From NCBI RefSeq assembly GCF_009914755.1, contig NC_060926.1: a DNA stretch of 64,000 nucleotides. One strand, given 5' to 3'. This document shows positions 1-64,000 of this stretch, in pieces. The notes under the pieces are model-generated. The model searched no databases. It was not told the origin of the DNA and saw only the letters and a list, made by a program, of their open reading frames with translations. Origin of the DNA: the human T2T-CHM13v2.0 reference genome, Homo sapiens. How positions within the stretch are numbered: position 1 is the stretch's first letter; each line of letters starts with the position of its first letter. The translations under genes and the position numbers were made by a program.

Positions 1-978
1 ACTAATATAAAAGAAGGGAAAGTGAAATTTTAAATCTCAACAATTAGTATTTGTTGTATTACTATTCAAGAAATTTTATGTTTTCTATACTTGCAAAGTA
101 TAGAATACTATAATAAAAAAGATGTGTACCATTCTGCTCATATCATAAGCACATTTATATAATAAGGCATACTTCCTGCAGAAACTTCTCAATGGTTCTA
201 TTGAGATTGTGAGTGAAAGCATTAAGTAAATATTTTGAGACTTTTAAAAATATTTTCTACAAGATTTGATAATGCTAATTGTATATTTATACATTATTGC
301 ATCAACTGAATTTAGAAGTATACTTCACCTTTTTATAATTTTCCTTTTAATGATATAGTGATGCATGTATATTTATATCTTGATAAGGTCCCTTGAACTA
401 TGAATGAATCTTTTAGCTTTAAGTATTAAACTGCACAAGTATTGGGATACTGCCTTCCAAATATGTGTAGTAGACCTAGCCTACAAACAATCTAAAATGT
501 GCAATAAAGCTACTACATCTGTGAGGGCTGACCCAACACAATATTTTAGAAATTATCAGCTTTCTCCAGCTCATTTAGAGAAACAAAAATAAAAAATAAA
601 AACAACATGAATACGCTAAAGACTAAAAAACTTTTCTATAAAGTCCAAACTTTTGGTGAAATTTTCCTAAAAAGGTCAAGTGGATATTGACTTCGCTTTG
701 AATACTCATCATGACCCCAAAAATGTTTAGATGGAAATGCAGTGGGTGGAATTTTGCGTCAGCTTAAGAATCAGCACAAGCAGTTCCCATCCCTTGCCTT
801 TTGAGCATACTTCTGGCATCTTTCTGAACTTGTTTTTGTTAATACAAAGATTATAACTCCAACTCAATTTACTGTAGAGTATTTTAGAATCGCCGAATAA
901 TTAGTTTATTGACTTGGTTCTACCAAGTTCTATGCAAAGCTGACATTATTATGTACTCGGTTTATAGCCCTCCAACAC

Positions 979-1385
979 TTATGGGCTGAAATGTGCCCCC
1001 CTCCTACCCCAAATTTATATATTGAAGGCCTGACTAACCCCTAGTGCCTCAGAATGTGACTGTATTTGGAGACAGGGTCTTTAAAGAGATAATTAAGTTA
1101 AAATGAGGTCGCTAGGATGAGCCCTAATCCAATATAACTGGTGTCCTTATAAAAAGAAAAAATTTGGACATAGACATAGACATACATAGAAGGAAGGCCA
1201 TATAAAGGCATGAGGGAAGACAGCCATTTGCAAGCCCAGGAGAGAAGTCTCAGAAGAAACCAACACTGCTGACACCCTGATCTTGGACTTCTGGCCTCCA
1301 GGACTGTGAGAAAATATATTTTGGTTCTTCGTTTAAGCCACTGAATCTGTGTTACTGTGTTATAGCAGCCCCAGCAAACTAATAT
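979..1385 (+). mobile_element. MLT1 (ERVL-MaLR) solo LTR
   Basis: tatgggctgaaatgtgccccc...gaatgtgactgtatttggaga...cagcaaactaata, typical of MLT1. Confidence 0.85.
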
Positions 1386-1523
1386 GCCAACTCAGAAATA
1401 TTTTGAGAAGGCCTCCTCTGATGCAAAAACACATGTGTATTTTATCCTTCATTTTATCACAAGTCTGTAGATGATCACTCCAACATAAGACAACTTAAGC
1501 TTTCTTAGAAAGAAATTTATATA

Positions 1524-1947
1524 TAGTTGACCCTTGAACAATACAGGTTTGAACTGTATGGGTTCAAGTCCACTTATATGTGAATTTTCTTCTGCCTCTG
1601 ATACTCCTGGGACGGCAAGACCAACCCCTCCTCCTCCCTTTTCTTCTCCTCAGCCTACTCAACATGAAAATAATGAGGATGAAGACCTTTATAAAGATCC
1701 ACTTCCACTTAAATATATTTATCTTTCTATGATTTTGAAAACATTTTCTTTTTTCGAGCTTTATTATAGCAGTATATAATACATATGACATGCAAAGTGT
1801 GTGTTAATCAACCGTTTATGTTCATTGGTAAGGCTTCCAGTCAAGAGTAGGCTATTAATAAAGTTTTGGGGAGTAAAGTTACATGCGAGTTTTCAACTGT
1901 GCAGGGGGCCAGCACCCCTAATCCCTGCATTGTTCAAGAATCAACTG
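1524..1947. mobile_element. Tigger2-family MITE (Tigger2a/MER28-like)
   Basis: TIRs agttgacccttgaacaa ... ttgttcaagaatcaact. Confidence 0.75.
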
Positions 1948-1961
1948 TGTATGTGTGTCTA

Positions 1962-2425
1962 TAAATAGTTCCTGACTTATGATGGATTGACTTACTATTT
2001 TTTAAATTTTATGATGGTGCAAAAGTGATATGTGTTTAGTAGGAAATAATACTTCAAATTTTGAATTTTGTTCATTTCCCAGGCTAGCAATATGTGGTAT
2101 CTTGTGAAGTAGGGCAGCAGCAGTGAGCCACAGCTCCCAGTCAGCCACATAATCACAAGGGTAAATGATCAGTAGTCTACTCCACAGTGTATTATATTTA
2201 ATGACTTACATGATATATTCAACACTTTATTATAAAGTAGGCTTTGTGTTTGATGATTTTGCCCAATTATAGGCTAATGTAAGTGTTCTGAGCACATTTA
2301 AGGTAGGTCGGTTAAGCTATAATGTTTGGTAGGTTAGGTATACTGAATGCATTTTCTACCTAACAATATTTTCAACTTACATTGCATTTATCAGATGTAA
2401 CCCCATTGTAAACTGAGAAGGATCT
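1962..2425. mobile_element. MER47-like TcMar-Tigger element
   Basis: Ends gacttatgatgg and ttttcaacttac...gtaaccccattgtaa resemble MER47 termini. Confidence 0.6.
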
Positions 2426-2993
2426 CTCTCTACATATGTAAAGATAACAAAATACCCTAATGAGAAATAAGACAATGGCACTCCAAAACAGAAGCAGTAA
2501 CTACAGTAAAGAAGGATCTTATCTAAAGCCTTCAGAATTTAGCAATGAATCATAGCTTATGCAGAAGATAATAATGATAATACTACTTATAACATAGAAA
2601 CTGCAATCAATTCTCTTCTAGAAAGAGAGTTACAATATTATCACCATTTTTAAATGGTGACATAGGCTGCCCAGTTATATATGATTTAGGGATACTGATA
2701 ATAATAACAATATTTTGCAATAACAAAATAATAAAGCATTTACTGAATGCTCACTATATGCCAGGTTCTATACTAAAGTCTTACATGGTTTATCACCTTT
2801 AATACTCACAACAGACCTGTGAATTAGGTAATCCTAAAAATCAAGTTCAGAGATGCTACTGATAACCAATAGATTCAGAGCACTGCTACATACTAGATGA
2901 ACTGGAGCTGTTGGGCTGTTATAAAATCAAGTTTTTAAAAAGGCAGCTTGAATCCTTGGCCATCACGATGTCTACGGATTGTGAAAACCTTAC

Positions 2994-3486
2994 CTGATGG
3001 CGTTTCTAGATTGAAGGCATCCATAAGTTTTGACAATAGTTCTTGCAGTTCCTCTTCCTCCAGCTCATCCTTTCTCTCCTTGATGTTACCTGCCTCTTTC
3101 TTTTCCACGGCTGCCAGAGCAGGACTGCTCATTTCAGCAGGAACCATTTTGGGGATGTCCTGCTTCAGTCCCTCCTGATAACTGGGTAGGGCACTAATGA
3201 CTTTCTTTGGCATCTTTTGTGTTTGGCTTTGTGCCCTGGTGCTGTGCAAAGTGGTCTCTGGTGATTCTGGATTTCGCAGAGCATGCTCTGCATTTGTGTG
3301 ACTTCTGTGACTTCTGTCAACCTCATCAAGCTTAGGAAGAGGTTCCCCTGTTGAAGCATCTTCAGTGGCATTCTTGATCTGCAAATAATCCCCTCCCTTT
3401 GGAACCTTTTCAGTTGAAGAATGGTCAACCTTGTTCCCCACATTTTGAAAGGAAGAAGATGAAGGACCGGGTGGCTGCAACCTTGC
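2994..3486 (-). CDS. DYTN: DYTN exon 11 (ARLQPPG...FNLETPS), low-complexity C-terminal region
   Basis: ccccag|GCA...TCAG|gtaagg; matches ORF 2935-3498. Confidence 0.95.
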
Positions 3487-3926
3487 CTGGGGAAACAAAA
3501 CTTTATTTATGAAGAAATTAATGTTTATCTTACTTTTTCATAAATGCATTACATTTCAACATTCCAACAGAACATTCTAATGCAAGACTTTTCTTTCTCC
3601 TCTGTAAATATATTATCATTACTATTAATTTTAATTTATTCTGCTAATTCTATGTCAACCTAAAACTCTCTACAAGAGCTGGAACAGCTCAGATTCTAAA
3701 ATAACAGAGGGAATAATTACAAGAAATTTAGGAAAATTCTGGGTTCTAAAAAGCCCAAGTTCTAAAAATACCATAAGGAATTTCTGAAAACATAAGCATA
3801 TGTTGAATTGACAGATAAAAATTATCACAATAAAGCATTTTATAATAGTCTTTCTGGTAGGTGTGTTGTGAAGGGTTTCACAGTAAGCCACAGGGAGAAA
3901 ATCCAGGGATGTGCTCCGCTTGAAGC

Positions 3927-5710
<1,784 letters not shown>

Positions 5711-5958
5711 TATAAAGAATCACTTTGCCCCAAAGTCTATTGTTTGTAAATATTACAGATCCTGTTGTTTTTCAATGGCACTGCCTTCATGGAGGGATAG
5801 GATATAGCCTGGATGAGGAAATGGGAGGTCAGGGTACGGGGAGAAGAGGCAAGGGAAGAGGCTGATCAAAGTAAGGTGGGAAGCTCCTCCCTTGGCTGAA
5901 GGACTCAAGGTTAGACTTCCAGGCAGTCCAGATGGCCAGTGTCCCTCACATTTTATAC

Positions 5959-6118
5959 CTGTAGGTCCCGTCTTATCTGTTGTAGCTTGGTCCATAGACT
6001 ATCCTGGTTGGTTTTGAGTTTGTGAATCCTTGTTTCAAATCGACAAATTCTTTCTTCCTGGGAGGTGTATATAGCTTGCAACTTGTCTTTGTATTGGTTT
6101 AACTGTTTTTTAAGGAGC
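5959..6118 (-). CDS. DYTN: DYTN exon 10 (coiled coil, LLKKQLNQYKDKL...RRDLQ)
   Basis: cttttcag|G...CAG|gtataa; heptad-rich; phase 2 matches exon 9. Confidence 0.95.
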
Positions 6119-6245
6119 CTGAAAAGAGAACAGATTTGAGCGGTTTGGAAGGGCAAGAGGCCAGTACACTAATTAGAGCCCTGGTAAGATGTATTCCGGT
6201 CCTTTTTGTGGGAAAAGATCCTGGAAAACCCTGTGTCTCAACTGT

Positions 6246-6406
6246 GTTTTTTGTTGAGATGGAGCCTCGCTCTGTCACCTAGGCTGGAGAATGCAGTGGC
6301 GCGATCTTGGTTCACTGCAACCTCTGCCTCTTGGGTTCAAGTGATTCTCCTGCCTCAGCCTCCTGAGTAGCTGGGATTACAGGTGCACACCACCATGCCT
6401 GGCTAT
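6246..6406 (-). mobile_element. Truncated Alu (right arm) with 24-bp flanking direct repeat
   Basis: Alu right-arm sequence; tggaaaaccctgtg(t/c)ctcaactgt at 6222-6245 and 6407-6430. Confidence 0.88.
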
Positions 6407-6821
6407 TGGAAAACCCTGTGCCTCAACTGTTATCTCACATTGATCAATATTGTTGACACTGTTTGTTCACCATGTGCAGCTGCCTTTGTGTGTATTATGG
6501 ATATGATTCTACTAAGCATTCCACTGGCTTTAGAAGTATTTCAGAAAACTCACCACGCATATTACAGATTACTTTTGACAGCTTCCCTCTACTGGCTACT
6601 TAAATAGGAATATTGACTTTATACACTATCCTTTTGTCTAGAAATACTCCATTCAGAATGATAGTACACCCGTCATGGCTAAACACCCAACGCTTGACCA
6701 GGAACACAGGGGAGGAAGAATATTGCAGTTCATGGATTGTAGGTCTGCTTTGGCTTCTCTTTTTGTCTAGTTGTTCATTGGTTTAAGAATGAACCAAGAA
6801 GTTGGGTGCACTCACTCATGG

Positions 6822-6852
<31 letters not shown>
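6822..6852. repeat. (TG)n microsatellite
   Basis: Direct reading. Confidence 0.95.
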
Positions 6853-6853
<1 letters not shown>

Positions 6854-6854
6854 T

Positions 6855-6939
6855 ATCTTAGTGCTTTAGGAGGCCAAGTTGGGGTATCCCTTGAGGCCAG
6901 GAAATTGAGACCAGCCTAGGCAACATGGCAAGACCTCAT

Positions 6940-6986
<47 letters not shown>

Positions 6987-7135
6987 CTGAGTGCGGTGGC
7001 ACCTGTAGTCACAGCTACTTAGAAGGCTGAGTCAAGAGGATCACTTGAGCCCAGGAGTTAGAGGTTACAGTGAGCTATAACTGCACCACTGCTCTCCAGC
7101 CTGGCTGACAGAGAGAGACCCTGTCTCTAAAAAAA
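6855..7135 (+). mobile_element. Alu (AluJ-like) with (CA)n in the middle linker (6944-6978)
   Basis: Alu dimer; linker replaced by a CA run. Confidence 0.9.
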
Positions 7136-7169
7136 TATGAACCAAGTAGTCAAGGTAATCAGGGCAATT

Positions 7170-7625
7170 CTTTAAAACAAAAGTCAAGCTATGTTGCTCT
7201 TCTGCTCAGAACCCTCCAGGGGCTCCCTCTTCATTTAGAGTAAACAAAAGTCCTTACAGAGGTGGACAAGCCCCACAAAGACGGCACAGACCCCCCTTCC
7301 CTCTCTGACCTCATCTCTTGCTTTCCGGCTTATTCACTGCCCTGTGGCCATATGGAGCTCCTCGCTCCTCTTTGAACACCCCAGGTCTGTTCCCCACTTA
7401 GAGTCTGCTCTTCTGCTCCCTCTGCCTGGATGCTGTTTCTTCCCCAGCTCATTGCTCAGTTCCCTCCCCAACCTCCTTCAAGTCTTTGCTCTCAAGGCGC
7501 CTTTTCAGTGAGGCATTATCTCACTGCCCTACTTGAATACAAAAATGACAACCCCAACCTCTCCTCCAGCATGGCCAAACTCTTCCCTTCTTTACTTGTC
7601 TCTGTGGCATTCTGCCATGTCTAAT
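7170..7625. mobile_element. L2 fragment
   Basis: ctctgcctggatgct...ccttcaagtctttgctc motifs of the L2 3' region. Confidence 0.6.
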
Positions 7626-7771
7626 TACTACAGAGCCTGAAGAGTCCAGCCTTCAAATTTCTAGACAGCCATACACTGTGACAGACTATGGGCTTTACTT
7701 ATTATTTTACTTATATATTACCTACTCTACTCCTTAATTAATTGCTTATTGTCTATTTATTCTGGCAACTT

Positions 7772-7821
<50 letters not shown>
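7772..7821. repeat. (TG)n microsatellite
   Basis: Direct reading. Confidence 0.95.
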
Positions 7822-8791
7822 GACATGTCTTCTGGATCAGGCCTAAAATAGTTCCTGTCATATAGTAGGTTTACAACTAAAATTGTCTAAATAAAGTAAT
7901 TTTATTTGATCACTGCTGTTAGCATATTTGTGGAATTTGTGGAAATTGGCTGTCTGGTATGAAATGCAACATTTCTCAGTGTTAGAACCTGCGAAATTCC
8001 TAATTGCATAGAGCTTGGGGAGGTCTTGAAATTTAGTTTGGGCTCCCATGCAAAGCAGGCATCTCTGAAAGATAGCCCTCTAACTTCCAGACAGTCACAC
8101 ACAGGTGAAACAGGAGTCTGACTCTAAAATCCTTGCTCGTAATTGGAGTTTCAGGTATATCTTTATGATGGGTTTCTCAGAAAGGAGTCAGCCCAGGGAT
8201 TTTACACAGCCAACAACAAAAAAACATTCTCAGACAGCCTGTCTAAACAGTGTTCTCTGGACCCAAAGTGTTGTGCTTGTTATGACCACTAACGATGTCA
8301 GGCTCTCTCTTTTCCTCATGTTGTCCACCACCCATGTCTGCTTCCTCCACTCTGGCCTATCCACCAGGTCTGGACAACTAGAAGACATACATCCCTATCC
8401 TTCCACAATCCAGGTGAAAGAAGGTAGGACTCTGTCAGAAATCCAGTTCTTTTCTTCTTCTGCTTCTTTTTAAAGAAGAGATGCTTATGGGTTGTTTCTA
8501 GTAAATACAAATCACCTGGTGCCAATATTGCCAGCAACTGGGAGCCCAGGACTTTCCAGGCAATTATCTACTCATAACAAACAGTTCAGGTTATCTAAGA
8601 AATAATTCCTTTCAAACGACCTAAAATCTGCCTTTCTATACTTTTATATCTTTATCTGTATTCCTGCTTTCTGGTGGAGGCTAAGCAGCTTGAATCTCCC
8701 ATGTATTAACTGTTCAAATGAAAACACAAATACTCCCTAGGCAAGCTAATCATGCCCAAAGCAGTTAAATGTTATTTAATTTGTCCATTAC

Positions 8792-9165
8792 TGATATGGT
8801 TTGGCTGTGTCCCCACCCAAATTTCATCTTGAATTGTAATCCCCATAATCCCCACGTGTCAAGGGCAGGACCAGGTGGAGGTAATTAAATCATGAGGGCA
8901 GTTTTCCCCATGCTGTTCTCATGATAGTGAGTGAGTCTCACGAGATCTGATGGTTTTATAAGCATCTGGCGTTTCCCCCGCTTGTCCTCACTCCATCCTG
9001 CCACCCTGTGAAGAAGGTGTCTGCTTCTCCTTTGCCTTCCACCATGATTGTAAGTTTCCTGAGGCCTCCCCAGCAGTGTGGAACTGTGAGTCAATTAAAC
9101 CTCTTTGCTTTATAAATTACCCAGTCTCAGGCGTTTCTTCACAGCAGTGTGAGATTGGACTAATA
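8792..9165 (+). mobile_element. THE1 (ERVL-MaLR) solo LTR
   Basis: tgatatggtttggctgtgtccccacccaaat...ggactaata. Confidence 0.9.
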
Positions 9166-10579
9166 AATTTACCTAGCACAGTGTAGACTAATAATAGATA
9201 ACTAGTAATTGAATAGTACTCTTTCTGTTAATGTGTCTGAGACTGTTGCTTTTAAAATAATCAGTGACATAATTGACTATCAGTGAACTTGCAGTTAACT
9301 ACCACATATATCACAGGTCTTTTTCACACTACTTGTGCACATGGGCCTCCAATTGTGGGACTTTAATCCCTTAAAATTTGGTCTTTATTAACTGCCTCAC
9401 TATTCCAGTCTATTACATCTCAGTGATCCAAGACTGTAATTCAGTTTATTACCTAGGGGTTTTGGTATCATGTCACACACACATTTGAGAATTGGGCTGT
9501 CTACAGTTTCATCCAAATTATTGATAAAAATGATGGTGCAGACAGGAACAAAGATGGAGCTTCATGTTTTATTTCATTCAATAATCAGCCTTACACTTTG
9601 GTACACTTTGTAGTGATAAATACTTTAGCAGTATACAAATGCTGTAAATAGTAGACATGGATTATATCAAAGGGAATATTTAGTTTAAAATGATTCATTT
9701 TAAATAATCATTTTAAGAAGGTAAGTTAAAAAAACTAAATTTTAAAATTTGCTTTTATTTCTACATTTTCAATTTTAATATAGCCTTTCTAGTGCTTTAC
9801 TGCTTTAAAAATGTTTTCTAATTTCTTTTTCTTATTCCATGAAAAAGATGAAAACTACTTTTAATATTTAAATTATTTTGATACTTTAAAAGTGTTTATT
9901 GAACTCCTTTTCCTGAGTTATCACAGAATTTAGAAAATGTTTTATTTCTTCTGTACATTTAGATTAGGAAGCATATCTCATCATACATATATACATAGAA
10001 TTGCTAGTTTATTGGACATGTACTGGATATTAAGTATTGTGCCTGAAAACAAAGGTCTTCCCTCAGGGGAAACTTCTTACTGGGGAGCCAGGAATTCTGT
10101 CTTCTAAAGGAATAACAGCAGGAGCTAAGAGCTCAAGAGATGATTAGTTCCTTAAGACACAATAAGAAGATGATAGACAGTTTCCATTCAGCCTAATAAA
10201 CCTAGTAGAAAGTTAGAATGCTGTTGGATAACAAGTACTGATTTCTTTAGAAGAAGGTAAAACACATACATAACACAAGATATACACAAGAATCAATACT
10301 TCACTAAAAGTGCTTAACTAAATTCCAAGGAATAAAATCAGGCAATCGAAAGTCAAAACTTACTTAGCCTGGTCATTTTTGTTATGCTTAACTACTCAAA
10401 TACAGTCAAAGCTCCCTTTAACCTTCATATTGGAATCACAGGATTTCTTGGCTTAAAATTTTCTCCCAAATTAAAAAAAAATGGTAAAATTTTTGTAGAA
10501 AATTTTTCTCTAAAAGCAAAGGAAATGCTATGGATTTCTCTCTGTGGTCGGTATTTGCACATACTCATGTGGCTCCTAT

Positions 10580-10650
10580 CTTCTTTCTCTATGGAGAGCA
10601 TTAATGGATTCATGAGTCCTCGGCAGTTCATTCCTAGTGCTGACCATGGT
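10580..10650 (-). pseudogene. Candidate dead (relic) DYTN exon with GT>AT donor
   Basis: Strong acceptor tttatttcttccttctctag|ACC; open frame TMVSTRNELPRTHESINALHRER; ends AG|ATAGGA in phase 2, fitting exon 10. Confidence 0.65.
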
Positions 10651-13002
10651 CTAGAGAAGGAAGAAATAAAAAAATAAGTTTTTGGTTTGAATTTAATCCA
10701 CATCCTAAAAATCCATATAAGAACATGATAATTATGTTTTTCAAAGAAATTCAATCTATTTCAAAAAGTGGCTGCTGTTTGGGTTTACATTCGTGTATGA
10801 TGACGCAGATGTTTACATGCTCAAAGTACAACTGCATATCCAATTTCACAAAAGAAGTTAAAACAGTTTTAGGTTTTAGAAATAACGTCACAATAGTCTT
10901 TTGCTCAAGTTAAGTTGCTACCCTGAATGTCTTCTTCCCCAAAGGCATCTACAGGAAGCAGTTGAGTCACTTTCTTTCCCTTGGCTTAGGAAGTCTCTTA
11001 CTTCTACCATACACCTTTAACTTTCACTTTCTTGTCTTTCCTTTGCTTGCTACCTGCGTGTGCACTAAAGTCATCATTTCTTTTCAAATCCACCAAGTGT
11101 TTTGAATAAATAATGGTCAACTTGGCTGTCACTTAGGAATTCCCCACCAAACCTTGTCTCTTACATCACACTCTGCGCCCTGAACTGCAACCCCAGGACA
11201 AGTTCTGACCTGACCCAGTCTGGCCCAGGCTCCTGGGGCACCATGTTCCAGCCCTTGGCTCCCACACATCGGAATGAAAGATTGGATTTCATTACACTCC
11301 ATTTATAAACAGCTGTGGCTACAATCTGCAGTCTTCTCCCATCCCTGCAAATGATCTGAAGAGGGGCTGGCCATTTTAGGAACATTGTTGCACAGGAACA
11401 GCCTGAAAAAGCAAAAGGGCAGTAGCAGGAAGAAGAAACTGAACTATATACAGACTTAAAGTCGCATTCTCTGGTTGCTGTGTGCCCTTTGCAGCCCCTT
11501 TGAGTGAAATGTGCCACTGCCTCTTCATTCAAATACTTAAACAGCTTCCACGTGCATAGCATAGTCTTTGAATCAGCGAACTTTACATTATTTTTAAAAT
11601 AATTACAACTCAAATAATAATTGCAGAATATCATGGCTTTGTAAAATGACTGTACTCTCATAAGCCATTGTTTACCTCTATTCAGTCTCTATATATGGTG
11701 GAGATAGAGTAGGAAAAGTGTATACATATGCTATAAACTTATTTATGTGTTCTAACACTTAGGGAGAACAATGAAAAACCTTAAAATTCTCAAATAACTC
11801 AGTGATTTAATGTATATTGTTAATATGAAGAAAATCTTTAAAAGAATTTCTTGCACCAGTATTATGTGGTACATATTTTTCTGCAATTGAGAAGCATTTC
11901 AGGTTAGTGCAAATGGTGGTATATCCATAGAATAGACACTATGGTTTATTTAGTCATTCGCAATGAAAGCATAAGCTGTTTCCAATATTTCAAAATCTTC
12001 AAAATGAAAAGCAATGCTGTAGTAAACATAGCCGTATGTGCCTCCTTGTACACATGTGCAAGGTTCTTGGGTTTTAAGTTTAATAGACACTATCCATTTG
12101 CCCCTTTGGGCAGGTGCATGCGCGTACACACATACACACACACTCACACACTTGAAAATGCATAGAAAAAGATCTGCAAAGATATACTTCAAACAGATTA
12201 CCTCTGGGGAATTAGGGACTGGACCTGGGTTGAGAATTATGGTTGAAAAGGACCTTAGATTTATTTATAATATTTTAACTTCTTATACGTCAAACAGATT
12301 CATGTCTTATTTCTATGAAGTGCATTTTTTAATAAAAATATGTTATATACCTAAGATAGGATGTAGCAACTTTAATAATGAAGGTGAGAGGGAAGTAAAA
12401 GAAAAGTGAAATAAAGGAACAAAACAGCTCTTAAATTTCCTCCCTCAGAACAAATGGATGTTACAGTGAAGAAAAGCCTGAATTGTGAATGTTTTTCCAT
12501 CCTCGTTTGTTTGAAGCAGGAAATAGAGTAGCTCCTTATTTGTCCTCATACATCAGTCCAGCTCTCTGTCGCACACTCTAGCATGATGCCTGTGTCTTGG
12601 CAGGTGTCCCATGAGGGGTGTCTCCTGGTGTCCCAGTCTGTATGAGCTGATGAGTAAAATGCAGACAGGCCCAATAAAACATCACACACAGGTGGCCACT
12701 TGTCACTGGATGGTCACAAGACTTACTCTCCACTCACACTTAACTGCAATACGGAAACTCCAGTTTTTCTCTGACTATTACAGATGACCATATTCTGAAA
12801 ACCTTTCTTAAGCTCAGACTGTACTGATTATGATTGCACGAAAGCTTACAAGTGGAGTTACACATGTGGGGGCAAATAAACAGCTGATTGAAAACATGCT
12901 AAAGTATTTGCAGAATGTACACTTAAAAAAACATAGCATTTCTAATCTCTTTGATGAAAAAACTTCACTGGGATTTTTAAAGTTCACTCCCCCATCTTAT
13001 TT

Positions 13003-13272
13003 TTCTTTTTTAAAAAAACTTGCATTTTGAGTTCAGGGGTACATGTGCAGGATGCACAGGTTTGTTACGTAGGTAAATGTGTGTCATGGGGGTTGCTGTA
13101 CAGATTATTTCATCACCCAGGTATTAAGCTTAGTTTCCACTAGTTATTTTCCTGATCCTCTCCCTCCTCCCACCCTCTGCCCTCCAGTAGGCCCCAGTGT
13201 GTGTTGTTTCCCTCTATGCAACCATGTGTTCTCATCATTTAGCTCCCAAGCTCCCACTTGTAAGTGAGAATA
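13003..13272 (-). mobile_element. L1PA/PB 3' end
   Basis: ggggtacatgtgcagg...cccacttgtaagtgagaa. Confidence 0.88.
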
Positions 13273-13320
13273 TTTCTTTCTTATCTCTTCCCTTTTTAAA
13301 ATTTCTGAACATTTTACTGA

Positions 13321-13644
<324 letters not shown>

Positions 13645-15195
13645 GGTTCTCCGATTTTTTAAAATAACCTAAGATCTTATGATACTGAGTTGGCAAGTTA
13701 AGGCCCTCTGGGCAGAAGGAAGCCTTATCTGTAAGTTATAATCAGAAGTCTTGGGCAGAGACTTCATATCTATAGACACTGTAGTAGTTTAAAGATGACA
13801 GGGTTGAATGCAACCTATCTTAGAAATGGTCCCCTCAAAGCTGAACTTTGTCCGCTAACGTGGTAAACAACACAGTTCATTGGTTGCATATCAGAGGTGG
13901 CACATATTGTTGTGGTTAGAATTGCCCATTCTTTTGGGACAACAGATTAAAGAAAATTCATGTTGCTCAGCCATATGTAAATGAGAATAGGCTTTGTGTC
14001 TTCTTAAGGACATCACTATTGAGTCTTCTAATACATGCCACAAAGGAGCAATATAATTTATACTATAATTGAGTACACCAGCACACTACTGTTGCAATTA
14101 ATTTATAGTTCTTACCTGGATAGACAATTTACAATAGACTTTTATCCTTACAAACATCCAAATTATCTGGTCTACTCTACTCTTCCAGAAAAATTATGCA
14201 ATTGGGCATATTAAATAGACCAAAGGCTGACCAGTAGTTGTGTATTTTGAGGATATTATAGATTTTCTTAGCAGATATTTAGAAACAAAAATGATCTTTA
14301 GGAAAAAAATGACTTGATTTCTGGGAGTAAAAGTTGAGCATATTTGAGTTGAATTCAAATAGAAATTTGAAGATTTGAAAAATAAATAAAATGATACACT
14401 TAAAATATTTTTCTTAACTAATTATTTTGAAAATCTTGATAAAGTAGATAATTCCTTCAAGAAAATTAAATCATCAAAGTTGACTGAAGAAAGCATGAAG
14501 AGACTATTAAGTTTGAACAAATAAAAAATTTATGAAACTATTATAAAGCCTCCAGTGCCCAGGGCTTTACTGTTGAATATTAGCAATTGTTAAAGAAATA
14601 AATAATTTCTATGTTAGATAAATTATGTCAAACACAAGAAAAGATGAAATATGACTCAGTTGTTTAATGTAGCCATAAAAACTCAAATGCTCAAAACTGA
14701 TGCAGATAAGATGGAGTGGGGAGATATTCTGATTCATAAATGTTGCAATTCTAAATAGAAAACAAAATTTAAAGGACGTTTAAAGAATAATCTACAAACA
14801 AGTGTAGATTTTAGTTGCAGCAATGCCAGAAATGTTTACTATTAGTTACTCTATTAATGAAATACTTCCAATAAGAAAAAAATGTTTGAAAATTTCAGTT
14901 GGTGCTGAAAACAGATTTTAAATAAGTAAATCAAAACACCTCCCCCAAAAAAGTTTTAAAAACAAGGACCAGAAAAACACTTCCTCTACGTTAAAAACCA
15001 TCTCGAGCCAACAACTAAAACTGTAATATCTAAAGGAAAAGCACTAGAGAAATGCCCCCACTAAATCTACTCTCATTAAAAATAGTTGCCCCATTATCTC
15101 TTGAATTATCTATCATTGCTCTGAAAGATGTGGAGTCTTTCAGGAATAAAGACCTGAAATAGAAACAAGAGGTTTAAATATTGGAGGGGAAAAAA

Positions 15196-15196
15196 C

Positions 15197-15254
<58 letters not shown>

Positions 15255-15440
15255 ATATATATTTAAATATATATACACATATATTTAAATATATATGTAT
15301 TTTTGTATTTAAGTGTATTTAAATATATATGTATATATGTAAATAAACATATATATGTGTATATATGTATGTATGTTATATTTAAATATATATTTATATT
15401 TTATATGTTGATCTTTAAATATATTTAAATATATATATTT
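15196..15440. repeat. (TA)n/(TG)n low-complexity tract
   Basis: Direct reading. Confidence 0.9.
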
Positions 15441-15844
15441 TTTTCAGATTGTGTGATTGTCTACCTAGAAGCAAGATGTTCAAAATAAACCAATATTTGA
15501 GTTTCTAAAACAATTCATTCAGAAAAGTTTCTCTTTTCAGGGTAACTATTCAAAAAGCCATAGCTTTCCAAAATATCATCATCAATAATTAAGAAATAAT
15601 ACAGTGGGAAAAGCCCCTACTCACAATATTATCACAATATGACAGGAAATCAGCTATGTATAACCTTTTACTGAGAGACAGAAAAACACTTGAAAAAATA
15701 GAGAAACCTAAATATCACAAAGATAAAAGATGTTTCCACATCAACATATAGGTTTAATGCAAAGCTAACCAAAATACTAATAGGATTAATTTTGGCACCT
15801 TAGAAATGATTTCAAGATTCGTTGAGAAGAATAATTGTGTTATA

Positions 15845-16683
15845 CAACCCCATCAAAAAGTGGGCAAGGGATATGAACAGACACTTCTCAAAAGAAGACA
15901 TTTATGTGGCCAACAAACATGAAAAATAACTCATCATCACTGGTCGTTAGAGAAAAGCAAATTAAAACCACAATGAGATACCATCTCAAGCCAGTTAGAA
16001 AGATGATCATTAAAATGTCTGGAAACAACAGATGCTGGTGAGGTTGTGGAGAAATAGGAATGCTTTCACACTTGGTGGGAGTGTAAATTAGTTCAACCAT
16101 TGTGAAAGTCAATGTGGCAATTCCTCAAGGATCAAGAACCAGAAATATCATTTGACCCAGCAATCCCATTACTGGGTATAAACCCAAAGGATTATAAATC
16201 ATTCTACTATAAAGACACCTGCACACATAGGTTTAATGCAGCACTATTCACAATAGCAAAGACTTGGAAGCAACCCAAATGCCCATCAATGATAGACTGG
16301 ATAAAGAAAATGTGGCACATATACACCATGGAATACTATGCAGTCATAAAAAAGAATGAGTTCATGTCCTTTGCAGGGACATGGATGAAGCTAGAAACCA
16401 TCATCCACAGCAAACTAACACAGGAACAGAAAACCAAACACTGCATGTTCTCACTCATAAGTGGGAGCTGAACAATGAGAACACATGGACACAGGGAGGA
16501 GAACATCACATACCGGGGCCTGTCAGGGGGTCGGGGGCAAGGGGAGGGAGAGCATTAGGACAAATAGTTAACGCATGCGGGGCCTAAAACCTAGATGATG
16601 GCTTGATAGGTGCAGCAAACCACCATGGTACATGTATATCTGCACGTTCAACACATATATCCCAGAATTTAAAATTTTTAAAA
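15845..16683 (+). mobile_element. 5'-truncated L1PA (end of ORF2 plus 3'UTR) within older L1M sequence
   Basis: ORF2 C-terminal peptide (ORF 16112-16471); 18-bp TSD aagaataattgtgttata at 15827-15844 and 16684-16701. Confidence 0.93.
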
Positions 16684-17038
16684 AAGAATAATTGTGTTAT
16701 AATAGCTAATACGTAAAAATATAAAAATGAAAAGGGGGAAAATGGTTAATGGGTATAAAGTTTCAGTTATGCAAGATAAGCAAGTTCTGGAGGTGTACTA
16801 AACAGCAGTGCCTATAGTTAACAGCACTGTGTATTGTATACTTAAAATTTGCTCAGAGATTAGATCTTGTAGTGTTCTTACCACACGTACAAATTAACTA
16901 TAATAATTATAAAGGGAGGAAACTTTAGGAGGTGATGGGTATGTTTATGGTTTCACAGGTGCATCTTTATCCCCAAACTCATCAAATGGTATACATTAAA
17001 TATGTACAGCTTTCTTTTTCTTAAAAAAAACTGATTAA

Positions 17039-17345
<307 letters not shown>

Positions 17346-17805
17346 ATGTACAGCTTTTGCATGTCAATTGTATCTCAATAAATTGGTTAACAAAATGAAA
17401 TAAAAAGGGAAAACTAGCTTTATGTTAATGGCTATCAGAAAGCTAGAATAATTCAAGTAATGCTGTTCTTATGTAAAAATAAAATGAAAAGCAACTGAGC
17501 TGAATAGATAGCATTAAAACACATTCTAAAATGACAAATTTTTTGGTATATACTACAGGAACCATGATAAAAATTAAAAAGGAAAGGATTTATTCAAAAA
17601 AAGGAATAGGGGACTCTCTTAGCTTACCTCTGATTATGCATCAGAATAAAAACCAGATAGATTTAAAAGCTATGTGTCAAGATAATCAAATCATGTTAAA
17701 ACAAAATACAGCTAGAGTCATTTGATTTCTCAATGAATAAATTTTTCCCAGCATAAAACTGTGAAAGAAATTACAAAGAAAAAGAAAGAGACTGATAATG
17801 TTTTT

Positions 17806-18098
17806 AGACTGAGCATGGTGGCTCACACCTGTAATCCCAGCACTTTGGGAGACTGAGGCGGGCAGATCACATAAGGTCAGGAGTTCAAGACCAGCCTGGC
17901 CAACACAGTGAAACCCCGTCTCTACTAAAAATACAAAAATTAGCTGGGCGTGATGCGGGCACCTGGAATCCCAGCTACTTGAGAGGCTGAGGCAGAATAA
18001 TCGCTTGAACCCGGGAAGCGGAGGTTGCAGTGAGCCAAGATAGTGCCCCTGTGCTCCAGCCTGGGTGACAGAGCAAGACTCCATCTCAAAAAAAAAAA
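17806..18098 (+). mobile_element. Alu (AluS-like)
   Basis: Sense Alu with poly(A). Confidence 0.95.
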
Positions 18099-19113
18099 GA
18101 CTAACGCTTTTATAAGAATTGAAAGTTTATATGTAGGAAGTCAAATTATCAATAAGACTAAAAGGAAATAACTAGGAAGAAAGATTTCCCTAGTCAAAAT
18201 ATAAAAAGTTTAAATACATTGGTAAATCAAACTGATTCATCAGTAAAAACGGCAGCAGGTGCTGATGAAGGAAAAAATACAGTTGCCTTGTACATTATGT
18301 GGGGAAAAGCTTCATTTCACTCTGAGTCAGAGAAATGCAAATTAAAGCAAATTAAATATATTCCAGTGATAAAATTATCAAAAATTAAAACAAGGCGATA
18401 GTCAATATTAGCAAGGATCTTGTGAGAAAGGTGCTACATTCACTAGAAGCCTAACTTGGTATTCCTTTCTAAAAGGCAATTTTGCAATAAGCATGAAGAG
18501 CCTTAAAAATGTTTGTACTTTTCATTCTTGTGATTCACTTTAGAAATGTATCCTAAGGAAATAATTGGAGATGTTTACAAAGAACAATGTATAAGAATTT
18601 TAATAGTGAAGTTTTAAATTATAGCAAAAATTAGAAATAATCCAAATATCAACAACGGTGGAGTTAAATCATATTATGCTTATTTAAATAAAAATTATAT
18701 AACCATTAAGATGTTTTTTGAAGAATTACAATGACAATGGAAAATGCTCTTAATCTAACTATAGAGAACTATATAATGAATAAATTTTACAGTGTAGTCT
18801 AAGCTAATTTTAAAATGTTTATAGGAAAGGAAGTATACCAAAATATTGACAGTGGGGTAATAGCGGATTATTTGCCATTTTAATTTTGTTCTTTGTTCTC
18901 TTTTGACTTTTTGAAACTTTCTATAATAAATGTATAGCACTTTGTGATTTGAGATAAAAAGTTATTCAATAAAAGAAGGTTTTAGATTTTTCCTTGGTCA
19001 TATGAACATCTTAAAAAGAATCCCCAAACTAGGGAATGCTTCACTGAACTTCACTGCAAAATGGTCCAGATTATTTGTGCTTTAGTAGCAGTTCCTTTCC
19101 GTTTTGGACTCAC

Positions 19114-19267
19114 CTGGTAACATGAGTTGCTGTCCTCAGTTTGTTGACCCCGAGACATTCTTTCAGGTACAGGTATAGGCTTGGAGGCACCTGTGGCTGC
19201 TGTTTCCATTGGTCCAGTTGGCCTTACATCTGCTGTTCCTTTAGAACTCTTGTACTGAATGGAGACG
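19114..19267 (-). other. Candidate relic/cryptic DYTN exon (phase 2 to 0)
   Basis: Perfect donor CAG|gtgagt at 19114; stop-free frame; only weak acceptors (19267, 19273, 19254). Confidence 0.35.
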
Positions 19268-20147
19268 CTATTACTGAGTTTTATAAGAAAGTTGTAGCAA
19301 CTTTTAATTATCAGGTATGACATTGAGGAAAGCCTTTTTAGAAAATGTACATTAGATATTGAAGGTTTTACTCACCCACCCCCACAATAGCAATAAAGCA
19401 GGCCAACTTTTCTCTCTGTGTTCTTTTCCAGACAATTTTGTTGACAGAGTCAAGTAGCCAATAATAGAAATAAAAATTCAATTTTCCCTTCTCCTTGACA
19501 ATCTAGACATGAGAATGCAAAGAATTCAGGGGTGACAGCAGAAAATCCCCCAGGTCATCTTGTCCAGGTCAGACATTAGGAGTTATAAATGCAGGTATGT
19601 GTTTATCACGTCAAATCTGAAAGAACATATAATATATCAGACTAGTTTAAGGTCAGGTATATTCTGTTATACAATTCCATTTGGTTTCATTCCTTTATTT
19701 AAAAACTATTTTTAAACATCATCTCAAGTTATGGCAGATATAAAACAAAAAAGCAGAGAACTCCTGATTCCAGATAATTCACATCTAAAGAACAGATAAA
19801 TATAGAATCATTTTACACATAACATTATGCTTTCTACAAGACACAATGAGAACATAAGGAAAGACACGATTATTCTGTGATATACTTAATTATACCAGGG
19901 GTGTGCATTTTGGGGTAGAAGAATAGGGTGACCCACAGTTTCTTTGTAACAAACCTTCTGAATGACAAACTCGATTCCTACCCCATCTGAGATCATTTTC
20001 ATATCTTGGTATTGTTCTGCTCTGTCTTCATTTGCTCAGGATGCTATAACAAACAGACTGGGTGGTGTAAGCAACTGGCATTTATTTTCTCACAGTTCTA
20101 GAGGCTGAAAGTCTGAGATCAGAGTGCCAGCGTGGTCGGTCATACAC

Positions 20148-20510
20148 TGTGTTAGTCAATTTTCATACTGCTGTGAAGAAATACCCGAGATGGGGTAATT
20201 TATAAAGAAAAAGAAGTTTAATGGACTCACAGTTCCACATGGCTGGGGAGGCCTCATAATCATGGCAGAAAGCAACAGAGGAACAAAAGCACGTCTTACA
20301 TGGCAGCAGGCAAGAGAGTGTGTGCAGGGAAACTGCCCTTTATAAAACCATCAGATCTTATGAGACTTACTCACTATTATGAGAAGAGCATGGGAAAAAC
20401 CTGCCCCCATGATTCAATTACCTCCCACCAGGTCCCTCCCACAACACATGGGGATTATGGGAGCTACAATTCAGGATGGGATTTGGGTGGGGAGACAACC
20501 ATATCATATA
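20148..20510 (-). mobile_element. THE1 solo LTR, next to an MLT1 fragment (about 20030-20135)
   Basis: tgtgttagtc...caaccatatca is the reverse complement of THE1. Confidence 0.88.
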
Positions 20511-20952
20511 CACATCATTTTCTGTACTCAGATATTTACAAACATCAATATGTATTTTAAATGTTTTTTTAAAAAACAAGGAAATCATTCCAGACACATT
20601 ATTCTGCTACTTGCTTTTTTCTCTGATGCATGATGGTGAATTCCTTCCAGTATAGTAGATAGCAGCTAAAACTTGTTCTTTTAAGTAGATTCATTATGTT
20701 CTGCAGAATGTTCGTAATCCTACATATTCCACCACTTTTCTACGAAGGGGCACTTAGGTTGTTTCTGGCTTATTGTCCTGTACTCCAAGGGCCAAATCTT
20801 GTGTATATTTTAATGACTAATAAATACCCTATTCTAAAGTGAATCCTTCTACATGTATCCCACCCCCTCTTTGCTGAATGACATTGCTCCAATAATTCTC
20901 CCCTGTTGCACCAGTTCATCAGTTTTTCTATGAATTCATTCCCTCAAACAAA

Positions 20953-22445
20953 TGGGTATACAGGCTCTTTTTTGGTTCCATATGAAATTTAAAATAGTTT
21001 TTTCTAATTATGTGAAGAATGTCAATGGTAGTTTGATGGAAATAGCTTTGAATCTATACTTTGGACAGTATGGCTATTTTCACGATATTGGTTCTTCTAT
21101 TCATGAGGATGGAATATTCTACCATTTGTGTCCTCTCTTATTTCCTTGAGCAGTGGTTTGTAGTTCTCCTTGAAGAGGTCCTTCACATCCCTTGTTAGCT
21201 GTATTCCTAGGTATTTTATTCTCTTTGTAGTAATTGTGAATGGAAGTTCATTCATGATTTGGCTCTCTGCTTGTCTATTGTTGTTGTATAGGAATACTTG
21301 TGATTTTTGCACATTGATTTTGCATCATGAGACTTTGCTGAGGTTGCTTATCAGCTTAAGGAGATTTTGGGCTGAGACAATGGGGCTTTCTAAATAAAGA
21401 ATCATGTCATCTGCAGACAGAGACAATTTGACTTCCTGTCTTCCTATTTGAATATCCTTTATTTCTTTCTCTTGCCTGATTGAGCTGGCCAGAACTTCTA
21501 ATACTATGTTGAATAGGAGTGATAAGAGAGGGCATCCTTGTCTTGTGCCAGTTTTCAAAGGGAATGCTTCCAGCTTTTGCCCATTCAGTATGATATTGTC
21601 TGTGGGTTTGTCATAAATAGCTCTTATTATTTTGAGATACGTTCCATCAATACCTAGTTTATCGAGAGTTTTTTTAACATGAAGGGATGTTGAATTTTAT
21701 TGAAGGCCTTTTCTGCATCTGTTGAGATGATCATGTGGTTTTTGTCAGTGGCTCTGTTTATGTGATGGATTATGTTTATTGCTTTGTGTATGTTGAACCA
21801 GCCTTGCATCCCAGGGATGAAACCAACTTGATTGTGGTGGATAAGATTTTCGATGTGCTGCTGGATTCAATTTGCCAGTATTTTATTGAGGATTTTTGCA
21901 TCAATGTTCATCAGGGATACTGGCCTGAAGTTTTCTTTTTTTGTTATGTCTCTGCCAGGTTTTGGTATCAGGATGATGCTGGCCTCATAAAATAAGTTAA
22001 GGAGGAGTCCCTGCTTTTCAATAGTTTGGAATAGTTTCAGAAGGAATGGTACCAGCTCCTCTTTGTACCTCTGGTAGAATTCGGCTGTGAATCTGTCTGG
22101 TCCTGGACTTTTTTTGGTTGGTAGGCCATTACTTACTGCCTCAATTTCAGAACTTGTTATTGGTCTATTTAGGGTTTCGACTTCTTCCTGGTTTAGTCTT
22201 GGGAAGGGTGTGTGTGTCTAGGAATTTTTCCATTTTTTTCTAGATTTTCTAGTTTATTTGCCTAGAGGTGTTTACAGTATTCTCTGATGGTAGATTGTAT
22301 TTCTGTAGGGTCAATAGTGTATTCCCTTTCTCATCTTTTGTTGTGTCTTTTGATTCTTCTTTCTTTTCTTCTGTATTAGTCTAGCCAGTGGTCTATCTAT
22401 TTTGTTAATTTTTTTCAAATTAATCCAGCTCCTGGATTCATTGAC
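20953..22445 (-). mobile_element. L1PA ORF2 (reverse transcriptase) fragment
   Basis: [21 protein letters not shown] motifs (ORF 21325-21558). Confidence 0.93.
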
Positions 22446-23283
22446 TTTTCAAGGGTAAAAGGTCAATTGTTATTTGACCTAGCAGCAGCATTTGACAGTA
22501 GAACACCATGCTGTGTCCTTGAACACTTTCTTCACCTGTCTTCCAGGATTCCTCACTTTCTTGGTTTTCTTCCCTCTCCATTCTTTCCTCTTTCTCAGTC
22601 TCCCTTTCTGGTTTTTCTTCTTTTCTGCAGCTTTGTAAATGGAGTGTCACAGGGCTCAGTCTTTGATCCTCTTCTCTTTCCCCTCTACACTCTCTCTTTG
22701 ATGATCTCATATAACCTCATGGCTTTAACAACCATTAACATGCCAACAACCCCCAAATTTGTATCTCCAGTACAGACCCTTTTTTCCAAGTTCCAGCTAT
22801 GAATAGTCAACTGCTTGGTCAATATCTCCCTGTGGACATCTCAGAGACTTCTCAATTTTAATGTGTCCCAAACTAGACTCCTGATTTCCTCCACAAACCT
22901 TCTCTACCTGTAGCCTCCCCAACTCGGTTGATGGCAATCTTATTCTTCTACTTACTATAGAACCACCATGACAGTATAATTTAGTGCAAATGCAGGAATA
23001 GACACATAGATCTAAGGATGAGAATATAAGTTCTATTAGCCCAAGTATACAAGGAAAGCTAATATGTGAGAAAGCTGGCATTTTAATTAAGTGGGAAAAA
23101 GATCACATAATTGGCTAAAAGATCACATAATCCCCTACACCAGGAAAAAAAGTAAAGCTAGACCCTTGCTAAAATAAATTCCAAACAGATTGAAATTTTA
23201 AGTTAAAATTTGTAATAGAAATATTGGAAAAAATTTAGGAAAATGTTTATATAACCTTGCTTCTAACTCTTGGCTCTCTTTAG

Positions 23284-23742
<459 letters not shown>

Positions 23743-23812
23743 TATTTCTTCTCTTATTACTCTCCTTCCTCATCCCACTCAATCATGCTAGCCCCCTTGC
23801 TGTTCTTTGAAT

Positions 23813-23862
23813 CCATTAAAATTAATGGCAAAAACCGCAATTACTTTTGCACCAACCTAATA
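23813..23862. mobile_element. Half MADE1 (Hsmar1-derived MITE)
   Basis: aatggcaaaaaccgcaattacttttgcaccaacctaata is the Hsmar1 TIR. Confidence 0.85.
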
Positions 23863-24394
23863 CCAAGCATGCCCCCACTTGGTGCTGGCTGTCTCCTCAG
23901 TTTGCAGTGTCCTTTTCTCAGATGTCTGCATGACTTACTCCCTCACTTCCTTCAAAACTTTGATCAAATGTCACCTCTCACTGAGGTCCGCTATAACCAC
24001 CATACTTAAATTTGCTGCCATCTCTCCAAGTCTTTATTTTTCTTACCTGCCTCTCCTTTTTTTAAACTTTAATACTTAAATATTTTAACATATGATATAA
24101 TTCCTTTATATACCATTTCCATTTGTCTGGTCCTCACTAGGATGCAAGCTCACCGAGAGCAGAAATCCTTGTCTCTTTTTCTTCATTGATGTAGCCCAAG
24201 TTCCTAGAACAACATTCAATAAACTTATTGAATAAATATTTTTCAGTGTATTTTCTGAAAATTCTGTAGCCATTTGTACTTCTACCAGATTTCAAGAGCA
24301 TCTATGTTCTTCCCTCCTCACCAGCAAAGGATGTTGCCATTCATTTTAATCTTTGTCTTTTCAATAAGTAAAATGATGATATGTCATTGTTACA

Positions 24395-24712
24395 TTTTTC
24401 TTTTTTCTTTTTTTCTCTTTGAGACAGGGTCTTGCTCTGTCACCCAGGCTGGAGTGCAGTGGCACTATCATGGCTCACTGCAGCATTGACCCCCTGGACT
24501 CCAGCGATCCTCCTACCTCAGCCTCCCAAGTAGCTGAGGCCACAGGTGCACACCACCACACCCAGCTAATTTTAAAATTATTTGTAGAGATGGGGTCTCC
24601 CTATGTTGCCCATGCTGGTATCAAATTCCTGGCCTCAAGTGATCCTCCTTCACTTTGAGAGGCAGAACCTTCAGCCTCCCAAAGTTCTGGGATCACAGGC
24701 ATAAGCCTGGCC
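24395..24712 (-). mobile_element. Alu (AluJ-like)
   Basis: Antisense Alu. Confidence 0.92.
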
Positions 24713-24864
24713 TATTTGCCTTTTTTCTAACCAATAGAGAGGTTGAGCATCTTTTTGGGTGTCTAAGGGCCATTTGCAACTCTTCTTCTGTGATTGCCTA
24801 TTTACATATTTTGTGTATTTTCCTCTTCACCCACCTCTTCTTCCCCATTTTCTTCTTCTTCTTG

Positions 24865-27500
<2,636 letters not shown>

Positions 27501-28159
27501 ACATCAAGTTTTTCTTATCAATTTTTCAGGGACCCTTTTAATAGCATCATTTATCTTATTACCGAAAATATTTTTCTAAGTCTAGGGCTTATTTTTAATT
27601 TTGTTTATACTATCATTTACCATAACAAAATGTTTAAAATTACATGCTATCATATATATCTGTCTATTCCTTCATGATTTTTTGTTTTTCTTTCTTCCTT
27701 AGGAGATGTTCTTTTTTCTAATATTTATTTTAAATTCTTTTTACATTTAAATTTCAATCAATTTGGAATTTGTTTTAGTATATGGGGCAAAATAAGGGCC
27801 AATTTTCCTTTCAGATGGATAGCCAATTATGCATTATTTTTCCATGAATTGAAATATCACCTTTATCATATATTAGGTTCCCATATATGCTTAGATCAAT
27901 TATTATATTTTGTATTCTCATCCTTAGACCTACATGTTCATTCCCGTTTTATACTATATTATTTGGTCATAGTAGTTTTATAGTAAGTGTTAATATCTGT
28001 TGTATTAACATCTGTTCTTCAGATATTAATGTCTCTCACTATTCTTCAGTCTCATAATTTTACTATTCTTGTACAACTATTCTTCCAACATACCTTCAAA
28101 ATTATTTTATCCTATTTAGAAAACCTTGTGATTCTATCTGGAAATGCATTAAATTTAAA

Positions 28160-28795
28160 TACAGTAGATTATGCTCTATAAGGCTACCATGAACAGTGAA
28201 TTAGGAAATACTGAACCCATTGTTCCTAGAGAAAATACAGGGTTAGGTTCCTGCAAGCCTCTGGCCACAATATTTTTGTCAACCAATCAATGCACAACCT
28301 TGTTTTATGTGTTTCTGTATAAAGATGCTTTTTAAATATATATTGTTGATTCATTAGCATTAAACTCATGGTCAACAGCAATATAAATCATACCTGAATG
28401 AAGCTTATTTAACGTGTGTATTTTTTCATCAAGGCACATCGTAGCCTTGCTGTGCTTGGGAACACTAGACAGCAATTCAGTACCGTGCTTTGGGGCCATT
28501 TGCCAAAGTAAAATCACCAACAAAAAGCACAAATATAAAAAAACAAGACACAAAATAGACACGAAAAGGACACTTGCTTATAGAATGAGGGCTGAAACAG
28601 TAACACAGAGCACTATCTGGTTTGACCTCAGCTGGGAACACGTGCATCAGGCAACTCAAAATTTTTTTGCCACTCTGCTTATGTCTGCAAATACTGAAAA
28701 AGCACCAGGAGTGTTAATTTTAGGGTTACAAATAAATTTTTGCAAGTAGGCAAATTTGTAAGTATTGAATCTGCAAATAACAAAAATCAGCTATT
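28160..28795 (-). mobile_element. MER44-like (Tigger7) element within L1M sequence
   Basis: Reverse complement ...aatttgcctacttgcaaaaatttatttgtaaccctaaaatt matches the MER44 end. Confidence 0.7.
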
Positions 28796-29964
28796 AATTT
28801 TTGGAGCAGGTACATTCTTATGCTAGTCTTCTCATTTAGAAATTTGGCATTTTTTCCTTTTGTTCAGGACTTGTTTTCTGTACTCAATAAAATATTATAA
28901 TTTTATTTGGGTCTTGTATCTTTTTTGTTAAACTTTTTTGTAGTTTCTTTTAAAAATAATTTTTACATGTATTTTGAATGAGATTCTTACAAAATTTATA
29001 GCTGGTTATTGCTAGTAGAGTGAAGAATTTTGTATATGTTTATTTTATTTTTCCACCATCATTTGAAGCCTATTAATTCTAGTAATTTTTGCTAGTTACT
29101 TGGGGTTTCTTAGTAATTCACAATTAAATTAGCTACAAAGAGAAGTAATTCTGTCTGTTATTTTTCTGCAGTTTAATTTTCTTTTTAACTATGTTTTCAA
29201 GAACTTCCTGAAATATTTAATAAGAGTGATGATATTTGGCACCTAACTTTCAGTTCTGGTTTTGTAAATGAAAGTATTCTCAGTGCAAACTATCATGTGT
29301 AAAGGAAATAAAACCACATCAAAAGGGAGAAGGCTTATTACCATGCAGATAGTTTGCTGAATCATTGAACGAATTCAATATTATCACTTGGCCATAACCA
29401 TTAATCTCTTAGAAGATGGTCAGTGCTAGTGTGCCAACATAATAGATATCAAAGATGTGTTTTTTACTATTATTACATTGTGATTTAGTAATATTCCACA
29501 TTCTTTTCTCCTAGATGAGCCACAAATCAGAATTTCTGAACTCATCAAAGTCTAGGGTACACTGAAAATTATTACATAAGAATGTTATTTTGGGGAACAA
29601 CTCTACTGTACTTGGGGTGGACAGAGTACAACTCATTGACGTTTAGAGAACCCTGGCTTTGTACAGCCCTTGTAATTCCCTTTCCTCATCTCACCTCCAG
29701 AAATACTACTCTGGGAGTAGAGAGGAGAGGTTATCCCAATTAACAGGTAAAGAAACTGAGTCCTAGAAAAGTGAAGTGACTTCCTCATGGCCACACACGT
29801 GGTTAGTTGAGGGCAAAGCTTCTGTCTCTGTTCCAGATTCAGTCAAACCTCATTATCTTGTTCCAAAGCTCCTTGATTCTTTCCAGCTACATTCTAAAAG
29901 AGCTCATGGTTCACCTTATCTATCCATCCATCAATCCCTCCATCATGCGCTATACATTTTATTA

Positions 29965-30770
29965 TTCATTCATTCATTCAGTCAGTCAGTCATTCAACAA
30001 ATATTTATTGAGGATTTATCATATTCAGACATTATTATAGATTCTGGCAATACAACTGGAAACAATGGACATTCCTCCCCTCATAGAGCTTACATTATAG
30101 AGAGGGGCACAGCAATAAATAATAAATAAGTAAGATATAGGATGTCAGAGGGTGATTAAGTGCTCTGAAGAAAAATAGAGCCAGCAAGGATAACTGGGAG
30201 TGCCAGAGTGAGGAAAGTGGTTGAATGGTAAATGGTTGTCAGGAAAGGCCTTCAGGATGAGCCTACATTTGAGCAAAGACCTCGGCAGGTCTTTGGGAAG
30301 TGAGCAGTCAAGCCACGCAGGGAGGTGATCTAGGGTTGCCAGTCCCCCGAGGTGGCAGCATGCCTGGTGTATTCATGGAGCAGCAAGGAGAGCTGTGAGG
30401 CTGAAGCAGAACAAGTCAGGGAGAGGTGCAGTGGAGGACCAAGAGCTGGTGGGGAACAGGGTTTATAGGGCCAGGCTAAAGGCCACTGGAAGGACTGTGA
30501 CTTTCTTGGAAGAGGGAAGGCCACAAAAAAGTTTGTGCAGAGGAGTGACATGATCTGGCCAAAATCTGAAAAGGGCCTGTGGCACCAGGAGTGGACCATG
30601 GGGAGACCGAGGAGGAAGCAGGGGAACCAGTTAGGAGGTCATGTGACAATGTGGGAGAAAGGGACCGCTGAGGTGGTGGCAGTAGAAATAATGAGACTCA
30701 CTCGGAGTTCAAATCTATTTTGAAGGTACAACCAACAAGATTTGCTGATGGATTGAATTGTTTGTATGAC
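29965..30770. mobile_element. L2 3' end, preceded by a MIR at about 29720-29890
   Basis: cattcattcattca...caacaaatatttattgag L2 tail. Confidence 0.75.
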
Positions 30771-31185
30771 TTTATGAGCCAGGTGTTGGAGTTGCAAGAG
30801 GGAGTGAAATCAGATTCCTTGATGGAGCTTTTAGCCAAATGAGAAGGCAGACATTAATCAGATAGTTAGATAAATAAATGTGTAGTTACAAACTATGACA
30901 AATCCTTTAAAATAAAGTCTTAAGGGTGGGATAGATCTGGCTTAGTCATATGTGAGGCAGAATCAGGGCTGGAACACAGAGACTGTGGAGGAGGAATGAA
31001 GCTGGAGAGATTAAGATGGTGGACCAAAAGGACCAAGACTAAGTCACGTTACAACTTTTCATTTTTAGCCTAAAAACGATGGGAAAACGATGGAGGAATT
31101 TGATTTAAGGAAGGCATAAGGATTTGGAAGGGATGAGTGGGTGAGAAGTGCTGTCACATTTGTGTCAAAAATGTGTAAAAGATCA

Positions 31186-31518
<333 letters not shown>

Positions 31519-32090
31519 TATATATATATGGATCTTTGTGATGTGACTATGGGAATATAGAAATTTGGGCAAGATCTCAAGTATCCAATATATATATAGA
31601 TGATTAACATTTTATCATTACTTTCCTAGTGAAAGGTAAAAATAGCTGGCTTTAAGAATAAAGATAAACTGGAAACTGATATCTTTGTTTTTATTTTTAA
31701 ATTTAAATTCTATGTGCAATATTAAAGATATACATCAAGATGATATCCAAATTATCTAACTTTAATCATATATTGATTAACAACCTGATAGGTAAATGTG
31801 ACATAGGAATAATAGATAGCATCTAATTGTGAGGTCATTGTGTACTTTATCCTTTAAAGAGCCATAAAAACATATTTTAAAATACAACAAACTTTAAAGC
31901 AACAAAATGACCACAGAAATAGGGGTCTGGGATTGAGATGGAGATTTGCTGCTGGATGTCTGAGAAAAGATTAGAGAATTATAAAAGAAATTAACAAATG
32001 AATACCAATCTGATTTAAACTAATCTATTCTTATAGTCCTAGTAGGCAAAATGGAAGTGAATAAATATTTCTTTTTCTCAAAAGTGATGA

Positions 32091-32380
32091 GGCTGGGCAT
32101 GGTGGCTCGTGCCTGTAATCTCAACACTTTGGGAGGCCGAGGTGGGAAAGTCACTTGAGGCCAGGAGTTTAAGAACCCCTGTGAGTAACATAGTGAGACC
32201 CCCATCTCTATAAAACACAAATATAAAAATTCAGCGAGCATGGTGGTATGTGCCTGGGAGGCTGAGGTGGGAGAATCGCTTAAGTCCCAAAATCCAAGGT
32301 TGCAGTCAGCTATGATTGTGCCACTGCACTCCAACCTGGGCGACAGAGTGAGATCTTGTCTCTAAAAAAAAAAAAAAAAA
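32091..32380 (+). mobile_element. Alu (AluJ-like)
   Basis: Sense Alu with poly(A). Confidence 0.93.
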
Positions 32381-33272
32381 GTGTTTCTCTCCTTTATCTT
32401 CTGCTATTTTAAATTACAAAGAAGTGGCTACTTCAAAAATGAAGGTCACAAAAACCTTTTAAAGGTCATCTTTAGGTTGGTGATCAGGTATGTGATGCAT
32501 ATACTGGAAGTGGCAGGCTGTGCCCCTCTGGAGCACAATTTGGCATTCTGAATTTCGAGGATTAACCAAGTTCGCAATTTTTTATTCAATGATTTTCATT
32601 GAATGAGTTTTCCCTTAATAAAAACATAAAAATATTTAGATAAATGCATGCATAGAGATGTTGACTCTAGAATTTTGGGGGGCAACATTTGGAAATAGCC
32701 AAATGTTCAATAATGTATTGCTTGTGAATTGTGGCATTTTCTTATAAGGAAGAGAGTAAGGCCATTAAAAATGATGTTTTGGGAACTAAGAATGAAAAAT
32801 TGTATCTATAGCATAATCCCTGTTTTGGTTAATCTCTGTTTCACACTAAAATGTGAACAGCACTCATCTGTGAGTGGTGGTATGCTGAGTGTCTTTCTTT
32901 TCCTTTTTTTTTTTTAAATAAAGTATTAATTCTGAATTAGCCTTCCAAAAGCAAACCAGCAAAAACTAGGAATATAACAAAGTTATTCAAATATTCTAAT
33001 ATTAAAAATCTTCTTTGTCTTTCTGATGGTTTCATTTGTAGAAATAACTCTAAACATCTGGATGGGTCACCAAAAGGTGTTGTGGCCTCTTAGTTCTACT
33101 TTGAAATTAAAGGCCCTTTTTAGAGGAAAAAAATATCTGAAGTCCAACCCTCACCCCTCCTCCTGCCTTGTCTAGGATCTTCAGCATTAGAAAGATTGCT
33201 GGCCGGTTACCATAACACCCAGGGCCCTTGGTGGCTGCTCTGTGGGATCAGCCAATCCTCGCAGCCACTCAC

Positions 33273-33421
33273 CTGGCCTGCGCATGGTGAGGCACACCCT
33301 TTGGATTCACCTGGTCCAGCAGCTGCTGCCTTCTCGCTGCTTCTTTCTTCCTACAGCGCCCCTGAAGAAGGTTGTTTCTGAGGGTCCTGAAGAGAAGTTT
33401 TGTATTCTGCATTGCTGACAT
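33273..33421 (-). CDS. DYTN: DYTN exon 9 (MSAMQNTKLLFRTLRN...HHAQA)
   Basis: tttcagcag|ATG...GCCAG|gtgagt; open frame, phase 0 to 2. Confidence 0.93.
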
Positions 33422-34863
33422 CTGCTGAAAGGGCCAACATTTTTAAAAAGCGTCAGATCAGTCTACGTGTGGTCTTCCTTCCTTACTTGGATGGACTGGC
33501 CACCATGAAAGTTTTTGGAATTATTTCTCTTAAGTCCTCAGAAAAATAATCTTACCTCCTTCTTGTCCCTGAATTTCTTCACATTCTCATAGAAATAGCA
33601 TAAGTCTCCAAATTAAACACCCCAAACCCCCTCAATAAGTCCTCTTCCTTAGAGTAACCCCGTCATTTGGCATTCTACACCTAGAGGAGGGCATCAAAGA
33701 GGACTAAGCCTGTGGTTGCTCACATTTAGGGTTGTGGATGCCTTTGAGAATTGGATGATAACTCATGGATTTATTTCCAGCGAAATACTCACACATTCCA
33801 TTCTGCATACAATTTCAGTGGACTCACAGGCTCACCCGAAATCCATTTATTTCACCCCAAGTTAAGAACTTCTACCAAATGCAAAGAAGGAATGAGATGT
33901 CTCATTTCAAGGGTTTCAGCACTTGAAATTTAAAGCGTAATAACAAAGTGGCCACATGGTGTCACTCTAACATCAACAAATCCAAGACTTTTAGCACTAG
34001 GAAGGTAGATCCTAGGCCTGTGAACCTGAGGACCTGGGTAAGGCAATGCCCACTGGAAATTATTTGGCAAGATTCAGGCACTTGACTTTTGCAGGCCATT
34101 CATGTAAAGGAGAGAAGGAGGGAAAACTATCCTTGGCAAAGTTAATTAGTCAACATCCTTCGCTATTGTGGTATTTGAGGAGGTTGCCATCTGTGTGAAG
34201 AAACTTACTCACTGGAATTTAGTAATGAAAAGAAAATGTTCTTTCTGGGAAAAAATAGAATGCTTTTTTCTAAAATGTACTATGCTGTTTCTCTTCTTAC
34301 AAAGAACTGAATTCACTTGCTAGGTATTTATAATTTTAAAAAATTTGAAAGGCAGCTGTGAAGTTTTAGTTGTATACTTTTTCAGTCAACATTGAGATAA
34401 TAATCTTTCTTTTTTCCTAAAGAAGAAATATTTGAAATTTAGGGTTCAGGAAAAGACATGTTAAAAAAGAAAAATTCTCCAAAAATATGTTAGTAACTAG
34501 AAGTCTTGCTGCATCATTTTTGCCATATCAGAGCCCTTCTCTTTTCCATCTGTACCCATTTCCAGTGCTGCTCCCTGTAACTCTTCACTGACATTTTCTA
34601 TTCCAGAGTATCTGATCAATCACTTCAGACTGAACTCTGGCCTGTTCTTGTGGCCAAAAACTTCCACTGAGACATACAATGTGAAGAAATCATACTTACG
34701 TTGGGAGATATTCAAGGTGGAGTTTGCCACTTGCTTAGTCTTAAATATTGCAATGTATGACAGGAGCAGAATCTGTGGTTTCACTGGAGGGAAGGTTTTT
34801 TCATGGCTATAGCTTATACTGAATTGATTAATGAATAGTTTGGTATGTGACATTAAATGTTAC

Positions 34864-34975
34864 CTGAATGCAGTGCTCAATGACAGGATGAGACTTCTGA
34901 TGGGACTTGCTGTGAAGACCAGATAAGAAACACATCTGGCAGATGTCAAAGTTGAGACACTTCAGACAGCGGTAT
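34864..34975 (-). CDS. DYTN: DYTN exon 8 (ZZ zinc finger, YRCLKCLNFDICQMCF...HPVIEHCIQ)
   Basis: ggcag|A...CAG|gtaaca; ZZ Cys/His pattern. Confidence 0.96.
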
Positions 34976-36589
34976 CTGCCAGTTAAAATAGAAGCACAGC
35001 TTACGTCACTAGTAGATGAGAAAAAAAAAAAAAAAAGAATATCCAGGTAGAGAATGAGCAACCCAAAATATACAGAAGATGTCTGAGCTGCCAAATCAGT
35101 GTAAAGTTTCTCCCAAACTATAGGATTATTAAATGACTCTAATGCGTTTGTTTACTCAAATACATCTTCATATGATAGTATTTTCAAATGGCATTATATT
35201 AATGCCATATACGCTATGGTATAGAAGTCTGATTTATTTCCCAAAATACGAAGTGCCTTCTATATGCAGGGTGCTGTGTGCTACAACCTTTAGGATAAAC
35301 CCTTAAATCTGCAGCTGCGTTTTGTGCAGCTGCACAATGCACTCAAATTCTTTGAATTTAATAGCTAATTTAAAAATAGATTTCAATAAAATCAAATTTT
35401 GGCTTGTCTTAAACTTTTGCAGGGTATGATAATATTGGGCCTGTATTCCTGAGTGGTGTTGGGGAAAATTAAGCCATAAATAACAAATTTAAAAATAAGC
35501 ACTCGTCATTTTATAGAAGTCTGTATGTAGGAAAGATATAAAGTAGAGGAGGGGAATTCCTCACCACAGCCAAGTTTCTTGACCCATCAACATTGGAGAA
35601 TTTTTCTTTTTGAGAAATGACAGCCTTAAATCCCTTTGTGGTCAGAAGGAGCGGAGAGAGTCTTGAGACACTCTGGTTAGGAGGGGTGTCCCATAATACT
35701 CAGGAAACTATTGTGATGTTAGTGGGGAGCTAGTAAGACCTAGCAGTCATCAGTTAGTAACTTTTAAGGATATTTGAGTGGGACCATGTTGTTTGTCTAT
35801 AAAATAACAGGGAGCTATACATTTTTCCCCTGATATGTAAATTCTCTTCTCTAACTGCAGTGTGTGTGGTATAAAACTCTGTCCTCATATGGTGACAGTT
35901 GGTGAGAACCAGGCAGCAGCTACTCCTTTTAGACTGGACATACAGTTCTGAGCTAGCTATAGTCCCTACCTGTCCTATTTCCTTCACGTATACCACTTGC
36001 CTTGCCTTTTAAGCATTTGGGTTTTCAACACCTCTCTTAAGGTTACAAAAAAGAAATATGATAAGATTCCAGTGCTCTTAAATTTCATATCTTGCGGCAA
36101 AACTTTGACATGGAAGGTTGAAGTAATAACTTCCAGAATTAGGTGATGTGTGATTAAGTGCCAAGTGAAAGGCATGGAGAAGAGGGGTATAGCAGGGAGG
36201 CAGAGGGAGAGCCCTATGGGCTGGTGTGGTCTGGAAAGTGAGGCTCATGCTATACATGGAAGGCTGGGCTGGAGATTAAAGCAAAGAAAATCCCAAGTAG
36301 AAAGAAGAGAAGGAATAAGGTAACGAAGATTGGGATGAGTAAGAAGGGTTTAGAGGACATAAAATCTATCAGACCTGCTAACTGCCCTGAATAACAGCGG
36401 GAAAACACCTTGGAAAGCTTCTGAGGCCAGATGGCAGAAGGTCTGATGGTCTGATCAAAGTCGTTTAGAGGAGGAGCAGGAGAATGTAAATACCTTGAGA
36501 TCGCCCCTCAGCTACCCTTGTTTACTGCTGTACTTCCAACCCTGACTCCCATGGCAGGATATTAATAAATAATGTGGGATGATATAATA

Positions 36590-36830
36590 GCAGCTAGCAT
36601 TTTTGTGCATGTTCTATGTGCAGGCAGTGTACATGTGTTGACCCAGTTAATCCCCATGGAAATTCTTTCAGGTATTCATACGATTACCCTCATTTTGCAG
36701 ATGAGGAAACTGAATTAAAGAGAGTTTAAGTAACTTGCACAAAGTTACACAACTACTTAGTAAGTAGTAGAAGATTTTGAGTCCCAGGTTACTATCTGAA
36801 CTGATGGCCTGCCATTTTAACCACTAGAAT
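36590..36830. mobile_element. MIR
   Basis: cattttgcagatgaggaaactga...aagtaacttgcacaaagttacaca core. Confidence 0.8.
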
Positions 36831-39250
36831 AGACCACACTATCCTAGAATAGACCACCACTCCTCAAGGCAGGAGGCTTGAGTTTGAATTCACATACCAC
36901 CATTACTACTTATAGTAGTACTAATAGTTGAATTGAAAACTTAAGCTCACTTAAGTTTAGGAGAATGCCTGGTACATGGTAGGTTTTTCAATGAACATTA
37001 GTTGAATGAAGTTGGATAAATGACTTAGTTTCTTCAACTAAGGAAAAATGGAGCTAGTAAACCCTATCCTCCTGGCCTTGCAAAATTTTTAGAAAACTTT
37101 AAAAGTTGTTCAACATACATAAATGGGAAGACATTTACTTTTTCAATGAAGTGTACAACATAATAAACTATTTTTATAAGGATTATTTGATGAGTCATCC
37201 ATGCTGGCTGCTTTATCAAGCATTAACTGGATGGCTGTGATTAACTTATTTAGGATAATATGCTGCTCTATCCTTAAATTTGTTCCTCTGTGCTCTGAAA
37301 CTACCTACAGGTATATGAGAATGGTTATTGTGTGGGTAATGAGATTGGCCTGTTGTTGATGTTTTTTACCAGTATAGAACCCAGGTTTTCTCCCAATTTC
37401 ATTTCAACCTTCCATGGCTATCACAGAGCAAAAATGCTGACATGTCCTTCTAGAATTTTTTTCTTGGATTAAGGCCACTCTATGGTCTTTGCACCTTCTC
37501 TTTCTTTAGAAGGCCAAATCTTTGTCCTCTTCCTGCTACCTGCAGATCTGCAAATGCATGCCCTCTAACATGGCTTTCTTCATCTCCCAAAAAACCAAAG
37601 CTACTGGTTGAGTTTTTTGAGATCCCAAAACATAAGTTTAAAGTTAGGATTATAATATATCCAGGCAATTTTTAATAGAATCCTAAGTTTAGAGCTAAAG
37701 AAGTCTCAGACATCATTTGATCTACCCTGCTGAATTTTACTAAAAACAAAACAAACCAAAAAACAAAAACCCCAAACTGAGGTCTAGAGAGGTTAAACAC
37801 CTTGCCCAGGTCTCCTAGCTCTTTGTATATAGGACACCTGTTTATTGCCTTGGATGCATAAGGGGAAAGATGGTTTACATGGGGGCATTTTAAAGAAATT
37901 CTGTTCTCATTCTCAACAGATATTTGAAGGGTAGCATTTCTCGGCCTCTGCCTTTGCCATTTTTAGGGGCGACTTAAGTAAGTCACTCAAACTCTTTGAG
38001 ACTCAATTTTTGTCATCTATAGAATAGAAATAGTATCTGCTTTATGTTATACATAATAATTTTGAAAACATATTTCAATGTAAAAGTTGTGTTTTATATA
38101 ATTACAAAGTTAATCCTGTACTCGACCTAGGGCAGGACTTGCAGTAACTCCTTAACTAATACTTGCTTATTGGTTAAATGATTATAATGTACTCATAACA
38201 TGGCAAATCATATTCAGATTTCCCCATTGTCCAATATAAATAATTTATTTTTCTTTGTTGTATGAGGATTTCTTTGTTCCTGCTTGCTTGGTTTCCAACA
38301 GTCCTGTTCATTTATATGTTTTATTGTTTAAAGTTCAGTTCCTTGCCGAATTTTCATGAATGAAGTTTCACTGTGTCCTGCAAATTCTCTGCAAACCCAA
38401 TTCATTTTCTCAGCAAAATTAAAACCGGATCTCCAGTTTTTCGGTGTACCAAGCAGACCTATTTTACCTCCATGGGGAGCAATTTCAGTTCTGGGTTAGC
38501 TAGGGTCAGGAAGCATGGGAAGGGAAGGGGAACAAAGTGAGCAGGAGCTGAGTCCTGAGGCCTCTTGTCCCCTTCTCCTTCCGGGAACCCTCAGTTTTGC
38601 CTTGTATTTAGCTACCTGATGTCCCAGAGCTTTAGTCTTCCCACATCCCCAGCCCCTGTTCACTCATCGTGAATAATGGCTTCTTCCATGCCTGGCCTAC
38701 ACCTGGTGGTTTCTTTCTCTTCTCCCAAGCTTTAATGATAACTCCAATTTTACTTCCCTATGGTTTTATTTATGGGAGACCTATAACACTCTTTCTCTAA
38801 GATGGGATTTTGACTGTTAGCCTCAAAGCTATGGAAATATTTGAATCTCCCACCTCCAAATCTAGCTCTCAAATCTGCTTTTTGCTCCAGGTGGAGAGAA
38901 GATCAAGCCTGAGTTGTTCTCATGAATGCTGATGATCTCTGTGAGTCTGTGCCTTGTTTGCAGTTGTCTGCACAGGGAGGCAGCGGAGCATCATGGCTGC
39001 AAAGCAGGGACTCCGGATTTAGGATGCCAGCCTCTGCGGCTTGCTAATCATGTAGGTTATTTAACTTCTCTGTAAATAGGGGATAAGAATACAACCCTTT
39101 GTATAGGCTTACAACACATTTTAAATGAAATGACCCATGTGAACTGCTCAGCTTGGCATTTGTCTAACACTTAACAAAAGTAGTGTTGTTAGGATGATGA
39201 TGATGATGCATGGCTCCAAAATTTAAAAGGTTTCTTTGGAGCAAAAGACA

Positions 39251-39623
<373 letters not shown>

Positions 39624-39824
39624 TTAATATTTCATCCATTATAGAAGATAAAAGACAATTTATTATCAACCAGGATGCCTCTTGCCAGGAAATCATTGAG
39701 CCAAAAAAGTCAACTGAATTTCAGATGTGTAAGGAGGACCCCAAAAAGAATCTGAAGGGATGCAGCTCCAACTGTAGAACCATATGGAGAATGATAATCC
39801 AAGAAATGCTGCTGATGACTGTAC

Positions 39825-39988
39825 CTGAGTCCCGTGATTGGGAAAGTCCTGCAGAGAGTGCACCGAGCAGGGTGAGTGACCCTTTCAGCAGCTGATAACC
39901 GGTGGCAGGTCGGGAGCCACAGGAGGATGGGAGGCTCAGATTGGACCCAAGACAGGAATTTTTCTTCTTTGATTGCTGGGCTCAACAC
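39825..39988 (-). CDS. DYTN: DYTN exon 7 (end of EF region and start of ZZ zinc finger)
   Basis: tttcag|GTG...CTCAG|gtacag; FLSWVQSEPPILLWLPTCHRL...HPARCTLC. Confidence 0.96.
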
Positions 39989-40242
39989 CTGAAAAACAAT
40001 GGCACTCTAAGATGTGTTTTTAGGCACGACTTGATATTTTCATTTTCTTTTCTGACTCTAATTCTGTCAGTTCTGCTGAAGAAGTTTATCATAGGAAAAG
40101 CTGGAGGTGAGACTACCTCCTAAATTCAGTTATCTGAGATGCTATGTGGAGTAATAATAGGTCTGTAATGTAAATCAGTCAGCAAACTATCCCAATACAC
40201 CGTGTCTGTCCCCAACTCCAGGGACATTTGCAAGGCACTCAC

Positions 40243-40314
40243 CCCTTGGAAACAGCTGCGGGTGGCACTTTCCACAGGGCACAGAGCACGACTCTCTCCC
40301 ACGAAAGTTGGGAT
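40243..40314 (-). CDS. DYTN: DYTN exon 6 (IPTFVGES...SCFQG)
   Basis: ttgcag|ATC...GGG|gtgagt; IPxxVGE and RSCF motifs of the family. Confidence 0.95.
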
Positions 40315-40699
40315 CTGCAAGAGACAACCTCATCTTAGCTGTTAGAAAGTGGAGAAATATGTCGTCTCCGGGAGCAGCAGGGCTGAGAGCTGGTGCCCAC
40401 GGCTGTGTAGTCACAAGTATTTGGTATCTGAGACGAGGTGAACTGTCTCAATCCAAGAGAACAAAGAAATGCGTGGGTTTTGTGCAATGTTTGGGTTAAG
40501 ACAATGAATAAGCAAGTGGGAAGGAGAGGAGGGAGGAGGGGAAGGGAAGGAAGTCTGCCAATGAGGTGATAAACTGCTTCCTTCTGTTTTATTTTCTTGT
40601 GATTCCAAATTATTTTATCCTTTCTTTGCCTTTGTTCACCTATGAAATGAAGATCACAATAATACTGTCTTAAAGTTTAGAGTTTTAAAATATATATAC

Positions 40700-41148
40700 T
40701 TTTTTTTTTTTACTTTAAGTTCTGGGATACATGTGCAGAACGTGCAGGTTTGTTACATAGATATACATGTGCCATGGTGGTTTGCTGCACTTACCAACCT
40801 CTCATCTAGTTTTTAAGCCCTGCGTGCATTAGGTATTTGTCCTAATGCTCTCCCTTCCCTTTACCCCACCCTCTGACAGGACCCAGTGTATGATGTTCCC
40901 CTCCCTGCGTCCATGTGTTCTCATTGTTCAACTACCACTTATGAGTGAGAACATGCAGTGTTTGGTTTTCTGTTACTGTGTTAGTTTGCTGAGAATGATG
41001 GTTTCCAGCTTCATCCATGTACCTGCAAAGGACATGAACTCATTGTTTTTTATGGCTGCATAGTATTCCATGGTGTATATGTGCCACATTTTCTTTATCT
41101 AGTCTATCACTGATGGGCATTTGGGTTTGTTCCAAGTCCTTGCTATTG
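40700..41148 (-). mobile_element. 5'-truncated L1PA 3' end
   Basis: Poly(T) plus tactttaagttctgggatacatgtgcag...; TSD tatatatac. Confidence 0.92.
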
Positions 41149-41165
41149 TATATATACATATTTTT

Positions 41166-41284
41166 AAGACTATTCAAGTGCAGTAGTGAGAAGCAGGAAA
41201 GAGTAGATCAAGAAGTTCAATCTGTATTCAATCTGTAACTGACTAAACAATCTACTGAGATAACTCACTACCTTTGGACAAGCC
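41166..41284 (-). pseudogene. Y1 RNA (RNY1) retropseudogene
   Basis: Reverse complement GGCTTGTCCAAAGGTAGTGAGTTATCTCA...CTCACTACTGCACTTGAATAGTCTT matches hY1 end to end; followed by an A-rich tail. Confidence 0.9.
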
Positions 41285-41407
41285 TAGAGTGGCTTTGAGA
41301 AAAACCTTTCCAAACACTTTCATATCACATCATTTTAAGAAATGCCAATTTCTGAGGTAGGATGGTAATTACTACCCTTGTTTAAACAAGCAAGGGATGA
41401 AAGGAAA

Positions 41408-42045
41408 GGAAATCAGTTTGTCAAAGAGACATCGGCACTCCCATGTTCACTGTAGCACTCTTCATAATAGCCAAGTTTCTGGAACGATCTAAGTGTCCAT
41501 TGACAGATGAATAAAAAATGTGGTATGTAATATACAACAGAATAGTACTCAGCCTTAGGAAAGAAGGGAATCCTGTCATTTGTGACAACATGAATGAACC
41601 TAGAGGACAATATGCTAAATGAAATAAGCCAGGCACAGAAAGACAAATACCACATAATCGCACTTACATGTGGAATCTAAAAACATTGAATTCATAGAAA
41701 CAGAAGAATAGTGGATGCCAGGGGCTGAGGACAGGGATAAATGAGAAGATGTTGATTAAAGGGTAGAAACTTTCAGTTATAAGATTTATAAATTCTGGGA
41801 ATCTAATTGCAGCATGGCTACTAGTAATACTACTGTATTGTTTACTTGAGAATTGAAACAAGAGCAGGTTTGAAGTATCCTCAAACCCCCCAACACCATG
41901 AGATGGCAATGATGGTGGTGACAGATGGGTTAATTAATTTGATTGTGTTAATCTTTATGCAGTGTATATCTATCTCAAAACATCATGTCGTACACCTTGA
42001 ATATATACAGTTTCTGATTATCAATTAATAGTTTTCAAAAAATAA
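41408..42045 (+). mobile_element. L1MA/MB 3' end
   Basis: aaataagccaggcacagaaagacaaatac...cacttacatgtggaatctaaaaa. Confidence 0.85.
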
Positions 42046-44941
42046 AGCCAAGAGTAATTGAGATTTGATATTTTGCTCAAGGTCAAAAAAGCAAGTTAGC
42101 AGCAGAATTGGGGTCTCACTCCAGGACTCTTACTCTTTCTTGAGGAGTTTCCATGAAGCTTTATCACAGCCCGACCTTACATATATTTCAACGGCTCAAT
42201 CTGTGCCACCACACTCAGTGGTTTCCAACTTTCAGCCACAGTCACCATAAGGCGTTCAATTAAGGCACTAAGAACCTTTTGTGACTGCCAAGATGGCCAG
42301 GGACTTGGCTCTGACATCATCTATATGCACAGATACATGTACCTGTCACCTCCATTTATTCCCATTTGGTCACGGGTCCTAATTTCACATCTGATGTCTT
42401 CTACAGCACAGGCTGTCAGCAGGCATTGCCTGCAAGCTCAGAAGTAATCTCAGAGACCCTCCTGCTGAGTCCATCAACTCGAATAAACGTTCTTCTAATC
42501 AGGAAAGTGGCACTCAGAACCTCTTTGCTGACAATTAGCCAGGCAGAAGTCAACAAACATTTGTGTAATAGTGACAAGATGGCTTGTACTTTAAATTGAT
42601 AATAATCCTGTTGCCAGTCGAATGTAAGTAACTACTCCCTATGTTATTTAGCCTTTGTCTGAAAGCATAACTCATTACCCATCGTTTGGCTTGTGAGTGC
42701 TGATGAACTAACTGGACCACTTATTTAGACTGTGTTGTTGATCCAACATTCACCCTCCTCTGATGTCCTTGAGCCCTGGGAAAGGAGTTTTACTTCATTT
42801 GTAAAATAAGGTGGGTGGATAACATAGGATGACTCTCACCAGCTCTGTGATTCTAACACTAGTACAAAGAAAATTCACTTCTGTAGTGGGTTTTCAACCT
42901 ACATTTTTGCCTATAAAGATGTGCATAAAGATTTTGCGGATGAATGGCCCAAGTGACTAATTTCTTGCAGGTGTTCTAGGAAGAATTAAACATGGCTAGA
43001 TGGCACACCGGCACAGGCAGACACCACTTGAAACGATAATTATGATGTTTAGGGGGGGATTTGAATCATGTAGTGGGGCCTGGAATTTTCTCTGAGAATC
43101 CATTTCTGAGTCTGTAATAGCAGTCAATGGGATGATAATTTCTATGCAAATCTCCAGCTTCCTAAGACCTTCTCAGGAGCATACTGATGCCTGGGGTGCG
43201 GGTAGGGGCGGAGTGCTGAGGGAGCTTCTAGTTCAGCAGCTCATTGACCTCATTTGAACCTGAAACAAGGGCAGATTTTTAGAGCCTGTTGGACCAAGTA
43301 GTCAGGAGAGCACAAAGAGTTCTCTAGAAGGAAAATGTCCCTCAGCTCATCCCCTTTCATCACATCCGCTTCTAAGCACTCCAGTCTCACCAGTCTGATT
43401 GCACAAATGGGCGGACAGACTGTCCAGCCTTCCCAGGCCCCCACCTGCTCGAGTCTTGTGATATGAGATGGGTGGAAGTGAGCCTGCAACTTATGATGAC
43501 TCCCTGAGAAATGCCTTAGAGTCAGTAGAACGTTTGATGGTGGGATCTATGTGGCTGCTGCAACTACCAGTGCAGCTCAGAAGTATCTATGCCTGATATT
43601 CTAACCTTATAAATAAAAAAAAAATCATTGCTCCATTTAAGAAATATATAAATGATGTTTGGAATTTAAGTTAAATATTAATTATTGTCATCATCATGAA
43701 CACAAAATATTAATATTGAAACCAAATCAAAGCAAAGATAATTCTGAATAGGTTTTTCCAATCCATACTCCCTGTCCTAGAGATTTTTATTATCTTCCTC
43801 CTTATCCCGCCCTTGCTCCCATCATGCATGGCTATCCTCAGTTCAGAATCCTTGGTCCAGAACCAAGAGAAAAGTGACAGAAAGTTCCTAAGTCATTACA
43901 GTCCAGAATATCTAGCATGGGGATTTTGTAGGAGCTGGAAGAATGGAGACATCCTTCAAAACAAGGGTAAGGGTACAACAGGACAACAGCACCCACACGC
44001 AAGACAATCCAGAGCCTGTTTAATCCTTTTGCAGAACTTCTTGCTTGGTTACATCAATTTACATCATTTTAACATTTAAAAAACATCTTTAAGGAGGTTA
44101 AATTCCCTTGCCTAGTAAGAATAAAAACCAAATCAAATGTACACATTCTTAAACCACAGGAAATGATGGAAATAATTTTGAGTACTCGACATGGCACTCC
44201 ATCTATGCATTCTTTAAGCATTTTTTTGATGTCTTTTAGTATCAGGCACTGTTCAAGTCACTGGAGATATAAAAATGAAACAGTCCAGTGGGGAAGCATC
44301 ATCTACCATAATTTGACAAGTGCCGCAACAAAGTTATGCATAGGAAGTCAAAGAAGCTTTGAGCAAGGAGGTGACAAATGATTGAGAGATATTGAAAGAG
44401 GAGTAGTTTGTTAAGTGAAAGGATAGGCAATGGCCTTGTGGGTAGATAGAAATGCAGAAGTCAGGCATGGAGAACTTGGTGCATGTCAGGCACAAATTTT
44501 AATATGTAGGAGTGAAAAAGGTATGGGGTGTAAGGAAAAATTAAATACTTTGGAATAAGCAAAAGAGACTATTGGATATGTTTTCAGTGGTGATTATCTG
44601 TACCTATAGACAGATACATCATTGTCTTTGCTAAGCTATTTTACAACTCTAGAGAGAGTAAAGTTAACTTGTAGCAAACTTACAGCAATGCAAATAATTC
44701 TTATCTATAGACAACATTATCTTTAGCCTCATGAGTATGAGTATAATTCATAACCTTCTACTCATAACCTTATGAGTATAAGTTAAGTTATATTCAAGTA
44801 ACAGCAATGGCTATGGAGGAGAGAGCTTGCATGGAGTTATATATAAAGATAGACTTGACACTGGAGACATCAGATTCTTTAATAATAAATGTGGCAAATT
44901 AACTGAAACAAATGTACAGTTCTTAAGTATTAGGAATTTAC

Positions 44942-45042
44942 CTGCTGTAGATCTGTTAGTAGTTTTCTCAAAACCCTTCGAGTCATGCGTGGCCCAGAAT
45001 CATAGCCTCCCCTGCTATTTTCTGCATAGAGTTGAAAAAGAG
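44942..45042 (-). CDS. DYTN: DYTN exon 5 (ALFQLYAENSRGG...LLTDLQQ)
   Basis: atgtctag|CT...CAG|gtaaat; in phase with both neighbours. Confidence 0.93.
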
Positions 45043-45112
45043 CTAGACATGTAGGAGGAACAATCTTTAAATTGAATACTTGCAATGTATCTTTGAAGAG
45101 TACTTGCTTTGA

Positions 45113-45496
<384 letters not shown>

Positions 45497-45886
45497 ACTA
45501 TGATTTTTGTAATAACCGTAATTTGATAACTAACGGAAACCCATTCACATTTCAACACCTTGATCATTCAGTACATCTAGGAAGAAGATCATGAGGTTGG
45601 TAAACAGAAATGTGAGGATCCTCCCAGGCTTCAAACCAATAATAATTACGGGTGTCTAGGTAATCCCTAAACAAATAAATATCAAGAACAACCAAGAAAC
45701 AAGTAATTAGGAAGTGTAAATTTTGAAAAATTCCAAAGTCCTCAAATAGTAAATATTTTTATTTAATAAACACATAAGTCATGCTGAGTACATGCTGAAG
45801 AGGCCTTGTGGCAGGGATATAGGATAACAGGTTGGGGATTTGGGGCTCACTGCACTTTAGGACACCCGCAGTCCTCTGCATGTTAC

Positions 45887-45972
45887 CTCGGTATTTTGAA
45901 AGAGGGCTGTCTCCTGAGAGGGTTATTAGGGCAGCGGCCGCAGGCATAAGCTGGAGAAAACCTGTTCCTTTG
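45887..45972 (-). CDS. DYTN: DYTN exon 4 (SKGTGFLQ...PLSKYR)
   Basis: ctgtgcag|C...CGAG|gtaaca; matches ORF 45759-45986. Confidence 0.94.
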
Positions 45973-47400
45973 CTGCACAGTAACAAAATACAGAGACAAG
46001 AATGGGAAGGCCAGGGTTACCTTTGGTGTAATGGATGATAAAAACCATAACTATTAATGGGCATTTCTGATATGGTGCTATAAGTTCCAACTTTTTGTGG
46101 CCTCTTATCCTATACCTAGAATTTAGCAGAACAGAGCATTGAATTAACATATTTCACCAGTCATTTATTTGTTCCTGCATTCACTCCAAAATATGTATTG
46201 GATGCCTCCTCTGTGCTAAGCACTGTACCAGGCATCAGGGATGCAGGGATAAACCCTGTTTTCATGGAGCAGGTAGCATCACTTCCTCGGGCCTCAGTTG
46301 CCTGGAAACCAAGCAACAGAGATAAGGAAGGACCAAAAGGCAGGCACAGGAACAAATATTTATGCAAAGAAAAAAAAAATCTAGTTCACAGGCCCTCACT
46401 CAGAGCCTAATCATCCTTGCCCACTTGCTGTCTAGTTTACAAACGTACTGAACAATTTATCGAAGGCAGGGGAATTGTTAGAGACAGGCACAGATAATAG
46501 AAATGACAGTCAAAAGCTTAATGTTTAAGGAAGCTGAAATGAAAAAATAACTTGAGAATGTATGTATATATTGTTTGGGCAGTTAAAAAAAATTAAAAAA
46601 AAAAAAAACTAGAAGAGAAAATAACTGTAAGGAATTTGCCCAGTGGTTAAAACAGTGCTTGCCTCTGGGAGGCAGGCTGATGGGTGATAATGTATTTCTT
46701 CTTCTTTACTTTTTTCGTCTACTTTCCAAATGTTTTGAATTCACTATGATTTTTGAAAAGTTTATTCTAAAGGATGAATTCTAAAGGATGAAGTCTACTG
46801 AGTCAATGATACATAAGGTAAACCAAATCGAGGAGGGGGCAGAGGAATTGAAACCTTACAGCTCAAAAAACACACGCACCCCTACCACACACTAGCAGAA
46901 CTATTGACTTCAGAGCATATGCAATCAGCCCTTTGACATGGTCTACACTGGTTTATAGGTTACCCATCCATGCACAGGATTTTCAACCTTATTCTAGCTA
47001 AAAAAAAAAAAAAAACAATTGATAATGGTTTACAAAGAAATCAGCAAAGAAGCTAGCAGTAGCAAGAACTAAGTGTCGCTTTTCACATGTGTATATGGAA
47101 GTGTAAACGCCCTAGCAAAAGGTGTGTATGCTTCTCTAGAGTAGGAGTGAATTTGTCTGAAGGAAAGAATAATGTGGAATTCTCTCCCTCTTTTTGCTAT
47201 CCATGGGTCATTTATATTCCTAAAGCCGATGGGCATTTACTCCTTTGTTCTACTCCTGAGGAATAAATTTGTGAAAAACAAACAAAGAAGACTTCTTATA
47301 TACCAAACCTCAAGCAAATATTAGCCAGCACCAAATGGTAAATGACCACTGGAAACTAAACTTTGCCTTTGAGGTCACAGCGCGACGTCCACACCCTCAC

Positions 47401-47602
47401 CTGTTGTACATTGTCGTGAGAAGGCTCAGAGTGAGTTCCGGAGCTCTGGGATGCACTTGTCCTGGGTTTTCCTCCCTGGCCTTCTGAAACAGCTCTTGGA
47501 GTGCCTGAGAAAGTTGCTGCACAGAAAGGGAGTGCTTGCGAGCTTCCCAGAAACTTGGACGCAGTAGGACCTGCTGAATCAGGGAGCTGTCAATCAAGTC
47601 CA
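47401..47602 (-). CDS. DYTN: DYTN exon 3 (LDLIDSSLIQQ...LLTTMYN)
   Basis: tcctacag|TG...ACAG|gtgagg; matches ORF 47397-47615. Confidence 0.95.
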
Positions 47603-49245
47603 CTGTAGGAAGCAAATGAAGAATTGAGCCTTATTTTCTGATGGGAACAAAAGGCTTCAAATAAAGCAAATGTCATTTGGTGTTTTATAATTAAGACTTT
47701 TTATGGTCGCTATTTTCTTTTAAGGGGAATGAAATATGACTACTATTTGGACATATATTCCTTGTGTATACTTCAGGCGTTACTATTCTAGCGATTCATT
47801 TGATTTTGGAAAGGTGCATCTGTTAGTAAAGCATAGTTGTAACATTATTACCAGTACAGTTTCTAGGATGTTGTTTTATAGAAAGAAGTTAAAAAGGGAA
47901 GTGAGAAACGAAAAATACGCTTTCCAAGAAAGTTATGACACTGTGGTAAAAAGTTGGGGAAAACATTTTTATACTCTTCATTAAGTGGATTGAATAAATT
48001 TACCTTTCCTGTTCAAATATAGTTTTTCTTGTCTGCAGCCCAGCTTCAGAAGCAATATGGTGTGTTGAAAAGCAATTGCCGTAGTTAAATACAAAACAGT
48101 GATCTTCATAAAAGAGCAGTTACTCTTCTGTAAAGATCTTTAGGCTAAAGAGTCTGAGAATTCTGCAACTCAGTAATACCACTGTTAACAATCTTGGTTC
48201 CATCAGTATTATTATCTAGAGAAGGCACTTAATAAAACTACAGCTGCTTACAAAAAATAATGGTTTATTTCTTATACTGAATATTTTTTAACCACCTTCT
48301 CCTAAAATTTTTACAAGGCAATGAATAGAAACAAGAATGTAATAGAGCTAACCCCATAGCTTCTTGCAGAGAGAGGATGACAGACAAAATTAATAAACAG
48401 CCACTTGCACCATCTGAGAGGTGGGGATATCAAGAGCGCCAAGAGCTCCTGGCATTTAAAACGCTTCAGCCTGTGAAACCATAAAACCCTGGGTTTCTCT
48501 CTACTTCGTAAATCAACCTCAGATAAGAAATCTAGCAAGTATAATAAAAATTTTTATTTGTTCTCTGATATTGCTTTTAAGAGGAGAGTCTAAGGAACAG
48601 AGGAACAAGTTTCAGAATGTGACTTAAATAAAAACCTGGCTGCAGGTGGTGAAGGCTGTAAACTCTTTTATCGTTAAAACCTGTCACCTCAGCCAGGCAT
48701 TCTGAACACAGGCCGATTTCATCTCCTGCTGAGAGTTCTATATTACACCAAACCAGATAATAGTGGTGTCCATTAATCTCACCACAAGATTTATACAGCG
48801 ATGTGTCCCCGATCTTCCTATTTGGAGCTCATGTTATGCTTTATCTCAGTGTTTGGGATTTTCTGTTTTTAAATTTTTGTTTGGATATCTTTTCTAGGTA
48901 ACATTTTTCAACCACTGATTTTGTGTATTGTTAATATTTCCCATGAGTGTTATTTATATTCACTGTTTCTGATGCCAGAGATAACAAAAAGTTGAAAACT
49001 GTGCATCCACAAATTACGCTACGGAACATACTCAGGCATTCGTGACTGGGACATGTGAACAATTGCTGCTAACTTTCTCTAATGGGAGAAATTCTCCAGG
49101 AAAATGCATAATTGGGGGTAAATTTTTAGCTTTTTGTTTGTTCCTGGAATAATAAATAATAGTTATAAGTGAGTTTCTTTATCTAGAGCAGTAATCTACA
49201 TAAAACTGTTTTTAAAACCAAAAATTTCTTCTTCAAAGGAACCTA

Positions 49246-49685
<440 letters not shown>

Positions 49686-50622
49686 CTAACTCTTTTTTGC
49701 CCTACCCTACATTCACATATATTTTGTGAAGCCCAATTTGAAAACCACTGCCCTATATAACTTTTTAGGCAGGAGGAAAAATATTTTTAAATGTCAGCCT
49801 TCAGTAGAAATGTCATATATATAACATAACTTCTCTTAGGTCTGATATGATAAATTTCAGAAATCATTTTACGTGAAGTGATTTTTCTTTCATGCAGTGA
49901 GAAATCAATAACTTTAGATATGCTGAATGCCTGATGTGTTTCATAGCTTGGACCCAGTTTATTTTTCACCTTGGAAAATTTTCACAGGATACATGTTTTA
50001 GTAAAAACATTTTACCTTATTTTGCCTAGATAACAGTAGGAGAAAAGAAAAGAAAAGAAAACCATACATTCAATCAGATATAAATTTACTGCAAAAAGGG
50101 GCAGTTCTCAGGGAATTCTCGAGATAGTTTTAAAATTCATGGTCCATGGGTTATTTATTCATTTGTACCTACTTTTGCATGTTCATATATAGATTATAGG
50201 TACAACTTGAAAATGCAAATCTTACGTGGTAGATGGAATTTTATATTTTTATACTTAAATCTATAAGTGCAGTTTTGAAAATACTTTTTTTTTGCAATTT
50301 TATTTTGTGTCCATATTGGTATCCTGAAAAGGAAACCAAAAACATTTTCTAGAAGAAGCCAAGTGGAGAAAATATTTAAAAAATTAAAAATCCTCATGCA
50401 CAATTATTTCTATTGCTCATCAGCAAAACTACACATGGTTTGCCTGCACGTGATGTTTTCCCATCCTCCATCTTCTCTGTCACGAATGGGCTAAATGCAC
50501 AAGTCCAGACTTCCAGAATCCAGTAGTCAGCTGCATGGGGGGAGTGTTTGTTTTCTCTATGAATTTTACATCGCACATCAAGCTCAGATTATTTCAAATA
50601 TTTCAGGAGAGCCTATACTTAC

Positions 50623-50697
50623 ACTGGCACAGAGTTTGCACTGATTGTAATTTGAAGGCTGTTCTATAAATGGAATTCTCAATACTATTAAGAGCAT
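50623..50697 (-). CDS. DYTN: DYTN exon 2 (DALNSIENSIYRTAFKLQSVQTLCQ)
   Basis: ttctttacag|AT...CAGT|gtaagt; the YRTAxKL motif is typical of the dystrophin/dystrobrevin EF-hand region. Confidence 0.95.
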
Positions 50698-51653
50698 CTG
50701 TAAAGAAAACGTAAAATATTATGAATAAAGTCTCTCTCATTATATAAATCCCACATCATGGAAGGAAATCCTAGAGATCATGTAAGCTTACTTTATTTTG
50801 CAGGTGAGGAAATTAAGGTTTAGAGCTCTTTTTTTTTCTGTAAACAAATAAAAATAGACTTACATTATTCTAGGGCTACAGGTGAACCTAGTTCACCTTC
50901 TCAGTCCACCAAAAAGTGACGGAATACTCCATCAATCTGTCCACTTTTTATATAAAAAGTCAATGGCCTTTGAAACAAACAGGATAAAAAAAACTACATG
51001 TAGAATATAAATTCAAGTTTGCAAATATATTCTAGTTATATGTGGACACATGCATTTATGCATAAATGAAAAAGACTCCAAAGCTATCCATCTACTCATG
51101 CATTTAGCCAATATTTATTGAGCCCTTAGTATATGGCCCTGGCATGATTCTAGGCCCTTGAAATATAGCATTCAACTAGATAGATAAAGATGGCCACCCT
51201 TGTGGAGCTTAACTTCTAGTACCAACCACCAAACTGTTAACAGTGGACATCTCTGAGTGCTTGAATTATTAGTGTTCGCGGTTATTTTCTCTCTGCTCAA
51301 TATTACCTAAATTTTCTATAAAAAGTGTAGGCTATTTTTATAATCAGAAAAAGAATTATTAATATACCTTCTTTTGAGAGTTACCATCACCAATAGCAGT
51401 ACAACAATAGCGAGCATTCCTGAGCACTGAGTGTGTACTTGCCCATTTCACAGTGTAGAGGAGAGGAGAGAGCTCTGGAGCCAGCTATACTTAGTTCTGT
51501 TCCTTCCTTTTTCCTTAAAAGTAGTTACTTTTGATCTTCAGTTTCTTCTTCAGATAAATGGGAATTATAACACATTCCTCAAAGGGTATTTGCACATTTT
51601 AAATAAGAAAATGTAGGCAATATACTTCCTAAATTGTTTCTCTTACCTTTCTT

Positions 51654-51905
51654 TTTTTTGTTGTTGTTTTTTGTTTTTTTTACTTTTCTTTTTTTTATTA
51701 TACTTTAAGTTTTAGGGTACATGTGCACAATGTGCAGGTTAGTTACATATGTATACATGTGCCATGTGGGTGTGCTGCACCCATTAACTCGTCATTTAAC
51801 ATTAGGTATATCTCCCAATCCTATCCCTCCCCCTTCCCCCCACCCCACAACAGGCCCCAGTGTGTGATGTTCCCCTTCCTGTGTCCATGTGTTCTCATTG
51901 TTCAA
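51654..51905 (-). mobile_element. Young L1PA 3' end
   Basis: TSD ttctcttacctttctt at 51638-51653 and 51906-51921. Confidence 0.93.
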
Positions 51906-54296
51906 TTCTCTTACCTTTCTTAAGGACCCACAATTTTAAATTTTTTCCATTGATGCTCCAAATTTGATTTTTATTTAATTTAAGAGACTATAACAACGTT
52001 ACAACGGAGCTTTCTGTTGCTGAAGACTGAAATGATCAGTCTTCATATCTAGAAAAAATAACTATAGAGTAGATCTCCCCATTTAGTCATATTATCTTTA
52101 ATGTTATTCAATAAAGTTATATAAGATCATACACATTAATAGCTTAGTTTATTTTAGGCAGTTAAAATGGCCTGTTCTAACTGCTTATTGTTGGTATAAA
52201 CCAGTAGACCTTAAAGTATGGTTCCTGAACCAACCACAGCAGCAACATCGCCTGGGAACTTGGGAGAAAAACAATTTCTAACAAAAGTCTAAGAAGTCGC
52301 CAACGTCGGAATCTAGGGGTGAGAATCTAAGGAATAACCTGAGTCTTAGCAGGCCCCGGGGGTAAATCTGATGCAAACGAAAGTTTGAAAACTACTGGTA
52401 TAAAGGGAATTTATTGCTTCTGCTTTTTATGACTAGTTTGATTATTGAAGGTCTTTGTGACAGCAGTTTCAGTGGAGTCATGGGGGTCAAAATCAAACTG
52501 CAGAGGATGGAGCACTGAGTGTAAGGTGAGGAGAAAACATACAACCAGACAACTTTTTCAAGATCTTATAACGTGAAGGGAAGACAAGAGAGCCACAGCT
52601 AGAACAACACATAAAATCGAAAGTGGTTTTCAAAGGCAGGAGAGATTCCAGAATGCATGGGTCAGGGAGGAGGAGCCAGGAGAGACAGAGTGGGGTTGAG
52701 GACTCAGGAAGTAGGGGATCCAGGTAGTATATGATGTAGCAAAGTCCCTCTCAGAGGGCACATGTTCCCTTAGCCACCCAGCATCCATTTTTCTTTCTCC
52801 AGGTGAACCACCTCCCCTAATCTGAATCCATGAAATTCCAATAGTGTCAACTGCAACTCTCCCACTTCCATGGGGGCATGTGGCCCAGGCCCAGCCCATC
52901 AGTGAGAGCACCGTCGCCTTCCCCAGAGGTGGGTACATACCAAAGTCAGGCAAGTAATGTTCCAATGAATCTGGGTTCAAGGACTCTTGGTTCAAGTTAT
53001 CAGGGAAGCAGAATTTTTTTTCTCGACTTGAATTTGGAATTGTAGATTGGAGCAGAAATCACCCTCTTGTCAGGCTGTGTAGCTTGCGAATGAAATCAAC
53101 ACACAAGGGTGAGCAGAGATGAACTTAGAGATGGAGAGAAACCGCTTCCTGGTGACAATGTCCCAGCCCAGGAAAGCTAGTCCTTCCTTTGGTTATTTAA
53201 TTTATTTTCATTTGTTTTAATTGACAAATGAATATTGTATTATTTATCATGCACAGCATGTTTCAAAATATGTGTATCTCGTGGAATGGCTACATCAAGC
53301 TAATTAACATATACATTATGCCACATATTTATTTTTTGTGGTAAGAATATTTAAAATCTATTCTCTTAGCAATTTTCAAGAATATAATACATTGTTATTA
53401 ACTATAGTCACCATGCTGTACAGTAGATCTCTTGATTGGGTTATTAATTTTATAAGGTAACACAGCCTTTTTGAGGTAAGTTTTCTGCCACAATCGCTGA
53501 AGTATTGCTAACTGCTCCCATCGCTGTGGTAGAGAGAGGGAGGAAAATGCACAGGTGAAGGAATTAGCTTTGGTAAGAAGCCATCTCTCATTCCCTGAAA
53601 GGAAGCATAAAAGGAGATGATGCGCTGGGGGGATGGCCATGTCTGAGAGCTTCTGTTTTCTTTGTAAAGTTGAGGGCATGTTCACACATTTAGAGTTAGG
53701 AGGACATGGTGGGGTTGAGGAATAGTGAAGATTTGCACAGTTATAGTGAAGGGTGAAAGAGGAAATCAGTCACAAACTTTGGAAAGAACTGCCAAGCAGT
53801 GGTGCATCTCTAGTATTTCCGGTGATAACAAATTCCAATTAGAGTTTACACCCAGAAACGCTCATTCTGAGGCAAGGATTTCACACACAAGCAAGCTCTG
53901 AAGCCAAGACTTACTTGTATTTATGGTGCCCAGAGGAAGAAGTCTTGAGGAAAATGAAACTACTTTCAAATGTAATGTCAGCCGATTAACATAAAACTCA
54001 GGCAATGAGGAGTTAGCAGGGTGTGCTGGGGAGTTTTGTGACTAGAAACACAGCCGAGTCTCCAGCCTTGGAACAGGCCCTGAGCAAAAATGAAACAAGG
54101 AACTGCTTGGTGTACTTCTTTGATTCAAACATATGTGGCAAGGTCATTTGTGGTGACATTCATTTTTGTCTCGTTCTTGCAGCAAGGGGAGAATTTAAAG
54201 AATGGAAAGGCAATGTTTCTGTGTTCATCTTGTAAGTCTAAGCTATTTTCACTCCTCTGGGAGATCTAACAGTGTCTCTGTGTTTAAGGGCCACTC

Positions 54297-54593
54297 TTTT
54301 TTCTTTCTTTTCTTTTTTGTTTTGAGACGGAGTCTCGCTCTGTCACCCAGGCTGGAGTGCAGTGGCGCAATCTCGGCTCACTGCTCCACCTCCCGGGTTC
54401 ATGCCAATCTCCTGCCTCAGCCTCCCGAGTAGCTGGGATTACAGGCGCACACCACCACGCCCGGCTAATTTTTTGTATTTTTAGTAGAGACAGGGTTTCA
54501 CCGTGTTAGCCAGGATGGTCTCGATCTCCTGACCTCATGGTCTGCCCGCCTCGGCCTCCCAAAGTGCTGGGATTACAGGTGTGAGCCACTGCG
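54297..54593 (-). mobile_element. Alu (AluY/Sc-like)
   Basis: Antisense, CpG-rich Alu. Confidence 0.95.
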
Positions 54594-55039
54594 TAAAGAC
54601 GGCTCTTGAAGTCACCTCCACTCAGGCCTTTGTATGAAAAGATGGACAGGCCCATGAAAGAATTAATCTGGAATTTTCCTGGAGGCGGAGAGAGGCTGAT
54701 GCCTGGACAAGAAGTTGGGAGATGTCTGACTAAGATTGGGTTTAGGAGGTGTTTCCAGGGCTGTCCTTCCTAGCAGACCCCTGAGTGGGGGAATGGCTGC
54801 ATGGTGTAGCCAGGGAGACCAGCCACAGGTGTGACAAGGACTTCTGTGTCCAGTCTTGACATGGAGTCCCATGTCTTCAAGTGGAATCCAAAGCCAAAGG
54901 CAGAGAGCATCACAAGTGGTGGTCACAATGGACTTCAGTTAGGGCCTTGACCAGTTAGTTGTTCAAGATAGCAGCCTTAGAGCTTTCTGTTTGTCTCCCA
55001 GGGATAGTTCCCTCCCAAACTTAACTCAGCCTAAATTTC

Positions 55040-56235
<1,196 letters not shown>

Positions 56236-57134
56236 TCAGCCTAAATTTCATATCAAGGTACAGTGCCTTGATTTTGATTTAGGAAATGATGTTTCTTGCC
56301 CTTGAGTGTTGTGGGGTAAAGTACTAGCTGTTACACATAAGATACTGAGTGCCAGGCACTGTGTGGAGCCACAGAGGGGATTAGAGTGCTGAACCAGGCC
56401 AGAGCCACCCCAGGCCAGAGCCATCCCAAAGTAGTGAGAACATGCCACAGGCCTCTCTCTGAATGTATATCGATCCAACAGTCAGCATATGATCATGGAT
56501 TAAAGACATCTACCTCAGGTGAAGTGGACTGTGCCTAAACATTGTCGCCCAAACAAGAGAGGTTGTTTAAAAACCGTCTACATGTTTTCCTTTCTTTTTC
56601 GAGAGGTACAAACATATATATAACTACAATTTGCTCTAAATCTTTTGTTATTCATCATTTCCTTAGGCTTTAAAAATGCTTAGTTTTCAGATAAGATGCC
56701 AATGTTAGAGAATGGGAGATGTCAGAAACTCCTCTGTCCTATGTTTGGAGAAAAAAAAAATTGAGAGTAGGCATAATAGGGTGGAAATAATTTACAATAG
56801 TGTAATGCCCAACATTTCTTTCCTCTGGAAATTGGCCAATGTTTGTGCCCTGGTTCCTCTCAGATGCACCAAGCAGATACACAGAATCAGCAGACAAGGG
56901 GCTCTGCAAGTTCCCAGATGCTGCTCTTGGTAGAGGAGCGACTCTGTAGCTGCTCTACCATCTGGCCATCACTCTCCTGTCAAGTTATGCTTTACAGCGT
57001 CATCTGATGAAGTTAGGCAGCATAACACGGCAAGCTGTGATACAGTGCAACATGGAAAATGAATGAGGAGCCCAGGTGAGCCAACACCAGACCCACTTCC
57101 TCAAGGCTAACTTTTACATTTTTTTTCTGCCGAT

Positions 57135-57138
<4 letters not shown>

Positions 57139-57187
<49 letters not shown>
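57139..57187. repeat. (CA)n microsatellite
   Basis: Direct reading. Confidence 0.97.
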
Positions 57188-57188
<1 letters not shown>

Positions 57189-57454
57189 CAAACTCAAGAA
57201 AGGAAGAAACTACCAAATGTATCACGCCCAAAGCTATGAACAAAGCAGTTTTAGATGCTTAAAGAAATAGTAACACAAGCTACATGTGTTCTTCTTCATG
57301 GAAGCAAAATGATTGGGAAATATCTTTTGACCAGGATTCTTGTTTTTGCTCAGCTACATCAATATATTTATTTTCCACAGATACTAAGGTGGATATAATA
57401 CAATTCTTTCAAATGTCCATCATCTAGTTCAATGATCCAAAATAGATGCTTTAG

Positions 57455-57625
57455 GCCAGTGGTCCTCACAGTGTGGTCCCAAGCCAGCAGCATCATGTCA
57501 CCTGGGAACCTGTTAGAAATGTACATTCCTGGACTCTTCCCAGACCCATGGAATCACAAACTTTGCAGCATATTAACAAACCTTTCAGGTGATTCTGATG
57601 CATGCTAATTTTGAGACACACTGCC
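57455..57625. mobile_element. MER5A-like hAT MITE (a second copy at about 52215-52395)
   Basis: cagtggtcctcacagtgtggtccc...ggtgattctgatgcatgc. Confidence 0.7.
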
Positions 57626-58366
57626 TTAGAAAATTGAGAAAGAAGAAAATTGAGAGTTGAATGGATTACCTACTGCTTTGTGTAAAGCGTATTAATATGA
57701 GAGCCCAAATTTGGAAAACCCAAAGGTATTGGAATCATTTATAATGTTGTTTTAGATAAACAACTAGGGATCATACAGAATTTCATATAAAACAAGTAAG
57801 ATAACAATGTAGATTTTGGTTAGGGGAGTAAGGCTCCGAATAGATCTAGCAATAGAAATCCCACAGATCAGTTCTGGGCCTAACTTGGCATTCAGCGATG
57901 TTAGAAGAAAGGGGAACTAGTTTCTCCATATCCACTTATAAAATTTTCATATAGTGACAACTGTGAGACCTTTCTCCCAACTTGAACCACACAGTACTGT
58001 GAACTTACCTATGACATTAAAATATATACGATAATTTCATTTTAATAGTAAATATGAATATACATAAAACTAAGGTAATAGTTTCTGTGTATTTGAATAG
58101 CAATTCAAATGTAATTATGTTGACATCAAGTCTTTTGTTAGATTATTTTTGGTGCTTTCGAGACAATAGACCAGATACTCTTCAGTACATGGTGGATTTC
58201 TGTTTAGAAGAGAGAGAAAGCCACTTTAATCAAGTAACAGTTTCTTTTTCAGCCAGAAATTTGCCAAATGTTTACTCTTCTTCAAATCAGAGGTCTGAAA
58301 ATATAACATCTGTGCCTAATTTTTCTGTTTACAAACTATGCTCAGAAACTTGACAATAATACTCAC

Positions 58367-58385
58367 CTTGTTTATCTGGATCCAT
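58367..58385 (-). CDS. DYTN: DYTN coding exon 1 (MDPDKQ, 19 nt)
   Basis: ATG GAT CCA GAT AAA CAA G|gtgagt; consensus donor, phase 1 matches exon 2. Confidence 0.92.
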
Positions 58386-58981
58386 TTCACAAATTTCCTG
58401 GAATGACAGATGGCAAGTGGGTCCCTGTAACTAGAAATGAACCAGTATTTTAAGCAGAAGGTTTTGCAGCAGAGGAATGAGGACAGGGGAACAAAAAGGC
58501 AACTAAACAAATCATTTTACCTGTGGAAAGTGACTGCAAGGTGTTCAAGGCGACTGAAATATCTTGGGAGGAAGAAAACAGGGAGAAACATAGAAGTAGA
58601 GGCTCCTGATACTGACCACGCTTCTCAGAAAACTGAGAACAGCTCCTGAAACTAATACCATGATGACTTAGAGGCTTTGAGGCATTGTAATTTTAAGAGT
58701 GGACTGTATTCTTACTTTAAGATGATATCAATTTACTTGAACTTTAAGAACAAAATTTGAAACTCTCAATACTTAAATTTCTAATAACACTATGCTAAAT
58801 CATTCTACATATTAAATTTCTAACAAAAGCTATCAACTTGTCATATATATGCATATATACATACATGTATGTATATGTATACATAGGATTCTGTTAATAA
58901 TTAATTTTTAAAAGAGTAGTCAATTAGCTACCTTTGTAAATTGTTTCATGTTGCAACTATTGTTCAAACAACACACACACA

Positions 58982-60662
58982 AGAGGTTTGTGGAAAATGT
59001 ATATTCTGAAAAAAAATAGGCAAGGATTTCAAAATTTTTTTGTACCAAAATAAACTCACACTAGATTGTTGAAGCATGTCTGAACAGGATTTAGTTTGAA
59101 GCATTAAGAAGGATAAGATATCAGTCTGAAAATAGCTCTTGAGAGCAACATGAATTCTGCTAAAATGGAAGCAAGAACAAACATCAAATTTATGGTAAAA
59201 CTTGGGTGGTAAAATAGTAAAATCATTGATGCTTTACAAAAAGTTTATGGGGACAATGCCCCAAATAAATCAGTAGTTTACACCATGGAATACTATGCAG
59301 CCATATAAAGGAACAAGATCATATCCTTTGCAGGGACATGGGTGGAGCTGGAAGCCATTATCCTCAGCATACTAATACAGGAACAGAAAACCAAAGACTG
59401 CATGTTTTCACTTATAAGTGGGAGCTGAACAATGAGAACACATGGATGCAGGGAGGGGAACTACACACACTGGGGCCTGTTGGAGGTGCAGGAAGAGGAA
59501 GAGCATCAGAATAAATAGCTAATGCATGTAGGGCTTAATACCCAGGTGATGGGCTGATAGGTGCAGCAAACCACCATGGCACATGTTTACCTGTGTAACA
59601 AACCTGCACGTCCTACGCATGTATCCCAGTACTTAAAATAAAATTAAATTTTAAAAAAAGAAAGGAAAAAAGAAATCAGTAGTTCACAGAGAGATAACTC
59701 ATTTTGAGAAGGGATGAGAGGATGTGAAAGATGAAACCCACAGCAGTGGACCATCCACATCAGTTTGCAAGAAAAAAATGAAGTTTTTTCTTTAAAGAAA
59801 TGTGAATGCTGTAATTTAAGAGGACAATTAACAGAAGAAACAATAGCCAACTCCATAGATAGCTCAACTGATTGAGCTTACACAATTCTAACTGAAAAAT
59901 TGAAGTTGCGCTAGCTTTCTACCAGAAGGGTGCCAAAACCATTGCACGTAGATCAGCTGCAGACAAGAGCAGGGTCAATGGAAATTTTAAACATGTGGGA
60001 CCAAGATTCTGAAGCCTTTCTTTGCAGAATTGTAACAAGAGATGAAACATGACTTTGCCAGTATAATCCTGAAGACAAAGTACAATCAAAGCAACGGCTA
60101 CCAAGAGATGGAAGTGGTCCAGTCAAAGCAAAAGCAGACCTATCAAGAGAAAAGGTTCTGGCAACAGTTTTTAGGATGTTCCAGGTATTTTGCTTGTTGA
60201 CGGGCCAAAAGAACAATAATATCTGCTTATCATGAGAGCATTTTGAGAAAGTTAGCCAAAGCATTAGCAGAAAAACACCCAGGACAGCATCACCAGCGAG
60301 TCCTCCATGACACTGCTTCTGCTCATTCTTCTCATCACATAAGGACAATTTTGCAAGTGATTTGAAGAGAAATCATTAGGTATCCACTTTACAATTCTGA
60401 TTTGGCTCCTTCTCTTTTCTTTTTGTTTCCTAATCTTAAAAAATCTTCAAAGGGCACCTAGTTTTCTTCAGTTAATAATGTCAAAAGGACTGCACTGACA
60501 TGGTTAAATTCTCAGGATCCTCGGTTCTTTAAGGATGGACTAAATGGCTGGTATTATCACTTACAAAAGTGTCTTGAACTTGATAAGGCTTATGCTGATA
60601 AATAAATTTGTTTTTATTTTTATCTTTTAATTCCATTTTTCCATGAACTTTTGAAGTCTCTG
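58982..60662 (+). mobile_element. Hsmar2 mariner, near full length, decayed transposase, interrupted by L1
   Basis: ATGAATTCTGCTAAAATGGAAGCAAGAACAAACATC at 59150 matches the Hsmar2 transposase start; IVTxDET-like and DLAPS-like motifs; TIR remnant ttccatgaacttttgaag at about 60640-60660. Confidence 0.9.
59283..59672 (+). mobile_element. L1PA 3' end inserted in Hsmar2
   Basis: End of L1 ORF2 plus 3'UTR; TSD aaatcagtagtt(t/c)aca at 59267-59282 and 59673-59688. Confidence 0.9.
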
Positions 60663-60979
60663 TGTGTGTCTAATATACTATATATATATATACACATATA
60701 TATTCATTTTCAGCAAAAAGAATGGGTTGTGGTGTAAGAAAAGCCTTATTAGTTCTCAGAAAAAGATGTAACATGGGTACATAACTACCTGTGTTATCAT
60801 GGGTAGTTTAAAACTGTTTTTAAAAAGTTATATGATAATTACATTTAAATAATACTTTACCCTCCTTCTAATGAATGAATGAATTAGAGCACAAGTTATT
60901 TGGGCAGATAAATAACATTTTACAGAAAGCAAAATTAAAGAAAAATCTGATTACATTCATTCTTTAAAAATATAACAGT

Positions 60980-61260
60980 GGCCAGGCACAGTGGCTCTCA
61001 TGCCTCTAATCCAGCACTTTGGGAAGCTGAAGGAGGCAGATCACCTGAAGTCAGGAGTTTGAGACCAGCCTGGCCAACATGATGAAACCCCATCTCTACT
61101 AAAAATGCAAACATTAGCCAGGCGTGGTGGTGGGTGTCTCTAATCCCAGTTACTCGGGAGGCTGAGGCAAAAGAGTTGCTTGAAGCTGGAGGCAGAGGTT
61201 GCAGTGAGCCAAGATGTGACACTGCACTCCAGCCTAGGTGACAGAGCAAGACTCTGCCTC

Positions 61261-61290
<30 letters not shown>
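60980..61290 (+). mobile_element. Alu with (TAA)n tail
   Basis: Sense Alu. Confidence 0.94.
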
Positions 61291-61291
<1 letters not shown>

Positions 61292-62232
61292 GTGGTAATC
61301 TAAGACTTCCCAAAACCTAGCAAGTTTCCATATATATTCAAATAAGATTTTTTAGAAAAGTTGTAGCATGGTAAATCAGTTTAGAACTCTTCTTGGTGTA
61401 GAAATTCCTGAAGTTCCTAGGTAGGCCTGGAAGGGTCCAGCCTCCCGGCCAGTCAACAGGATAGCTGAAGATATGATCTATCTGCCTCTACACCAAGTCC
61501 TTACCTTTCTTAGTTTCCGCAGAGAAGCATTCTAGTGGAACCTCCGTAAAAATGACTCAGCAGTTCTAGAAGACAGAAGCTGAGTAAAATCAGGTTTCCA
61601 GATGTAGCATTCCTGTGTAGAGTTGATTTCTTGTTCTGGTTGTCTAGCAATTGCATGCAAAACAGTAATCTTTGAGGCTGCACTATTTTTAAGGGCTCAC
61701 AGAAGCACATTCATTAATAATAAAGATCCTGAATAATTTAAGGCTACTCCCACATCTCTTGTTTCAAAGGGCCATTTTCATATCAGTTTCACATGTAAAC
61801 TGATGTAAACTGAAAGGCAGGTAAAACTTCTGGGTGCTATTGAGAGCAGGGCATATCACAGAGAGCAGCAAGCAGTCAGAAGGGCCCCATGTCCCACATA
61901 ACCGCCACCTTCCAAACCAACTCAGATAGGAGTGACCTAGGAGTGGAACTGAAGTAATTTTATTCTTTTATAAACACAGAGATGGGGTTACACATTTTTA
62001 AAAGGCATTAAATATAATGCAGGTCTTGAAAAGGATAATAATAATTTGTTATGAATGTACATTTCCTCTTAAAATTAAGTATAATCAGAAAATGTCTTAT
62101 TTCTAAAGAAGTTTAGACTAAAAATGAATTTGTTCTAATCCTATTAGGATTTTTAAAAGATGATGTCACATGAACCAAATGTATCACAACTTTACCATTA
62201 ATGACTTCAAGCTGTTGAAAAGGTAGGGAGCG

Positions 62233-62570
62233 GATATAGTTTGGCTGTGTCCCCACCCAAATCTCACCTTGAATTGTAATAATCCCCATGTGTCAAGGGC
62301 AGGGCTGGGTGGAGATAATTGAATCATGGGGGCTGTTTCCCCCATACTGTTCTCATGGTGGTGAATAAGTCTCACGTGATCTGATGGTTTTATAAATGGG
62401 AGTTTCCCTGCATAAGCGCTCTTGCCTGCCACCATGTAAGATGTGCCTTTCCTCTTCCATTGCTTTCCGCCATGATTGTGATGCTTCTCCAGCCATGTGG
62501 AACTGTGAGTTCATTAATCCTCTTTACTTTATAAATTACCCAGTCTGGGGTATGAGAACGAACTAATATA
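62233..62570 (+). mobile_element. THE1 solo LTR
   Basis: gatatagtttggctgtgtccccacccaaatctc...gaactaata. Confidence 0.88.
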
Positions 62571-64000
62571 GGAATCAATTTTAACATGTCTTTAAAAAAT
62601 GTTTGAACTCCAAGCATAGGTGTTTTACTTCATGAGCACACCTGGAGAGCTGAAATATCTGAGTTTTCAGGTCCCAAAAGATACACTTAAAACAATTCTG
62701 GTACGTGGGCACAGATTCACTCTAGAATGTCCCATAATAAAATCAGCTTTGAAAAGTTAGTATGACATCCAATGATAGTTAATTTATTATTTTGTTTTTG
62801 AAACATATTAGTATGACACTATTGGTTTCTTAAAAACTGAAACTTGAGACATTTTAAAAAATAAAAATTGATAAGTTATGGGGCAAGAATGGAATCAAGT
62901 GAAGGAGAAAATAATCTATCATGGGTCTTTGTCTAGATAAATGACTGATTTTCTGGGAACAGATAAGACAAAAATCTAGGAAGAAAGTAAATCTATTGCA
63001 CACGGAATCTGTACCTGAGTACTGCAGACTCAAAGCTGAAATTGTATTTAGAAGTTTTATATTACGTTATATCTGCATTGTGACACATCATAGTGTCTGA
63101 GATATCAGCAATAGAAGGAGGTTTGAACATTTTTCTGAGTGCTGACATTTTTAGATTTCATCAGACATCTCTGGCATTGACTGATTCTGTGGAACAAGGA
63201 TCTTGGTGCCAAAAAAAAATTGTGTGAAGTTTCAGTCAAAATAACGTAACTAAATAAACAAATGTTTAAGTACCTAAGAATGAACCGGGGTATGTTGGAA
63301 AGTAATCTCAGCAAATGGACAATTGATAGTCCTAAGCTCTTAGCATGGCTGGATTTCAGACAGGCTTAGAGAAAAGATCTGAGGACTGTTTTGGTTTCAC
63401 TTACTTCTGTCAACTGGAACTTTGTAGTTACTGTTGCAGCCCCCTGGCTCAAGTTCATATAGTCATATTAAGACTTTTCCTTTTCTTTCCATAAAATGTT
63501 TTGGGTTATAAGTCAAAACCAGTTTTTTCTTCCTATAAATGTTTTGGGTTATAAATCAAATTTATGATCTTACAATACCATAAATAACTGATGAGGTGGC
63601 ATTTTTTGCTAGCAAGGCAGTAGTTTCTATAAATCATAATTGGTGATTGACTCTGTCTTTACCTTGAGAAAGCAGGTAGGAAGAAGGCGCAATCTTTCCA
63701 CACAATCACAATTTGCCCTGGTTGGGACATAAATGTTTCACACCAGCCAGAACCTGGGCAGCCACTCCTTCCTGTGTATAGGCACTCTTTCTGTTCACTC
63801 TCTCTCTGTTGGCTCCTTACACATACATTTGAAGACTATAACTCCCAAGAGAGAAAGAGGATTTACATGTATTTACATACATGGTGAATAATCTCAGAGA
63901 AAAAATTAAGTTACTAAAGTTGACTCAAGAAAAAAATAGAAAACCTGTACCAAGGAAGATAGAACAAATGACCTTAAAATATTACATTCTGAGCCCAGAT

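What the first reader, a model, noticed from the sequence alone, without database searches (positions are those of the whole stretch)
10565..10670. Dead DYTN exon: one GT>AT donor change appears to remove the start of the coiled coil
Seen on the minus strand: a long polypyrimidine acceptor (tttttttatttcttccttctctag|), then 71 nt open in frame 0 (TMVSTRNELPRTHESINALHRER) ending AGA AG|ATAGGA. Changing base 10579 gives the canonical donor AAG|GTAGGA in phase 2, the phase exon 10 needs. The join reads ...HESINALHRER-R-LLKKQLNQYKDKL..., a continuous heptad pattern. The next GT (GA|GTATGT, exon end 10565) would include an in-frame TAG and give an NMD substrate. Inference: an ancestral exon was inactivated in this lineage, shortening the first helix of the dystrophin-family coiled coil. 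This may already be mentioned in comparative dystrotelin work; I cannot check.
Basis: partly seen in the sequence, partly recalled or inferred. Interest (0 to 1): 0.8.

Follow-up and report, generated by a model that had tools for sequence, protein, structure and literature searches.

The report
Known dead exon 12 of DYTN
This is a real leftover exon of the human dystrotelin gene whose splice donor reads AT instead of GT, but the loss was published in 2007, and it is only in frame because a second neighbouring exon is lost with it.

Summary
On the minus strand a strong pyrimidine acceptor is followed by a 71-nt open segment (10650-10580), then AT (10579-10578) where a donor GT should be.

It is a true relic exon. 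Five of five long-form dystrotelins (645-662 aa) match it by tblastn (E 8e-7 to 4e-4). Identity is 22/24 residues to marmoset. The real peptide scores 41.6 bits against a maximum of 23.9 for 200 shuffles.

It is already published. Jin et al. [quoted passage not shown] They found both exons absent from human cDNA, an in-frame loss of 75 codons. They also report the same defects in chimp and rhesus.

A 71-nt exon cannot be dropped or restored in frame alone, because the upstream exon ends in phase 2. I located the partner, relic exon 11, at 19267-19114 (154 nt, weak acceptor, good donor). 154+71 = 225 nt = 75 codons.

Two small additions:
- Marmoset and mouse-lemur gene models still hold both exons, so the loss may be limited to catarrhines.
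- The human relic has P where 8 of 8 long forms have W.

Interest is low.

The parts
10580..10650 (-). Relic of DYTN exon 12 (numbering of Jin et al. 2007): 71 nt, entered in phase 0, leaves in phase 2, still open in the ancestral frame
   Evidence: sequence, frame; tblastn hits from 5 of 5 long forms at 10650-10579; 16-22 of 24 residues identical to 8 long-form orthologues.
10578..10579 (-). Donor dinucleotide position reading AT instead of GT (AAG|ATAGGA)
   Evidence: Jin et al. 2007 describe this GT-to-AT mutation.
10651..10677 (-). Intact strong polypyrimidine tract and TAG acceptor of relic exon 12
   Evidence: pyrimidine share 0.94 over -20..-5, longest pyrimidine run 14, the best of the 12 acceptors scored.
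10563..10578 (-). Read-through tail: in-frame TAG at 10578-10576 and the next GT at 10564-10563 (GA|GTATGT)
19114..19267 (-). Relic of DYTN exon 11: 154 nt, entered in phase 2, leaves in phase 0, still open in the ancestral frame. Its donor CAG|gtgagt (GT at 19113-19112) is intact.
   Evidence: tblastn hits from 4 of 5 long forms, marmoset E 9.7e-19 (Condylura gave none under E 1). (sequence, length, frame). 154+71 = 225 nt = the 75 codons of Jin et al..
19268..19290 (-). Weak acceptor of relic exon 11: purine-rich ...cttataaaactcagtaatag, no polypyrimidine tract next to the AG
   Evidence: pyrimidine share 0.50 over -20..-5, the lowest of the 12 acceptors scored. [quoted passage not shown]
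33273..33421 (-). Annotated exon upstream of the two relics (human exon 9, exon 10 in mouse numbering); ends in phase 2
   Evidence: and the annotation given with the finding.
5959..6118 (-). Annotated exon downstream of the two relics (human exon 10, exon 13 in mouse numbering); starts in phase 2 and encodes LLKKQL...
   Evidence: and the annotation.
26615..27461 (-). VPS26CP1 (= DSCR3) processed pseudogene, lying in what was the intron upstream of exon 11
   Evidence: Annotation given with the finding. Jin et al. mention a DSCR3 pseudogene inserted in primate DYTN intron 9.

Best explanation
Window 10580-10650 (minus strand) is the non-functional relic of dystrotelin exon 12. In mammals that keep it, this 71-nt exon follows the 154-nt exon 11. 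It encodes the N-terminal part of a long alpha-helix that continues into the exon starting LLKKQL. In the human lineage the exon-12 donor reads AT instead of GT, so U1/U2-type splicing cannot define the exon. Exon 11 (relic at 19114-19267) has lost the pyrimidine tract at its acceptor. The spliceosome therefore joins 33273 directly to 6118 across a 27-kb intron. Each exon alone would shift the frame (154 = 1 mod 3, 71 = 2 mod 3). Dropping both removes exactly 75 codons and keeps the reading frame. The human protein has 578 residues, against about 645-662 in the long forms, and its first C-terminal helix is shorter.

Shown here: the sequence, phases, homology and position of both relics. Taken from print: absence from human cDNA and the same defects in chimp and rhesus. 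Inferred: that the splice defects are the cause of skipping, and the effect on the helix.
For: Sequence and phases.

Homology: tblastn of 5 long-form dystrotelins against the window hits every annotated coding exon from 50623-50697 down to 2994-3486 (not the 19-nt coding part of exon 1). It also hits 10650-10579 (5 of 5) and 19266-~19114 (4 of 5) in the right order and on the right strand.

Identity of the relic-12 translation to 8 long forms: 22, 17, 17, 16, 19, 17, 19 and 17 of 24.

Shuffle control: 41.6 bits against a maximum of 23.9 in 200 shuffles.

Arithmetic: 154+71 = 225 nt, which matches the 'in-frame loss of 75 codons' in Jin et al. 2007. That paper also names both defects and reports both exons absent from human cDNA DQ516347 (passages).

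Annotation: the single RefSeq transcript given with the finding lacks both exons.

Relaxed constraint: the human relic has P at a position where 8 of 8 long forms have W.

Helix: the AlphaFold model of the alpaca long form has one helix at 369-461 covering exon 12 (382-405, pLDDT about 60) and the next exon (pLDDT 65-88). The short form has a helix at 322-388. Heptad register 1 is best on both sides of the join: human 4/7 and 5/7, alpaca 5/7 and 5/7.
Against: No RNA data were examined here. Absence from mRNA rests on the annotation and on the 2007 paper. No primate genomic DNA was available, so the ancestral GT at 10579-10578 is inferred from gene models that include the exon (marmoset X2, mouse lemur X1), not seen directly.

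Both AlphaFold models are poor overall (mean pLDDT 42.6 and 37.7), so the helix lengths are only hints.

Short forms lacking both exons are also predicted in many non-primates: 12 of the 16 non-primate models aligned. Skipping may therefore predate the splice-site defects, or those models may simply copy the human protein.

At the protein level the relics are no more diverged from marmoset than the live flanking exons (relic 11 40/51 and relic 12 22/24, against 39/49 and 47/53). Decay is therefore not obvious apart from the W-to-P change.
Confidence: 0.95

Rival explanations
1. Joint skipping of exons 11 and 12 is an old, regulated alternative isoform of mammalian dystrotelin. Catarrhine primates merely hard-wired the short isoform, and the splice-site defects arose after inclusion had already become dispensable. 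This concerns the order of events and is compatible with the anatomy above.
For: Long and short predicted forms coexist in single species: marmoset P0011/P0010, alpaca P0037/P0036, and rabbit P0030 with the rabbit-like P0031. Twelve of the 16 non-primate models aligned lack the segment. The in-frame sum of two exons that each break the frame fits a cassette that is skipped as a pair.
Against: All of these are automatic gene models, which can be shaped by alignment to the human protein. No transcript evidence was seen. Jin et al. report full-length mouse cDNA with 15 exons, and in the passages read the only alternative splicing mentioned for mouse is of exon 4.
Confidence: 0.3
2. The exon is not fully dead. 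It is still included at a low level, either through the non-canonical AT donor or through the cryptic GT at 10564-10563, giving a frameshifted or stop-containing message that is degraded (a 'poison exon').
For: The acceptor is the strongest in the gene, and a GT lies 15 nt downstream.
Against: The donor ATAGGAGC does not match the U12-type AT-AC donor consensus as I recall it (ATATCC...). The downstream acceptor ends in AG. Any inclusion without exon 11 shifts the frame, and with exon 11 it meets TAG. The amplified human cDNA lacks the exon, as does the single RefSeq transcript.
Confidence: 0.08
3. It is a chance open frame behind a chance pyrimidine-rich AG, with no ancestry as an exon.
For: Acceptor-like sites followed by 23 open codons are common on this strand (10 of 13). 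Long open frames occur by chance in other frames here.
Against: There is specific homology to the exon-12 peptide of 8 of 8 long-form orthologues, in the right order, strand and phase. The shuffle control separates it clearly. It is described in print.
Confidence: 0.01

Closest known systems
Human DYTN 'exon 12' as described by Jin et al. 2007, BMC Genomics 8:19 (PMC1790709; passages read)
   Same: Same gene, same defect (GT-to-AT at the donor) and same consequence (absent from cDNA). With exon 11 the in-frame loss is 75 codons, matched here by 154+71 nt. The paper reports the defects in chimp and rhesus as well.
   Different: Nothing essential. The passages I read give no coordinates. I add window coordinates for both relics, the phase argument, the W-to-P change, and the observation that marmoset and mouse-lemur models retain the exons. 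The paper speaks of 'primate dystrotelin genes' after looking at human, chimp and rhesus. Its Figure 3, which shows the relic exons in lower case, is not held, and supplements were closed.
Functional exon 12 of long-form mammalian dystrotelin (e.g. alpaca P0037 residues 382-405, marmoset isoform X2 P0011 residues 387-410; mouse Dytn per Jin et al.)
   Same: Same position between exons 11 and 13, same length and phase, and 16-22 of 24 residues identical.
   Different: The human copy has AT at the donor and a proline at the conserved tryptophan, and it is not in the mRNA.
Lineage-specific exon loss by splice-site point mutation in the same superfamily (alpha-dystrobrevin elements missing in mouse and rat; Bohm et al. 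2009, PMC2796648; only title, start of abstract and reference list seen)
   Same: A general kind of event: coding elements present in some mammals and lost in others within the dystrophin/dystrobrevin/dystrotelin family.
   Different: A different gene and lineage. I did not read that paper's mechanism.

Membership tests
Orthologue (relic) of dystrotelin exon 12 | Sequence homology to the exon-12 peptide of dystrotelins that include it | tested here: met
   5 of 5 long forms hit 10650-10579 (E 8e-7 to 3.9e-4); 16-22 of 24 identical in 8 of 8; 41.6 bits against a maximum of 23.9 in 200 shuffles.
Orthologue (relic) of dystrotelin exon 12 | Collinear position and strand between the exon-11 and exon-13 equivalents | tested here: met
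   order on the minus strand is 33424-33272, 19266-19114, 10650-10579, 6120-5956.
Orthologue (relic) of dystrotelin exon 12 | Conserved length and phase (71 nt, phase 0 in, phase 2 out), so that exons 11+12 add 75 codons | tested here: met
   71 nt and 154 nt, with phases fitting the flanking exons. '75 codons', and exon length and phase 'absolutely conserved'.
Dead (unspliced) exon | Loss of an obligatory splice signal | tested here: met
   the donor reads AT.
Dead (unspliced) exon | Absence from mature mRNA | not testable with these tools
   No RNA-seq was available. The claim rests on the single RefSeq transcript in the annotation and on the cDNA of Jin et al..
Dead (unspliced) exon | Ancestral state GT in lineages that use the exon | not testable with these tools
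   No primate or other mammalian genomic DNA is held. It is only inferred from gene models that include the exon.
U12-type AT-AC intron (considered as a way the AT donor could work) | Donor consensus of the ATATCC type and matching 3' end (consensus recalled, not from a call) | tested here: not met
   donor ATAGGAGC; the downstream acceptor ends ...ttttcag.
Coiled-coil / long helix start | Continuous helix and heptad register across the exon 12/13 join | tested here: inconclusive
   the same best register on both sides (human 9/14, alpaca 10/14 a/d positions hydrophobic, against 15/48 and 17/48 overall); helix 369-461, but model mean pLDDT is 42.6 and exon-12 pLDDT is about 60. No coiled-coil predictor was run.

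The most novel reading that the evidence does not exclude
The loss of exons 11 and 12 is not pan-primate, as the 2007 paper's wording suggests, but catarrhine-specific: marmoset and mouse lemur still use both exons. The catarrhine defects may also have only fixed a pre-existing short isoform that skips both exons, which many mammals already make. That would explain how two exons that each break the frame could be lost without killing the gene.
Probability: 0.3. Interest if true: 0.3.

Novelty: already known. Interest (0 to 1): 0.1.

Why it matters
It matters little beyond bookkeeping. Dystrotelin is a fast-evolving, poorly understood relative of dystrophin. According to Jin et al. it is even disrupted by nonsense mutations in chimpanzee, and they judged the 75-codon deletion to have 'little functional impact'. 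The useful points are practical. Human DYTN is not a like-for-like model of mouse Dytn in its first C-terminal helix. The two relics are a clean example of two frame-breaking exons lost as an in-frame pair. Their coordinates (10580-10650 and 19114-19267) can serve to annotate the 27-kb intron.

Tried and rejected
(1) Reading the 71-nt exon as a single cassette between the annotated exons was rejected. Entered from the phase-2 end of 33273-33421 it reads a different frame, and the next exon then runs into a stop.

(2) Using openness of the frame as evidence was rejected. Open stretches of this length are common here.

(4) A search for catarrhine protein models holding exon 11, using the human relic-11 translation and longer targets, returned 3 hits among 11 candidates: marmoset X2 and two unnamed metagenome ORFs, which I did not follow. 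This search works by shared words, so the blank is weak evidence.

(5) A search with the marmoset exon 11-12 region found only 4 proteins among 58 candidates, too few for a taxonomic survey.

(6) An Rfam scan of 9000-20500 on both strands found no family at gathering score.

(7) Literature searches: 'dystrotelin' (26 papers, 20 listed), 'DYTN' (36 papers, 30 listed), 'dystrotelin' + 'splice site' (6 papers), 'DYTN' + 'exon loss' (0 papers). Judged from the listed titles and abstract starts, no paper other than Jin et al. 2007 treats these exons. PMC2796648 only cites dystrotelin in its reference list.

(8) The two AlphaFold models were too poor for any tertiary reading, so no fold search was made.

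Full report
**Observation.** A long pyrimidine run ends in TAG at 10651. A 71-nt segment (10650-10580) follows, and its frame 0 reads TMVSTRNELPRTHESINALHRER plus the two bases AG. The donor position then reads AT (10579-10578), giving AAG|ATAGGA. Reading on gives an in-frame TAG at 10578-10576, and the next GT is at 10564-10563. The annotated exon 5959-6118 begins in phase 2, so the 3' join would read R-LLKKQL.

**Is it more than chance?** The splice-like signals and the open frame are not enough on their own. On this strand, 10 of 13 AG sites with at least 15/16 pyrimidines upstream are followed by 23 or more open codons in some frame. Unrelated frames on both strands are open for 111-113 codons at this spot. 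Homology decides the matter.

- A protein search with the downstream exon (47 hits with E<=0.001 among 50 candidates) returned named dystrotelins of many mammals.
- I aligned 27 of those 47, dropping 20 that were same-genus duplicates or fragments. Five carry an extra segment of about 75 residues between the two annotated exons: marmoset isoform X2 (661 aa), a 662-aa rabbit-like entry, Condylura (645), alpaca (662) and pika (645).
- That segment ends ...VSIRNELWRT.ESINALHRER directly before LLKKQL.
- A second search (4 hits among 58 candidates) added mouse lemur X1, chinchilla (flagged low quality) and Mastomys.
- tblastn of the five long forms against the window hits 10650-10579 in 5 of 5 (E 8.0e-7, 1.5e-4, 3.0e-4, 3.6e-6, 3.9e-4).
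- The relic translation is identical to the eight long forms at 22, 17, 17, 16, 19, 17, 19 and 17 of 24 positions.
- The alpaca exon-12 peptide scores 41.6 bits, against a maximum of 23.9 for 200 shuffles.

**The missing half.** The upstream annotated exon (33273-33421) ends in phase 2, but the relic must be entered in phase 0, and 71 is not a multiple of three. The exon therefore cannot have been a lone cassette. The same tblastn run finds the partner. Four of five long forms hit 19266-~19114 on the minus strand (marmoset E 9.7e-19, alpaca 6.9e-5, rabbit-like 1.2e-4, pika 0.002; Condylura gave no hit under E 1).

The sequence gives an exon at 19267-19114 of 154 nt. It is entered in phase 2, leaves in phase 0, and is still open. 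Its donor is very good (CAG|gtgagt). Its acceptor is purine-rich (...cttataaaactcagtaatag), with a pyrimidine share of 0.50 over -20..-5, the lowest of the 12 acceptors scored. The relic-12 acceptor scores 0.94, the highest. 154+71 = 225 nt = 75 codons. The ancestral introns were about 14.0, 8.5 and 4.5 kb. They now form one 27-kb intron, which also holds the VPS26CP1 pseudogene upstream of relic exon 11.

**Already in print.** Jin et al. 2007 (BMC Genomics 8:19, PMC1790709; passages read) named dystrotelin. [quoted passage not shown] They found both exons absent from amplified human cDNA, 'resulting in an in-frame loss of 75 codons'. They report the same defects in chimp and rhesus, and a DSCR3 pseudogene in intron 9. 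[quoted passage not shown] My coordinates and arithmetic match this exactly, so the finding is a rediscovery. Judged from the listed titles and abstract starts, no other paper in the four literature searches treats these exons (for one candidate).

**Mechanism.** The AT donor removes exon definition for exon 12, and the weak acceptor does the same for exon 11. The spliceosome joins 33273 to 6118. Either exon alone would shift the frame, and only joint skipping is in frame.

Whether exon 12 encoded the start of a coiled coil is moderately supported. The same heptad register is best on both sides of the join: human 4/7 and 5/7, alpaca 5/7 and 5/7 of a/d positions hydrophobic, against about one third overall. 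An AlphaFold model of the alpaca long form (built from an alignment of 25 sequences) has a single helix at 369-461. That helix covers the end of exon 11, all of exon 12 (pLDDT about 60) and the next exon (pLDDT 65-88). The alpaca short form gives a helix at 322-388. Both models are poor overall (mean pLDDT 42.6 and 37.7), so this is a hint about secondary structure only. Jin et al. found no significant similarity of this region to dystrophin. The only resemblance they note lies in the second coiled-coil region, so 'dystrophin-family coiled coil' overstates the case for this helix.

**What goes slightly beyond the paper.**

- Marmoset isoform X2 and mouse lemur X1 models contain both exons. All 6 catarrhine models aligned lack them, as do 4 of 5 platyrrhine models. 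A search with the human relic-11 translation found no catarrhine model holding it (weak evidence). The loss may therefore be catarrhine-specific rather than pan-primate.
- The human relic has proline where 8 of 8 long forms, marmoset included, have tryptophan (NELWRT). This fits relaxed constraint. Otherwise the relics are no more diverged from marmoset than the live flanking exons.
- Short models lacking both exons are predicted in 12 of the 16 non-primate models aligned, and beside long forms in alpaca and rabbit. This could mean an old alternative isoform, or gene models shaped by the human protein.

None of these three points could be tested on DNA or RNA with the tools at hand.

**Verdict.** This is a real feature. 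It was correctly seen and essentially correctly interpreted, but it was published in 2007 and is incomplete without relic exon 11. Interest is low.

Noticed in passing
window 19114-19267 (-): Relic of DYTN exon 11: 154 nt, still open, good donor, acceptor without a pyrimidine tract. Its first base is C, so the junction codon would read Ser, where 4 of the 8 long forms (marmoset, mouse lemur, Mastomys, alpaca) have Arg at the aligned position.
   Followed up: yes
window 61506-61547 (-): Homologue of the alternative first coding exon used by marmoset isoform X2 (11 of 13 residues identical, tblastn E 0.18, followed by gtaagg). In human the position of the marmoset start codon reads ACG, so it could not start translation there.
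   Followed up: partly
proteins P0010/P0011, P0036/P0037, P0030/P0031 and other models: Many non-primate mammals (bats, whales, hippo, pigs, rabbit, alpaca) have predicted dystrotelins of about 580 aa that lack exons 11+12, sometimes beside a model of about 660 aa. This is either a widespread alternative isoform or gene models guided by the human protein.
   Followed up: partly
proteins P0001 (533 aa) and P0002 (560 aa): The chimpanzee and bonobo dystrotelin models are shorter than the 578 aa of other apes. Jin et al. report three fixed nonsense mutations in chimp DYTN. I did not map them onto the window.
   Followed up: no
window 10425-10760 (-) and 10336-10677 (+): Stop-free stretches of 111 and 113 codons in frames unrelated to DYTN overlap the relic exon. 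They show that open frames of this size arise by chance in this AT-rich intron.
   Followed up: no
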